Counted from the first letter of the stretch, positions 1-64,000 are shown. The stretch is DNA of 64,000 bases from Candidatus Poribacteria bacterium (GCA_965222225.1 CBDCTK010000002.1:4000001-4064000); one strand, 5' to 3'. The notes: generated from the sequence alone by a model not told the origin. Made by a program: numbers and translations.

Positions 1-1
1 A

Positions 2-829
2 GAGGTACTCTCAAAATTTGATACCGACTCGTTTGACCTGATCGTTACCTCGCCGCCGTATGCCGACAGACGCTCAAAAACGTACGGCGGAATCAAACCG
101 GATCAGTATGTCGAGTGGTTCTTGCCTCGAGCCGCGGAGTTCCTGAGGGTATTAAAGCCGTCCGGCACCTTCATCTTGAACATCAAGGAGAAAGCCGTTA
201 ACGGCGAACGCCATACCTACGTTATTGAGTTGATACTTGAGATGAAAAAGCAGGGCTGGTTGTGGACGGAGGAATTCGTTTGGCACAAGAAGAATTGCTA
301 TCCGGGAAAATGGCCAAATCGGTTCAGAGATGCTTGGGAAAGGTGCATACAATTCAATAAGACCAAAGAGTTCAATATGTACCAAGAGGCAGTAATGGTG
401 CCGATGGGAGATTGGGCGGAAAAAAGACTGAAGCATCTCAGCGAAGTCGATCAGAGTCGGGATACGTCGAAAGTCGGGAGCGGTTTCGGCAAGAACGTTT
501 CAAATTGGGTTGACAGGAAGATGGCTTACCCGACAAACGTGCTGCACTTGGCGACAGAAACGGGCAATCGAAATCACAGCGCGGTTTTTCCCAAATCGTT
601 GCCTGAATGGTTTATCAAACTCTTTACGAAGGAAGACGATTGGGTGCTTGACCCGTTTGCGGGCGCTGGCACGACGTGTCAGGTCGCTCAGACATTGTTA
701 AGAAATTCTACCGGTATTGAGATTTTGCCCCAATACTACCAATTAGCTAAAGACAATATCAAACCGACACAATACCTGTTATTTGAAGAGACCCAAGATG
801 AAACCCATTACACAACAGGAAATCGTTGA
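2..829 (+). CDS. Site-specific DNA methyltransferase (N4-C/N6-A class), 5'-truncated by the window edge
   Basis: Frame is open from base 2 (EVLSKFDTDSFDLIVTSPPY). Catalytic SPPY comes before the SAM-binding DPFAGAGTT (beta order). Overlaps the downstream endonuclease. Confidence 0.92.
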   Translation, partial: EVLSKFDTDSFDLIVTSPPYADRRSKTYGGIKPDQYVEWFLPRAAEFLRVLKPSGTFILNIKEKAVNGERHTYVIELILEMKKQGWLWTEEFVWHKKNCYPGKWPNRFRDAWERCIQFNKTKEFNMYQEAVMVPMGDWAEKRLKHLSEVDQSRDTSKVGSGFGKNVSNWVDRKMAYPTNVLHLATETGNRNHSAVFPKSLPEWFIKLFTKEDDWVLDPFAGAGTTCQVAQTLLRNSTGIEILPQYYQLAKDNIKPTQYLLFEETQDETHYTTGNR

Positions 830-1532
830 CTACGTTGAGGCGAACATTCAGACGTTTCACCGGAGAAGGTTAGATAAACTTCAAGAATTGAAGTTGATGG
901 ATGTCGTCAAACGGAAAAACCCCTATCTATTCAAAGCGAAAAACATTAACGCGGCGTCGGAATATGTGAAGACGATCCTAGACGCTTTTCTATCTTCGCA
1001 AGAAGAGGGGATTTTTGGCGGGTTTCTGGAAGAACTTGCGGTTTTCATTTGTGCACAGGTATATGGTGGTCGGAAGTCCTCTGCAGTGGGGATTGATTTA
1101 GAATTTGAGAAAGACGATAAAAGGTACATTGTATCAATCAAATCCGGCCCCAATTGGGGAAACAGCAGCCAAATCGCCAAGATGCTGGATAATTTCGGGA
1201 AGGCAAAACGGATCCTCAGAACAAATACATCATTGATTAACGTTATCGCTGTCAATGGCTGTTGCTACGGGAAAAATCAGGTTCAGGATAAGGGCGACTA
1301 TTTGAAGTTGTGCGGACAGCGGTTCTGGGAATTCATCTCGGGAGATGACAACCTATACACCGACATCATTGAACCCCTTGGGCATCGAGCCAAAGAGAAA
1401 AATGAGCAGTTTGGTCAAGAGTATGACAAAGTCCTCAACAGGTTTACGGGCGAATTCATCACGGCATTCTGCGACGCTGACGGCAGCATTCGCTGGGAAG
1501 ATATTGTCAAGATGAATTCAGCATCAGCGTGA
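798..1532 (+). CDS. Type II restriction endonuclease, PmeII-like
   Basis: KRKNPYLF, GIDLEF and SIKSGPNWGNSSQI motifs (PD-(D/E)xK-like). Overlaps the methyltransferase 3' end. Confidence 0.8.
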   Translation: MKPITQQEIVDYVEANIQTFHRRRLDKLQELKLMDVVKRKNPYLFKAKNINAASEYVKTILDAFLSSQEEGIFGGFLEELAVFICAQVYGGRKSSAVGIDLEFEKDDKRYIVSIKSGPNWGNSSQIAKMLDNFGKAKRILRTNTSLINVIAVNGCCYGKNQVQDKGDYLKLCGQRFWEFISGDDNLYTDIIEPLGHRAKEKNEQFGQEYDKVLNRFTGEFITAFCDADGSIRWEDIVKMNSASA

Positions 1533-1698
1533 TTAGGTGAACTTACCCCAAAAACTAGCAGGTTAAATCAGATGAATTTCCGACTGGCATATTAATAATC
1601 ACTTAGGCGACAATATGGCTCAGGAACGCCAAGTAGAAGAAAGAGGGACATCTGATCCATTAGACAACATAATTTAGAAAGGTACTTCGAGCGAAATC

Positions 1699-1896
1699 AT
1701 GGCAAATCAGCACGCGGACTCTACACGAACCGAAGATAAATACAAATCCTTGCCCTGCTACAACGAAGAAGACATCCTTTACTGGAATATTGCAATTGAA
1801 AAACCGCCACCTCGTCCATCCGGCACCATACATGTTAAGCTAAAATACAAAGGACGCAGTAAACCAATTCCTGTCGACGACTTTTGGGAAGAATAA
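1699..1896 (+). CDS. Small hypothetical protein
   Basis: 65-aa ATG ORF downstream of the R-M pair. No motif recognised. Confidence 0.5.
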   Translation: MANQHADSTRTEDKYKSLPCYNEEDILYWNIAIEKPPPRPSGTIHVKLKYKGRSKPIPVDDFWEE

Positions 1897-2152
1897 CATC
1901 CCAGTCACCTCCAAAAGAGAAAACGATGCGGCTTGCTCCTCAATTCCAACGTCAAGAATCGGAGGAGGGTTTGAAGCGCGTCCGCTCCTTCCGAGCCGAA
2001 ATCTGTGTAATCCGAGTAATCCGTTTAATCCGTGATTCAGACAATTACCAAAAAGCCTGGCGTGACATCTTCAATTGCCATTTCCACGATTCCTTTTCTT
2101 TGGTCTTTTCTAGCCACTGACCACCGGACGCCCACCACTGACTGTTTACCCC

Positions 2153-2180
2153 TTGACCAACCCCCTGAAATTGCTATAAT
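2153..2180 (+). promoter_or_regulatory. Sigma70-type promoter
   Basis: TTGACC-16 nt-TATAAT with an extended -10 TG, upstream of the 2315 gene. Confidence 0.6.
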
Positions 2181-2314
2181 ATCAACATCTCTTTCGGTAG
2201 TCGACATGTACAATTCTCAAATTGCGGCGGTATATTGAGCATGATTTTTAGCTGAACTCCCGTCCCGAATATGAGGGCCCATTACAATAACCCCACCACC
2301 CCACCAGACATCTT

Positions 2315-4231
2315 GTGCAACCTAGCCCCCCTACAACCCCTCCACACATCGGCGCGTCATGGCGAGCTATCATCGTTGGCGCGCTGCTGATCATTCCAAA
2401 CGTATACTGGGTTACAGATTCGGCAGAGCAGGGCGATCCGACCACGGTCTCACTATACTTTAATGTCGTATTCTGCATTTTCATCATCACTTGCCTAAAC
2501 GCTCTACTTGCGCGAATCCACTCGGCCGTGGCGCTCAAACCGGGCGAACTGGTGACCATCTATGCGATGTTGGCGATCGCCTCGTCGCTGGCGGGGCACG
2601 ATCTGCTTAGCGGCTTAATCCCGATGATTCCCCACCCCTTCTGGTATGCCACGCCAGAAAATGACTGGGCGGCGCTGTTTCACCGCCACATCCCGGATTG
2701 GCTCGCCGTTAAAGACAAAGCGTTCTTAACGGACTATTACCGCGGGGAATCCAGTTTTTATCATTGGGAGGTGATACGGGGATGGCTGATAACAACAATC
2801 ACGTGGGGGAGTTTCGTATGCGTCCTGTTATTCCTGATGGTTTGCATCAACAGCATAATTCGAAGGCAGTGGATTGAAACCGAGAAACTTTCGTACCCGA
2901 TCATTCAACTCCCGCTCGCGCTTTCAACGGGACGAGAAACCTCAAGTATCCTAACCAGTAGAATGTTGTGGATTGGGTTTTGTACCGCTGGCGCGGTTGA
3001 CCTTCTCAATGGTCTGCATTTTCTCTATCCCGCGTTGCCCTCTTTGGGCGGGAAAGTGTATGACATCGGCACGCTGTTCACCGAAAAACCGTGGAGCGCA
3101 ATCGGCTGGACACCCGTGGCGGTTTATCCATTTGCCGTTGGATTGGCATCCTTTATTCCGTTGGATCTTTCGTTCTCCTGTTGGTTCTTTTATCTCTTTT
3201 GGAAAGTGGTCATAGTCTACGATGACGCGGCGAAGATGCTGCCGAATAATGCACTTACTTACCAAACCTTCGGGACGTGCATAGGACTCGCCATGATTGC
3301 GCTTTATGTGACCCGACGACATCTCGCGCTAGCGATACGGAAGGCTGTTACAAATGACAGTTCGCTTGATGATTCAAATGAACCGATGTCGTACCGCACC
3401 GCGACACTCGGAACCGTTGCGGGGATGCTATTTATCATGCTGTTCTGCAACGCCGCGGGAATGTCGATTTGGGTGGTGATGGTGTTCTTTGGCACCTACT
3501 ACGCCATCTCGATAGCCGTGACCCGCATGAGGGCGGAGCTCGGCGCCCCGGTACACGAACTGCTTTATATTGGCCCCGACGAGATTATGCCCGCCATGTT
3601 CGGCGCCCGCGCACTCGGTCCCCAAAACTTGACCATCTCCGCCTTCTTCTATTCCTTCAATCGTGCGTACCGTGGCCACCCCATGCCGCATCAACTCGAG
3701 GGGTTCAAACTTGCCGAACGAACCGGAACAAACAACCGTCGCTTACTAATCGCGATGCTCATTGCAATTGTTGCAGGGACGCTTGCCACATTCTGGGCGT
3801 TCTACCATATCTCTTATATCAAGGGCGTCGAAGGCTTACGGGACTGGTTGGCATACGACACCTTTCATCGCCTCGAAAGCTGGCTGGGTTGGCCCTACCA
3901 ACAATTCGCCGATTTCCCCGCGATAATTGCGATGGTGCTCGGTTTCATCAGTACCTTGTTCCTGATGTTTATGCGAATGCGTTTCTTATGGTGGCCCTTT
4001 CATCCCGCAGGCTACGTCATGTCCTACAGTCGGTCAATGGATGTGTTATGGTTCTCAATCCTCATTAGTTCCGGTATCAAATGGATTCTTTTGAAGCATG
4101 GAGGCAGGAGAACATACCGAAAACTGATTCCATTTTTTCTAGGGCTGATATTGGGCGAGTTCGTCATTGGAAGCCTGTGGAGCCTTATCGGAATTATCGT
4201 GCAACGTCCGATGTACCGATTTCTTTACTGA
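2315..4231 (+). CDS. Polytopic membrane protein, putative transporter (DUF6785/DUF6784-like)
   Basis: 638 aa with many hydrophobic segments. RRQW..EKLSYPI..LP, PLDLSFS.WFF, R.RAE.G and WWPFHPAGY motifs are typical of this family. Confidence 0.8.
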   Translation: MQPSPPTTPPHIGASWRAIIVGALLIIPNVYWVTDSAEQGDPTTVSLYFNVVFCIFIITCLNALLARIHSAVALKPGELVTIYAMLAIASSLAGHDLLSGLIPMIPHPFWYATPENDWAALFHRHIPDWLAVKDKAFLTDYYRGESSFYHWEVIRGWLITTITWGSFVCVLLFLMVCINSIIRRQWIETEKLSYPIIQLPLALSTGRETSSILTSRMLWIGFCTAGAVDLLNGLHFLYPALPSLGGKVYDIGTLFTEKPWSAIGWTPVAVYPFAVGLASFIPLDLSFSCWFFYLFWKVVIVYDDAAKMLPNNALTYQTFGTCIGLAMIALYVTRRHLALAIRKAVTNDSSLDDSNEPMSYRTATLGTVAGMLFIMLFCNAAGMSIWVVMVFFGTYYAISIAVTRMRAELGAPVHELLYIGPDEIMPAMFGARALGPQNLTISAFFYSFNRAYRGHPMPHQLEGFKLAERTGTNNRRLLIAMLIAIVAGTLATFWAFYHISYIKGVEGLRDWLAYDTFHRLESWLGWPYQQFADFPAIIAMVLGFISTLFLMFMRMRFLWWPFHPAGYVMSYSRSMDVLWFSILISSGIKWILLKHGGRRTYRKLIPFFLGLILGEFVIGSLWSLIGIIVQRPMYRFLY

Positions 4232-4665
4232 TGCAATGAAACTCGACGGCAGGACATGGGACATAGCCAACCGTGTTGTTCAGGGGACAGATTGGCATTT
4301 TTCGCTTGCCTGCACCACGCTCTCTATTATATACTCTGTGCTCAACATGAGGTGGATACCTAGCCAACAGGTTAGTTGTGCACTCGTTCTTGACGTCAGC
4401 CTACAGCCATGGCAATCTTCCAGCCCATTTACCTACGTTAGATGGACTTGGTACATTTGTAGGGTGGCACTGCCCACCAGCCTCTAATATCCCCGGAGCG
4501 AGATTAAGCGACGAATAAATCAACCGAGCGAATAACAAGGGATCAACTGACTGGATAAGGAAGGCGATAGAAAATCCTGATAGAAATCCTCAAGGTGTAT
4601 AGCAACACAATCGATCGGGAGTGGCTTTGCTACATATATTTCAACTAGGCTCGTGAGAATCTAAC

Positions 4666-5520
4666 ATGGTACTCAAAAAAGCAAATTTCATTCTCAGCGC
4701 CGTATTATTCCTAGTCGTTGGAGTTTCAACAACGCTCGGTTATGTCCCCGACCCCCAGCTCTGGTTCGACGCAAGTGACAATCCTGATCATCCGGAGGCG
4801 TGGACAAACCTTGGCACCGCCGGAGGAAAGTTAGTCGCTAGCGCCAAGGGCGTCCCCGTGCTTGAACCGCATGCCGGACCGGATGGTGGTCCCGCTTATA
4901 CAGCCAAAAAGGAGGGGCAAAGCTACGGAAAAAATGCGTGGGGATTACTCCACCCCGACATCACGCCCGCGCCACGAATTGAGAATTGGACAATTGAAGT
5001 CTGGTTGAAACGTGAAGGCCCCGCATTCGACAATGCTGAGCACCAGATTCTCGGCATTATGGATACCCCGCCGTGGCCCAGGCAAGCCGTTCTTTTCTTC
5101 TTCGAACAACCCAACAATAACAGAATTTTCTTGGCAGTTATCGGAAGGGAGCCGGTCAACGACGATCAGCGCGTTGTCACCAACATTGACGTAGGCTTAA
5201 AGGAATGGCATCAGATAGCCTTCACATACGACAACGATCGAGGTGAGCTTCAATCCTTTATTGACGGCAAACAGGTCGGACGTTCAACAAAATTTCGGCA
5301 GAAGTTCAGCCCGGAGAGCGAAATGAAGAATAACTCCATATTCACCACCGAATTTGGGAAGCGTGCGCTAAACGGCTCGATTAGTCTTGTCAGAATGTAC
5401 GACCGGCAGTTGAGCGAAGAGGAAATCCACGAGAACTTTGTACAACCCAGGATACCCCAAGCTGTCTCGTTGAGCGGAAAACTGGCAACAATCTGGGGAA
5501 GCGTCAAGGCGGCCCCATAG
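4666..5520 (+). CDS. Secreted LamG/ConA-like jelly-roll protein with C-terminal GKLATIWG tail
   Basis: Signal peptide. WTIEVW, WHQIAFTYD, FIDG and SLVRMYDRQLS are LamG motifs. Tail is AVSLSGKLATIWGSVK. Confidence 0.85.
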   Translation: MVLKKANFILSAVLFLVVGVSTTLGYVPDPQLWFDASDNPDHPEAWTNLGTAGGKLVASAKGVPVLEPHAGPDGGPAYTAKKEGQSYGKNAWGLLHPDITPAPRIENWTIEVWLKREGPAFDNAEHQILGIMDTPPWPRQAVLFFFEQPNNNRIFLAVIGREPVNDDQRVVTNIDVGLKEWHQIAFTYDNDRGELQSFIDGKQVGRSTKFRQKFSPESEMKNNSIFTTEFGKRALNGSISLVRMYDRQLSEEEIHENFVQPRIPQAVSLSGKLATIWGSVKAAP

Positions 5521-5773
5521 CACCATTTGTCTGTGATTTGGAAACATAACTCACCGGTTCTATCGTATGCGTGTTTCAACAAGCTAACGCATGAAAGGAG
5601 GTAGAATCAAGCAGATAGTTTTTAGGTCTACGAGCCTGAAACACCCGCCCGCATGTAAGCGGTACGGATAGTTATTTTCAACCTTTTTCAATAATTCAAC
5701 CTTCCACTCATCTGCAAAGAGAAGCGGATAAAATTTATAACTCAATACTGTGATTGAAACTAGCAGGAAAAAA

Positions 5774-6613
5774 ATGAGAAGAGTGGTCGCAATGTGTTGC
5801 ATGGTCTTTTTCATGACAGTTACTTGCATTATCGGGGTCAGTCAGGCGGATATGGTAATAGATCTTGATGCCTCCAATAACCCGGACCATCCAAACGCTT
5901 GGACAAACTTGGGTACCGCTGGCGGTGCCTTTCTGGGGAACGACGACCCCCCCGCGCTTGAAGAGGGCACAATCGAAATCCCGGCGCTCGGGTACGTTCA
6001 GCCAAACGCGAAATACTACACCGCGAAGGCAACCCGTCAAATTTGGGGCGGCCCCGTGGGCGCGAATCCGGAAGTGAAGGTGACGCACTGGAGTTTTGAG
6101 TTCATCGTTAAGCGCAACGGCGAAGGGTTTGACCCGGAGCATCAGTTTTTTGGATTCCATAGCTCCGAGCCGCTATGGGGCGGTACCTATATGTCCATAT
6201 CCGATGGTAGCACACTCTGGTTTGCGCATCCGCCCCCCCATGTCGGACCGGCGGTGGAGGATGTAGAGGAATGGTGGCGCGGTTCTGAAGATTACGGACT
6301 CAGGCTCAATCAAGGCGAGTGGACCTGGATCGTGATTACAAGCAATGAGGATACCTTCCGAGTCTATCAAGATGGTGTGGAAATTGCCAAAGACACCCCT
6401 CTTCCCTTCGACGGCGATAACGCTATAGATGACATCGCCATAGGCGCGGGAATGTATGAGGAACGCGCGCGCAACTTCAACGGCTCATTTTCCTTGGTTC
6501 GAGTTTATAACCGGGCGCTGAGCGCGGATGAGGTTCAGCTTGGGCCTGCCACTGCCGTGGAATCCGTCGGCAAGTTAACGACGACCTGGGGCAAAGTCAA
6601 GGCGACCTATTAG
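5774..6613 (+). CDS. Secreted LamG-like protein, paralog of 4666..5520
   Basis: Shares DAS.NPDHP.AWTNLGTAGG and NGS.SLVR.Y.R.LS with the upstream gene. Tail is AVESVGKLTTTWGKVK. Confidence 0.85.
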   Translation: MRRVVAMCCMVFFMTVTCIIGVSQADMVIDLDASNNPDHPNAWTNLGTAGGAFLGNDDPPALEEGTIEIPALGYVQPNAKYYTAKATRQIWGGPVGANPEVKVTHWSFEFIVKRNGEGFDPEHQFFGFHSSEPLWGGTYMSISDGSTLWFAHPPPHVGPAVEDVEEWWRGSEDYGLRLNQGEWTWIVITSNEDTFRVYQDGVEIAKDTPLPFDGDNAIDDIAIGAGMYEERARNFNGSFSLVRVYNRALSADEVQLGPATAVESVGKLTTTWGKVKATY

Positions 6614-6948
6614 AACCGGTTTGAAAAGTCATTTTGAGTAGAATCATGGGTCTCGAAACCGAGTGTTTTCTTCAAAACTAGGTTTCTTTCTCGCACAATC
6701 CTGTAGGGTGCGATCAACCGAGTGGATAACGAGGGCGATAGTGATGCCCTCCCCGCCCAATAGGGACTAAGTTAAGGGTTTTTCGACGGAAAACCCCACA
6801 AATACCAGACGAACTCTCTTAGGTTGATCCTTACGGGGGACGGCGCCTGTGTCGTCCCATTATTAGCTAACCAAGGTGACAATAGAGAAACTCAAATTGG
6901 CGGCTTGCGACACGGTAAAACTACGTAAAAGAGATTAATCATACACTC

Positions 6949-7486
6949 ATGCCTATAGATTCCACTCCTCCAAGTGATTCATCCCAACTAAAACAGACAG
7001 ATGTTTTCATCCGCGGACAAGACGGTTCGCATACCTATCGCATTCCGTCCGTCGCCGTTGCGCCCGATGGGGGGGCTGCTTGCGTTTTGCGAGGCGCGAA
7101 GGACGACCGGTTCCGATACCGGCGACATTGACCTTGTCCTAAAGCGCAGTGCGGATGGTGGCGCCACATGGGGCGATGTGCGAAAAGATCAAGCGCTCAT
7201 CGATCCGCGCTGCCAAGCGAGTATATTCCGTCACACGAGTGGAAATGCGATACTCTTTTCCAATCCGGCGAACACGGTTCGCGACCATATGACCGTCCGC
7301 GTGAGTTACGACGAGGGAAAGACTTGGGCCACCTCCAAAATGCTGCATCCCGGTCCGTCCGCCTACTCCTGTCTAACGGTCTTGCCGGATAACAGTATCG
7401 GATGTTTCTACGAGCGTGGGGAGGAGCAGCCCCGCGAGAAGATTACGTTTGCGCGATTCTCGCTAGAATGGTTGTCGGAGGGGTAA
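6949..7486 (+). pseudogene. Sialidase (GH33/BNR) remnant, frameshifted and internally deleted
   Basis: YRIPS motif in one frame, a shift at the G7 run near 7069-7075, then LLAFCEAR, Asp-boxes SADGGATW and SYDEGKTW, and AYSCL/FYERG. Only about 178 aa even when the frame is restored. Confidence 0.8.
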
Positions 7487-7777
7487 GCCTCCGTATAGTG
7501 GGCGGATTTCCTGTACGGTGCGCACTGCGCACCAGCCTCTACAAACTCCAGAGGAACAACCAATGTGTAGAAACGTTGAGCACCAACACACGTAAGCCTA
7601 GCCCACAACAGGTATAGTGTAAGAGAAAAAGACATTTAGATATGTATTTCGGTTGGTAGCAGTTCGGTTCTTATGGCATCGGCAACGTATTTTCCGGTGC
7701 TGGATTTAAACAACTGATTGAGCCCAAGAGGCAACGTGGCACAAGTTACTCAGCCCCGAATGTGAGAAATTAACACC

Positions 7778-9184
7778 ATGAAAGGATCCATTACTTGGAC
7801 AACCCGACTGTTTATCATAAACCCAATACTTGCCTTCGGATTTCTTTGGCTTTGCCCGATAGGAGCAGATTGCGAAAATCAAAATCGTTTCACCTTTGGG
7901 TCAACCATATCTGAGGTTGTTGCTGCACAAGGAGAACCGGACTCTGTTGTTGTTAACTCTTTCCAACTCGATCATCATTCTAAAAAAGTGGACGCAAGTT
8001 TTACATACAATTACGGAAAATCTAAAGTGGACATCAATGTCGATGACGGGCGCGTTCACGGTTGGCGACACTATCGTGACAATCCGTTGAAAACTTCGTT
8101 CAGAAAGGATTATTTGTTGCTTCCTGAACATTTTGACACAGACAAGGATTATTTTACGCATAATGCAACAGAAGACGAAGTTATTGTAATACAGGGGAGA
8201 CCAGATTATATTGTTCGTTATAGATATAAGGTTTTAGGGGAAACTCATAGGTTTATATACGGGGATATAGACAGTGAAAGTGGTTCAGTCGTATTTGAAA
8301 AAGGAAGGGTTGTTGGTTGGGACATCAGAACCATTCCATTGAAAGTAAAGCTAGTTCCCAAGAAAAATACCGTTGAAAAAGATTACTTCACACTTGGATC
8401 CACTATGGACGAAGTGGCCGCCATACAAGGAACTCCAGATTATTACGATGGACGGACAGTAGTCCAATATGGTTCATCTAAATTACATTTGCGAAATGGA
8501 CGCGTTAGTGACTGGTGGAACTCGGACTCCAATCCGTTAAAGGTGAAGTTGCTTCCCAAGCGAAACGTAATCAACACGGATTCCTTCACACTTGAATCTA
8601 CGAAAGACGAAGTTCTCGCAGTACAAGGAACTCCAGATATGTTTGTTGGCCATGACACTTTCTATTACGGTTCATCTGATGAAGTGACACAACACTCCAA
8701 GGTATACTTTGAAAATGACCGCGTCATTGGATGGGGTAGCGAGACTTCCAATCCGTTAAAGACAAAACCGTTTTCTGGGGACTGTTTCACCATTGGTTCA
8801 ACCCAAGAGGAAGTCCTTGCTATACATGGAACACCAGATTACCAAGACGATTATACATTCTGGTACTCTGCTTCCCGCGTATCTTTCAACGATAACCGCG
8901 TTACAGGATGGTATAGCTTTCATACACGGCGATTGAAAGTAGAGCTTCTTCCCAATGAAAATACTGCTAACAGAGGTTATTTCACAATTGGATCGACGAT
9001 AGACGAAGTTCTTACTGTACAAGGAACGCCAGACGGTTACCGCATAGGAACACCGGATGACTCCGATAGAGGTAGGAGGTTCAGATACGATTTATCTGAA
9101 GTATATTTCCGAAACGGACGTGTTACTGAATGGGACAACAGCCCATACAGTCCTTTAAAGGTGAAAGAATCTCCCGATAACTAA
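7778..9184 (+). CDS. Exported protein with six tandem ~60-70 aa repeats (SmpA/BamE- or BLIP-like, tentative)
   Basis: Hydrophobic N-terminus. Six copies of FT.GST.DEV.A.QGTPD...Y..S.V.F.NGRV..W....PLKV. AT-richer than neighbouring genes. Confidence 0.75.
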   Translation: MKGSITWTTRLFIINPILAFGFLWLCPIGADCENQNRFTFGSTISEVVAAQGEPDSVVVNSFQLDHHSKKVDASFTYNYGKSKVDINVDDGRVHGWRHYRDNPLKTSFRKDYLLLPEHFDTDKDYFTHNATEDEVIVIQGRPDYIVRYRYKVLGETHRFIYGDIDSESGSVVFEKGRVVGWDIRTIPLKVKLVPKKNTVEKDYFTLGSTMDEVAAIQGTPDYYDGRTVVQYGSSKLHLRNGRVSDWWNSDSNPLKVKLLPKRNVINTDSFTLESTKDEVLAVQGTPDMFVGHDTFYYGSSDEVTQHSKVYFENDRVIGWGSETSNPLKTKPFSGDCFTIGSTQEEVLAIHGTPDYQDDYTFWYSASRVSFNDNRVTGWYSFHTRRLKVELLPNENTANRGYFTIGSTIDEVLTVQGTPDGYRIGTPDDSDRGRRFRYDLSEVYFRNGRVTEWDNSPYSPLKVKESPDN

Positions 9185-9321
9185 AACAATCATCCTTATA
9201 AGGTGGTAACATAATGGCGATGAATCGTCGGACTAAAAGACTATGGGCAATTCAATTGCGAAAGTTCTAAAGATAAAGAAAGCCTTCATCAAATAACTAA
9301 ACCAGACGCCGACAAAACCCT

Positions 9322-10344
9322 ATGAACACAAACATCGAAACAAACCGCCTCCGAATGGTTGTCGTCGGCTGCGGCCGCGGACAATCACACGCCCGCAGTA
9401 TGCTGGCGCTATCTGACAAGTTCGAACTGGTTGGATTGGTAGACATGGACGAGAAGCGGCTCAAAGCCACAATCGACAATCTTGGCCTGCCAGCAGACCT
9501 TGCCTACACCTCATTCGCCGAATCGTTGGAGAAGTCCGAGTGTGACGGCGTCGTGGTCGCAACGTGGGCGCGTAGCCATGACCCACTGGTTGAAGAGGCG
9601 ATCAAAGCCGGCAAACACATCATGGTGGAAAAGCCGTTCACGCTTGAGGTCGCCCCAGCCCGACGACTGACGGAGATGGCGGAGGCGCGCGGTCTGAAAA
9701 TCGTTGTCACCCAACAGTGGCGCTACATGCCGGGGAGACGCACGATTCGCCGCTTGATGACGGAGAAGGCTTACGGCGAACTCCAAACCGGGCACATGGT
9801 GACCTACAAAGCCCGCGGCGGCGAATATCCGGATTCCGAACATTCGCAACTTTGGCAGATGACCGTCCACGAGATTGACGCGCTAATCGCAATGGTGAAC
9901 CAGAATGTCGCGGAAGTGTACGGACATTCCTACCGTCCACCGGCAACCACGTGGCGCCGTGAATCCACCGCCACAGCCGAGATTACCTTCGAGAGCGGTG
10001 CACGCTTCGCGATCGTCTCCACGTCCGATGCACGTGCCGAGGGCAACGAGTTCCGCGCTGAATGCGAACGCGGCGCCATCGTCTTGCACTCTACGGGGGC
10101 TTTTGGTGGAGAGGAAACCTTGCTCGTCGGGACTGACCGCAGCGTTGGATTGCAGCCGCTAGAAATAGATCCCGGGCTATCCGATGATCAACTCGATCAA
10201 CACGTTGCCGTGACATTTGCCGATTGGGTAAACGGAGGACCCGAACCGGAGACTAGTGGCAGGAACAACCTGCATGTCTTGGCTATCCTGAATGCCCTCA
10301 TTGATTCGGGAGCGTCGGGAAGGCCGGTAAGAGTGGAAATTTAA
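9322..10344 (+). CDS. Gfo/Idh/MocA family oxidoreductase
   Basis: VVGCG Rossmann motif and GKHIMVEKP. Confidence 0.9.
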   Translation: MNTNIETNRLRMVVVGCGRGQSHARSMLALSDKFELVGLVDMDEKRLKATIDNLGLPADLAYTSFAESLEKSECDGVVVATWARSHDPLVEEAIKAGKHIMVEKPFTLEVAPARRLTEMAEARGLKIVVTQQWRYMPGRRTIRRLMTEKAYGELQTGHMVTYKARGGEYPDSEHSQLWQMTVHEIDALIAMVNQNVAEVYGHSYRPPATTWRRESTATAEITFESGARFAIVSTSDARAEGNEFRAECERGAIVLHSTGAFGGEETLLVGTDRSVGLQPLEIDPGLSDDQLDQHVAVTFADWVNGGPEPETSGRNNLHVLAILNALIDSGASGRPVRVEI

Positions 10345-10724
10345 GTGGGGTTTATCCATCCGCAACCGAGCCGGGATTAGCTGCGTGCCACTCTAAGCTC
10401 GACTTTGTACAAACGTACAACGGTTGGGTTGAACGGAAACCCGTACAACACCAAACCCTAGGCGTGGGCCAAGGGATAGAGATCCCGTTGCCCCGCATTG
10501 GAAAGATTTGATTAATGCTGTTAATGCACTTCAAAAATAGAGAAATGGTATTAATATCAGAAATCTGAACTCATGCCATGAGTTAGGCGGATTAGAAATC
10601 TGCCCTACAGTCAACCCACAAGCAATGATAACCCTTTTCTAATCCAATTCATACCCACACAAAGGAGAGGCGGCGTTCCTCCCAACATTAGGAACAGGTA
10701 TCAGGAATCGTCGCAACGGAGTTT

Positions 10725-11339
10725 ATGGTCGCTATACAAGAAGAGAATGTTTTACGTGTGATTCATCGAATGGAAGAGGAAGACACCGAGGATCGGCGCA
10801 TACGCAGCCAGCAGGGCAAAGAGAAAAGCCAAGAACCGATGCTAACCCTCCATCCTGACACTGCACGGCTGTGTCACATCATGGTTCAATCCATCTGTGC
10901 CCAGAGATTGGTGGAAATTGGCGGCTCCTACGGTTACTCCACCGTCTGGCTGGCTCATGCCGCGCGTATCACCGGAGGACAGTTCACCTCCTTGGAGGTT
11001 AATCCAAAGTTGATTGAAATCGCCAAGCGGAACGTGGCGGAAGCCGGATTGACGGATAACGTCACGCACATTTCGGGAGATGCGCGCGAGACATTAGTTT
11101 CTGTGGAAGGACCCCTAGACTTCGTGCTGCTAGATTGTTGGGAACCGCTGTATGTGGAGCTTCTCGACCTTATCGCTGCCAAATTGCGTCCCGGCGGGCT
11201 GCTCGTGGCGGACAACGTTATTCCCGGAAGAGAGGGGTCGGACGAGTATATTCAAGCATTGGCGGATCACCCTCTGATGGAAACTGTCAGTGTCCCTATC
11301 GGCAAAGAGATTGAAGTCAGCGTAAAAAGATTAGAATAA
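10725..11339 (+). CDS. Class I SAM-dependent O-methyltransferase (caffeoyl-CoA OMT-like)
   Basis: VEIGGSYGYS, DFVLLDC and LRPGGLLVADNV motifs. Confidence 0.9.
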   Translation: MVAIQEENVLRVIHRMEEEDTEDRRIRSQQGKEKSQEPMLTLHPDTARLCHIMVQSICAQRLVEIGGSYGYSTVWLAHAARITGGQFTSLEVNPKLIEIAKRNVAEAGLTDNVTHISGDARETLVSVEGPLDFVLLDCWEPLYVELLDLIAAKLRPGGLLVADNVIPGREGSDEYIQALADHPLMETVSVPIGKEIEVSVKRLE

Positions 11340-11926
11340 GCTGATTGACGGCTTAAATTATCTAACTCAAGCTCTTGTAGGGTGGGCACTGCCCACCATT
11401 TCTTGTAGGGAGCGATCGACAATCGCCACCCTCATTTCCTACCTTTACACGTGTATAGTCGGGCCTCACCAAATGTCAAAGCCCCAGAGTGGGATCAAGG
11501 GAGCGAATAGCGATCAAGGGAATGGATAATGACCGCGATAGAAAATCCTACTCGTTATTCATTCCCTCGATCGCAATAAGAGGGGAAATCGGCGATTTGA
11601 TGATTCCCGATCGCACCCTACAAACTAAGATAATCTATGTAGGAGCGATCTCCGAATCGCGACTCCGATTGTGTCGCCACGCTTGGACTTTAGTATTTGA
11701 GTCAGGCATTGCGATGGATATTGCGCTCCGCTGGAGCGCAGGCATGACAGGTTGGGTCTCTACAGACATGGAGATTGCTATCGCACTCCCTGTTCAGTCG
11801 TTTGATCTCCTCCGGAGCGAAAGCAGAATAGTATGGGGATTTTGCTGTAGGGAATAACAATCGTTATTCCTTCTAAAAGTCTAAACGGGAATTTCCCATG
11901 ATCCGACCAAGTTCTCGGGCTATTTA

Positions 11927-14041
11927 CTATCTCCCGCGAACGGAAACATCCCGAAAGTCAACGCGGCCCTCGGTGCAAACCAGAGCGACGCTGCCGGTTA
12001 ACAGTGGACGATTTGTATCCGAGTACTCGAAGACGACATTGCCGTCAATGCAGGCAATCAAGTTTGAACCCGCCGCCTCCAAGCGCAGTTCGTAGTCCGT
12101 ATCCCAGTTCCAAGCAAATTCTTTCTCGGCAATTTTCCTCCGTCCGTCAAGTTCCTTAATTAGGCGCAGTTTCCCGTCATCGCAAAGCAGGAGGGCGTAA
12201 TATCGCTTGAGGCCTTGAACACACACCGCGATTCCGGCCTCCTTGGCAAGATGCGGATTGACTAAAGCTGAAAAGGAATAGTTCTCCCACTCGCGAGTTC
12301 CCTGAATAAATAAACCCGTGTCGTGATTTTGCATGATTCGATAGGCCGCTACGTCTGCTCTGCTGGTAATCGCGTTGTCGACAGCGTCGATCCATGCCCG
12401 TTTCCACATCGTGCCACCCGAAGACGGTTTGATTAGCGAAAGTTCCGGCGTGCCCTTCCAAGTCAGGTAATCAAGGTATACCACGCCGGACGCTCCGGCG
12501 TCCGAACTCACCTCGATTCCCACAGCCGCGATCGGGGCGCCATCCGTCGGATCCACCTTCCAGTTGAACAACGCCTCGCCTCCCGGTGAAACCTCGTGCG
12601 TCTCGCCTCGCCGCATGACCAAAGCGTCATCCGCTCCGTAGACCTGAATGTAAAGCGTACACGTCACCGTCTGGCAGTTTTCCTTGTCTGCGGTTAGGCG
12701 CGCTTGAACTGTTTGCCCCGAATAGAGTGTGGGCGACGCCATCAACTGATATCCCGGCATATCAATGGCTTCGGGCGGAATGAAGGTCGGCGTTGCCACG
12801 CGCGCCATTCTGCCGACCGCCAGTTGATTGTATCGGATGGCTAGGCTTCGGGTGCCGCTAACGCTATTGCCAACGACGTTTTCAATCACCGCGGTTCCGT
12901 CGCTTTCCGGGCTTTCCTCAAGCGTGAACCCTTGCACCGACCCCGGAAGTTCAAAGTGGAATCGCGCTCCGTTCTTGGGCGATTCAATCGGCTGATTTGC
13001 CAGCGCCCGTGCTGCCTTACTGATTGTATATGTCTCGCGCACGGCATCCGTGACGGCGCGCCCTCCGTCGGCGGCAGAAATATAAAGCCGGTCCGCAACA
13101 GGGCGGCGCCAATCGGGACCGGCGTCAATTCCAGCCAATCCGTTCTTGATTCCCATAATGCAACCAACGTTTCCAGAATTACAGTCGGTATCCCACCCCG
13201 CCGTGTTCACGATTGTCAGGGCGCGCTGAAAGTCGTCCTCGCTGTAGAGCAGAGCGAGAACAATCAAGGCGTGATTCGGCACCATGTGCACATTCCCGCC
13301 GTACTTGTCATAACCGTAATTGGCTGCGATTCGCTCACGCGTCAGACGCCAGTCGCCGTCCCGCTGATGCCAGTCGCGAAGATCATCAATCAGTCGGTAT
13401 ATAACCGAATTTTTGGGAATGAAACCGATCGCCGTATCCAACAGGTTGTCAATGTTGGATTCCGCGAATGCCTGCGCCTCAATCGTGGCGACGACTTGTG
13501 CGCCGTAAATGGCTTCGCCGTCATGGCTAACGCTCGCGGCTCTGCGCGCAAATTCAACGGCGAGTTCAGGGTTGCCGGGACAAGCCATCCCCCAGGCGTC
13601 GATAAATATCTGCGCGCCAATCTGCTCGGCGACTACTTGACTGTTCAACTCGATTGAGCCGCTTTGAGGTGCGGGCGTGCCTGCCTTGAGGCGCAAAAAG
13701 GCGGTGTGCTCCGTTGAATTGCCCATGCCTCCCCACCAGAGGATAGTCCGCCCTTCAATTATGTAATTGAGCCAAGACTGACCAATCTGTTGCGGTGTGA
13801 GTTCGCTGTTGTCCCCATAATCCGCCAACGCCCGGAAAAAAGTAAAGGTGCCGGAGATGTCGTCGTCCGTGACAATCAGCGGCTTGTTCAGCCGTTCGTG
13901 GACATAGTAGTTGATTTCTCCGAGATCAGCCATGATTTGGTCGTACGTCCAGTTCTCAAAGGGGCGTCCCAGGTAGACGCCGATTATCTTGCCAAGAACG
14001 CCGGCGTATAGGCGCTCCTCATAGTCATTGGGTATCATCAA
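11927..14041 (-). CDS. ADP-ribosylglycohydrolase family protein with C-terminal beta-sandwich extension
   Basis: TDDDISG and GWDTDCN metal-binding motifs. 704 aa. Confidence 0.88.
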   Translation of the reverse strand: MMIPNDYEERLYAGVLGKIIGVYLGRPFENWTYDQIMADLGEINYYVHERLNKPLIVTDDDISGTFTFFRALADYGDNSELTPQQIGQSWLNYIIEGRTILWWGGMGNSTEHTAFLRLKAGTPAPQSGSIELNSQVVAEQIGAQIFIDAWGMACPGNPELAVEFARRAASVSHDGEAIYGAQVVATIEAQAFAESNIDNLLDTAIGFIPKNSVIYRLIDDLRDWHQRDGDWRLTRERIAANYGYDKYGGNVHMVPNHALIVLALLYSEDDFQRALTIVNTAGWDTDCNSGNVGCIMGIKNGLAGIDAGPDWRRPVADRLYISAADGGRAVTDAVRETYTISKAARALANQPIESPKNGARFHFELPGSVQGFTLEESPESDGTAVIENVVGNSVSGTRSLAIRYNQLAVGRMARVATPTFIPPEAIDMPGYQLMASPTLYSGQTVQARLTADKENCQTVTCTLYIQVYGADDALVMRRGETHEVSPGGEALFNWKVDPTDGAPIAAVGIEVSSDAGASGVVYLDYLTWKGTPELSLIKPSSGGTMWKRAWIDAVDNAITSRADVAAYRIMQNHDTGLFIQGTREWENYSFSALVNPHLAKEAGIAVCVQGLKRYYALLLCDDGKLRLIKELDGRRKIAEKEFAWNWDTDYELRLEAAGSNLIACIDGNVVFEYSDTNRPLLTGSVALVCTEGRVDFRDVSVRGR

Positions 14042-14781
14042 AAGTGAATACCTCCCGTATTGTAAAATGTTCAGAACTTGCGCAAATCGCAGAAATGATG
14101 ATATTCCGCGAGAATCTTATATTGCAGGACTCTTCTAGGGAATTGCGAGGAATTTCTATTGCATTCGCTACGGGAACTCTATCGCACGGGATTTGCTATC
14201 GCACTCGCTAATCGCTCCCTTGATCCCTACAATAACGCTCCCTTGCCATCGTCAAGGAAATTCGATAATATAATGGCGAAACTTGACACCGCTCGTCCGT
14301 AGCATGGTGCCTCTTCCCCTGATTTTACCATATATTCCCTTCGGGATTGTACCTTTATACATAGTCCAGGTTAATATCAATAGCTCTGAGCGCCCTGTGA
14401 GAAGAGAACATCAACCGGTTAGACTTGGCAGAACTCTATGAACTGGCTCGTGCCATCATAACGCAATGAAATCGAACGAGCGAATAACGAATGCGATAGA
14501 AATCCCTATTTTCTTGAAAACGCCATTCTTTCTTGCGCAATCCCGTAGCGTGCGATCAAAGGAATGAATAATGACTGCGATAGAGATCCCCTGCGCACCA
14601 GCCTTTGTAAGCCCCAGAGTGGGATCAAGCTAGCGAATAGTGAGTGCGATAGAAATCCTGACAGGTGTATAGCAGGCGACCACAAAAGCATGAAAAAGCC
14701 GCACCAAAAGTGACCGAAATTGCTTTGTCACCTATTGTTCAAACAGGCTCTAAAATTTCTATCGCACTCGCTTGATCGCTA

Positions 14782-14810
14782 TTGACAAACGTTTGGAGAA
14801 GTGCTATGCT
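14782..14810 (+). promoter_or_regulatory. Sigma70 promoter driving a long dapB leader
   Basis: TTGACA-17 nt-TATGCT, with TG upstream of the -10. Confidence 0.7.
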
Positions 14811-14943
14811 AAACGGCGTAGCATTGTCCACATTGGGACAGGAAGGAGGTGATCATTCTGCTAGCCGACTTTAGCGGAATGGTCAAGGGAGGTGCTGACT
14901 CCTAGGAGCCAGCGCATCCCTTAATCATTCCGTTTTTCCAGTC

Positions 14944-15029
14944 AAAGCCCTCCTCTCGATCTCCCTAACCCCTCGTCCCCAATAGTTTGGGGGTTGGGGA
15001 GCAGAGGAGATGGGGAGTAGGGCTTTTTT
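14944..15029 (+). terminator. Long imperfect hairpin with U-tract (attenuator or intrinsic terminator) in the dapB leader
   Basis: AAAGCCCT...AGGGCTTTTTT closing stem with pyrimidine/purine complementary arms. Confidence 0.55.
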
Positions 15030-15108
15030 CGTGAGTCAAGGAACGGTTGAGAACGGTGTGGCAATGTGGCAGATAAATTACGAAGCGAATTGTGGAAAGG
15101 AATGAATC

Positions 15109-15906
15109 ATGATTTCTGTAATTATCGATGGCGCATGCGGACGCATGGGGAAAATGATTACCCAAGGTGTGGTAACACAAAGTGACATGCAATTGGTTGG
15201 CGCCATCGAATACAGCGGGCATCCCCAAATTGGTCAGGATGTGGGTGAGTTTGTCGGTGTAGGAACACTCGGGGTTTCGATTAGTGACAGTCTATCCGAA
15301 ATTCTGGACGAAGCGGACGTGGTCATTGAATTTACCGCGCCCAGTGCATCGATTGAACATCTGCGTAACGTCGTCGATGCCGGTAAAACAATAGTTCTTG
15401 CGACGACGGGATTCACGCAGGCTGAGCTTGCGGAGGTTCACGAACTAGCCGAAAAGATCTCGTGCGTGATGGCTCCCAATATGAGCGTCGGTGTCAACGT
15501 TATGCTCCAAGCCATTCAACTTGTGGCGAAAGCGCTTGGCGATGACTATGACGTTGAGGTCATTGAAGCGCACCATAACCAAAAGGCGGATTCCCCTAGC
15601 GGGACGGCGTTGCGAATCGCCGAAGTGTTGGCGGAATCACTTGATAGAAATCTCGCCGAGGTTGGCGTTTACGGCAGGCACGGTATGGTCGGCGCTCGGT
15701 CGCAGAAAGAGATTGGGATACACGCTATCCGCGGTGGCGATATTTCGGGCGATCACACGGTGCTCTATGCCGGCGCCGGAGAACGGATTGAAATCACGCA
15801 CCGGGCGCACACACGAGAGGCATTCGCCAAAGGCGCCATCCGCGCCGCACGGTGGGTGGTGAATGCGCCGAAGGGGTTGCATGACATTTCGGAAGTTCTG
15901 TTCTAG
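15109..15906 (+). CDS. dapB: 4-hydroxy-tetrahydrodipicolinate reductase
   Basis: GACGRMG, IEFTAP, ATTGF, APNMSVG, EAHHNQKADSPSGTA and RGGDISGDH. Confidence 0.97.
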   Translation: MISVIIDGACGRMGKMITQGVVTQSDMQLVGAIEYSGHPQIGQDVGEFVGVGTLGVSISDSLSEILDEADVVIEFTAPSASIEHLRNVVDAGKTIVLATTGFTQAELAEVHELAEKISCVMAPNMSVGVNVMLQAIQLVAKALGDDYDVEVIEAHHNQKADSPSGTALRIAEVLAESLDRNLAEVGVYGRHGMVGARSQKEIGIHAIRGGDISGDHTVLYAGAGERIEITHRAHTREAFAKGAIRAARWVVNAPKGLHDISEVLF

Positions 15907-15935
15907 GAATATCTTGCCGCAAAACAGGTGATTTG

Positions 15936-17891
15936 ATGAAGCGCCATCGTGCCGATACGTTCCATAGTCCATTTTCTAGAATCCTGTCGATTGTCGCCGG
16001 GATTGCGATTCTTGTCATGTGTGGTTGCGAGACCGGTCGCGAATCGAAATCGGGGCGCTGGAAAGCTGTCCGGCGTGCGGATTGGGATGCACGCTTCTAC
16101 GATGTATTTTTTATCGACAAGAATACCGGATGGGCGGTAGGAAATCACGAGGGGAGTTCTCTCACGGAAGAACTGGAGAGTGTTATCGCGCATACAACCG
16201 ATGGCGGTACGACGTGGATAACTCAAAGCAGCGGTGTTTATGAGCAACCGCTCCGGAAAATACATTTTGTCGATGCTCGGAGGGGCTGGATTGCCGGTGG
16301 TGGCGGGGTTGTTCTCTATACGGAAAACGGTGGAAAAGATTGGGTGAGGCAGAGGACAAATACCTTCAGCGATTTGAATGATATTCAATTCCTGTCACCG
16401 CGGGAAGGCTGGGCGGTCGGCGATTGGGGTACCGTGCTGCATACCCGCGATGGAGGGAAAACCTGGACGAAGCGGGTGTTTGGTTTGGGTGAAAGAGACT
16501 CGTTGTGGGGGGTATATTTTCTCGACGAGCGATACGGCTGGATTGTCACGAAAGCAGGTTTGATATACCATACGCGCGACGGTGGAGGTACCTGGGGGAC
16601 GCAGAAATCGGGCGTAGGTTACGCGTTGTCCCATGTGCATTTCGTTAATCGAACCACGGGCTGGATCGTTGGCGACAGACGGACAATCTTAAAAACCGTA
16701 AACGGCGGGCAAACCTGGAATTATTTGACACAAGGTACAAACAATCGACACAGAACGGTCTACGGGCAACCGCTCCGCATGGAGGGTATACCGTTGCACA
16801 GTTTCCTTCTGTACGACCTCTGTTTTGTCGACGAGAATCACGGATGGATTGTCGGCGACCTGGGCGTGGTATTGCACACAAGCGATGGCGGGACGACGTG
16901 GAAACATCAGAGGGGAGGTCACCGATTCCATGTTGGAGGAGACAATGTTCTGCTCGGGGTGCATTTTGTGGACAATCGGGTTGGCTGGGCGGTCGGCGAA
17001 TCCGGGACGATTTTCAAAACAGCCAACGGCGGCGTGACGTGGCAACTACAGTCCTCGCAAAGCTATCTACTCTACGACCTCCACTTTGTCAACGATAAAG
17101 TTGGATACGCGGTTGGCGATCGCGGCGAGATCTTGTATACAAATAATGGAGGAAAGGATTGGGAGTCGCAGGACAGCCGAACGACCGAGTGTTTTGGCGG
17201 AACACACTTCATCAATGAAAAAGTGGGATGGGCGGTTGCGGAGTTCGGAACGATTCTGCACACGCAAAACGGCGGAAAAACCTGGGAATCGCAGGAGACA
17301 AACACGGCATATTTCCTTTTGGGCGTCTTTTTTGTCGACGAAAGCACGGGATGGGCGATTGGTCAGCGCGGCGCCATTATCCACACAACCGATGGCGGAA
17401 AAACCTGGACTTCGCAGGATAGCGGCGTGCAATACAACCTGTTCGGGGTTCACTTTGTTGACGTCAGATCCGGATGGGTTATCGGTCTTGACGGGACTCT
17501 GTTGCACACAACCGACGGCGGAATGAATTGGGTGCAGCAACAAGACTTCGGTGAATTATGGCTTGACGACATCTTCTTTGCCGATCTTCGCCACGGCTGG
17601 ATAGTCGGGGTTGATGGAACGATTATGCGCACCGGGGATGGCGGTAACACATGGGAGCGGCAGCAAAGCAACACAACGAACTTCTTGGACAACGTGTTTT
17701 TCCTTGACACGAACGAAGGCTGGGTTGTAGGCGGAGAGGGCGTTGTGCTGCACACTACCAATGGAGGTCAGAATTGGCGTCCTCAATGGTGTGAAACTCG
17801 ATACGACTTGAAAGCAATCCATATGACGAGTCCGAAGAAGGGCTGGATTGTCGGTAACCTGGGGATTATCTTGAAATACGTGGTGGAGTAA
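15936..17891 (+). CDS. YCF48-like BNR-repeat beta-propeller lipoprotein
   Basis: Lipobox-like LVMCGC. Many repeats of the form F.D...GW.VG..G.ILHT.DGG.TW. Confidence 0.88.
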   Translation: MKRHRADTFHSPFSRILSIVAGIAILVMCGCETGRESKSGRWKAVRRADWDARFYDVFFIDKNTGWAVGNHEGSSLTEELESVIAHTTDGGTTWITQSSGVYEQPLRKIHFVDARRGWIAGGGGVVLYTENGGKDWVRQRTNTFSDLNDIQFLSPREGWAVGDWGTVLHTRDGGKTWTKRVFGLGERDSLWGVYFLDERYGWIVTKAGLIYHTRDGGGTWGTQKSGVGYALSHVHFVNRTTGWIVGDRRTILKTVNGGQTWNYLTQGTNNRHRTVYGQPLRMEGIPLHSFLLYDLCFVDENHGWIVGDLGVVLHTSDGGTTWKHQRGGHRFHVGGDNVLLGVHFVDNRVGWAVGESGTIFKTANGGVTWQLQSSQSYLLYDLHFVNDKVGYAVGDRGEILYTNNGGKDWESQDSRTTECFGGTHFINEKVGWAVAEFGTILHTQNGGKTWESQETNTAYFLLGVFFVDESTGWAIGQRGAIIHTTDGGKTWTSQDSGVQYNLFGVHFVDVRSGWVIGLDGTLLHTTDGGMNWVQQQDFGELWLDDIFFADLRHGWIVGVDGTIMRTGDGGNTWERQQSNTTNFLDNVFFLDTNEGWVVGGEGVVLHTTNGGQNWRPQWCETRYDLKAIHMTSPKKGWIVGNLGIILKYVVE

Positions 17892-17933
17892 AGCGCTTGC
17901 GTATCCACATTCACACAGTCGCGAGGGGGAAAG

Positions 17934-18878
17934 ATGAAGATTTTAATTAACACGAAGCTTACAGACGATCATCGCCAACAGATTCAATCCGTATCTAATA
18001 CGCTCAGAATCGTCGAGCCTGAAGATGAGGCCGCCCGGCTCGCGGAAATTCGTGATACGGATATTGTGTTCGGCAATTTCAACCGATCGCTTTTCGAGGC
18101 GGCTGAACAACTGAAATGGGTGCAGGTTCTCGGCGCCGGCGTTGACGGACTGCTTTTCCCCGAATTTGTCGAAAGCGATGTCGTTTTGCTAAGCGCGAAA
18201 GGGTTTGTCGGTCCCCATCTCGCCGATCAGACGTGGGCGCTGATTCTCGGTCTGATACGCGGTGTTGGTCGTGCCGTGCGCGAGCGCACCTGGGAAAACC
18301 ACATGTCCATCCGCAACGAAACGTGGGAGCTGGCTGATTGCACCCTCGGAATTGTGGGACTCGGCGGCACCGGCATTGAGGTGGCTAAACGGGCGCAGGG
18401 ATTTGACATGCGCGTGATTGCGGTTGACCCGGAGGATGTAGACGCCCCCTCATTCGTCCACGAGGTCTGGGAGATGAGCCGGTTCTACGATTTGCTTGCC
18501 GAATCGGATATCGTTTCGATTTGCGCTCCGCTGACGGATGAAACCCACGGCATGTTCGACGACGAAGCCTTCCGGCGGATGAAACCGAGCGCGCTGCTCA
18601 TTAACGTCACGCGTGGAAAAATCGTTGATGAGCCTTCTCTGCTCCGCGCACTGGAGGATGGTTTGATTGGCGGCGCCGGGCTGGACGTAACTCCGGAAGA
18701 ACCCCTTCCGCAGGATAGCCCGCTCTGGGATATGCCCAACGTCATTGTCACGCCCCACGTAGCGGGCGGTTCGCCCATTCGACTCGATCGGACGGTCGGG
18801 CTTTTCTGCGACAACCTCGAACGCTTCTTGGTGGGCAAACCCCTCCTAAGCGTGATAGACAAGCGCAAAGGTTACTAA
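17934..18878 (+). CDS. D-isomer-specific 2-hydroxyacid dehydrogenase
   Basis: GIVGLGGTG, INVTRG, GAGLDV.PEEP and TPHVAG. Confidence 0.93.
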   Translation: MKILINTKLTDDHRQQIQSVSNTLRIVEPEDEAARLAEIRDTDIVFGNFNRSLFEAAEQLKWVQVLGAGVDGLLFPEFVESDVVLLSAKGFVGPHLADQTWALILGLIRGVGRAVRERTWENHMSIRNETWELADCTLGIVGLGGTGIEVAKRAQGFDMRVIAVDPEDVDAPSFVHEVWEMSRFYDLLAESDIVSICAPLTDETHGMFDDEAFRRMKPSALLINVTRGKIVDEPSLLRALEDGLIGGAGLDVTPEEPLPQDSPLWDMPNVIVTPHVAGGSPIRLDRTVGLFCDNLERFLVGKPLLSVIDKRKGY

Positions 18879-19035
18879 ATTCGACGCTTACTTTGTAGGG
18901 TGCGCACCGCCCACCAGCCTTTGAAAAGCGCCAGCGCTGCGACAGGTGTATAACGAACAACGACAAAAACACGAACAGTCCCCTTCCCATGTGCCCAAGC
19001 ACTACTTTGCCGCCTGCTATTCAAATTAGGTCATT

Positions 19036-19839
19036 ATGATAAAAGTTGGCATCTACGCCTCATATTTTGGCAAAGACGAACCCAAAGCGTTCCCGGATGT
19101 CGAATCCTTCATCGATCTGGCGTATGAATTGCGGCTGGATGCCATCGACTTCCGCGCCGATGTCGGATTCAGCTCCCGAGATCCCGACTATCTGCTGGAC
19201 ATCAAACTAAAATGCCTGAAGGCAGGGTTGTCCATCGGTTATCTGGCGTCTGGCGGTCATTTCGTGGGAGCTGAGGAGGAATTGCAAGCGAAAGTTGACG
19301 AAACCAAAGCGGATGTCGAAATGGCTGCGTTCTTGGGAGCGCCCATGATTCGGCTCTTCTGCGGCGCCCCGGAGGAGGGCGGCGGTGAAAGTGAAATTGA
19401 ATGCTTCCGAGAAGTGTGCGATTTTGCCGCCGATGCCGGGATTATGGTAGGCTTGCAAAATCATCCGTGCACGGGCGACGACATCTTGCGTATACTGCGA
19501 GATACGCACCGCGAAAACTTTACCTTTATCTTGGATACCGGTCAGTGGGTTGGCTCACCCGGACGGAACCGCGGCGTGGGCGATCCAAACGTGGATATTT
19601 ATCGCTATATGGAACAGACAGCCCCCTACGCATCCTACGTTCGGGCAAAAATCTACAAAATCGACAGCGGTCGCGAGGAATGGCTGGATTACGCCCGCAT
19701 TGTGCAGATTCTGAAATCTGCGGATTTCAACGGCGTGATGTCCATCACGTTTGAAGGGGAGGATGTCAACCGGTGCGATGACAGGGAGACGTTCAGATTG
19801 GCGGCTCGGCACCTGCGCGAATTGATCGCCGAAACGTAA
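19036..19839 (+). CDS. Sugar-phosphate isomerase/epimerase (xylose isomerase-like TIM barrel)
   Basis: LGAPMIRLFCG, GLQNH, LDTGQW and SITFEG. Confidence 0.85.
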   Translation: MIKVGIYASYFGKDEPKAFPDVESFIDLAYELRLDAIDFRADVGFSSRDPDYLLDIKLKCLKAGLSIGYLASGGHFVGAEEELQAKVDETKADVEMAAFLGAPMIRLFCGAPEEGGGESEIECFREVCDFAADAGIMVGLQNHPCTGDDILRILRDTHRENFTFILDTGQWVGSPGRNRGVGDPNVDIYRYMEQTAPYASYVRAKIYKIDSGREEWLDYARIVQILKSADFNGVMSITFEGEDVNRCDDRETFRLAARHLRELIAET

Positions 19840-19981
19840 TTTGACCTGCCCGATTAGGGGGAGATTCTGTAGGATCAAGCGATCGAATAGCGAGCGCGAT
19901 AGACATTCCTGCGATAGAGTTCCCGTAGAAAATCTCACGCCATAGAGATTCCCTCAACCGACCGGATAGGGAGTACGGAGG

Positions 19982-22689
19982 ATGCACAAAATGATTAGAT
20001 TCACACGTTTCCACGCATTATGCGTCGCCTTAACATTGCTCGTCAACGCCGCCGCCGCACAGGTTGTTACTATTCCCGACCCTAACTTAGAACAGCTTGT
20101 CAGAGAAACACTTCGACTTCCGAACAACGTTCAAATTGAGCGTGGGCACATGCTCCAGCTACGCGACCTTGATGCTGGAGGTAACCGAGAAATTCTAAAT
20201 ATCACGGGACTAGAATACGCCACCAACATCGTAAGTCTGAACCTCTATGACAACCCTATCGAAGATATTAGCCCTTTGGCTAATATGACCAAGATGACAG
20301 GTTTCAACTTGTGGGGGTGTCGCATTGTTGATTTGAGTCCACTCCGTAACTTGATGAATCTGAGTTGGATTGTATTAGGGAGTAACCAAATCTCCAACCT
20401 CAGTCCGCTGTCTGAACTAACGAATCTCACTTATCTGAATCTCTCATTGAACCAAATTTCTGACATCAGCCCCCTTGCAAACCTTGTTAACCTTCAGGAA
20501 CTCTTGATAGACCAAAATTCGGTTGAAGATATTACAATACTCGCAAATTTGACACAACTTACTCGCTTGCGCTCGGACACAAATCAGATTCACGACATCA
20601 GTCCCCTTGCCAATCTCACCCGGTTAGAAGAATTGTGGCTCAATAGAAATGCGATTACAAATCTCGCCCCACTGACTGGATTGAACAACTTACAGAAACT
20701 TTACATTGCTGACAACCCCTTCCACGACTTTAGTCCCCTTTTTGAACTTGAAGGGGTAGAACTGGACATTGAAATAGATGAGGGATTCAACCTCGTCGTC
20801 GAAATGCCCGAACCGAACTTAAGACTGTTGATGCGAGAAACGCTGTCTCTCCCTGAAGTGGTGCCTCTTACACAAGGACAGATGCTACGATTGACAGGAC
20901 TGGACGCCGGTGGGGACCGTGGAATCACCGACCTAACGGGACTGGAATACGCAACCAACCTCCAATCTCTCGCGCTTTACCACAATCCAATCGTAGATAT
21001 TAGTCCTTTAGCCCATCTTGCAAAATTGGAAGGATTACATCTCTGGGGGTGCCGCATTGTTGATTTGAGTCCACTCCGTAACTTGAAGAATCTGAGATGG
21101 ATTGTCTTAGGGAATAACCAAATCTTGGACATCAGTCCATTGGCTGAATTAATCAATCTTACCGATTTGCGCCTAGATAGCAACCAAATTGTCGACTTCA
21201 GTCCCCTTGCCAATCTCGTTAACCTTGAGACGCTATGGATACAGGCAAACCCGGACGATGACTTTTCAGCATTGGATAGGTTGAGTCTAACCGATTTCCG
21301 ATACGACCAAGTATGCGATATTCCACCTCTATTTCCGCTGGAGGAGCGTCTGAACAATCGCAGCTATCCCTCTATCGTTCGCGCCTGGGATGATGTTGTC
21401 GGACAGGATCGCCTCTCTCCCATAGAAAGGGGCATGTTGCACGATCTCTGGTTCAATCCGGCCCCTCACTTTGAGATACAATGGGATATAACCCCGACTG
21501 CGCTAACGCCAGGACTGTCTACTCAACTGGCAGGAGTGCCGGGCGTGTCTTATGACCTAAGGCGAAGCGCCCAGCAGTTGAATCCGGACACCATAGTTCT
21601 CGCCGATATTCACATTCTTAGCCTATTACCGGAAGAAGAGTTCCCTCCTGATTCGCGCTTCTGGCTTAGAGACAGCAATGGAGAGATTGCAAAGAGGCTA
21701 GACTCTGACGGTAACCTTTATCCCATGGTCGATATTTTCGAACCCGAAGTCCAGAATCTCTTCGTAAACCGGATTCTTGCCATTGAACGCTGTGGGGTGT
21801 TTGATGGTGTGTTTCTAGATGAATTTTTCCACCATGGGACAGCCTTTGCGGGAAGACACTTATACGACGCGAGTGACGAGGAACTTATCCAAGTATGGAT
21901 GAATATACTTAAAGCTGTTCGGGCCCAAGCTCGTGATGATTTTCTCATACTGATGAATGTTAACGAGACTAAACCGACGCGGGTCGCCGAATACGTTAAT
22001 GGCGTGCTCACGGAATCCTTCAGAGACCATCCGGGCGGGTACAGCCGCGAATGGATTATGACACATGAAGATACGCTCTCGTGGGCTGAGAATAATCTCA
22101 GAGAACCTCACATAAACTGTCTATACGGCGCGGGAATGAGCATAGAGCCACCCGATGGCCCGAACAACCTACGCTGGATGCGGATGTTCACAACCTTGAG
22201 CCTAACTCATTCCAATGGCTACGTAATATACACCGATGGTCAAAGAGGCGATCCCTCTGCAGACGCTCCATTTGGTACTCACCACGCACACCTATGGTAT
22301 GACTTCTGGAACGCCGACATTGGTCAGCCAGTAGGTCCGAAAGCCCAGCTCCATGAGAATACGGAAGGTCTATTCATTCGTGAGTTCACAACGGGCTGGA
22401 CAGTGTATAATCGGAGCGGTAAGTCTCACGTTGTCACATTACCTGAGCGCGTGCAATCTGTACGAAGTGGTGTCCAAAACACCCAGCACGCTGTTCCCGC
22501 CTTGACGGCGACATCTACCTCCGCGTAGCGCCGGTTAACCCTGCAGATATAAACGGTGACGGTGTTATGAACATCCTAGACTTAGTTCTCGTGGCAAATG
22601 CGTTTGGCACCGACGCGCACGATGTCAACGGTGACGGCGTTACTAATATCCTAGACTTGGTCATAGTAGCACAAGCCATTAACCAGTAA
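19982..22689 (+). CDS. Internalin-like LRR protein with glycoside-hydrolase-like domain and dockerin; 1-bp frameshift near 22500
   Basis: Signal peptide, two LRR blocks (ISDISPLANLVNL) with IPDPNL/MPEPNL caps, and FDGVFLD. The ORF stops at 22528, but the frame starting at 22501 encodes LDGDIYL..PADINGDGVMNILDLVLVANAFG..DVNGDGVTNILDLV to TAA at 22689. Confidence 0.85.
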
Positions 22690-22788
22690 TTGAAGAAGTG
22701 GCTATCTGATAGGCAAGTACATTTGCCCGTTGACTATCGAGTCTTAACTGACCACTAGCCACTAATCACTGCCTTTTAGGAAGCCCTT

Positions 22789-23538
22789 ATGTTAACGCCG
22801 CAGCAACTAACACATTACCATGAACAGGGCTTCGTGATTCCGGATTTTCGCTTGCCCGCCTCAACCATACAGTCAATCAAGGACGACTTTGAGCGGTTGC
22901 TGATGCGGTACCCCGAGTTCCGGCAAAATTGCCCGTCTCTGCTCACCTACGACACGACCTTCCTGAATTACGCGAGGAACCCGGACATCCTTGACATGGT
23001 GACCCAAATTCTCGGAGAAGATATAGCCGTTTGGAATTCCAGCTATTTTGGCAAACCTGCACATGATGGGAAAAGGGTGCCTTGGCATCAAGATGGACGC
23101 TACTGGCCCATTAGCCCTCTCGCAAGTTGCTCCGTATGGATTGCGATTGACGATTCCAACACCGAGAACGGTTGCCTGCGGATTATCCCCGGTTCGCACA
23201 AATCGCGGAAATTATTCAGGCACGAAAGCAACCCCAGCGACGACCTCGTTCTTTCGCTTGAACTCCTGCGATCCGAATTTGACGAAAGCACCGCTGTGGA
23301 CATTGCCTTGGAATCGGGACAGGTTTCGCTCCACGATGTCTATTTGGTGCACGGTTCGGAACCCAACACCTCCGGTAAATCCCGCCGCGGCATGACGCTG
23401 CGCTTTTTTCCCACCACCTCCGTTTACGAGCGCGACATTGAGGGAGGAGTGCAGCCGCGATCGCTGTTCCTAATGCGGGGCACGGATCGGTCAAAACGAA
23501 ATGACTTCGTGGTGAAACCGTTGCCCGCACCCCAGTAA
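22789..23538 (+). CDS. Phytanoyl-CoA dioxygenase (PhyH) family Fe(II)/2OG oxygenase
   Basis: WHQD, ENGCLRIIPGSH and LVHGS.PN.S...RR. Confidence 0.92.
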   Translation: MLTPQQLTHYHEQGFVIPDFRLPASTIQSIKDDFERLLMRYPEFRQNCPSLLTYDTTFLNYARNPDILDMVTQILGEDIAVWNSSYFGKPAHDGKRVPWHQDGRYWPISPLASCSVWIAIDDSNTENGCLRIIPGSHKSRKLFRHESNPSDDLVLSLELLRSEFDESTAVDIALESGQVSLHDVYLVHGSEPNTSGKSRRGMTLRFFPTTSVYERDIEGGVQPRSLFLMRGTDRSKRNDFVVKPLPAPQ

Positions 23539-23748
23539 ACCGCCAAACCAGAAGATAAGTGCATTTGTAGGGTGGGATCGAAAGAGCGAATAGCGATAAG
23601 GATTTTCTATCGCCCTCCCTATTTGGTCGGTTGATCGATTGAGATCTTCAGGTGTATTGCACCAGCGAGTTACCAATATCAGAAACCGCCGCCAAGGTCG
23701 TAGGCATACTCCGTATGCCGTAACCCTAGTGTGGATTGGGAAGGTGGG

Positions 23749-24447
23749 TCAAAACGCCGTGGACATCGCGATTCCGAACCGCTCAAGCCAGATGTACATG
23801 AGACTAACGCCGTGCTGTCTACGAAAATAGTTGAACATCAGGTGCGACCGATCTCCGTCATACATCCCGCGAGCGGAGAACCCTCTGCCAAAATCAACCG
23901 TGGCGCCGAAAGGATAATTGAATCCGTCATCCCATTCGGAATAGTTCACGGTCGCATATAACGACAGCGGAAGGCGCGGCAAGCGCTTGGCAAGCGTGAA
24001 AAAGTAGGCTTGAGTCCCAGCGGGTGAGCCGATGCGGTCCGAGCTTGTTCCGATGAAGAGGGCAGGTCGGGTATCCGTTTCCGTAAGGAGGAATGCGTTG
24101 AAGAGCGGAGAGATTTCCGATGCCGCGGGGTTATATTCAAGACCAAGTTGACCCCTGCTTAGGAACTGATAATTCAACGTCATCCGCCAGCGCGGACGAT
24201 CTTTCTCCGTGTCGACATAACGCCAAGAAATCGCCCATGTGGTCTGAATACCGCTTCCCCGAAGCGGTGCGCCTTCGCCAGGTCAGGCGCTTCAGGTAGG
24301 AGTCATGGAAGTCTGGGGGGCGGTCTTTAGCGGCTTGAGTTGGAGATTCGCTTCGTTTGACCAGCTATCAGCCGCCGCGGTCAAGAACAAATATAATACT
24401 AGACTCCCAATAAGCGTATGTGTCAGTGTTGCTCCAAAACGTGTCAT
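23749..24447 (-). CDS. Candidate selenoprotein (U52-S-A-U55), exported beta-barrel-like protein, 232 aa
   Basis: ATG at 24447 is in frame with the 144-aa ORF. Hydrophobic signal peptide (LIGSLVLYLFLTAAA). The only interruptions are TGA at 24294-24292 and 24285-24283. A SECIS-like hairpin follows. Amphipathic strands and a C-terminal Phe. Confidence 0.72.
24250..24268 (-). promoter_or_regulatory. Putative bacterial SECIS element
   Basis: Minus strand reads ACCGCTTC-GGG-GAAGCGGT, a perfect 8-bp stem with a G loop. The loop lies 22 nt after the second UGA and 31 nt after the first. Confidence 0.65.
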
Positions 24448-25103
24448 GGTTGATGAATGGGGAAATGATGGACAGGAGGCAGGTCATCCTGTTTTAATTG
24501 GTTGATGGGATAAGTAGCAGTCAGTGGGTTGCTATCGGATTCCGTTTCCATGTGAATTATAGTTAGAGCCTAATAGAATAACAGTGACTAAGCCAAATTT
24601 GTCATCAGAGTTGCTGCATACCGTACAAGCGAAGAGCAACACCGTATCACCCGTGTCAAGCTCACTCGTGCCTACAAGTCGTATATATTCTAATGCTACT
24701 GCGCCTGGTTACTTTCTTATTTGGCGTTTAAAGAATCGCTGTACCCGCGACAACCTGAAATGTCGCTCCGCTGGAGCGAAACATCTTTAGGTATGTTATA
24801 CTTCTGTAGTTAAGTGTTGGTCTGTCTTGTACTGCAGCGAAGTGGTATGTTAGGCTGCCGTAGCCATGTGAGGATTTGACTAACCACTTCTTCCTACCAC
24901 CAAACAGTTGCGTAGAATGTCTATATCGTTTTTAGTTGGTCAATCCCTGCGTCTGTGTACATCGTAATATTCTTTTATGGGTAGATGGTTAATTAGGTAT
25001 GGGGCTAGCGGATGTGTTTGATTTTGAGGAAATAGAGGATAATGTCCCAAGTGCAAAGAAACTACAAATCGCCGTATGCCGGTATTGGCTTAGTGGGCTA
25101 TGG

Positions 25104-25724
25104 TTAAAAAGGAATATCATCATGTGTTTCTTTCGTGTATGATAATTCCAAAAGCGCCCCTTTAAGTCGCTGTAAAGTATTCAATACGTCACTGGCGCTT
25201 TCAATTACAGTGTAGGTATTTTGGATATCGACGCGTTGCCGTCTAACTTCATTCATAATCAATGCGACGGAATCACCAAACCGGTCTAATTGATTTAAGT
25301 GTTCTTCGGATTGTCTCTTGGTGAACATAAATCTCCTTGTATCTATACTATCCGTACCGGGGTAATTTGGAAGATACGTCAATTGCTCAATGTAATCCTT
25401 GTCTTGCTGCCACAGACGCTGCTCCCACTCGTCGTCCCAATACTGCTCGGAATAGTCCTGATAATAGTCCTCTATGATAGAATAGGTAATATCGTCATCA
25501 AAATACTGCTCCCAGTGGTCGTCATACTCGCCAAGAAGTTCTTGTGTATGTTGGTGCAAAAAGTCTTCATAATCCTCGTCGTCCGGATTCGAAATTTCGT
25601 CAATGTAGTTCATCAGGAGGACTTTCGTGGAGTGATCACTAGCGATACCGTATAATGAATCGTCTCCGTTCGCATTTAATGCCATCTTAATTGGCGGTGC
25701 AACCATGCGAGAAATAGATTTCAA
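25104..25724 (-). CDS. Hypothetical acidic protein ending in DDIPF
   Basis: 206 aa with a D/E/Y/Q-rich core. TTG start preceded by GAGGG, 7 nt after the phyH stop. Confidence 0.7.
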   Translation of the reverse strand: MKSISRMVAPPIKMALNANGDDSLYGIASDHSTKVLLMNYIDEISNPDDEDYEDFLHQHTQELLGEYDDHWEQYFDDDITYSIIEDYYQDYSEQYWDDEWEQRLWQQDKDYIEQLTYLPNYPGTDSIDTRRFMFTKRQSEEHLNQLDRFGDSVALIMNEVRRQRVDIQNTYTVIESASDVLNTLQRLKGALLELSYTKETHDDIPF

Positions 25725-25731
25725 TCTTCCC

Positions 25732-26721
25732 TCAGGCGCAGGCGGGACTGTCTACCGTCCATCGGTTGAAAGTCGGATTTTCACTCACGGCGAGTTTGCT
25801 GCGGGCGTCATACCACATATTCGCCCACTCAATCGGATCGTGTAATTCGCTCCCCGGGTTGGATCTGCTGCGAGCGACGAAGCCCGGAAATGCGCCGCGC
25901 CCCGTTGGTTGACCTATTGGATTATAACGAAGGTCAAAACTCCAACGAATATTGTCGCTCTTGTTTGGCAGCGAAGAGTGGCAGTTCAGGCGATTGAAAA
26001 GCAGCACCGATCCGCGCTTCATGGGAAGCGGAACGCTATCCGCCGATCGTAGGTATTTGTCCGGAATGTGGAGACCGAATCCTCTCGAAATTTCCTTGTG
26101 CGCGTGACAGTGTTGGAGCAATCCCTCGCGATGGCTCCTCGGAATAACCTCTAAACAGCCGTTCTCAATCGTAGCCTCCCACAGACAGAACCACACCGTC
26201 AACATATTGGTCTCATCGGCTTCGGGCGTGACAACGCCGGTGTCTTGATGCCACGGGGTCGCACCTAGCTGAACGTTCCCGGTCTCCTCGTTAATGGGGC
26301 ATAAATGCTCCGGCGGTTTGAGCCGCACATGCTGCACCGGATTGGAGTAGATTTCCGGTCCAATCAACGACTCGACGGCATCGAGGAGTTTCTCGTTTCG
26401 CAGCATCCTGAAAACCGCGGGACCCACCCACATCGGCGTATCCGTCTGCACGTTCCGCTGCGGCAGCGAAAAGTCGAAATATTGTGCGTGCACCTTGCCG
26501 GATTCGGCGTAAATCTTGGTCAGTCGATCGCCAAACGGCAGGTCGTCATAGGTGGAGGAGACTTCACCCTTTTCCTCTAATTCGAGGGCGAGTCGATCCA
26601 ATACGGTCGCGTATTCCTCAATGACCGGATCAATATCTTGCTCGGGGTCAAACAAATCTTCCACGACCAAGTACCCCTGTTCCTCAAAGTGCGCCACTTG
26701 GGATGCGGTAAGATGTGCCAT
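25732..26721 (-). CDS. Phytanoyl-CoA dioxygenase (PhyH) family protein
   Basis: TPWHQDTG, ENGCLEVIPRSH and HSSLPN.S..IRWSFDLRY. Confidence 0.92.
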   Translation of the reverse strand: MAHLTASQVAHFEEQGYLVVEDLFDPEQDIDPVIEEYATVLDRLALELEEKGEVSSTYDDLPFGDRLTKIYAESGKVHAQYFDFSLPQRNVQTDTPMWVGPAVFRMLRNEKLLDAVESLIGPEIYSNPVQHVRLKPPEHLCPINEETGNVQLGATPWHQDTGVVTPEADETNMLTVWFCLWEATIENGCLEVIPRSHREGLLQHCHAHKEISRGFGLHIPDKYLRSADSVPLPMKRGSVLLFNRLNCHSSLPNKSDNIRWSFDLRYNPIGQPTGRGAFPGFVARSRSNPGSELHDPIEWANMWYDARSKLAVSENPTFNRWTVDSPACA

Positions 26722-26964
26722 TTTTCCTTCTTCCTTTGCGTGAATCGCGTGCAATGGTTCCGAATAACGCGAGTTTGAATTCGCCTACACAACAGATGAA
26801 CACGGGGAGGCATGACTTTCACATCTGTCGAATATAAACGTAATGAGCGGTTTCTTGTTACGCTGTACTATCACGCCCCGATCTCCACCTGTGTCCCGTT
26901 CTAGCCCACTGAAAAATTCTTACCTAGAAATCACATTATCCTCTGTCCTTCTAACTCCATATTA

Positions 26965-27293
26965 GAGCCTGTTTGAAAAGTACAGTTTGTAGGGTGCGCA
27001 CTGCGCACCAGCCTCTAAAAGCCCCAGAGTGGGATCAAGGGAGCGAATAGCGACTGCGATAGAAATCCATGAAGGTGTAAGGTGTATAGAAACACCAAAA
27101 CCCCGTGCACCTAAGCCCCAGTGGGGATCAAACGAACGGATAGTGAGTGCGATAGCAATCCCATAGGTATGTAGCAGCCAACAATGAAAACATGAGAAAA
27201 CTTTCTACAAATGGCCAAAAGCATCGGATTTTCAAGACGTTTTCCCCAAAATGACCTCTCTCGAAGACGGATTTGGACTTTTCAAACAGGCTC
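26965..27293. mobile_element. Non-autonomous MITE-like element (329 bp)
   Basis: Perfect 17-bp terminal inverted repeats GAGCCTGTTTGAAAAGT (26965-26981 and 27277-27293). TTA flanks both sides as a putative TSD. No transposase. Confidence 0.7.
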
Positions 27294-27528
27294 TTAGGCA
27301 GGCTCTTAGGAAGTGTCAATTACAATCAAGCAACCGGATTCAGACGGATCAAAAGAGTGTATAACGAGTGATTAAAGAAATGAATAATGACCGCAATAAA
27401 AATCCATCGGCAATCATCAAATCGCTGACTTCCCCTCTTGCCACGGCACATGTTCTCGGCGATAAATCGCCGAACTGCTTGGCTTCGAATCTTCAACTAC
27501 GTAAGTCTTAAATTGACGCAGCAACATA

Positions 27529-27798
27529 TCACTTCTTATATGCCTTGCCACGATGCGGGATTCCATGCACGTTACATATTTTGCTCTCAATGTCCACATC
27601 ATATATTATTCGATAGCTTCCAACACGATAACTGTAAAGACCAGCCAATTTCCCATCCAGCTTCTTGCCAAGTAGAAGTGGATTTGCTGATAGTGACTCT
27701 ATGGCAATATTAACTCTACATTTCATATTGGAATCTAACGAATTGTATTGCTTGGATGAGTTTCCAATCAATCTTATCTCAAACTGCTTGCTTGACAT
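27529..27798 (-). CDS. RelE/ParE family toxin
   Basis: GKKLDGKLAGLYSYRVGSYRIIYDVD...IPHRGKAY. Overlaps the upstream antitoxin. Confidence 0.88.
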   Translation of the reverse strand: MSSKQFEIRLIGNSSKQYNSLDSNMKCRVNIAIESLSANPLLLGKKLDGKLAGLYSYRVGSYRIIYDVDIESKICNVHGIPHRGKAYKK

Positions 27799-27976
27799 CT
27801 TCCCATTTGACATACTTGCCAGACTTGAGATCTTCTTGTGCCTTTTTTAGGCTTTCCATTGCCTCAGGATTATTAAGTATCTCCTCAGTTTCGGACAAAG
27901 CTTTTGATTCTCTAGGGGCAACTGTTACTGTCTCCGTCAAGATAGGTTTTGTTGGTGTCCCTTCACTGGTTTTCAT
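27779..27976 (-). CDS. Antitoxin (YefM/RelB-like C-terminus)
   Basis: 65 aa with SD AAGGAG. Contains ETEEILNNPEAMESLKKAQEDLKSGK..WEDVK. Confidence 0.8.
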   Translation of the reverse strand: MKTSEGTPTKPILTETVTVAPRESKALSETEEILNNPEAMESLKKAQEDLKSGKYVKWEDVKQAV

Positions 27977-28404
27977 TGTTATATCTCCTTGCGTTGCGAC
28001 TGTGATAGTTAAGCGTCCAATTATTGTACACGGTAAATAGTATACTCTGGAGTATACACAGACGTAAAGCAAAAGGATCGATTTTGGCAATATGCTGCGT
28101 TGTTGTCATTTTTTCGTGACATATGCTTGATGACGGCGTGGTCGTCTGCGTTTGGTTGACGATTAAGCGACTGAACAAGGAGTAAGGCTACTGTCGCAGT
28201 CACTACGGGATCTCTATCGATCAGAAGTATCAGATTAGTGGCTAGTGAATAGTAGTTAGGAAAGAAATCCTGGAGCCGTATTACAGGCGACGAAAGTCCC
28301 AACCTCCCTAGCCCCTTGTCAAGGGAGAATTGTCATCGACTGAGGCATGAAACGACGCTCGAAAAATCAGGCTCTTCAGAGTTAAGTGTGGAAATGAAAT
28401 TGAC

Positions 28405-28511
28405 TTAGGAGTTGCGCAGTGAAGCATCCAAAGGATTGTAGGAGCGATCTCCGAATCGCGATCTCTTTCGCAAGCAAAACTCGCTCCTACAGAAGACGCG
28501 CAATAAAGGGA
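28405..28511 (+). repeat. ~107-bp REP-containing dispersed repeat (empty copy)
   Basis: Near-identical to the reverse complement of 53352-53494, except that copy carries a 35-nt insert. A partial copy lies at ~32595-32628. Confidence 0.8.
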
Positions 28512-28661
28512 TCTCTATCGCCTTCTATCCACTCAGTTGATGGTTTCGTTTATCCTTCGCTATTCGCTCAGTCGATCTCGTTATTAGGCAGGAAAGGCAC
28601 TTGGCGGTGGTCAGCACCGCAAACTCGTCACTCACCGCTCTGCTTCAACTAGAAAATAGCG

Positions 28662-30665
28662 TTATGAGGCAATTGTCACCGTTACGCCTTTGCTCGGTTG
28701 CTCCAAGTTTCCGCTGTCATCGACGGCGCGGCTTGAGATTGTGACGCTTCCCGCCTCCGTCGGCGCCCATTCAAAGCTCCAAACCCCCCGTCCGTTCGCC
28801 GGATGCCACGTATTACCGTTGTCCACCGATACTTCGACCCCGGCAACTGTACCGCCCCCTCTGTCCACGGCATTGCCTCTGATAATCAACGCCTCGTATG
28901 GCAGAATCGCGCCATCCGTGGGCGCATGAACCGTCGAATTCGGGGGCTCGAAATCGGTGGAGGCGCTCGCCGGGATAAGGTCTTCTTGGAGCGACGCGGG
29001 TTGTATCCCCATGTCTGCAAACAGATTGACGGTCGCTTGCTGGATATTCCTATCCGGAGCATGCGGGTCAACGCCGACGCGGGTGGAATACTCATTGGCG
29101 CGCTCCGGGGGAACGCCGGTGTCGTTGTCATGTTGCGCGTCCAACCCCCAACTCCATTGTACCGTACCCGCGCCAAAGACCAAAGCGCCGCTCTCGTGAC
29201 GATAGAGCGTCAGGTGGTGGGTTGCGGTGCCCGAGTCGAAAACCGTGCCGTGGTCTTGAATGTAGGTAACGTTGTCAATGGTCGTCTCGGACAAGCGGAA
29301 GAGACCCGGTGGGCGAAACCCGTTGTCGATGTCTTCATCCCACTCGTGCCCAAGTAAGCCTTTCAACAGAACCGCCTTGTCGCCCGGCTTGAGTTGTGCG
29401 ACATCCGTGTCGCGCCAAAAGCGCAAGTTGGCGTATTCCGCCAGCACGATGAGCGGATCGTTGCGCCACGCGTTCACGGTGAAAATCGTGCCCGTTAGCG
29501 CGTTCTCCGGCTGTGCTCCCTCTGGATTGAAAGGTCGCGAGTCCCGCCAAGTTCCGGTCCAAAGATCGGGAACGGGATCAATCTTGGCGTCGTCGTGAGT
29601 TTCCTTGTACGTGACTAACGTTCGGTGAGAGACCCCTTCTTCGTCAATAGAGGCTTCCCATCGGGTTTTCCAAAACACTTCGTTGCCGCTGAAAAAAGCG
29701 AGATGCACTCCCGCATCGCGCGCGCTCTCAACATGTCTTCTTTGGTCAAGAGACCAGTATTCGTCATGACCGACCGACAGAAACAGCCGGTGTTTCAAGA
29801 TCTCCTCGCCTCGTCGGTCGCTATCGACACCGGTAAAGTAACTAACATCATAACCGTTCGCTTCAAGCCATCGGATGAAAGGATACTCGCTATTGAAAAC
29901 CATGTTTACTGCCCGATAATAGCGTGTCTCGAACGGACGGTTGTAGCTTACCTTGTACGAGCGGGGGTGTCCCCCGTGCATGCGCGGATTGTCCGGATTG
30001 AAACGGGCATAGGTGCAGTGCCCGCCGTAGCGGTTGTATGCCTGCCACGTCGTGTCCGACGTTTGGAACAGCAGATCGGAACATCCTTCGTCGTCCCGAA
30101 CGACGAAATAGATGTGGCTTGCTCGCGGCTCGCGCAGCGCATTGGCTAAGCGTCCGCGTCCCGAGGCGCCGTAGGCGTGCGCCGACGGAACAGGCTGCGC
30201 TGCCGGACCGTGCTGCCCGTTGTCCGCACGCCAACTCGCGGGATCTGAATCCTGCCGCACCAAACGAGCAAAATAGACGCCCGACGCCGCGTCCGAAGGG
30301 GATTTCCAAGAGGCTGAGACCGCCCAATTACCGCAATCATAGAGGCGCGTCTCCGGATCTCTGATGCCTTCCTGTTGAGGTTGGGGCAGCTTAACCAACG
30401 GTTCAATCGTGTCAACGAGGCGAGCCCCCAACCCTCCATAGTAACCCATTCGATAGATGTCAATCCGATAGTCGATCGAGTCGGTTTTTATCTTGAAGAA
30501 GATAGTCTCGCCGCGATTGATACTGATATCGTGACCGAAACCTTGAATCGTCGGATCGCCGGGACCGTTAATATCCCACTCGGTAGAGGGACTGCCCGGC
30601 AGCCGATTCTCTTGAACAATCCTGTTGTCCGGTTTCCCGCCACGATTCTGCGGTTCGAGACTCAT
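28662..30665 (-). CDS. N,N-dimethylformamidase large-subunit-like protein (DUF6605-type) with C-terminal Ig-like domain
   Basis: TWQAYN.YGG, VSYNRPF, LSVGHDEYWS and FFSGNE motifs. C-terminal VAGVEVSVDNGNTW...SRAVDDSGN. Confidence 0.82.
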   Translation of the reverse strand: MSLEPQNRGGKPDNRIVQENRLPGSPSTEWDINGPGDPTIQGFGHDISINRGETIFFKIKTDSIDYRIDIYRMGYYGGLGARLVDTIEPLVKLPQPQQEGIRDPETRLYDCGNWAVSASWKSPSDAASGVYFARLVRQDSDPASWRADNGQHGPAAQPVPSAHAYGASGRGRLANALREPRASHIYFVVRDDEGCSDLLFQTSDTTWQAYNRYGGHCTYARFNPDNPRMHGGHPRSYKVSYNRPFETRYYRAVNMVFNSEYPFIRWLEANGYDVSYFTGVDSDRRGEEILKHRLFLSVGHDEYWSLDQRRHVESARDAGVHLAFFSGNEVFWKTRWEASIDEEGVSHRTLVTYKETHDDAKIDPVPDLWTGTWRDSRPFNPEGAQPENALTGTIFTVNAWRNDPLIVLAEYANLRFWRDTDVAQLKPGDKAVLLKGLLGHEWDEDIDNGFRPPGLFRLSETTIDNVTYIQDHGTVFDSGTATHHLTLYRHESGALVFGAGTVQWSWGLDAQHDNDTGVPPERANEYSTRVGVDPHAPDRNIQQATVNLFADMGIQPASLQEDLIPASASTDFEPPNSTVHAPTDGAILPYEALIIRGNAVDRGGGTVAGVEVSVDNGNTWHPANGRGVWSFEWAPTEAGSVTISSRAVDDSGNLEQPSKGVTVTIAS

Positions 30666-30689
30666 TGTGCCTCCCTAAAGGATACTGTT

Positions 30690-31067
30690 TCAGCTTTCAT
30701 ATTCGACGACGACATCATCGCCGTCAATCTTCACCGGATAGGTCTTGACCCGAACGGTCGAATCCGTCAGACATTTTCCGGTGGCAATCTCGAAGGGCCA
30801 CTGATGCCATGGACAGCGCAAGACCTCTCCCAATCCATCGACAGCAATTTCCGCACTCTGAACGGAGGGCGGAGCCTCGGTGGCAACCCGACCGCTGAGT
30901 TCTCCCGTGCAGAGCGGTCCATGCTTGTGTGGACAGATGTTGCGAATCGCGTAGAATGAACCGTTGACGTTAAAGACGCCGATGCCCGCCCTGCCCCGAA
31001 ACGGCAAGACAATTTTGCGCTCGCCTATCGGAATCTCCGACACCTTGGCAACGACGACGTGCTCCAT
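30690..31067 (-). CDS. Rieske [2Fe-2S] ferredoxin
   Basis: CPH...CPWH ligand motifs. Confidence 0.92.
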   Translation of the reverse strand: MEHVVVAKVSEIPIGERKIVLPFRGRAGIGVFNVNGSFYAIRNICPHKHGPLCTGELSGRVATEAPPSVQSAEIAVDGLGEVLRCPWHQWPFEIATGKCLTDSTVRVKTYPVKIDGDDVVVEYES

Positions 31068-31073
31068 AGAAGG

Positions 31074-32237
31074 CTACCTCCCTTCTAGTCGCAGCATCTC
31101 AACCGCGTTGTCGGCGAAGATACGCCGATGCAGTTCTTCCGGGAGTTTGGGAAAGACTGTTACCGGGTCGTTCCAGTCAAAGTGAGGAAAGTCCGAGCAA
31201 TAGATGAGCGTCTCGTCCGCGTGCAGCATCTCCAACATTTGGTACAACTGCTCGGGCTTTTCCGGCTCGTGCATCGGCTGCGTGCCGACTCGGATATGGT
31301 CTCGGAAGTATTCGCTCGGCAGACGTTTAAGCCAAGGCGTCTGATCACGCAGCCCTTTCCAGTCGGAATCCATGTGCCACATGACGGGCACCGCCCAGAA
31401 CTGCTGGACTTCGATGAGGGCAAACTTGAACTTCGGAAACTTTTCGAACACGCCCTCGCAAATCAGCGAAGCCGCGTGAGCGCTGGCGGCGTATGGTCGG
31501 CTCATTCGGGATTCCATGTAGTAGGTGGGATAGCCGACCGGGGTCGGGGTTGTTCTAGTGGCGCCTCCGCCGCCGCCGACGTGCGAAATTGCGGGCAGCC
31601 CGTGGCGTTCACACGCCTCCCAGATGGGGTGATAAAAACGATTGCCGTAGGGCATGCTCGTACCCAACGGCACCATCACGGCGGCGGTGTCCGCCCGATC
31701 TCCCAATCTATCAATCTCCTCGGCAGCTTGGGCGGGATCCGACGGTGACACCAGAATAGCGTTGACCACACGCTCGTCACGCTCAAGCCAATGCTCGATT
31801 GTCCAATCGTTGAACGCCCGACACAACGCGGCAGCCCAATCCTGATCGGGCAGCCCTGAGTAGCCGTAGAAGGGCGGGGGACCGGTGAGCAGCGCAACGT
31901 CAATATTCCAGCGGTCAAGGTGTTCCTCTTGCAGAAACTCCAGCTTGAAATTGAAATCCCGCGGATCGCCGCCGGAGAACTCCTCCTCGGCGAAATCGCT
32001 CTTGGGGATGCGTCCCTTCAGATCCGTGCGAACGCGCCGAATCGGGACATTGGCATAGGTGCCGAGGTGCAGCCCCTGATCCAGGAGGTGTTCCTGATAG
32101 AATGTCGACAGGTACGGCAACAGTTGGCGAGGATCTCGAAAGTTGTGATGCACATCGCAGTCGACAATCGCAACGCCATCCTTGGGTTTAGCGGTCCAAC
32201 CCGGCGCGGCAATCGGTGCGGCTCCTGCTTGACTCAT
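31074..32237 (-). CDS. Amidohydrolase_2-fold metalloenzyme (possible dinuclear oxygenase)
   Basis: DCDVHH, AFNDW, SHVGG, FALIE and SDFPHFD motifs. Confidence 0.88.
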   Translation of the reverse strand: MSQAGAAPIAAPGWTAKPKDGVAIVDCDVHHNFRDPRQLLPYLSTFYQEHLLDQGLHLGTYANVPIRRVRTDLKGRIPKSDFAEEEFSGGDPRDFNFKLEFLQEEHLDRWNIDVALLTGPPPFYGYSGLPDQDWAAALCRAFNDWTIEHWLERDERVVNAILVSPSDPAQAAEEIDRLGDRADTAAVMVPLGTSMPYGNRFYHPIWEACERHGLPAISHVGGGGGATRTTPTPVGYPTYYMESRMSRPYAASAHAASLICEGVFEKFPKFKFALIEVQQFWAVPVMWHMDSDWKGLRDQTPWLKRLPSEYFRDHIRVGTQPMHEPEKPEQLYQMLEMLHADETLIYCSDFPHFDWNDPVTVFPKLPEELHRRIFADNAVEMLRLEGR

Positions 32238-32652
32238 CTTATTGCCCTTTATACTTAAAATGATTAGGTCCTGTTAACATATATCTGAGGCGGCGCTGTA
32301 ATTCGCCGAGAAATACCTAATTGTAGGGGCGAGGAGGGGATCTCTATGGGAGTTCTATCGCAGTCATTATTCATTCCTTTGATCCTTCCTTATCCAGTCA
32401 GTTGATCCTCGCCCCTACGATATACGGTCACGTAACACGCCGGTTATTTGCGATTATACCAAATCGTCTCGACGCGCATCAGGGCGAAGACTCTCGGAAC
32501 GGAGATGGGTTCAATTTGTCAAATGTCAACACGCGCTAGTACATTATGTAGGGTACGATCAACCGAGTGAGTAACGAGGGCGATAGAGGTTCTCTCCCTG
32601 TCGCGAGTAAAACTCGCTCCTACAGAAGATTGCTTAAGTTCTACTCTGCAAA

Positions 32653-32782
32653 TTACGGCGTCCACGCTCGCGGCGCGATACCTTCAACGTGTGTCTTCAT
32701 ATCAATGACCGCCGGCCTACCCGCGGCAAACGCCTGATCCAGCGCCCCCGCAAACTCGCTCGGTTTGTTGACCGTAATCCCG
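32653..32782 (-). pseudogene. Diverged duplicate of the last 130 bp of the ThDP enzyme gene (33655-33784)
   Basis: GITVNKPSEFAGALDQAFAAGRPAVIDMKTHVEGIAPRAWTP* versus ...GKPAVVDVKTHVEGIAPQAWTP*. About 14 mismatches by eye, no gaps. Confidence 0.85.
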
Positions 32783-32798
32783 TTACAACAATCGTACA

Positions 32799-33188
32799 TT
32801 AGAACGGGATCAAGCGGCAAACCCAAAGCCCCAGAACTAAAGCGAACACACTCCCCGCAAGGCAATTTCGGATGGGTGCCGGGATTTTCAGCCAAGCCTT
32901 CGGAAGTTTCCTCGGAAAGCATAAGGTGCCAATGGCTAACGGGACAATAAGATACGAAAACGGATGATAGCCCCAAGCCGTGGAAAATCTACCTTGCGCG
33001 AGAGAAACACAGGCGCGAGTCATACCGCAGCCGGGACACGGTATGTCCGTTACGAGGCGAAATGGACATGGCATCAGTGAAAGCTTGCCAATCGATAACC
33101 CTGACCATGCCGCGTAAATACCGACAAAGACAAGCCCAATCAGGAAAACTCGCGCAAGATGTACGTGATTAAAAGTCGGAGTGCTCAC
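32799..33188 (-). CDS. DUF2752-like membrane protein (start uncertain)
   Basis: CPF..VT.IPCPGCGMTRA...A...HP motif plus transmembrane segments. Confidence 0.8.
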   Translation of the reverse strand: MSTPTFNHVHLARVFLIGLVFVGIYAAWSGLSIGKLSLMPCPFRLVTDIPCPGCGMTRACVSLAQGRFSTAWGYHPFSYLIVPLAIGTLCFPRKLPKAWLKIPAPIRNCLAGSVFALVLGLWVCRLIPF

Positions 33189-33441
33189 CGTAGGATTTGT
33201 TGATTTCCGCTTGTTGGATTGCCAGAGATGCGATACCGATACCAAAAATCGCGAGCAAGACGCAGATAACTGCTAAATTATTGGCGACGCGCCAATCGTT
33301 GTTATGCTGAATCTCGTTGACCCCACTCGCCATTTTGTATTCGTAGTAAATGCCAAAGATACCGCACGTCAGAATGCTAAAAATTATCCCGAGTGCGATG
33401 CTTCTCACAGCGTCATTCATTGGATACGGATCGTCGCGCAT
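33169..33441 (-). CDS. DUF4234-like small membrane protein
   Basis: RSIALGIIFSILTCGIFGIYY.YK...QQAEIN pattern. Confidence 0.75.
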   Translation of the reverse strand: MRDDPYPMNDAVRSIALGIIFSILTCGIFGIYYEYKMASGVNEIQHNNDWRVANNLAVICVLLAIFGIGIASLAIQQAEINKSYGEHSDF

Positions 33442-33654
33442 AATGGAACTTTTTCCATAAGGATACTTAGGAAACCGGAGTTGCCATCAATCAGAAATTT
33501 CGGGATCTGAGTTTTTGTCTATTAATCCCGCTTACGGGTCGGGCTAGAAGCCCGACCTACCGGGGTGGGTCGCAACTTGGGTTAGGTATGGTCGCTAAAT
33601 AATGTCAACGGCAAAGGATTCACGCCATGTCGAACAACCATCTCAAACATTTCA

Positions 33655-35325
33655 CTAGGGTGTCCAAGCCTGCGGCGCGATACCCTCAACGTGTGTCTTC
33701 ACATCAACGACCGCCGGTTTACCCGCGGCAAACGCCTGATCCAGCGCCCCTGCAAATTCGCTCGGTTTGTTGACTGTAATCCCGAAACAGCCCATCGATT
33801 CGGCGATCTTGGCGAAATCGGCGTCGGGGAAGAGCCACAGCTCGTCCGAACCCGCCGTTCGTCCGCCGTAGACAGATTCAACGCCTCCCTGCTCCTGATT
33901 GAGCGAATGATTATTGTTCACCAGAATGACTGCATTGATCTGGGATTTCACAGCGGTATCCAATTCCGAGATGTGGTACCAAATCCCGCCGTCGCCGGTG
34001 AAGCAGAGCACCGGTCTATCCGGCGCGGCACACTTGGCGCCCATCGCGGCGGGCAGCCCCCAACCCAGCGATCCCGAACAACGGATGAAGGTCTGATCGG
34101 GGTGTTTGAGGTCGAGCATGGTGCCCGTCCAAATACCCGAGTGCCCCGTATCGGAGACGAGAATCACGTCGGAAGGCAGATAGTCGCTCAATTCGCGGCA
34201 CAAGCGTTCCGGACGCATCGGCAGCACCTGGGAATTGACTTTGTCGCTAACGCTCGCTTTCCACGCCCGCACTAATTCCTGTACTCGGTTGACCCATGCG
34301 GTTCGCGGCTCACTCGTTTCCGAATGCTCAATCATTCGGCGCAGCGAATCCCTCACATCCCCTTGGAGTCCGACCTTGATTGGATAGTTGCGTCCCAGTT
34401 CCTCTGCGTTGATATCAAGCTGAATTGCCGGCGTCCCTTGAGGTGGAATCGTGTAACCGTTGGTCACTTGTCCGCCGGTGTGGCTGCCGATGAAGAACAC
34501 AAGGTCGGTTTCGCATAGGGCTTGGTTGGCGCAGTCGCGAGAGTAGGAGCCGGGCACGCCCACCGCCAATGGGTGATCGTGCGGGAACATCGCTTTGGCA
34601 TTTAGCGCCGTGGCTACCGGGATGGACAGCTTTTCGGCGAATGCGATGAGTTCGGCTCGGGCTCCCGAAGCGGTCACGCCGCCGCCAGCTACGATGATGG
34701 GTCGCTCGGCTTCGTTCAGAAGCTGAAGTGCCGCCGTCACCTTCTCTACCTCAGCTTCCGGTCGGAAAGGCGGGAGCTGCGAGAACATATCCTCAATCAC
34801 AACATCCAAGTCCGCCTCGTGATCTATGACCACCTGCCCCGCGAGTCCCTCCAGATCCAGATGCGTCGGTCCCGGAGTGCCCGAGGTAGCCGAACGGAAG
34901 GCTTGTCGCAGATAGATTGGGAGTTGCTCCGTTGAATTGACAAGAGCGCTGTATTTGGTCACCGCGGAGAAAGGACTCGCATGATTCACTTCCTGATACG
35001 CGTGGCGAAGCTGGCTAATCTGGCTCTCGCGCCCGGTGATGGCAATGACCGGCGAGCACGCCAGATAGGCGTCTTGCAACCCGGCTGCGAGATTGACCGC
35101 GCCCACGGACTGAGACATGCAGAGACTGGGACCGCGCTTCACGCGGGCATAGGCGTCCGCCATGTATGCCGCTCCCTTCTCCCCGTGCGTCTGCACGCGC
35201 TTAATCCCCAACTTCTCCATTTCCATCAACGCTCTGGGACCGATATAGGGCATAAAAAAGACATGGGTAATCCCATATCCGTGGACGGTATCTGCGAGGA
35301 ACTTCGCTCCTGTCATTTTGGGCAT
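33655..35325 (-). CDS. ThDP-dependent enzyme, acetolactate synthase-like
   Basis: GEKGAAYMADAYAR, GPTHLDL and the ThDP motif GDGG...NN. Confidence 0.92.
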   Translation of the reverse strand: MPKMTGAKFLADTVHGYGITHVFFMPYIGPRALMEMEKLGIKRVQTHGEKGAAYMADAYARVKRGPSLCMSQSVGAVNLAAGLQDAYLACSPVIAITGRESQISQLRHAYQEVNHASPFSAVTKYSALVNSTEQLPIYLRQAFRSATSGTPGPTHLDLEGLAGQVVIDHEADLDVVIEDMFSQLPPFRPEAEVEKVTAALQLLNEAERPIIVAGGGVTASGARAELIAFAEKLSIPVATALNAKAMFPHDHPLAVGVPGSYSRDCANQALCETDLVFFIGSHTGGQVTNGYTIPPQGTPAIQLDINAEELGRNYPIKVGLQGDVRDSLRRMIEHSETSEPRTAWVNRVQELVRAWKASVSDKVNSQVLPMRPERLCRELSDYLPSDVILVSDTGHSGIWTGTMLDLKHPDQTFIRCSGSLGWGLPAAMGAKCAAPDRPVLCFTGDGGIWYHISELDTAVKSQINAVILVNNNHSLNQEQGGVESVYGGRTAGSDELWLFPDADFAKIAESMGCFGITVNKPSEFAGALDQAFAAGKPAVVDVKTHVEGIAPQAWTP

Positions 35326-35813
35326 GGTGTGGTTTCCTTCTGTGATTTCGGGATTGAATTATTTCCGGATGCAAGTACGTTTGAAGGCAAGCGTGGAAGC
35401 AAAACTCCGACGGCATGAGAAACATTATAGCCCGATTCCCCGACTAAGGCAAGCGATTTCTGTGATTTCGCGCTTTTCGTTGGAGGTGGAAGAATGGAAG
35501 GCTAGAAGGAGGGAAGGAAGAAACCGATCAAGCGAGCGATTAGAGAGTGCGGTAGAGATTCTACCAGCCTTTAAATGCCACAGAGTGGGATTAAGTGAGG
35601 AGTAGCAATCAATGAAACGGATAGTGACAGGAATTTCTATGGGAGCCCTATCGCACTGACTATGAGATCTTCTATCGCCTTCGCTATTCACTCAGTTGAT
35701 CGATAGGGATTCCTTTTCAAGAAAAAACTCGGTTTCTAGGGGAAATCAGCGATTTTATGATCGCAGATCTTCTGCCATCAGGTACGATTGTCTTGGAGTT
35801 GTGGAGGCCACAT

Positions 35814-35842
35814 TTGACTCTAGCCGTAGATTCAGGTAAAAT
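35814..35842 (+). promoter_or_regulatory. Sigma70 promoter for hsdR
   Basis: TTGACT-17 nt-TAAAAT. Confidence 0.55.
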
Positions 35843-35913
35843 AACCTATAGAGTCAAGAATTTATGCGTCCGATAACGAACGGTAATTTCACTTTCCCGC
35901 AGATAACGAAGAC

Positions 35914-38667
35914 ATGACACCCGAGCAAAAAGCGCGGCAAAACATCGACCAATTACTCACGGCAGCGGGCTGGACGATTCAGCACCGCGAACAGATGAAC
36001 CTTGGCGCATCGCAAGGCGTGGCGGTACGCGAGTTTCAGATGGCGTCCGGTCCCGCGGACTACCTGCTATTCATCGACAGAAAAGCTGCCGGAGCGGTCG
36101 AAGCCAAACCCGAAGGCACCACCCTCGGCGGCGTCTCCGAACAAACCGAGCGATACCTCACCGGGATTCCGGCGAACCTTCCATGCCATCAACGCCCTCT
36201 GCCGTTTGGCTATGAAAGCACCGGGGTTGAAACCTTCTTCCGTGATTTGCGCGAACCGGATTCCCGCTCCCGCCGCGTTTTCGCTTTCAACAGACCGGAA
36301 ACCTTCGCGCGGTGGATTGCACAGGGGCGCACCTTGCGGCACCATCTCAAAGAATTGCCGGCGTTGGATGTGCATGGACTGCGAAACTGCCAAATCGAAG
36401 CCATTGAGAACCTGGAGCGGTCGTTTGTCGACAATCGACCTCGCGCGCTAATCCAGATGGCAACCGGCAGCGGGAAAACGTACACCGCCGTGAGTTTCGC
36501 CTATCGGCTCGTCAAGTTCGCAAGAGCCAACAGGATACTGTTTCTCGTTGATCGCAGCAATCTTGGAAGGCAGACGCTAAAAGAATTTCAGCAGTATACC
36601 ACACCGGACGACGGTAGGAAATTCACGAAACTTTACAACGTGCAACATCTCGCCGCCAACCGGATTGACGAGGTGAGTAAGGTCTGTATCACTACGATTC
36701 AGCGGCTGTATTCGATGCTGAAAGGAGAGCCGGATGTGGATGAGCAGATCGAGGGGCGTTCGTTGTACGACCTTGGATTGGCGAATCAAGCCGCCGAGGT
36801 GGAATACAACCCCGCCATCCCCATCTCGACGTTTGATTTCATCATCACCGACGAGTGCCATCGCTCGATCTACAACCGCTGGCGGCCAGTGCTGGAATAC
36901 TTTGACGCTTTTATCGTGGGTCTCACCGCTACGCCGTCAAAGCAGACGCTCGGATTCTTCGATCAGAATTTGGTCACGGAGTATAGCCACGAGCGCGCGG
37001 TTACCGATGGCGTCAACGTCGGGTATGAGGTGTACCGCATCAAGACAGAGATTACGGAGCGGGGCGACGTCGTCGAAGCTGGCTTTTACGTTGACAAACT
37101 GGACAAACGTACCCGCGCAACTCGATTGGAACAGCTTGATGAGGACATGGAATACGGCGCGAATCAGCTTGACCGCGCTGTGGTGGCGCCCGACCAGATT
37201 CGCACCGTGATTCGAACATTTCGAGAGAATCTGTTTACGCAGATTTTTCCCGGCAGAACTGATGTGCCCAAAACGCTAATCTTCGCCAAGGACGACTCGC
37301 ACGCCGAGGACATCATGCGCATCGTCCGCGAAGAATTCGCGCGGGGCAACGAGTTCTGCAAGAAGATTACTTACCAGACAACCGGCGAGAGACCGGAAGA
37401 TTTGCTCGCCAGCTTCCGAAACTCCTACAATCCGCGCATCGCGGTTACGGTGGACATGGTGGCTACCGGGACGGATATCAAGCCGCTGGAGTGCATTATC
37501 TTCATGCGAAACATCAGATCAGCGGTCTACTTTGAGCAGATGAAGGGCAGAGGCACCCGCACGATATCGTCAACAGATTTGCGGGCGGTCACACCTGACA
37601 CCGCTCATAAAACCCATTTCGTGATTGTCGATGCGGTCGGCGTTTGCGAGAATGACAAAACCGATTCCCGACCGTTTGAGCGGAAACGCAGTGTGCCGCT
37701 TGATAAACTGCTTGAATCCGTCGCGCTCGGTGCCCGAGATTCCGATACCCTGACGACGTTGGCGAGCAGGCTGGCGCGTCTGGACCGCCAGATCGAAGGT
37801 GATGCGCGGCATCAGATTGCCGAAGTGTCGGGAGGCGTCTCCCTGCGCGATATGATTCAAAACTTATTTGAGGCAACCAATCCGGACGAACAGCCTGAAG
37901 ACGGGCAACCCCTTATATTGACGGAATCGACCGAGGAATACCTAACGCCGGAGTTGATTCGGGAGAGGATGGATCAACTCGTTACCGAGGCGTGCAAACC
38001 TTTCGACAATCCCGAATTGCGTAACACCCTCGTTGAACTGAGAAGGCAACACGAGCAGACGATTGACATCGTAAGCCAAGACAGCGTCATCTCCTCGGAA
38101 TTTGACGAAGCGGCTAAGGAGCGAGCGGAGCGCCTCGTGAACGGCTTCAAGCAGTTTATTGAAGACAACAGAGACGAGTTGACAGCGATTCAGCTTATCT
38201 ACAGCAAACCCTACGGACAGCGCAATCTCACCTATCAGCAGGTTAAGGAGCTTGCCGATGCCATCGAAAGACCGCCGTACCAACTCACGCAAGAGAAATT
38301 GTGGCAGGCTTACCAACAGTTGGAACAATCGAAAGTCAAGGGGGCGGGAGCGCAAAAACTATTGACCGACATCATATCGTTGGTGCGTTTTGCGATTGAG
38401 GAGACTCAGACGCTTGAACCTTACAGAGAATCCGTAAATCGGCGGTTTCGGGGATGGCTCGCCGATCAGGAAAGGCAGTTTTCGGCGGAACAGATGGCGT
38501 GGCTGGAGATGATTAAAGACCATATTGCCACGTCGCTAAATATTGAAATGGAAGATTTTGCGGAAATACCGTTTCAGGCAAAGGGCGGGGCGATTAGGGT
38601 GCATCAGTTGTTTGGCGAGGAGTTGACCCAGATCCTGGCGGAGCTGAATGAACGGCTGGCAGCGTAA
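35914..38667 (+). CDS. hsdR: Type I restriction enzyme R subunit (EcoEI-like)
   Basis: Nuclease motif ADY...VEAK, Walker A MATGSGKT, DECH, TAT and QMKGRGTR. Confidence 0.95.
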   Translation: MTPEQKARQNIDQLLTAAGWTIQHREQMNLGASQGVAVREFQMASGPADYLLFIDRKAAGAVEAKPEGTTLGGVSEQTERYLTGIPANLPCHQRPLPFGYESTGVETFFRDLREPDSRSRRVFAFNRPETFARWIAQGRTLRHHLKELPALDVHGLRNCQIEAIENLERSFVDNRPRALIQMATGSGKTYTAVSFAYRLVKFARANRILFLVDRSNLGRQTLKEFQQYTTPDDGRKFTKLYNVQHLAANRIDEVSKVCITTIQRLYSMLKGEPDVDEQIEGRSLYDLGLANQAAEVEYNPAIPISTFDFIITDECHRSIYNRWRPVLEYFDAFIVGLTATPSKQTLGFFDQNLVTEYSHERAVTDGVNVGYEVYRIKTEITERGDVVEAGFYVDKLDKRTRATRLEQLDEDMEYGANQLDRAVVAPDQIRTVIRTFRENLFTQIFPGRTDVPKTLIFAKDDSHAEDIMRIVREEFARGNEFCKKITYQTTGERPEDLLASFRNSYNPRIAVTVDMVATGTDIKPLECIIFMRNIRSAVYFEQMKGRGTRTISSTDLRAVTPDTAHKTHFVIVDAVGVCENDKTDSRPFERKRSVPLDKLLESVALGARDSDTLTTLASRLARLDRQIEGDARHQIAEVSGGVSLRDMIQNLFEATNPDEQPEDGQPLILTESTEEYLTPELIRERMDQLVTEACKPFDNPELRNTLVELRRQHEQTIDIVSQDSVISSEFDEAAKERAERLVNGFKQFIEDNRDELTAIQLIYSKPYGQRNLTYQQVKELADAIERPPYQLTQEKLWQAYQQLEQSKVKGAGAQKLLTDIISLVRFAIEETQTLEPYRESVNRRFRGWLADQERQFSAEQMAWLEMIKDHIATSLNIEMEDFAEIPFQAKGGAIRVHQLFGEELTQILAELNERLAA

Positions 38668-38841
38668 GGTATATGCTTTATCTCTTTTACTAAGAATCGA
38701 TGGTTTAGACCAAAGCCGATTTCACGGATGCAACTTATTTCAGAGTTTGGCATCTATGTCTGATCTGATATCTCGCATTGGCGCAAATTCACAGCTCACG
38801 TTACTAACATCGTATCTTATTGACAATCACCTAAAAATAAC

Positions 38842-38919
38842 TTGACAAAACGTTAATAGCGTTGCATCTTATTAACGTTAATATCAAAGAACGTTAATTA
38901 CGCTGTACTTTATTAACGT
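38842..38919 (+). promoter_or_regulatory. TTGACA followed by two tandem palindromic operators upstream of fic
   Basis: AACGTTAATA-N11-TATTAACGTT (38849-38879) is repeated 41 bp later as ACGTTAAT-N13-ATTAACGT (38891-38919). Confidence 0.7.
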
Positions 38920-38932
38920 AATTTCATTTAAA

Positions 38933-40123
38933 ATGAATCCTGAAGACTTCAAGAATTCAACTGCCGGTCAATGCATGCGCACGATACGTGAGCCAGCCTA
39001 TTGGGCTTATGTGCCACATCCGCTTCCGCCGAAGATTGAAGTGGATTGGGAGTTGGCGAATCTTTTATCAACAGCAGGCACCAAACTTGGCGAGTTGTCC
39101 GGTGCGGGCCAACTGCTTCCAAATCCGCATCTGTTGATTAGACCGTTTATCCGGCGTGAAGCCGTGATGAGTTCGAGAATTGAAAACACCCAATCCGGCT
39201 TGGATGATCTTTTTCTGTTTGAGGCAGATGACGGGGAACCGCCCTCTGGGTCCGATGTGAATGAGATTATCAACTACGTTAGAGCCATGGAATACGGCGT
39301 CAAACGATTAGCGAAGTTGCCGATCAGTTCACGACTGATCTGTGAAATACACGGAATTCTCATGGACGGAGTGCGGGGCGACTCTGCAACGCCGGGGGAG
39401 ATGCGGAGGAGCCAAAACTGGATCGGTAGCCCCGGGTGCACGTTGATGGATGCCGCCTATGTTCCTCCGCCGCTCCCCGAGATGAAAGAATGTTTATCAG
39501 ACTTGGAAAAATACATCAATTCCGACGCAAGAGAGCCAGCTTTGATTCAATGTGCCCTGGTTCATTATCAGTTTGAGGCGATTCACCCGTTTGTCGATGG
39601 CAACGGAAGGATTGGCAGGCTTTTGATAACGTTTATGCTATTGGAAAGGAAACTGCTCTCGCAGCCTCTTCTTTATCTTTCCGATTTCTTCGAACAACAC
39701 AGAGATGAATATTATAGATTGCTGTTGACTGTAAGCCAAAAAGGCGACTGGAAAGCGTGGCTTACGTTTTTCCTAAACGGGGTGCGTCAACAGTCGGAAG
39801 ATGCCCTTGCGACGATTCAAAAATTGCTTGACCTGCAGAAACAATACAGGGAGGTTGCAACCGGTCAAAGAGTGCCGAAGATTGTAAATCGCTTGATCGA
39901 CCATCTGTTTACCGGTCCTATTGTCTCAATTTCACAGTTGTCGAAGACGTGGAAGATGCCGTTTCCCACGGTTAAACGGGGAGTGGATTACCTTATCGAA
40001 AAAGGCATACTTGTGGAAATAACCGGGAGGCAGCGAAATCGCCTGTTTGTTGCGAATGAAATATTCAATACAATCATGACAGAACGAACAAAATCAATGA
40101 ACCCGGGGAAACAGGTAACATGA
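38933..40123 (+). CDS. Fic family protein with C-terminal HTH
   Basis: Catalytic HPFVDGNGRIGR, inhibitory SSRIEN motif and a winged-HTH-like C-terminus. Confidence 0.93.
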   Translation: MNPEDFKNSTAGQCMRTIREPAYWAYVPHPLPPKIEVDWELANLLSTAGTKLGELSGAGQLLPNPHLLIRPFIRREAVMSSRIENTQSGLDDLFLFEADDGEPPSGSDVNEIINYVRAMEYGVKRLAKLPISSRLICEIHGILMDGVRGDSATPGEMRRSQNWIGSPGCTLMDAAYVPPPLPEMKECLSDLEKYINSDAREPALIQCALVHYQFEAIHPFVDGNGRIGRLLITFMLLERKLLSQPLLYLSDFFEQHRDEYYRLLLTVSQKGDWKAWLTFFLNGVRQQSEDALATIQKLLDLQKQYREVATGQRVPKIVNRLIDHLFTGPIVSISQLSKTWKMPFPTVKRGVDYLIEKGILVEITGRQRNRLFVANEIFNTIMTERTKSMNPGKQVT

Positions 40124-41580
40124 GCGAAACCGATGTCGGTCTGTCTGAACTACCCGATGGGTGGGTGTGGACGACATTGGAGGAGATTTGCAAAATTATA
40201 TTGGGGCAATCGCCACCATCCTCGACTTATAATACTCAAGGAGAAGGACTTCCTTTTTACCAAGGCAAACTTGAATTTGGCGGGACCTACCCCACGCCAC
40301 GAAAATGGTGTACCGCTCCAAAGAAAATCGCCGAAACCGGGGATATACTAATCTCTGTTCGCGCTCCGGTTGGACCGACGAACATCTGTCCAGAAAAATC
40401 CTGCGTGGGTAGAGGGCTTGCGGCAATTAGGGGATTAGGTGGAATTGAACCCCTTTTTATTTTGTACTTGATGCGTACATTTGAGGATGAGATTGCGGGA
40501 AAGGGCACTGGAACAACCTTCGACGCGATAACGGGAAATCAACTCAAAACCTTTGTAATTCCCCTTCCCCCACTCCCCGAACAACACCGGATTGTCGCCA
40601 AGATTGAAGACCTCTTCACCAAACTTGACGCAGGCATTGACGCCCTCCACAAGGTACAAGCCCAACTGAAGCGGTATCGCCAATCCGTCCTGAAAGCCGC
40701 CTTTGAAGGAAAACTCACGGAAACGTGGCGAGCAGAGCATCAGGACGAGATTGAGTCTGCTTCTGTGCTTCTTGAGCGCATTCTCAAAGAGCGACGTGAG
40801 AAGTGGGAGGCAGAGCAGTTTGGGCAGATGAAGGCGCAGGGGGAAGTACCCAAAGATGACAAATGGAAGGCGAAGTATGAAGAACCTACTCCCCCCGATA
40901 CAAGTGAACTACCCAAGTTGCCAAAGGGGTGGTTGTGGGCAACGCTACCTCAAATTGGTGAATTGAATCGTGGGAAGTCAAAACATCGTCCCAGAAATGC
41001 ACCCGTTTTATACGGTGGTCCATATCCATTCGTGCAGACAGGAGACATTAGACATGCTACGGGTTTGATACGACACCATAACCTAACATATAGTGAGAAA
41101 GGGCTTAAGCAGAGTCGTTTATGGCCTGCCGGTACGCTTTGCATTACTATTGCTGCAAATATAGCTGATACCGCAATTCTTGGATTTGATGCGTGTTTTC
41201 CAGATAGCATGGTTGGCTTCTTGCCAGAACAAGGTCACTGTAAAATTCATTTTATTGAATTCTTTTTACGGACCGCTAAGGAAGATCTAGAGCGATATGC
41301 TCCTGCTACGGCTCAAAAGAACATCAATTTAGCAACTTTAAGAGACTTGGCAATTCCTTTTCCGCCGTTAGCTGAACAAAACGCACTCGCCGACGAGATA
41401 AACCGTCGCCTCTCCGTCGCCGATGAAGTGGAGAAGACCGTTGCGGCGGAGTTGAAACGCACCGAGCAGTTGCGTCAGTCGATTCTCAAAAAAGCCTTCT
41501 CCGGGGGATTGGTGCCGCAAGACCCAAGCGATGATCCTGCCAGCGTCTTGCTTGAAGGAATCAGGGCAGAGAAATCGTAG
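40120..41580 (+). CDS. hsdS: Type I R-M specificity subunit
   Basis: LPDGWVW/LPKGWLW and PLPPLPEQ/PFPPLAEQ conserved repeats flank two TRDs. Confidence 0.95.
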   Translation: MSETDVGLSELPDGWVWTTLEEICKIILGQSPPSSTYNTQGEGLPFYQGKLEFGGTYPTPRKWCTAPKKIAETGDILISVRAPVGPTNICPEKSCVGRGLAAIRGLGGIEPLFILYLMRTFEDEIAGKGTGTTFDAITGNQLKTFVIPLPPLPEQHRIVAKIEDLFTKLDAGIDALHKVQAQLKRYRQSVLKAAFEGKLTETWRAEHQDEIESASVLLERILKERREKWEAEQFGQMKAQGEVPKDDKWKAKYEEPTPPDTSELPKLPKGWLWATLPQIGELNRGKSKHRPRNAPVLYGGPYPFVQTGDIRHATGLIRHHNLTYSEKGLKQSRLWPAGTLCITIAANIADTAILGFDACFPDSMVGFLPEQGHCKIHFIEFFLRTAKEDLERYAPATAQKNINLATLRDLAIPFPPLAEQNALADEINRRLSVADEVEKTVAAELKRTEQLRQSILKKAFSGGLVPQDPSDDPASVLLEGIRAEKS

Positions 41581-41646
41581 TGCATTTAACAAAAATTTAG
41601 GTTAAAATTATCTACTGCAACCACCTTACATGGGAGGCAAGAAAAC

Positions 41647-41913
41647 ATGGAACAAACCCAGAAAGCGCGGGCTACCGCCCCCCTCCTTGCGCTAGCCGGG
41701 ACACTTGAGTGTGAAATCGCAGACATAGAAAACACGATGCCAGCGACGATTCGGAATACTAACACCAATCAATCCCTGGAAACGCAGGGGGCTGATCCAC
41801 TCCTTGCATTGGCAGGCACACTCGAATGTGAGGTGACAGACATAGGTGAACGCCACGACGACTATATCGGAGACGCACTGCTGGCAGAACTACAAGAAGA
41901 CAACGATGAATAA
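41647..41913 (+). CDS. Small acidic antitoxin-like protein with internal duplication
   Basis: SD GGAGG. PLLALAGTLECE occurs twice, followed by DIGERHDDYI. Confidence 0.6.
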   Translation: MEQTQKARATAPLLALAGTLECEIADIENTMPATIRNTNTNQSLETQGADPLLALAGTLECEVTDIGERHDDYIGDALLAELQEDNDE

Positions 41914-41985
41914 GGAATTTGGCGAAACGCCCCGATGGACGCGTTTAATGTAATCATTTCTCAATCCCGGAATAGGTGACCCGTT

Positions 41986-42450
41986 ATGCGAACACAGCAA
42001 AAGAAACCCAATTCCGATCAGTTACTCGTTAAAGAGGCAGCGGTTGAGAAGGAAATGCTTGACCTGCCTTCAGCCGCCACCTCAGATTTCTTCTCGCTGG
42101 AAGATGCCCTGCTAGAACTAGAGGAAACACGCCAAGAGGCTGAAGAAGCTTATGCGTCGGATGACCAAATTGACCCTGTACCCAACTCTGCGTATGATGA
42201 CGCGCGTGTTTTACTGAAGATACTTCAACGTAATGTCCCCATACCAGACATTGGCTGGGCAGAGGATGGCAGTCTTGGGTTTGAATGGCGGCCGGGTAAC
42301 GGCATCGCGACGATGGGCGTATCCGGTGACAATCTTGTCATTTACGGCGCCTTTTTTAGCAACAAGTGTGAATTCGGCGGAATTTGCTCGCTGTCAGACA
42401 CCGTTTTATTGGAGGGTTTTATTACAACATTGAGAAACCTCTTTCAATAA
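41986..42450 (+). CDS. Hypothetical protein (R-M cargo)
   Basis: 154-aa acidic ORF with SD AGGTGA. Contains PDIGWAEDGSLGFEW. Confidence 0.7.
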   Translation: MRTQQKKPNSDQLLVKEAAVEKEMLDLPSAATSDFFSLEDALLELEETRQEAEEAYASDDQIDPVPNSAYDDARVLLKILQRNVPIPDIGWAEDGSLGFEWRPGNGIATMGVSGDNLVIYGAFFSNKCEFGGICSLSDTVLLEGFITTLRNLFQ

Positions 42451-42503
42451 AACGCTTAATATCAATGATTTAGACTGTTAGGCCTTATGCAGCCACATAG
42501 AGG

Positions 42504-42527
42504 TCGCGATTCGGAGATCGCTCCTAC
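42504..42527 (-). repeat. GTAG-family REP palindrome GTAGGAGCGATCTCCGAATCGCGA
   Basis: Identical copies at 11639-11662, 28438-28461, 60554-60577 and 63401-63424. Confidence 0.85.
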
Positions 42528-42548
42528 AAAGGGAGATTCATCTAGATA

Positions 42549-43993
42549 ATGCCAAACGATTCATCAGCCATCGTACAAAAACTGTGGAATTACTGTAACG
42601 TCCTCCGCGATGACGGCATCAGCTACGGCGATTATGTGGAGCAGTTGACCTATCTGCTGTTCCTGAAAATGGCGGACGAGCAGACCAAACCGCCGTTCAG
42701 CAAGGAGTCCGTCGTCCCCGCGGGGCTAGACTGGGAGAGCCTGGTTGAGAAGGACGGCGACGCCCTCGAAACCCACTACCGCCACATCCTTGACGAATTG
42801 GGCAGGCAGAGCGGCACGCTGGGCGTCATCTTCAGAAAATCCCAAAACAAGATTCAAGACCCCGCCAAACTCAAGCGGATCATTCAACTCATCAACAATG
42901 AGACGTGGAGCGGCTTGGATGCCGATGTGAAGGGAGACATCTACGAGGGCTTGCTGCAGAAGAACGCCGAGGACACCAAAAGCGGCGCGGGTCAATACTT
43001 CACCCCCCGCCCGCTGATTCAAGCCATTGTGGAAGTGATGAGACCGGAACCGATGCAAACCATCTGCGATCCGGCGTGCGGCACCGGCGGTTTCTTTCTG
43101 GCAGCGCATGACTATCTGTCCGCCCGAAGCGATCAGCTCGACAGGTACAGAAACAATTTCTCCGATACGATACGTTTCACGGCACGGACATCGTGGACAG
43201 CGTGGTCAGGCTGTGCGTGATGAACCTGCACCTTCACGGCGTCGGCGGCGATGAGAGTCCCGTGAAGACGGGGGATAGCCTAATCTCGAATACGGGTGAG
43301 CGTTTTGACATGGTGTTGACGAATCCGCCGTTTGGGAAGAAGAGCAGCATCACGATTGTGGATGAGAAGGGAGCGGCTGGAAAGAACTCGCTCATCTACG
43401 AGCGGGAGGATTTTTGGGCGACCACGTCCAACAAGCAACTGAACTTCCTTCAGCACGTCAAGACAATTCTGGAAATCAACGGCAAAGCGGCGATTGTCGT
43501 GCCGGATAACGTCCTGTTTGAAGGCGGCGCCGGTGAGACGGTTCGCAGGAAATTGATGCACGAATGCGATCTTCATACGCTGCTCCGACTCCCGACGGGT
43601 ATCTTCTACGCGCAAGGCGTCAAGGCAAATGTGCTGTTCTTCGATCGCAAGCCCGCCAGCGAAACCCCGTGGACGGAAAAGCTATGGATATACGACCTCC
43701 GAACCAATAAGCGGTTCACGCTGAAAACAAAGCAGATGCGTTACGACGCCCTTCACGATTTCATCGCCTGTTACAATCCCGATAACCGCCATGATCGGCA
43801 AGAGAGCGAGCGATTTAAGTCGTTCTCGTACGATGAATTGATGCAGCGGGATAAGGTGAGTCTGGACATCTTCTGGCTGCGGGACGAAAGTCTTGAGGAT
43901 ACCGAGAATCTACCGGAACCCGATGAATTGGCGGGAGAGATTGCCGCGAATCTGGCGGCGGCGTTGGAGCAGTTTCAGGACATTTATGAGTAG
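42549..43993 (+). CDS. hsdM: Type I R-M methyltransferase subunit, split by a 1-bp frameshift near 43146
   Basis: GQYFTPR and DPACGTGGF in the first ORF, NPPF in the second. Adding one base at 'agg ta cag' restores LDRxQKQFLRYDTFHGTDIVD. Confidence 0.92.
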
Positions 43994-44015
43994 ACAGGGA
44001 TATTGCGCGAAGAAA

Positions 44016-44040
44016 GGCTGGTGCGCAGTGCGCACCCTAC
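44016..44040 (-). repeat. GTAG-family REP palindrome GTAGGGTGCGCACTGCGCACCAGCC
   Basis: Copy at 26989-27013. Variants near 4459, 7513, 11377 and 18896. Confidence 0.8.
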
Positions 44041-44065
44041 AAGACCTTAACCATATCGCGGCACA

Positions 44066-44590
44066 TCAAAACCGTTGGACGAGCCATAGGACGACGACGC
44101 ACAAGATAACGAGCATCGGCAAATTGAGCAGGACGGCGAGGTACATTCTCCGACGCTTATGAGGACTTACCTTTTCTCCAGAGAACAGCAGTCGTCCAAG
44201 CAGCCAGAGCGAGTAAAAATAAAGAGGGAAAAAAGGAAAGATAATCAATCCGAGTAAGGCGGCACGCAACGCTCGATCCACGGCGTTGTCACCCGCAGAT
44301 GAAGGAAGTTCATTCTCGGATTCTTCAGTTTCCGGGAGGTCCGCAAGCCCTTCCTCCGCGTCTATGGACGAATCCTCTCGCGCCGCAAGAATGCCGGTGG
44401 CACGCTCGACATCGGTTTCGGGTACTTGCAATTTAATGCCGCCGACGGCGTTGCTCAGATGCCATGCCACTCCCACGGTCAATTCGTCGGCGAGAAAAGC
44501 TGTTAGCCCATTGGCTTCGAGCAACCCCTTGGCAAGGTGCGCCTCCGTAGGCATGTCAAAGGTATCTACGGTCACCAATTTTCCCTCCAT
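44066..44590 (-). CDS. DUF2007-like domain membrane protein
   Basis: EAHLAKGLLEANGL.AF...GGIKLQVP..DVERA followed by C-terminal TM helices. Confidence 0.8.
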   Translation of the reverse strand: MEGKLVTVDTFDMPTEAHLAKGLLEANGLTAFLADELTVGVAWHLSNAVGGIKLQVPETDVERATGILAAREDSSIDAEEGLADLPETEESENELPSSAGDNAVDRALRAALLGLIIFPFFPLYFYSLWLLGRLLFSGEKVSPHKRRRMYLAVLLNLPMLVILCVVVLWLVQRF

Positions 44591-44657
44591 AGCGTCCCTC
44601 CTTTCGACGTAATGTCTGAGTCCTCAATGCGTATGCATAACGCCCTTTTTTCACGCA

Positions 44658-45398
44658 TTACGCATTATGCTTTTTGATTTCAACCAGCCATGCGATGTGA
44701 TTCAGGTCGTGGCAGATTACATCTCGCTGGGCAATCCCGCACGCTTCTAGGTTGGAGGCGAGGCTCTCCCTCGCCCACCTCGCCGACCAGAAATGTTCCG
44801 CGGTAGCCACAAATCGTGAGCCGCGCGGCGTCACTACGTGCTGGTCGGTGTGTTCATAGAACTCAATCTGTGCGGCTTCAGCCTCGGGAACATCCTTGTA
44901 GATTGTTAAAAACATCAACCCGCCCGACTTCAGCGCTTGATAGAACCGCGAGAATATCGCGATAAAACTCGGATTCCGATCGAGATAAGCGTCTGTATAA
45001 AGGCTCAAATCTGCTGACGCTTGGCGAAAATTCCCCGGCGTAAAGTACAAGCAGAAGACCAAATCGTAGAAATTGCGCTGTGGCGTCACTTCAGTCGCAT
45101 CGCCCAGAAACAACGCCGTGTTGGTTAGTCCCTCCTCCTGCCATCTCTTCCGTGCGATTTCGCCGATGTGAGCCGAGATTTCAAAGCCGTGATACAGCTC
45201 GCAAGCCGGGGCAAAGATTGAACCGTGATACCCGGTGCCGCAACCGACGTCGGCAATGGCGTAGCGGCGACCTTGGAACCTCTCAATCAGGATTTCATCC
45301 TGTCGGTCGCGTGCCTCCTGTATCGCTTTGGGGCAGTAGGATGATTCCAAGGATTTGAGTACGGCTCTACTTTCGGATTCACGTAAACTGTTGGACAT
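44658..45398 (-). CDS. Class I SAM-dependent methyltransferase
   Basis: ADVGCGTG, GDA, YDLV and LKSGG motifs. Confidence 0.88.
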   Translation of the reverse strand: MSNSLRESESRAVLKSLESSYCPKAIQEARDRQDEILIERFQGRRYAIADVGCGTGYHGSIFAPACELYHGFEISAHIGEIARKRWQEEGLTNTALFLGDATEVTPQRNFYDLVFCLYFTPGNFRQASADLSLYTDAYLDRNPSFIAIFSRFYQALKSGGLMFLTIYKDVPEAEAAQIEFYEHTDQHVVTPRGSRFVATAEHFWSARWARESLASNLEACGIAQRDVICHDLNHIAWLVEIKKHNA

Positions 45399-45528
45399 GC
45401 TACATTTCCTGTAAATGAAGTGTTGGGTTCACTAGAATTTCATTTTTTCGGGCGAAATGAAACTTTGAAAGCCTTCTTTTGTGTGTGATTCCTGATGGAT
45501 TTCCGTTCAACCCAACCTACGCACCGCA

Positions 45529-46299
45529 TTACAAACGAACATCCGCTTCGAGAAACTGCCAGAAAAAAATCTTCCAACCCGATTCCTCTTTCCGAAAGTA
45601 CATTTCACATCTGCTGACAATCTCTCTCCGAACCGAGCGCGCTCCCTTTTCCGTAATGATGACCACACCCAATATCGCGGAGGCTTGATGCGGATGGGGA
45701 ACGTCCATCTCAATATCGCGGAATCGAAATTGGACGAGACTGAATTCCTCGAATAGCGCTGTAAAAACCGGAGTCACGGCGTTGCGATTAGCCGGAATGA
45801 CACCGGTGTTCAGTCCAAAAAATCGAGTGACCAAATCGTCTGATGCGAGGTAACCCGCCGTAAACAACTCCTCAAGCTTATTGATGTCCACCGTGTCAAT
45901 CAATTCCGAAAATCTATCCAGCAAGCCCCGAATCTCTTGCGCCGGATTCGTCAGCGGCGCCAAAGATATGTCCACTACCAAACTCTCTGTTTTTAGAGCG
46001 ACAGTCTGCATTTCATCCGCATAATCAAGCGCCTCGACCGTGATGGTAATCGCGTCCGAAAAATCGACTTGGGCACAGCTGTATTTCCCTTCCGCATCCG
46101 ATTCCCACTGCCGCCCGGATATCGTAACAACCGCGCCGCACACCGGGCGCCCGGTTCTGGCGTTGGTAATTGTGCCGGACACCGTCCCGACCGCTTCAAC
46201 CGGTCCCACGGGCGTAACGGCCGAATCCTCGCCGCATCCCATGAAGAGAACCGTCAGGCAGATTGTAAGGAAAAATCGTATACAGATTATGGATTTCAT
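45529..46299 (-). CDS. Lipoprotein with carboxypeptidase-regulatory-like domain and NTF2-like C-terminus
   Basis: Lipobox FMGC, then GTVSGTITNARTGRPVCGAVVTI...SDAEGKY. Confidence 0.75.
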   Translation of the reverse strand: MKSIICIRFFLTICLTVLFMGCGEDSAVTPVGPVEAVGTVSGTITNARTGRPVCGAVVTISGRQWESDAEGKYSCAQVDFSDAITITVEALDYADEMQTVALKTESLVVDISLAPLTNPAQEIRGLLDRFSELIDTVDINKLEELFTAGYLASDDLVTRFFGLNTGVIPANRNAVTPVFTALFEEFSLVQFRFRDIEMDVPHPHQASAILGVVIITEKGARSVRREIVSRCEMYFRKEESGWKIFFWQFLEADVRL

Positions 46300-46492
46300 C
46301 TACTGTCGGAAAACGGAATTCCCTTCTGAACTAATGATAGGACAACCACATGAAGTTGTCCCTACACGGATAGGGTCAACGATCGTTGACCCTTACAAAA
46401 TAGAAAAAAACTTGCATTTCACCAAGGCGTTATGATATTCTAAGCGCGCAATTCGGATAGTAGTGTGGAATGCACGAAAGGAGGTGGACGAT

Positions 46493-46720
46493 ATGGCTCG
46501 TGTCTGTCATGTGTGCGGCAAAAAACCGATGGCTGGCAACCAAATAAGTAAGTCTCGCAATCATACGAAGCGGAGATGGCTTCCCAATTTGCAGCGTGTG
46601 CGCATTGAAATCCGGTTCGGCGAAAACCACGTAGGTCACAAGCGTGTGCGTGTGTGTGTGAAGTGTATTCGATCCGGAAGAATCGTCAAAGTTGTGTCAG
46701 GCGCACCGCAAGCGGCGTGA
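46493..46720 (+). CDS. rpmB: 50S ribosomal protein L28 (zinc-binding CxxC form)
   Basis: [10 protein letters not shown]...GN...[10 protein letters not shown]...[18 protein letters not shown]. Confidence 0.97.
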
Positions 46721-46733
46721 CAATTCCCGGTTG

Positions 46734-48863
46734 TTACGCTTCGCGTTTTACGCGCCTCACCCCATCCAAGAGCAGGATTTTTCCCATCACCTCTTCAAGT
46801 TGTTCGACACCGGTTACCTCTAGGGTCAACAGATTGGAAACCCTGCCGTCTACCCCCCTCCTGCCGGCGCCAAAACTCCCCGCTTGTATATTAACCCCGC
46901 ATTGAGCGACCGCAATCCCGATCTCCCCGATCTTACCGGGTGCATCCTCGCACTCGACGGAGATGCGCGCCATATAGGTGACCCGATCGGCGGATTTCCA
47001 TTCAACTTGGACAGTCCGTTCCGGTTCATTGGCTAAACGCAAACAATCTTCCTTGTGGATAGAGATTCCCCGCCCTCGCGTAATATACCCGATAATTCTA
47101 TCGCCGGGAATGGGCGTACAGCATTTCATAATGCGAACCATCGCCGCATCAATCCCATCTTCAAGTTGAACGGCGGGCATCAGCTCCGTGGTCGCTTCGT
47201 AGCCCCCATCCGCCGGTTTGTCCGCATCCGGCTTTAGCAGACTTGCAACCTTGGTGGCGAATTGTTTGCCGTTACCAATCTGCATTAACAGGTTGTCCGT
47301 GGTGCCTGCCCCCAGTTTCGTGGCAACTTCGAGAAGACTTGAGGATTGGAGATATACCTTCGGATTAAGACCGTGCCGACAGATTTCGTTCTCCAGTAAG
47401 CGCTGCCCGACTTCCAGCGCGAGCTTCCTGTCCTGCTCATTGAACCACTGCCGGATTTTGCTGCGCGCGCGCGCGGTTTTTGTCCATTGCAGCCAGTTGC
47501 GATTCGGATGCCCGTTGGGATTGGTAAAGATTTTCACGCGGTCGCCGTTTTGGAGGCGATACCGGAGCGACAACAGAGCGCCATTAACCTCCGCGCTGGA
47601 ACATTTGTGCCCGATATCGGTATGGATTTTGTACGCGAAGTCAATTGGCGTTGCGCCGGCGGGTAGCGCGAACAGGTCGCCTTTGGGCGAAAAGACATAG
47701 ACCTCGTCAGGGAACAATTCGCGTTTCATCGACTGGATAAATTGGTGGGGCAAATCTTTGGATTCCTGAATATCCTCCAGCATCTGCTTATACCCCGCAA
47801 AAATGGACTGTCCCTCCTCCGTTAAGGGTATTCCCTCCTTATAGCTCCAATGCGCGGCGATTCCGTCTTCCGCCACCTTGTGCATCTCATGCGTGCGAAT
47901 CTGGATTTCTACGGAGCGCCCGCCGTCCAAAATCGTTGTGTGCAAGGAGCGGTAACCGTTAATCTTCGCCGTTGGTCCAATCCAATCCCTGAGCCGCTGG
48001 GGAAGATGATGCCACTTCGTATGCAGAATGCCCAGAGCGGCGTAACACTCCGGAATGGAACTGACCAACAAGCGTAGCCCAATCAAATCTCGAATTTCTT
48101 CAAAGGGCGTTCCCTTCTGGTGGATTTTTTGGTAGATGCTGTAGATGTGCTTGGTGCGCCCGTGGACACTCGCCTTGATGCCGAATCGATTGAGTTCTTT
48201 CTCAATAGTTGCTACCATCTTGTCCACATACGCTTCTCGTTCGGTGAGTTTCTCGGCGAGCAATCCGGCAATGTCTCTGTACTCGGCAGGATAGAGGTGC
48301 TTAAACGCCAAATCTTCGAGCCTGCTCATAATCCGCCAAATGCCCAGACGATGAGCAATCGGGGCATAGACCTCAAGGGTTTCTTTGGAGATCGCCTGCT
48401 GCCTGAGCAAGGACAAAAATGACAGCGTTTCCATGTTGTGTAAGCGGTCGGCCAATTTTATTAGAATAACTCGGATGTCCTCCGCCGTAGCCAAAAGCAG
48501 TTTCAAATAGTTCTCCGCCTGCCGTTGCTGCGCCCCGCCCCTGAATTTGTATCTTCCAATCTTGCTGACTCCCTGCACCAACTGCGCGATGGTTTCACCA
48601 AACAGGTTTGCGAGTTCATCGCGTGTCACCGAGGTGTCTTCAATAACATCGTGTAGAAGACCGGCACTAACCGTGCGAACATCCAATTTGAGTTCGGTCA
48701 GGACGTTCGCCGTGGCGATGCAGTGGGTAAAGTACGGTTCCCCCGACTGGCGCCACTGCCCTCTGTGCGCTTTTTCGGCGAATTCATAGCTTTGACGCAG
48801 AAAGTCAAAATCGGCGTCGGAATTGTAGCCCCCGATGCGATTAATTAGAGTTTCGACACTCAT
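46734..48863 (-). CDS. relA: Long bifunctional (p)ppGpp synthetase/hydrolase (RSH)
   Basis: SGEPY, LLHDVIED, KLADRLHN, NGYRSLHT and EIQIRT, followed by TGS and ACT domains. Confidence 0.95.
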   Translation of the reverse strand: MSVETLINRIGGYNSDADFDFLRQSYEFAEKAHRGQWRQSGEPYFTHCIATANVLTELKLDVRTVSAGLLHDVIEDTSVTRDELANLFGETIAQLVQGVSKIGRYKFRGGAQQRQAENYLKLLLATAEDIRVILIKLADRLHNMETLSFLSLLRQQAISKETLEVYAPIAHRLGIWRIMSRLEDLAFKHLYPAEYRDIAGLLAEKLTEREAYVDKMVATIEKELNRFGIKASVHGRTKHIYSIYQKIHQKGTPFEEIRDLIGLRLLVSSIPECYAALGILHTKWHHLPQRLRDWIGPTAKINGYRSLHTTILDGGRSVEIQIRTHEMHKVAEDGIAAHWSYKEGIPLTEEGQSIFAGYKQMLEDIQESKDLPHQFIQSMKRELFPDEVYVFSPKGDLFALPAGATPIDFAYKIHTDIGHKCSSAEVNGALLSLRYRLQNGDRVKIFTNPNGHPNRNWLQWTKTARARSKIRQWFNEQDRKLALEVGQRLLENEICRHGLNPKVYLQSSSLLEVATKLGAGTTDNLLMQIGNGKQFATKVASLLKPDADKPADGGYEATTELMPAVQLEDGIDAAMVRIMKCCTPIPGDRIIGYITRGRGISIHKEDCLRLANEPERTVQVEWKSADRVTYMARISVECEDAPGKIGEIGIAVAQCGVNIQAGSFGAGRRGVDGRVSNLLTLEVTGVEQLEEVMGKILLLDGVRRVKREA

Positions 48864-51390
48864 ACGATGCCCTTTTCCAAATCTCTTGGACAGTTTGTTT
48901 CAACTGAAATTCCGAAAAGATTGCGCTCGTCTGCTTGAGTTGCTCCCCATACAGGTAAGTACGTGATTGATGCAACTTGCGTTTCTCGGATGGTGTTGGC
49001 AAGAGTTGCACTACCTTCCCGGAAGATTGTTCCCGACTTTTAATCAACTTCAATTCTTCGAAGATGCCTATCCCGTTACAAACCGCATCGGGCGGAATCG
49101 AATTCGTGCGGGCTGCCGCAACCACCTCGTCCAACCGGATCGGCGCGTCGCTCTGAGAACCCAAGGATGTTATCGTTTGATACAATTTCTTCAGCGTCTC
49201 TTCGTCCGGATATTGCCACGATAGCAAGGTGTGCATGGAATCGGCATCTTTCGCACTGTAGATGAGATGGATATAGGTCGTTTCCGGAAATCTGAACGCC
49301 GGTTGACACCGATTAAAGAAGATTAGAGGTGTGGACACCGGATGGCAAAACACGAGATGTTTCGCGCTTTGAGACGCCGCCATCAACGTCCGACTTGTGA
49401 CGATTGCGAGCAACTTTCCATTTCCAAGCGTGTCTACCAGACCTTCGATTTCCGACTCCGACGTTGCATCATCACACCTACCTATCAATTCTGTTTGCGG
49501 ACCGATTAAGTCCAAGAATCGGTCTATCGCTTTTCCGTCCCGCACATAGAAAACGATAGGTTCTTCTTGTTCGAGGAGTTTCGAGAGATACGCCTTTTTG
49601 TCCGTGTGCCGCCGATCAACCAGCTTTACGGGACTATCCGTATCCTCCGTTGGAAACACGACTTGACGTTCGTGACGGTCGATTTTGCGGATGTCCTTGA
49701 TTGCCAACTGGGGCGAACTCCGTCCATTCCAATCGTTGATTTGAGGTGCACCAGCCAGATCGACGCATACGTTCTGTCCTCTCAACGCGATTTCGTAATC
49801 TGCCATCCCCCATCCTACCGCATCCAGCGCATGCCGTCCATCCGTCACATACAATTTTAGGTGTTGCTTCTCTTTGCCCATCCGGAGCGGCGGACGCTGG
49901 AGAACGAGTCCCCGGATTGCCAGTTGAGGCGCGGGATTGTCTTGGCCGAAGGGCTCCAGCAGATTTAGCTCCCGAATTGCGTTCAACGCGAGGAAAGACG
50001 CTTGCGCCTCGAAATCTATATCCAGTTTGGGAACGAGGTCCTCCTCCGATAGGTGTTCGGACGCATACTCGTTGAAACACTCCCTGAATTCCTCGATTTT
50101 TTCCGTTTCAATCGTTAATCCTGCCGCGGCTTGGTGCCCGCCGTGCTTGACCAGTAAATGCGTAGCGGCATTCAAACTGTCCGCCAAATTCAGTCCTTCA
50201 ATACTGCGTCCGGAACCGTGCGCTTCACTGCCATTGATTGCCAACAGAAAAACCGGGCGATGGTACATCTGCAGAATGCGTGAGGCAACAATCCCGACCA
50301 CTCCTTGATGCCAACCCTCCCGAGCTAACACCAACCCCTTGGCTTCATCGAGATTGACCGACCTCTTGACCAACTCGATTGCCTCCTCACGAATTCTGCC
50401 TTCGACTTCCCGTCGCTCCGTGTTGTTGGCATCAAGTTCCTCGGCAAAAGGAAGTGCCGCTTCATAGGATTCTGCCGTGAGCAGTTCAACGACCTTTGAA
50501 GCCGTGTCCATACGTCCGGCAGCATTGATGCGAGGCCCAAGCACAAATCCGAGTGTATGTCCGACAATAGGCTTGTTCTCGCTGAAACCGGCGACCTCGC
50601 ATAGCGCGTGAATCCCCGGACGTTTCCTATTATTGATTTCCGCCAGTCCCAGCTTGGTGAGCGTTCGATTTTCCCCCGTCAGCGTAGCCATATCGACGAC
50701 AGTGCCGAGGACGACGAGATCGAGTTGGTCAATGAGCGGTTGCGTAGGTTCGCCGCCTCCCATCAAGCCGTGAGCGAGCTTAAACGCCAGACCGACACCC
50801 GCCAAGCCATCGAGCAGGTACTCGCTATCCGCCATCTTGGGGTTAATGACGGCATGCGCGGAAGGCAACGCATCCGGAGGCGCTTGATGGTGATCGGTGA
50901 TGATGACATCCATTCCGACGTCATTCGCGAGTTTCACCTCGTTTACTGAGGTAATCCCGCAATCGACCGTGATGACGAGATCGCACCCCTTCGCTTTTAG
51001 ATCCTTCACGGCTTCTTGGTTCAGACCGTACCCCTCCCTAAACCGATCAGGAATGTAGTAGCGCACGGGCGCATCAAGCTCGCGAAAGACGCTTAACAGC
51101 AGCGCGACAGCGGTAGTGCCATCGGTATCGTAGTCGCCGTAGACCCAAATCTGCTCGCCTTTTTCTCTTGCCGCGTGAATTCGATCCACAGCCTTCTCCA
51201 TATCGTGCATCAGGAACGGATCGTGCAGATTGGAGAGAGTTGGGTACAGATACGTCTGCGCCGTCTCTACCGTTTCAATGCCGCGATTGACCAGCAGTTG
51301 CGCGACGAGTGGGGACACTTCAAGCCTCACCGCCAATGCGGAACTCTTCTCAATGTCGGGGGATTTGACTCGCCACTCCTTCTTCGTCAT
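48841..51390 (-). CDS. recJ: ssDNA-specific exonuclease RecJ with C-terminal extension
   Basis: GDYDTDG, TVDCG, DHH, PRINAAGR and GGH..AAG. Confidence 0.96.
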   Translation of the reverse strand: MTKKEWRVKSPDIEKSSALAVRLEVSPLVAQLLVNRGIETVETAQTYLYPTLSNLHDPFLMHDMEKAVDRIHAAREKGEQIWVYGDYDTDGTTAVALLLSVFRELDAPVRYYIPDRFREGYGLNQEAVKDLKAKGCDLVITVDCGITSVNEVKLANDVGMDVIITDHHQAPPDALPSAHAVINPKMADSEYLLDGLAGVGLAFKLAHGLMGGGEPTQPLIDQLDLVVLGTVVDMATLTGENRTLTKLGLAEINNRKRPGIHALCEVAGFSENKPIVGHTLGFVLGPRINAAGRMDTASKVVELLTAESYEAALPFAEELDANNTERREVEGRIREEAIELVKRSVNLDEAKGLVLAREGWHQGVVGIVASRILQMYHRPVFLLAINGSEAHGSGRSIEGLNLADSLNAATHLLVKHGGHQAAAGLTIETEKIEEFRECFNEYASEHLSEEDLVPKLDIDFEAQASFLALNAIRELNLLEPFGQDNPAPQLAIRGLVLQRPPLRMGKEKQHLKLYVTDGRHALDAVGWGMADYEIALRGQNVCVDLAGAPQINDWNGRSSPQLAIKDIRKIDRHERQVVFPTEDTDSPVKLVDRRHTDKKAYLSKLLEQEEPIVFYVRDGKAIDRFLDLIGPQTELIGRCDDATSESEIEGLVDTLGNGKLLAIVTSRTLMAASQSAKHLVFCHPVSTPLIFFNRCQPAFRFPETTYIHLIYSAKDADSMHTLLSWQYPDEETLKKLYQTITSLGSQSDAPIRLDEVVAAARTNSIPPDAVCNGIGIFEELKLIKSREQSSGKVVQLLPTPSEKRKLHQSRTYLYGEQLKQTSAIFSEFQLKQTVQEIWKRASYECRNSN

Positions 51391-51827
51391 GATGAAGTTA
51401 TACTATCATGAACCGGAAACGCCGTCAAGAGTAAGAACAATGGCAATCAGGGGAAACGCGTCTGATTGTAGGCATCCAAGTGACCAAACGAAGGGAGATC
51501 AAGCGACTGGAATGGGTAGCAACTTAAATTAATTCTAACGCTTTCTGTCACTTGGCAAACACTTTTCCACGTTGCGAGGAAGATATGAATTGCCGTATCA
51601 TTATCATGATTTTCTTTCGAGTACAGGAAAAACGAGGGCGCGGTGTGGATCTCTATGGAAATTCTATCGCCCTCACTATTCGTTCGGTTGATCGCTCCCT
51701 ATGGGATATACTGTCAAGTTTGCTATCGCCTTCCTTATCCAGTCAGTTGATCCTCGCCCCTACGATTAGGTGTTTCTCGGCGAATGTCAGGACGGGATAC
51801 ATGGCTTAATTAACCCCGGAGGAACAG

Positions 51828-52910
51828 ATGAGAGCTGCACGTTTTTATGGAGGTAAAGATATTCGAGTCGAAACTGTGCCGGAGCCAGAGCCGGAGGAGC
51901 GCGAGGTACTCGTTGAAGTCCAAGCAACCGGCATCTGCGGCAGTGACCTGCACGGCTATCACCATCAGCCGGATAAACCACGACCCCCTGCAACAGGCGG
52001 ACACGAACTCACGGGACGAGTCACCGGCGTTGGGGTGGCGGTTCGTCAATATCAGATCGGCGATCAGGTCGTCGTCGAGCCGATAGTCCCATGCAACAAT
52101 TGCCCTGAATGTCTAAACGGCAATTACAATCTGTGTTCAAAGCTCATTCATATCGGCGGTTCCAGAGGAAAACGTCTGGGCAATGTTTTCAGCGGGGGCT
52201 TTGCCGAGTATATGGTTGCGCCCGAAGATAACGTCTACGAATTACCTAATCGGGTTTCGTTCGAGGCGGGAGCAATGGCTGAAGTTTACGCCGTAGCCGT
52301 CCACGCCTTGTCGATGGCGCCAGTCCATCCGGGCGATAGCGTGGCGGTCATCGGCAGCGGTCCGGTCGGTTTGGCGCTCGCGCAGATGGCGCAACTGGCT
52401 GGTGCGGTGTCCGTCGCTGTCTTGGGCAAACCGGACGCGCCGTTACAAATTGCCAAAGAGTCGATCGGCATCTTCCCGATTAACGTAGACGCAGCCGACG
52501 CGGTCGAGGCAGTCCAAGCGTGGACGAACGGTCGCGGCGCGAATGTCGTCTTCGAGGCGGTCGGCGGAAGGGCACAAACGCTTCAGCAAGCGACGCAGAT
52601 TGCCGCGATACGGGGGAAAATTTGTATGGTCGGTGGACACACCGGCGCGCTTGAGTTGGACACGCGGTTCGCAAGGGGTCGTGAATTGACCCTCACGTGG
52701 TCATTCTGCTACGGTCGGCGAGATGGAAAGCGGGAGTTTCAGATTGCGCTCGACCTGATGGCGGCCGGCAAACTCGACCCAATGCCGTTAATCACTCACC
52801 GTTTCCCACTAGATGAGATTCAACAGCCGTTTGCCGTCGCCGCCGGACGTGATGAACACGGCTCGGTGAAGGTTCTGGTATTGCCCTCCGACTCACACGG
52901 AGATCACTGA
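51828..52910 (+). CDS. Zinc-binding MDR alcohol/sugar dehydrogenase
   Basis: GICGSD, GHE, CxxCxxC(7)C and GSGPVG. Confidence 0.93.
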   Translation: MRAARFYGGKDIRVETVPEPEPEEREVLVEVQATGICGSDLHGYHHQPDKPRPPATGGHELTGRVTGVGVAVRQYQIGDQVVVEPIVPCNNCPECLNGNYNLCSKLIHIGGSRGKRLGNVFSGGFAEYMVAPEDNVYELPNRVSFEAGAMAEVYAVAVHALSMAPVHPGDSVAVIGSGPVGLALAQMAQLAGAVSVAVLGKPDAPLQIAKESIGIFPINVDAADAVEAVQAWTNGRGANVVFEAVGGRAQTLQQATQIAAIRGKICMVGGHTGALELDTRFARGRELTLTWSFCYGRRDGKREFQIALDLMAAGKLDPMPLITHRFPLDEIQQPFAVAAGRDEHGSVKVLVLPSDSHGDH

Positions 52911-53223
52911 AAACTTCGAGAGATCAAATGAGCGAATAGCGAATGCGATAGAGATCCCTTCAAACGAGCGATTAGCGAACAGGATAGGTCTTCAGGGTTA
53001 AGTGCGAGAATGAAACTTGTTGCGGGAACACGCGTTTGCCCTATGAGTGCAAGTTGATTGCAATGATACCCAATATGGTTCTGGAGGCCCCGATGTATGC
53101 GCTCTTGACACAACTGCTTGACACTTCCAACTACCGGGTGGTTTCTGCCGTGATTACAACAGATATAGTCGTTTCAACCAAGATTTATGCATATAGGATT
53201 TACACTGTTCGGTTTGTAGTCGC

Positions 53224-53680
53224 GATCAAGGGAGCGAATAGCGACTGCGATAGGGATCTTAAATAGAGATCAGGATTTACTATGGGAGTTCTATCGCACT
53301 CATTATTCATTCGCTTGATCCATCCTTATCCAGTCGGTTAATCGATAGAATTCCCTTTATTGCGCGTCTTCTGTAGGAGCGAGTTCTGCTCGCGATAGGA
53401 GGTCGCGATTCGGAGAGGGATCTCTATCGCACTCACTATCCGTTCGCTTGATCGCTCCTACAATCCTTTGGATGCGTCACTGCGTAAGTCCTAAGTTCGA
53501 CGTTTTACGTTTGTAAGGATTAAACAATCGGATAGCGATCGGATAACGATCAAAATTTTCTATCGCACTTGGATGTCTATCGCACTAACTGTGGGATCTA
53601 CTATTAGGATTCACTATCGCACTCATTAGCCATTCGCTTGATCCTTCGCTATCCGCTCAGTTGATCGTTCCTTTGATCGC
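53224..53680. repeat. Dense cluster of the 35-37 nt mini-element (consensus ~GATCAAGCGAGCGAATAGCGAGTGCGATAGAAATCCC), nested copies
   Basis: At least 7 copies here. Others at about 4518-4590, 6712, 11493, 14190, 14470-14778, 19872, 23576, 27033-27406, 28508, 32337, 32557, 35526-35715, 51647, 52922 and 60500. Confidence 0.85.
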
Positions 53681-53770
53681 TCACCCCAATCTACAAGCCG
53701 CGAAACTCTATAAACATCGCTTTTTCTTTGTTATTTTGTAGAAAATCCCCGAAATTACGGGAGTTTCAGA

Positions 53771-53799
53771 TTGAAATCCACTGGCAGATGTGCTAAACT
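53771..53799 (+). promoter_or_regulatory. Sigma70-like promoter for the tonB cluster
   Basis: TTGAAA-17 nt-TAAACT with an extended TG. Confidence 0.5.
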
Positions 53800-53865
53800 G
53801 AAAGGTAATGCGCAATTATTTGGCACAAACACTCCACCCCCAAACTGTTTCAACGAGAGTGAACA

Positions 53866-54855
53866 ATGGGATCTAGCCAGAACTCAGCGGCACATTTGGA
53901 AAACATGCGGCACCGCCGCATAAATCGAATGAAGCGTCAAAGAGCAATTGAAATCGGTAAACCGGTTGATGTCTCTTTGAAACCCATGGCATTGAACTCT
54001 TTACAGAAGAAGGAACTTTCCGGGCTGCAACTGCACGCTCACGGCGACCAGAAACATCAGGGCGCGAAGCGAAGCAGGGCATCCGTATTGGCTTCCTTGG
54101 GGCTTCACGCGATTATGGTGTTTATTGCGGCATTCTACGTCGTCAGAACCACTCAAGTTGATGACGAGGCTGTCAGCGTCGACTTTTTTCAACAGATTCT
54201 GGAAAAACGCAATCCGCCTATACGGAAGGAGGTAGTAAAGCAGAAAGCACTGCCTACCGAGCCGCTTAAGCCAATAGTCCTACCGGTACCGAAAGTGCCG
54301 GTGCGTCCAATCACATCAGACAGCGAAGGCAGCTTAGGAGACCCTAGTATGGGAGGTCTTGTTGATTCAGGTCTCGTCGCGGGTGGTAACATAAACACTG
54401 GCGGTATTATAGATAACTTAGGACCCGTCAAGCCACCGACATTTGATACCGGCGATCCAACGGAGAGTTTCCGACCAACATTCGACGAAGACGGTCTGGG
54501 TGTAATTGGTGAGCCGCCAGACCTTGAGAATACTCCCGACGCCGACCTCACCGGCGGCGATGCCTTCAAGCCCACGGAGATATTAAGGCCGCCCAGTTTC
54601 CGCAATAAAGTCGAGCCGAAATACCCGAGCGCGGCGAAGCGCGCCGGGAAAGAGGGCAAGGTTGTTCTGATGGCTACCATTGGCGTGGATGGCAAGGCTA
54701 CAGACATTGAGGTGAAGGAGGACAAAGTTGGATTTGGCTGCGCAAGAGCCGCCATACGGGCTTTGAAATCCTCACGCTTCAACCCTGCCAAACGGGGTGG
54801 GGAGAGCGTTCCCCAGAGGATATCCGTTCCGTATACCTTCAAAATTGAAGAATAA
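53866..54855 (+). CDS. TonB family energy transducer
   Basis: TM anchor with SLGLH, Pro-rich linker, and TonB-C domain PKYP..AKRAGKEGKV...RFNPA..GG. Confidence 0.9.
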   Translation: MGSSQNSAAHLENMRHRRINRMKRQRAIEIGKPVDVSLKPMALNSLQKKELSGLQLHAHGDQKHQGAKRSRASVLASLGLHAIMVFIAAFYVVRTTQVDDEAVSVDFFQQILEKRNPPIRKEVVKQKALPTEPLKPIVLPVPKVPVRPITSDSEGSLGDPSMGGLVDSGLVAGGNINTGGIIDNLGPVKPPTFDTGDPTESFRPTFDEDGLGVIGEPPDLENTPDADLTGGDAFKPTEILRPPSFRNKVEPKYPSAAKRAGKEGKVVLMATIGVDGKATDIEVKEDKVGFGCARAAIRALKSSRFNPAKRGGESVPQRISVPYTFKIEE

Positions 54856-54966
54856 ACGCCTCGCCGGTACGGTCAACAAACGCGTAAAACACAGGTCACT
54901 TTGGACCCAAATTGACGCGCCTAGGTTTAGCAAAACCACATCCCGCCGTTTGAAGGAGGTCAAACA

Positions 54967-55838
54967 ATGAAATCCAGCCAAGGGATTTCTGTGGCACATC
55001 TGGAAACCGTACGGCAGCGTCGCATGAGGCGAATTCGGCGTCAACGAGCGATTGAAGTCGGTAAACCGGTTGATGTCTCTTTGAAAGCCATGGCGTTGAA
55101 CCCTACCCAAAAGAGGGTACTTTCCGACCTGCACGTCCAACCGCATGTCGACCAGAAGCATCAAATCATGACACCGAAACGCGTGTCCGTAATGGCTGCT
55201 TAGGGCTTCACCTAATCGCCGTACTGCTTGGATCCTATTATGTTCTTAAACCCGCCCGTCTTGATGCTGAGACGAAAAACGGTGAAATTGTCCACTCAAT
55301 CTGCGGTATCGGAGCACGCAGTCTCCCACCTCTTCAATTTTCAAGAACGCCAAATCCGGTTCCCTCGGGATTGGGGTGCATGGGCGGTAATCCATCGGGA
55401 AATTTTGTCCCTACTCCTGGTTATGAGAAAATTCGCCGCGACGCTTTCAGCTCTCTTGAAGTTACGAGACCGCCCAGTTTCCGCAAAAAAGTCGAGCCGA
55501 AATACCCGAGCGAGGCGAAGCGCGCCGGGAAAGAGGGTAAGGTTGTTCTGATGGCTACCATTGACGTGGATGGCAAAGCCAAAGAAATTGAGGTCAAGGA
55601 GGACGAGGTTGGATTTGGCTGCGCCAGAGCCGTCATACAGGCTTTGAAATCCTCACGCTTCAACCCTGGCAAACTGGGTGACGAGATTGTCCCCTACAGA
55701 ATAGCAATCCCCTATCAGTTCAAGTTGGAAGATGAAGTGACTCGCGCGAACCGTCAACAAACGCGCGTGAACCACAGGTCACCGCGAACGTCCATTGAGA
55801 GCGATCTCGTGAAGATAGTCGAAGTCGGTTGTTGGTAG
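54967..55838 (+). pseudogene. Second TonB paralog: 1-bp frameshift near 55200 and lost stop codon
   Basis: N-terminus is homologous to copy 1. Adding one T restores AALGLHL and runs into the TonB-C domain of 55371..55838. May be intact if the shift is a sequencing error. Confidence 0.8.
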
Positions 55839-56010
55839 AGAGAGTGTTTCCACAGGTTTGTCAAAGCAGACTAAAAGGCACTCCGATGCGTCATACTTTT
55901 TTCTATTGGCAAAATTGAACCCGAAATTCATTCTTGGGCAACCCTCTTAGCCTATAGCCGCGCCTCGGTTTAGAAAAACCACATCCGGCCCGCTTGAACG
56001 AGGCCAAGCA

Positions 56011-56212
56011 ATGAAATCCAGCCAGGACAATTCCACAGCACATTTGGGGGACATGCAACGGCGTCGCATGCAAGGAGGACAAGGTTGGATTTGGCTGCGC
56101 AAGAGCCGCCATTCAGGCTTTGAAATCCTCATGGTTCTACCCTGCCAAACGGGGTGAGGAAATCGTTCCCCAGAGGATAACCATTCCGTATACCTTCACA
56201 ATTGAAGATTAA
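56011..56212 (+). pseudogene. Third TonB paralog remnant with large internal deletion
   Basis: MKSSQDNSTAHLGDMQRRRM is joined out of frame to KEDKVGFGCARAAIQALKSS...PYTFTIED*. Confidence 0.85.
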
Positions 56213-56219
56213 CAGTTTC

Positions 56220-57095
56220 ATGGGAAGGTCAATTAATGAGGCGATAACAGTAACGCTTCCCCGCTTCATTTCGCTTGTTAGCCCCCCAAACCTCTTTAGA
56301 CTCACATTAACGCTTGCCGTTCTTTTGCTCACCTCTTCTCTCGCCCTCTCCGCCGAATTCCCGTTTGAAGAAGCGCGACCGCACTATACCGGGGCGCGTG
56401 CCTTGGGAATGGGGAATGCGTTTACCGCTGTCGCCGATGACGCTTCGGCGGGCTTCTGGAATCCCGCGGGATTGATTCAGTGGACAGGCGTAAAACTCTT
56501 TGGCGTCAACAAATTGCATGACCGCTCGGATTACGCCTTCGATCCGAAGGGCATCGGCTATTCCTATCGTAGATTCGGCTTATTCTGGGGCAACAAAATC
56601 GCGTTGGGCGTCGAGTCGGGAACCCCGGATTTCAACTACTACGGGTTTGCCTACCAGATAAGTTCGCACGTTGCGGGCGGCGCCAACGTCAAATTTCAAC
56701 GCGCACATCCGAGCGACCATTACCAGTTCTTTGGTACGGATCCCTCCTACGATTTTGCTCTCCTCCTCAAGCCTAGCGCCAATCTTAAGTTCGGTCTTCT
56801 GGCGGGACGCCTGCCCAAGACGCGCGGAGTTCGCTGGGTAACGCTAGGCGCCGCATTCCAGTTTCGGCAGGCGCTGTTTGCATCGGACATCGCCATACCG
56901 CGTTCGGGGCGCCCAGACCTCTATTTCGGTATCGAGTGGTCAGCCCTGCCGTTCCTATATCTGCGCACCGGCTATTCGGCTCACGATTGGACGGGCGGCA
57001 TCGGCTACGATTGGAAATGGGGACGCATCGACTACGCCAGAATCTACGAAGACAAATTTACGTCGGATTTTATCTCGGCGGAAATACGGTTTTGA
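56220..57095 (+). CDS. PorV/FadL-like outer-membrane beta-barrel protein
   Basis: Signal peptide, GARALGMGNAFTAVADDASAGFWNPAGL and a C-terminal Phe. Confidence 0.82.
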   Translation: MGRSINEAITVTLPRFISLVSPPNLFRLTLTLAVLLLTSSLALSAEFPFEEARPHYTGARALGMGNAFTAVADDASAGFWNPAGLIQWTGVKLFGVNKLHDRSDYAFDPKGIGYSYRRFGLFWGNKIALGVESGTPDFNYYGFAYQISSHVAGGANVKFQRAHPSDHYQFFGTDPSYDFALLLKPSANLKFGLLAGRLPKTRGVRWVTLGAAFQFRQALFASDIAIPRSGRPDLYFGIEWSALPFLYLRTGYSAHDWTGGIGYDWKWGRIDYARIYEDKFTSDFISAEIRF

Positions 57096-57201
57096 AGGCA
57101 TCTTCCGATGCTCCTACCCCTGCACCATTCGACCATTCCAATAATTGGGCGCTTTCTATACTGCCCACGTTTTGACGGAACAATCCAAGCCGAAAAACCG
57201 A

Positions 57202-57230
57202 TTGACACACGAATCCTTTCAGGTTATGCT
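57202..57230 (+). promoter_or_regulatory. Sigma70 promoter for the rsmD operon (very short leader)
   Basis: TTGACA-17 nt-TATGCT, 17 nt before the ATG. No clear SD. Confidence 0.65.
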
Positions 57231-57247
57231 TACGGAACAAAAATCTG

Positions 57248-57829
57248 ATGAGAATCATCTCCGGAAGGTTCAAAGGCAAACGCTTGACCTCGGTCAAAGC
57301 GAACACGGTGCGACCGACTTCGGATCGTGTAAAAGAGTCCGTGTTTGGGATTCTGGGCGACAGGATAATCGATTCAAATTTCCTGGACCTCTGCGCGGGC
57401 ACGGGCAACATTGGGCTTGAAGCATTGAGCCGCGGGGCGAAATCTGTGACCTTTGTTGATCGGAGCCCTCATTGCATCCGCGTGATTAAGTCCAATCTTT
57501 CGGGTTGTAGTGTGAGCGGCGACGAACCTCACGTAAATATCGTCAAGCTGGATATGCTCAAGGGAATCGCTTTTTTCGCTCGGCGCAACGCCCGATTTGA
57601 TTTAATCTACTTCGATCCGCCTTACGATTCGGACATCCATGAAGCTTGCCTGAGACAGATTGATAAGAACAATATGCTGCTACCCCTCGGTCAAGTTATC
57701 GTGGAGCGGCGGAGAGAACGGAAGGGAGAGTGCGCTGCGCCTGTAGCGTTTGACGAGTTGAGACTGAAACGACAGGAACGGTACGGTGATACGGTTATAT
57801 CGTTCTACCAAAGGGAGGACACTGGATGA
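57248..57829 (+). CDS. rsmD: 16S rRNA m2G966 methyltransferase
   Basis: MRIISG..KG...RPTSDRVKES, DLCAGTG, EALSRGA and DPPY. Confidence 0.95.
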   Translation: MRIISGRFKGKRLTSVKANTVRPTSDRVKESVFGILGDRIIDSNFLDLCAGTGNIGLEALSRGAKSVTFVDRSPHCIRVIKSNLSGCSVSGDEPHVNIVKLDMLKGIAFFARRNARFDLIYFDPPYDSDIHEACLRQIDKNNMLLPLGQVIVERRRERKGECAAPVAFDELRLKRQERYGDTVISFYQREDTG

Positions 57830-58611
57830 AACTTTCAAGTCAGGAGAAGATGGTGCCCGGAGCGGAACTGGGAGAGAAACTTGACAACCTGGCGGCATAC
57901 GGTTACGAGGGGATTGAATTCGGGGGTAACAGTTTGGGGGAACGGCAGGATGAGATAGTCAAAGCAACCGAGAATCATCCCGTCAAAGCCAGTACAATTT
58001 GCGCCGGTTATCCCGGTTGTCTCTTGGACAGCGATCCCGAGCAACGGGAGCTTGCGATCGCGGGAATCAGATCTCTGCTGAAGGTTGGGGCGGCGATCGG
58101 CGCTGTCGGGCTGATTATGGTGCCTGTTTTTGGCGCGCCGCGCATCAGTGACTTAAGCCCGTATAAGACGACGACGGAACTCGAAACCGAACTTCTCGTT
58201 GAAATTCTGAAGGATCTCGGGGGCTATGCCGAGGAAGTCGGGTCTATTGTGCTGCTTGAACCCCTCAATCGCTATGAAACGCACTTCATCAGGAGCCTCA
58301 ACGACGGAGTTGAAATCTGCAAGCGGGTGGGCAGCCCCAACGTGGCGATTATGGCGGACTTCTTTCACATGAGCCTTGAGGAGAGAAACATTCCGGAGAG
58401 CATTGAGGCGGCGGGCGAGTACATCAGGCACGTCCATCTGGCGGACAGCACCCGTGAACTTCCGGGATATGGACACACGGATTTCGCTGCCGGATTTGCA
58501 GCGTTGAAACGAATCGGATATCGGGACTACATGGCGTTGGAATGCGCCATCCCGGGCCCCGGTGAAGTCGAACTCCCGAAATCGGCGACGTATATGAAAC
58601 AGTGGCTTTAG
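57826..58611 (+). CDS. Sugar-phosphate isomerase/epimerase (TIM barrel)
   Basis: EPLNRYE, DFFHM and HVHLADS.R..PG.G. Confidence 0.9.
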   Translation: MKLSSQEKMVPGAELGEKLDNLAAYGYEGIEFGGNSLGERQDEIVKATENHPVKASTICAGYPGCLLDSDPEQRELAIAGIRSLLKVGAAIGAVGLIMVPVFGAPRISDLSPYKTTTELETELLVEILKDLGGYAEEVGSIVLLEPLNRYETHFIRSLNDGVEICKRVGSPNVAIMADFFHMSLEERNIPESIEAAGEYIRHVHLADSTRELPGYGHTDFAAGFAALKRIGYRDYMALECAIPGPGEVELPKSATYMKQWL

Positions 58612-58699
58612 AGATGATTCCGATGACGCTTGGTCGACGAACTCGTAAGTCCTATATTCGATTCGAGATGCGCAAGAGTCGGAATTAACGGAGGGAAAA

Positions 58700-59668
58700 A
58701 TGAATAAAGTAAGAATCGGCGCGATTGGCGTTGGCGGAATGGCAAGCGGCCACATGAAGCATTTGGCGGGATTCGACGATGTCGAATTTGCCGCCATGTG
58801 CGACATCTCGGAGGAGCGGGCTAACAACGCCTCTCAAGAATATGGAGGCACCCCTTACACCGACTACAAAGAAATGTACGAAAAGGAGGAGTTGGACGCC
58901 GTATACATCTGTACTCCTCCCTTCGTGCATGGGGAACAGGAGCTGATTGCGTGCGAAAAACGCATTCCATTTTTTATCGAGAAACCGGTCGGCACTTGTA
59001 GGGACGTGGCACAAGAGATTCATGAAGCCGTACAAAGCAGCGGCAATATTACCAGCGTCGGCTATCATTGGCGTTATCACGGTCACACGAGCAAAGCAAA
59101 AACCGCTCTGGAAGGCGCGAGCGTAGTGGGCGCGCTAGGCTACTGGATGGGCGGTATGCCGGGAGTTGCGTGGTGGCGCGTTCGCGCCGAGTCGGGCGGA
59201 CAACACGTTGAGCAGACGACCCACATTTTCGATCTGTGCCGCTATCTTGTCGGGAGTGATGTCGCCGCCGTGCACGGATTCGCTGCCCAAGGCAGTATGA
59301 CCGACGTTCCAAACTACGACGTCGACGACATGAGTGTTGTCAACCTTCACTTTTCCAGTGGCGCCGTTGCAAACATTACGTCTGCCTGTATGTTAGAGGG
59401 TTGGGGGCGCGTAAAGCTTGAAGTGTTTTGCCGCGGACTCGTCGTCGAAGTCAATTCCGGTGACACCGCTGTCAACCGCGCCGGGGAAACCGAATCGCTC
59501 GACAATGATGTCAACGGCTCTGTGCGCGAAGATCGAATCTTTATTGACGCCGTAAAGAGCGGAGATTCGTCGGAGATTCTCGCTCCTTATTCCGAAGGGC
59601 TGAAAACCTTGGAAGTTACGCTGGCGGCGAGTGAATCGTTCGCCCAGGGAAAGCAGATTAACCTGTAA
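58700..59668 (+). CDS. Gfo/Idh/MocA family oxidoreductase
   Basis: GAIGVGG, FIEKP and SGGQ.VEQ.TH..D. Confidence 0.92.
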   Translation: MNKVRIGAIGVGGMASGHMKHLAGFDDVEFAAMCDISEERANNASQEYGGTPYTDYKEMYEKEELDAVYICTPPFVHGEQELIACEKRIPFFIEKPVGTCRDVAQEIHEAVQSSGNITSVGYHWRYHGHTSKAKTALEGASVVGALGYWMGGMPGVAWWRVRAESGGQHVEQTTHIFDLCRYLVGSDVAAVHGFAAQGSMTDVPNYDVDDMSVVNLHFSSGAVANITSACMLEGWGRVKLEVFCRGLVVEVNSGDTAVNRAGETESLDNDVNGSVREDRIFIDAVKSGDSSEILAPYSEGLKTLEVTLAASESFAQGKQINL

Positions 59669-59704
59669 TCCTCGACCAATGCCGCGTAAGGCATATTGGG
59701 AAAA

Positions 59705-60400
59705 ATGGAATCTGAGTATCACATTCGGTTGAAAGATCTTCCGGCAGACGAGCGTCCGATGGAACGTCTCCGAGAGCATGGCCCCGAGGCACTGAAAACG
59801 TCGGAGTTGCTGGCAATCATTATCCGCACCGGAACCGGGCAAGCCACCGCCGTGCAGGTGGCGGAGCAGTTGTTGAAAAAGTACGATGGCAACCTGAAAC
59901 GAATCGCAGATGAGACTCCGCAGCAACTGGGAGAGGGTGTCAAGGGCTTGGGGGCGGTAAAGGCGGCTCAAATCAAAGCGTCTTTTGAGTTGGGACGACG
60001 AATGGCGTCGTATTTTGAGGAGAAATATCAAATCTCCGCGCCATCCGACGTTGCGCGGCTAATGATGTCATCCATGCGGGATCTCAAACAGGAGGTGTTG
60101 TACGTTCTCTGCCTTGATACCAAGCACAACGTAATCAAGAGGCGTCAAATCTTTGAGGGCAGCTTGAACGCCAGCATAATCCATCCCCGCGAGGTCTTTC
60201 GATTCGCCATTGAGGAGGCGGCAGCCGCAATTCTTCTGGTTCACAACCATCCATCCGGCGATCCCGCTCCGAGCAAAGAAGACATTCGGGCGACAAAGGA
60301 GTTAATCGCGGCGGGAAATCACATTCAAATCCCCGTGTTGGATCACATCATCATTGGGGATGGAGTCTATACGAGCTTGAAGGAGGAAGGAGGCATTTGA
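59705..60400 (+). CDS. radC: RadC/UPF0758 JAB-domain protein
   Basis: ERP.ERL, HPREVF, HNHPSGDP.PS.ED and LDHIII. Confidence 0.95.
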   Translation: MESEYHIRLKDLPADERPMERLREHGPEALKTSELLAIIIRTGTGQATAVQVAEQLLKKYDGNLKRIADETPQQLGEGVKGLGAVKAAQIKASFELGRRMASYFEEKYQISAPSDVARLMMSSMRDLKQEVLYVLCLDTKHNVIKRRQIFEGSLNASIIHPREVFRFAIEEAAAAILLVHNHPSGDPAPSKEDIRATKELIAAGNHIQIPVLDHIIIGDGVYTSLKEEGGI

Positions 60401-60643
60401 TGAGAAAGTCTTGTGTTTTTAGGAGTATTTGTGCAGAGATAGATAAAGCAATTTGCTGACACCGGCGAAAACGGAAAGAGCCAATCGCCCCGTAGGAGGG
60501 ATCAACTGAGCGGACAACGAAGGCGATAGAGATCCCTTCCGATTCCGGACAGGTCGCGATTCGGAGATCGCTCCTACAGACTCGACTGCGTAAGTCCTAT
60601 GTGTATAATTCTTGGTTGCAATGACTATGACAGGTGTATAGAT

Positions 60644-61414
60644 TCACTCGTGCGTCCTTTGCCGAAGAACCTCGTATAATAGCACTCCCGCCGCTACCGA
60701 CACGTTCAAAGACGGCAAATGACCGTGCATCGGTAGACGAACCAGCGAATCGCACTTTTCCCTCACGAGCCTTCGCAGTCCCGCCGCTTCATTGCCCAAG
60801 ACGAGACAAAGCGGCACCGCAAAATCGGCTTGTGTGTAGATTAGCGGCGCTTCCTGCTCAGCTCCGATAACCCAAAATCCAGAGTCTTTTATACGCTCGA
60901 TAGTTCGCGCGAGATTCGTGACTTGGGCAACCGGGATATATTCCGCGCTGCCCGCCGATGCCTTATGGACGGTTGTCGTTACCCCCACCGCTCTATTCTT
61001 TGGAATCACAATCCCATCCACGCCCGCAGCGTCGGCTGTGCGCATGACTGCGCCGAGGTTGTGCGGATCTTGAACCCCATCCAACATTACAATCAAGGGC
61101 GGGCGGTCTCCCCGTTCGTCCTGGATTTGCTCAAGCAGCGTTCCGATTTCCAAGTATTTCTTGGGACTGGCAATGGCGATAACTCCCTGATGAGGGATTG
61201 TTGACTCTAGTCGATCTAGTTCAATGCGGGGAACAAAATCACAGCGGATTCCCTTTTTCTGAGCGAGCGAGGTGATTTGACGAAGCCGTGGGTGGTCTCG
61301 TCCCTGCGCAATCTGGATTAGCTCAATCTCACGCTCACCTCCACGCAAGAGTTCCAACACGGAATTCCGTCCGACGATTGCATATGGGTTTGACGTTGTA
61401 TGATGATTATCCAT
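60644..61414 (-). CDS. rlmB: 23S rRNA Gm2251 methyltransferase (TrmH family)
   Basis: HQGV, DPHNLGA..R, GNE..GL and SLNVSVA. Confidence 0.93.
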   Translation of the reverse strand: MDNHHTTSNPYAIVGRNSVLELLRGGEREIELIQIAQGRDHPRLRQITSLAQKKGIRCDFVPRIELDRLESTIPHQGVIAIASPKKYLEIGTLLEQIQDERGDRPPLIVMLDGVQDPHNLGAVMRTADAAGVDGIVIPKNRAVGVTTTVHKASAGSAEYIPVAQVTNLARTIERIKDSGFWVIGAEQEAPLIYTQADFAVPLCLVLGNEAAGLRRLVREKCDSLVRLPMHGHLPSLNVSVAAGVLLYEVLRQRTHE

Positions 61415-61554
61415 TAGAATGCGTGCGTGTTCCTGACTGGGTTCAGCAAGTTTTGGTATTAAGGTTCATCTTCTGAACAACTAATGAGAATAGGATTGGA
61501 AGAGTGGAAGGTTGGAAGAACTCCTTCCACTCGCTGACATAGTTGATAACAACC

Positions 61555-63243
61555 TTATCCCGTAACCGCGCCTTCGGAAGCGGAAGAAACGCTCTTCGCG
61601 TACTTTGCAAATACGCCGCGGGTGTAGTGCGGTGCCGGCGCAGTCCAGGAGTCGAGCCGCGCACGCAACTCGTCATCCGACAGTTCCACGTCGATTCGCC
61701 GTTTCTCCACATCAATCACGACGATATCGCCATCCCGCAGCGCCGCAATCGGTCCGCCGCGCGCAGCTTCGGGAGCAACGTGACCAACCATAAAGCCGCG
61801 TGTGGCGCCCGAGAATCTTCCGTCGGTCAAGAGCGCCACCGACTCCCCAAGTCCGGCGCCGACAATTGCGGCGGTGATGCCAAGCATTTCGCGCATACCG
61901 GGACCGCCCGCCGGTCCCTCGTAGCGGATAGCCACCACATCACCGGGGTTGATTTTTCCACCCTTAATTGCCGCAAACGTATCCTCTTCACGTTCAAAAA
62001 CGCGGACAGGTCCTCGGTGAATCGTTCTCTCGCTGGCGGCGACCTTTATGACGCAACCGTCCGGCGCCAAGTTGCCGCGCAGGATGACCAGCCCGCCCGT
62101 TGGCTTGATAGCGTCCGATATCGGGCGAACAACCTCTTGCCCGTCCGTTTCCAGCGCTTTTGAAGCCTCGTCGCCGATGGAGTCCCCCGTCACCGTCAGT
62201 TCATCGGCGTGCAGAAGTCCCGCCTCAAGCAGCCTCTGAGCCACCAAGGGAATGCCGCCCGCCTGATGCAAATCGGCGGCAACAAAACGCCCTCCGGGCT
62301 TGAGGTCGACAAAAGTCGGCGTGCGGGAATTGATTTCTTGAAAATCGTCAATCTCGAATGGGATATTCGCTTCGCTTGCAATCGCGAGCAGGTGAAGCAC
62401 GCCGTTGGTTGACCCGCCGGTCGTCGCAATTGAGGCGACTGCATTCTCAAGTGACTTACGAGTTATGATTTGACTTGGTCGGCGATCGTGTTCCAGCATA
62501 TCCATGACAAGTTTCCCCGCCTCGAAAGCGACTTGGTCTTTGTCCGGGTGCGTTGCCGGGACACTTCCACTCCCCATTGGCGCAATGCCGAGCACTTCGA
62601 TTGCCGTCGCCATCGTGTTGGCTGTGAATTGACCGCCGCAGGCTCCCGGACCCGGGCAGCCCTTACTGACAAGGTCATCCAGTTCTTCAACGGTTATCGT
62701 TCCGTTGGCATGTTTACCCACTGCCTCGAACACGTCTTGGATAGTGACATCCTGCCCCTGAAACCTGCCGGGCATGATGGAGCCGCCGTAGATCACCAGC
62801 GACGGAATATCGAGACGCACCAGCGCCATGACGGTGCCGGGCACGGTCTTGTCACATCCGGAGAGGGCAACGACGCCGTCGAACATATTCCCGCGAGCCA
62901 CTAGCTCAATGGAATCCGCGACAACCTCGCGGCTAACGAGCGAAGCCTTCATCCCCTCGCTGCCCATCGTGATGCCATCCGAGATGCTGACGGTGTTAAA
63001 CTCCAGCGGTGTTCCGCCCGCGGCTCGAATCCCCTCTTTAACCTTTGCCGCGAGCCGCCGGAGATGGAAATTACACGGACCAATTTCAATCCACGTATTG
63101 GCAACGCCAATGATTGGACGGTCCAAATCTTCGGGGGACAATCCGCCGTCTCCGAACATTAGCATTGCCCGTGCAGCCGCTCTATCCGGTCCGTCGGTAA
63201 TTACATAGCTTTGGCGTTTGAGTTTACTTGACATGATGTTCAC
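61555..63243 (-). CDS. ilvD: Dihydroxy-acid dehydratase
   Basis: PCN, SDGI, CDKT, GACGGQFTANTM, GGSTN and TDGRFSG. Confidence 0.97.
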   Translation of the reverse strand: MNIMSSKLKRQSYVITDGPDRAAARAMLMFGDGGLSPEDLDRPIIGVANTWIEIGPCNFHLRRLAAKVKEGIRAAGGTPLEFNTVSISDGITMGSEGMKASLVSREVVADSIELVARGNMFDGVVALSGCDKTVPGTVMALVRLDIPSLVIYGGSIMPGRFQGQDVTIQDVFEAVGKHANGTITVEELDDLVSKGCPGPGACGGQFTANTMATAIEVLGIAPMGSGSVPATHPDKDQVAFEAGKLVMDMLEHDRRPSQIITRKSLENAVASIATTGGSTNGVLHLLAIASEANIPFEIDDFQEINSRTPTFVDLKPGGRFVAADLHQAGGIPLVAQRLLEAGLLHADELTVTGDSIGDEASKALETDGQEVVRPISDAIKPTGGLVILRGNLAPDGCVIKVAASERTIHRGPVRVFEREEDTFAAIKGGKINPGDVVAIRYEGPAGGPGMREMLGITAAIVGAGLGESVALLTDGRFSGATRGFMVGHVAPEAARGGPIAALRDGDIVVIDVEKRRIDVELSDDELRARLDSWTAPAPHYTRGVFAKYAKSVSSASEGAVTG

Positions 63244-63562
63244 TTTTTCCTATTGGTGTAGCAGTTTCATGCGGATTCAACCGCATGGCAATTTTTCCGG
63301 CGGTTCTTGCGCTATTTGCCCAAAAGTGGTATAACTTGCGTACTTCCGGCAACCAATCCATTTCTCTAAAATGACAATGTATCCCTGGGGTGAATTAAAG
63401 TCGCGATTCGGAGATCGCTCCTACCGGGTGTTCAACTGCGTATGTCCTGACACAATCCCGAACAATTGGAAAACTGTTTCATACGGAAACTTGGAATCGG
63501 CACATCTGAAGGGAAATTGCCGCGATAACACGAAGAGGCGTCGATTCCAAGTTTCCGGCTGA

Positions 63563-64000
63563 CTAGCTCATCCCCAACAAATCGCCGATTACCGTACCGT
63601 ATTTGGCGATTAACCCGGCAAATACGACGGAAACCATGGACATCAGTTTAATCAGGATATTCAGCGAAGGGCCGGATGTGTCTTTGAACGGATCGCCGAC
63701 GGTGTCGCCTACCACGGTGGCTTTGTGGTTTTCGGAGCCTTTGCCGCCATATGCGCCTTGCTCAATATATTTCTTGGCGTTATCCCAGGCGCCGCCTGCG
63801 TTCGCCATCATCACCGCGAGGACAAATCCGGTCGTAAGCCCGCCGGCGAGTAGACCGAGAACTCCCGCGACGTTGAAGACAAGTCCCACCGCTACAGGCA
63901 CGATAATCGCGATGAGTGACGGGAAAATCATCTCTTTCTGTGCGCCAGTTGTGGAGATTGCCACACATGTAGCATAGTCGGGCTTTACTTCGCCCTTCAT
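63563..64000 (-). CDS. hppA: Membrane-bound H+/Na+-translocating pyrophosphatase, C-terminal part
   Basis: [14 protein letters not shown] and [14 protein letters not shown]. The 5' part lies beyond the window. Confidence 0.95.

Follow-up and report, generated by a model that had tools for sequence, protein, structure and literature searches.

The window, i.e. the whole stretch of 64,000 nucleotides from a Candidatus Poribacteria genome that was analysed, carries on its minus strand a gene in which two in-frame UGA codons very probably both encode selenocysteine (Sec). The gene appears to represent a real family of selenoproteins with two Sec residues, which is apparently uncatalogued. A secreted double-Sec β-barrel with a metal or redox site is the explanation that accounts best for the data overall, and it is held with good confidence. 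The function of this barrel is hypothetical.

Reading frame, relatives and selenocysteine machinery

The coding sequence runs from 24447 to 23749 (all gene features given below are on the minus strand). Translated with TGA as U, it gives a predicted product of 232 residues with the N-terminus MTRFGATLTHTLIGSLVLYLFLTAAA and Phe as last residue, terminated by a TGA stop codon (23751-23749), and the frame is conserved in the relatives. Its sole interruptions are the TGA codons 52 (UGA1, Sec52, 24292-24294) and 55 (UGA2, Sec55, 24283-24285). The original prediction, in which the frame of a shorter ORF was extended to the ATG at 24447 across these two TGA only, was borne out by the sequence and its translation. 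Reading of the translation by eye assigned residues 1-26 (24370-24447, start codon included) to a putative signal peptide with a basic n-region, a hydrophobic core and Ala at positions -3 and -1, the predicted cleavage taking place after TAAA. The N-termini of homologues are comparable. Using translation table 11, only two pieces are called at the locus, an ORF of 51 aa which ends at the first TGA (24292-24447) and a truncated form of 144 aa starting with the ATG at 24183 (23749-24183). Database homologues are likewise short, as had been anticipated for a protein truncated by standard gene callers: a protein search delivered 252 relatives, of which 120 were listed; the called length was 130-173 aa, with a start past the TGA positions, in 116 of these.

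Conservation of both TGA was investigated at the DNA level. When 176 genomes of the phylum were searched in six frames, 39 of them gave matches, and exactly two TGA were present inside every match that spans the motif (35/35), seven further matches being short fragments which end before the motif and were excluded from this count. Scanning one genome per species (185,579 genomes) produced 183 relatives, from which the best 80 were kept for reading of the locus. The pattern P-[T/S/A/I]-TGA-x-[G/A]-TGA-P-G-E-G was found in 80 of these best 80. Together with a separate set of 30 loci, which shares some genomes with the species scan, both TGA were kept in 110 of 110 loci, corresponding to 83 of 83 distinct sequences with the motif P-T-U-x-G/A-U-P-G-E-G. 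According to their titles, carrier genomes belong to Poribacteria, Latescibacterota, Gemmatimonadota, Acidobacteriota/Thermoanaerobaculia, Eisenbacteria, Krumholzibacteriia, Calditrichia, Planctomycetota and others. As read from these loci, the pattern of two TGA far exceeds chance. The true stop codon varies among 84 sequences (TGA 34, TAA 34, TAG 16). The invariant Pro, Thr and Gly codons located before, between and after the TGA have free third positions (offsets -4, -1, 14, 17 and 23), which indicates that the sequence is coding in one frame on both sides of each UGA.

An exhaustive profile search resulted in 234 cluster representatives at E≤0.001, twelve of which were fetched for reading of the motif. 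TCAGC, i.e. a CxxC, was present in seven of the twelve (P0146, P0151, P0161, P0157, P0147, P0145, P0215). Six of these seven proteins were aligned, and both Cys fall exactly in the two Sec columns, with PTCAGCAGEA aligned to PTUxGUPGEG. Among the other fetched proteins, P0129 is a possible CxxU form, with C-V-G-W at the motif, P0213 is a W-coded Sec form, and the residue pair is absent from P0165, P0250 and P0144 (3/12 fetched). The question raised with the original prediction, whether homologues have residues other than Cys at positions 52 and 55, was answered by two TGA in all 110 loci and by CxxC in distant homologues. The motif was found in six metagenome loci of Cys forms; their Cys codons are TGC or TGT (6/6), and no hairpin is present at the homologous place. 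A tree of 58 rows was built, including 48 Sec and 6 Cys forms. A branch with support 92/66, present in 94% of bootstrap trees, has all 48 Sec forms on the same side, and the 6 Cys forms build a separate long-branched clade (support 100/99).

The presence of the Sec machinery, a further check proposed with the original prediction, was confirmed in the genome of the window, where selA, selB, selD and tRNA-Sec were all detected. The genes for tRNA-Sec, SelA and SelB are contiguous on contig 2. With 76.1 bits, the tRNA-Sec exceeded the cut-off of 47, and it was called SeC with anticodon tca by ARAGORN, while profile scores of 523.9, 343.1 and 363.9 bits were obtained for SelA, selB and selD, respectively. 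The selD gene itself holds one in-frame TGA. SelA was found in ten of ten carrier genomes sampled outside Poribacteria, and in 171 of 176 genomes of Poribacteria; given the latter number, its co-occurrence is uninformative within the phylum.

A hairpin downstream of the two UGA codons

A SECIS-like hairpin is located at 24250-24268, with a 7-bp stem (24267-24261/24257-24251) and a GGG loop (24260-24258). The two arms of the stem, ACCGCTTC and GAAGCGGT, are perfectly paired, and one additional A-U pair beyond the conserved 7 bp is specific to the window. The stem starts 24 nt past UGA1 and 15 nt past UGA2, and the first G of the loop lies 31 and 22 nt after UGA1 and UGA2, respectively, so that the counts of the original prediction were correct. 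Among relatives, the loop reads G(G/U)G and is closed by C-G.

Conservation of this structure was analysed with the 83 distinct sequences, of which 82 were aligned over 90 nt and one was left out for an N. In the 7-bp stem 99.1% of the cells are paired, while slid controls pair in 30-69% of cells. The stem pair 48-54 is found as CG (43), UA (35) or UG (2), and the pair 45-57 as GC (55), GU (13) or AU (10), in both cases among the 82 sequences. The observed covariation score was reached by none of 500 shuffles, and RNAalifold recovered the same stem. The covarying columns are synonymous third positions of Leu/Gly and Pro/Ser codons, hence a constraint on the protein does not explain the covariation. 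Conservation and covariation, which had been named as a check on the hairpin, were thus found in the 82 sequences as a stem kept by compensatory changes at synonymous sites.

The bSECIS model, as it is outlined in parts of a recent catalogue (PMC13188914), comprises a loop of 3-9 nt with a G in its initial two positions, a stem of 4-16 bp, a distance of 16-37 nt from the UGA and an energy of -7.5 kcal/mol or lower. With 7 bp, C-G[G/U]G-G, 22/31 nt and -10.8 kcal/mol, the hairpin of the window agrees with these four constraints, in the form given there, for both UGA, the 31 nt of UGA1 being close to the upper limit of the range. The energy is at or below -7.5 kcal/mol in 80 of the 82 hairpins. 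Three of the 82 deviate, namely L094 (-5.0 kcal/mol), L108 (-7.1 kcal/mol) and L124, in which the stem is built differently. A permissive Rfam scan of 24150-24400 did not return any SECIS family but chance-level matches only. In the region 23400-25200, a scan for promoters gave no promoter-like site, and a scan for terminators gave two terminator-like sites, both on the opposite strand and not above shuffles. The folding energy of the 66 nt past the motif did not separate Sec from Cys forms, all of which are GC-rich; the hairpin at a fixed position is the only folding feature that separates them.

Two further genes of the same genome were compared. In selD, the UGA is followed by an 8-bp stem with a GGG loop 20 nt on, and the gene of a Prx-like FUPFC protein with a signal peptide has a 6-bp stem with a GUG loop 24 nt on. 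By their sequences, both genes share the hairpin design with the double-UGA gene. We infer from the patterns described above that Sec is inserted at the two codons, and that one hairpin probably serves as SECIS for both UGA, which are 9 nt apart. SelB together with the Sec-tRNA would bind the hairpin, which would stay folded while the ribosome decodes UGA1 and then UGA2; in this way a single hairpin would direct Sec at both codons.

Predicted barrel fold, putative envelope partner and known systems

The structure of the mature protein was predicted by AlphaFold2 using an alignment of 48 sequences. The model (mean pLDDT 83.4, pTM 0.78) displays twelve strands between the mature residues 45 and 205 (23755-24237). 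The N-terminal arm of approximately 40 residues, which contains U26 and U29 in mature numbering, reached a pLDDT of only 50-67, and its position relative to the barrel is for this reason undefined by the model. Comparison with the PDB by Foldseek gave 17 hits at E≤0.001, and every one listed there is a transmembrane β-barrel; they consist of natural outer-membrane barrels and one designed barrel. The best E-value (1.4e-5) was obtained with FapF, while KdgM was the best by superposition (TM-score 0.51-0.52 by query and 0.59-0.61 by target, rmsd 4.3-5.0). NanC, OmpG and FadL matched slightly above E 0.001. Sequence identity to KdgM, NanC and FapF is 8-13%, and a PDB sequence search with the family profile gave no hit at E≤10. 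The last residue of outer-membrane barrels is usually Phe. The protein of the window ends in Phe (23752-23754), and so do 46 of the 48 aligned members. Four Omp85 matches above the cut-off (Omp85/BamA) were found in the genome. The β-barrel with a terminal Phe that had been proposed from the sequence is supported by AlphaFold2, Foldseek and this residue, and the mature product is predicted to form an outer-membrane barrel of 12 strands, whose flexible N-terminal arm carries UxxU. Among the residues of the protein that are conserved are E78, D111, R112, D171 and H176.

A location of the UxxU motif at the cell surface, as suggested in the original prediction, is less likely. As the barrel has an even number of strands and the arm comes before strand 1, the arm most likely faces the periplasm. 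The partner protein described below has a signal-peptide-like N-terminus, which also supports a periplasmic arm. We infer both this topology of the arm at the outer membrane and a metal or redox role.

The gene neighbourhood was analysed in the loci identified above. Outside Poribacteria, a gene coding for a YHS and TlpA-like protein is located directly downstream in 45 of 49 loci, 47 of which have at least 700 nt of downstream sequence. This partner gene is on the same strand and starts approximately 13 nt downstream. The encoded protein has an N-terminus resembling a signal peptide and combines a YHS/TRASH domain rich in Cys with a thioredoxin domain of the TlpA/ResA type containing WCxPC, the neighbour also scoring as ResA/TlpA-like. 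Both domains were detected in all five partner proteins scanned, and the YHS domain was above the Pfam cut-off in three of them. A similar linkage exists for the Cys forms. Proteins of 413-494 aa lie in front of the CxxC barrel in L134, L136, L137 and L138; in the three that were scanned (L134, L136, L138), one or two YHS domains were matched, and the gene next downstream is TlpA-like in L136, L137 and L138. One Cys form was even named 'YHS domain-containing protein [Armatimonadota]' by its source. In L133 the barrel gene is followed, and in L135 preceded, by the gene of a separate YHS protein. YHS is thus either joined to TlpA, joined to the barrel or encoded by a neighbouring gene of its own, and these three arrangements of the same three parts suggest that barrel, YHS and TlpA work together.

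The YHS/TlpA neighbour was found in none of 31 Poribacteria loci, and the genome of the window (94.9% complete) contains no Pfam YHS match. It has only thioredoxin-domain paralogues which are unlinked to the gene. Two PhyH dioxygenase genes and an unassigned ORF flank the gene in the window. A metal or redox reading is transferred from the relatives, because the lineage of the window is devoid of the partner. In 9 of 80 loci a TonB-dependent receptor adjoins the gene, which is a weak hint. Genes for hydantoinase B are located near 9 loci and appear to be unrelated.

Neither the readthrough product nor the 144-aa ORF matched any family of Pfam (E≤1) or NCBIfam, and two additional Sec forms and a Cys form likewise gave no NCBIfam family. 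Literature searches did not reveal any description of this double-Sec barrel family, which is also not listed in the consulted sections of the catalogue tables of two reviews from 2022 and 2026 (PMC9312934, PMC13188914). The protein is nevertheless less unusual than initially proposed. As far as the tables of these catalogues go, UxxU is listed only for three families, a Prx-like family, the metal-binding protein NF041115 and FmdB, and outer-membrane selenoproteins are represented by NF041027 (GSU2204, MtrB/PioB-like) and by NF049945, a TonB-dependent receptor of the FCYXU type (PMC9312934, PMC13188914); exported or outer-membrane selenoproteins and UxxU motifs thus both have precedent. According to the catalogue entries, UxxU or double-Sec families likewise have a close Sec pair replacing a Cys pair, a presumed SECIS nearby and a metal or redox role (PMC13188914). 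The catalogued UxxU proteins are Prx-like, metal-binding or regulatory, whereas the protein of the window is predicted to be an outer-membrane barrel with the motif on its N-terminal arm. Membership in PF00578 (Prx-like), NF041115, TIGR02605 and NF045648 was rejected, as no Pfam or NCBIfam family was found for the window protein. GSU2204/NF041027 and NF049945 are, as catalogued, also predicted outer-membrane barrels containing Sec, but with one Sec each, and neither model matches the window protein. Both presumably belong to much larger barrel families.

By predicted fold and size, the protein is similar to KdgM and NanC, which are small 12-stranded channels, and to FapF. Membership in the KdgM/NanC porin family was rejected, since no Pfam match was obtained at E≤1 and the likeness is structural only. 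To our knowledge, an N-terminal arm bearing a Cys or Sec pair has not been described for KdgM, NanC or FapF. TlpA reportedly reduces the copper-binding Cys pairs of ScoI and CoxB. That system offers a hypothetical analogy, as there too a periplasmic reductase of the TlpA type keeps a metal dithiol reduced for copper uptake. It differs in that the substrate proposed here would be a diselenol on a barrel and that the reductase carries its own YHS domain.

Some relatives are labelled 'putative DUF3570' in the database and in the Atlas, and the label YjbH was also met. These labels are a lead only, pointing to a barrel, and were rejected as membership; for DUF3570 (PF12094), no Pfam hit was obtained with the window protein or with a relative named DUF3570. 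In the sections of PMC8238504 dealing with it, DUF3570 is described as an envelope protein that undergoes flavinylation and is linked to genes for DsbD and thioredoxin-like proteins. The module of DUF3570, DsbD, thioredoxin-like protein and DUF4266, as presented there, associates an envelope protein with a secreted thioredoxin-like protein and a small partner with a Cys motif, a pairing comparable to the one seen here (PMC8238504). The window protein has about half the size of DUF3570, and the flavinylation motif [S/T]GA[S/T] is present in none of 48 family members. No linkage with ApbE was found among the neighbours scanned.

Proposed function and alternative readings

From the data a working model can be formulated. 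The 232-residue protein would be exported, its signal peptide removed and the barrel inserted by BAM. The two selenols would then be displayed by the arm where the small barrel opens to the periplasm, and there the pair may bind a soft metal, copper being the leading guess, or cycle between diselenide and diselenol. In most lineages the YHS and TlpA-like partner would maintain the selenols in the reduced state and exchange metal with them. In the window's own lineage of Poribacteria, which has no such partner, the protein would work alone or with the unlinked thioredoxin-like paralogues. A metal-handling role may be given an even chance. More tentatively, and with doubt prevailing, barrel, YHS/TRASH domain and TlpA-type reductase could form an undescribed three-part envelope system of many uncultured phyla, in which selenols, or dithiols in the Cys forms, would capture copper or another soft metal, or gate a channel for it, across the outer membrane, Sec having become effectively obligatory in one slowly evolving clade.

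Selenoprotein discovery usually begins from annotated proteins, to which a family that gene callers truncate or furnish with Trp is invisible. If confirmed, a strictly double-Sec family would be added to the bacterial selenoproteome, one which would offer a natural test case for a single SECIS decoding two nearby UGA. It would also reveal an unrecognised outer-membrane partner of YHS/TlpA-type proteins in metal and redox handling of the envelope, sponge symbionts included. A simple conserved signature is now available to annotators for recognising the gene.

Alternatively, UxxU could be a pure redox centre, in which diselenide and diselenol are recharged by the TlpA-like thioredoxin, for the transfer of electrons at the outer membrane or the detoxification of oxidants. 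The partner is indeed a thiol-disulfide oxidoreductase of the ResA/TlpA type with WCxPC, and the genome of the window keeps the gene although it has no YHS. According to parts of two reviews (PMC9312934, PMC13188914), redox reactions are the presumed role of most catalogued selenoproteins, and the association of DUF3570 and DsbD with thioredoxin-like and small CXC proteins, as far as it is presented in PMC8238504, is a comparable envelope module. This reading leaves the linkage to YHS/TRASH in three independent arrangements unexplained, however, and the absence of the flavinylation motif mentioned above also speaks against it; it is possible but rather unlikely. The preferred reading, a double-Sec barrel with a metal or redox site, encompasses a metal as well as a redox chemistry of the selenol pair.

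As regards decoding, both UGA could be read as another residue such as Trp, in line with four longer proteins among the 120 relatives listed, which have a signal peptide and W at both TGA positions. This W is a gene-caller artefact: the DNA of L108 and L114, whose products are almost identical to P0015 and P0066, has TGA. In the window, TGA is an ordinary stop codon, ending 4 of 20 ORFs of at least 300 aa as well as the gene itself, and the frames of selA and selB are open under table 11. The covarying hairpin at SECIS distance and the CxxC homologues fit Sec instead, which makes a Trp reading highly improbable.

The locus could also yield two products, a secreted leader ending at UGA1 and a barrel begun downstream, with the hairpin as a regulatory or attenuator element, and exactly this split is predicted by gene callers. 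In such a case one would look for a start shared by the relatives, a possibility that the original prediction had also considered. Among 84 sequences, the first possible start past UGA2, located 7 to 88 codons downstream, takes 20 different combinations of position and codon; only 13 sequences have ATG there. This scatter argues against a conserved site of downstream initiation, and no conserved start codon was found downstream of the TGA in these 84 sequences. Moreover, the x-G/A and PGEG residues are conserved in a coding manner in the same frame, the homologues with Cys are uninterrupted proteins, initiation downstream would leave the barrel with no signal peptide, and no U tract follows the hairpin. 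Two products have, in our view, a very slim chance of being the explanation, and a single readthrough product with two Sec is retained.

A pseudogene or a sequencing error, for which nothing speaks except the two stops themselves, can practically be dismissed, as the same two TGA occur in 110 of 110 loci across phyla with frames otherwise intact, and contigs from four other public runs, which agree at both codons, exclude an assembly error. These runs are RNA libraries of three studies and one further run. RNA-library contigs that span the gene are no proof of transcription, and the region 24484-24700, which is without RNA-library cover in two runs, carries no weight. Contigs X12 and X16 span 23700-24477, X19 covers 23990-24477 and X3 covers 24256-24420. 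The check for read errors suggested with the original prediction hence left both TGA in place: zero differences were found at either codon, and the neighbouring differences, at 24280 and 24298, are synonymous third-position changes.

Candidate selenoprotein genes elsewhere in the genome

A second candidate selenoprotein, a Prx/ResA-like protein, was located on contig 2 of the same genome around position 5528875, on the minus strand (locus L131, positions 159-1280). Its N-terminus resembles a signal peptide and it carries the motif F-U-P-F-C (UxxC). The hairpin has a 6-bp stem, with a GUG loop at a distance of 24 nt from the UGA. The selD gene, found on the same contig (2933348-2934274, locus L018), is itself a selenoprotein gene. 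It contains one in-frame TGA, and the GGG loop of its hairpin lies 20 nt from the UGA.

Relatives with cysteine or tryptophan at the Sec positions

Full-length members of the barrel selenoprotein family are present in public protein collections (P0008, P0015, P0016 and P0066), all displaying Trp at both Sec positions, because gene callers changed the genetic code on short contigs. A divergent relative known as protein only, P0129, reads P-A-C-V-G-W-P-G-E-G, with a real Cys at the first Sec position and Trp at the second. This Trp may also correspond to a TGA translated under another code, in which case P0129 would represent a CxxU intermediate.

Genomic neighbourhood

A gene encoding a TonB-dependent receptor adjoins the barrel selenoprotein gene in nine of the 80 loci analysed (the best 80 of 183 relatives from a scan with one genome per species). 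It is located immediately upstream and on the same strand in five Latescibacteria-like loci (L098, positions 517-2967; L081, L092, L112 and L125), and about 1.3 kb downstream in four Poribacteria loci (L072, L073, L075 and L076).

In the window, the barrel selenoprotein gene is flanked on both sides by genes of the PhyH (phytanoyl-CoA dioxygenase) family, at 22789-23538 on the plus strand and 25732-26754 on the minus strand. A PhyH gene was also detected in the Latescibacterota locus L084, two genes downstream of the barrel selenoprotein gene. An 848-aa ORF (19982-22528, plus strand) has a signal-peptide-like start and, on inspection by eye, appears to contain many leucine-rich repeats.

The intergenic stretch directly past the stop of the barrel selenoprotein gene harbours short repeats at 23600-23645 and 23700-23730, one with about 100 copies and a second with about 16 copies in the window's own genome. 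In metagenome contigs, these two segments had a summed depth that was very high, and loose ends were numerous there. They look like a REP-like dispersed element.
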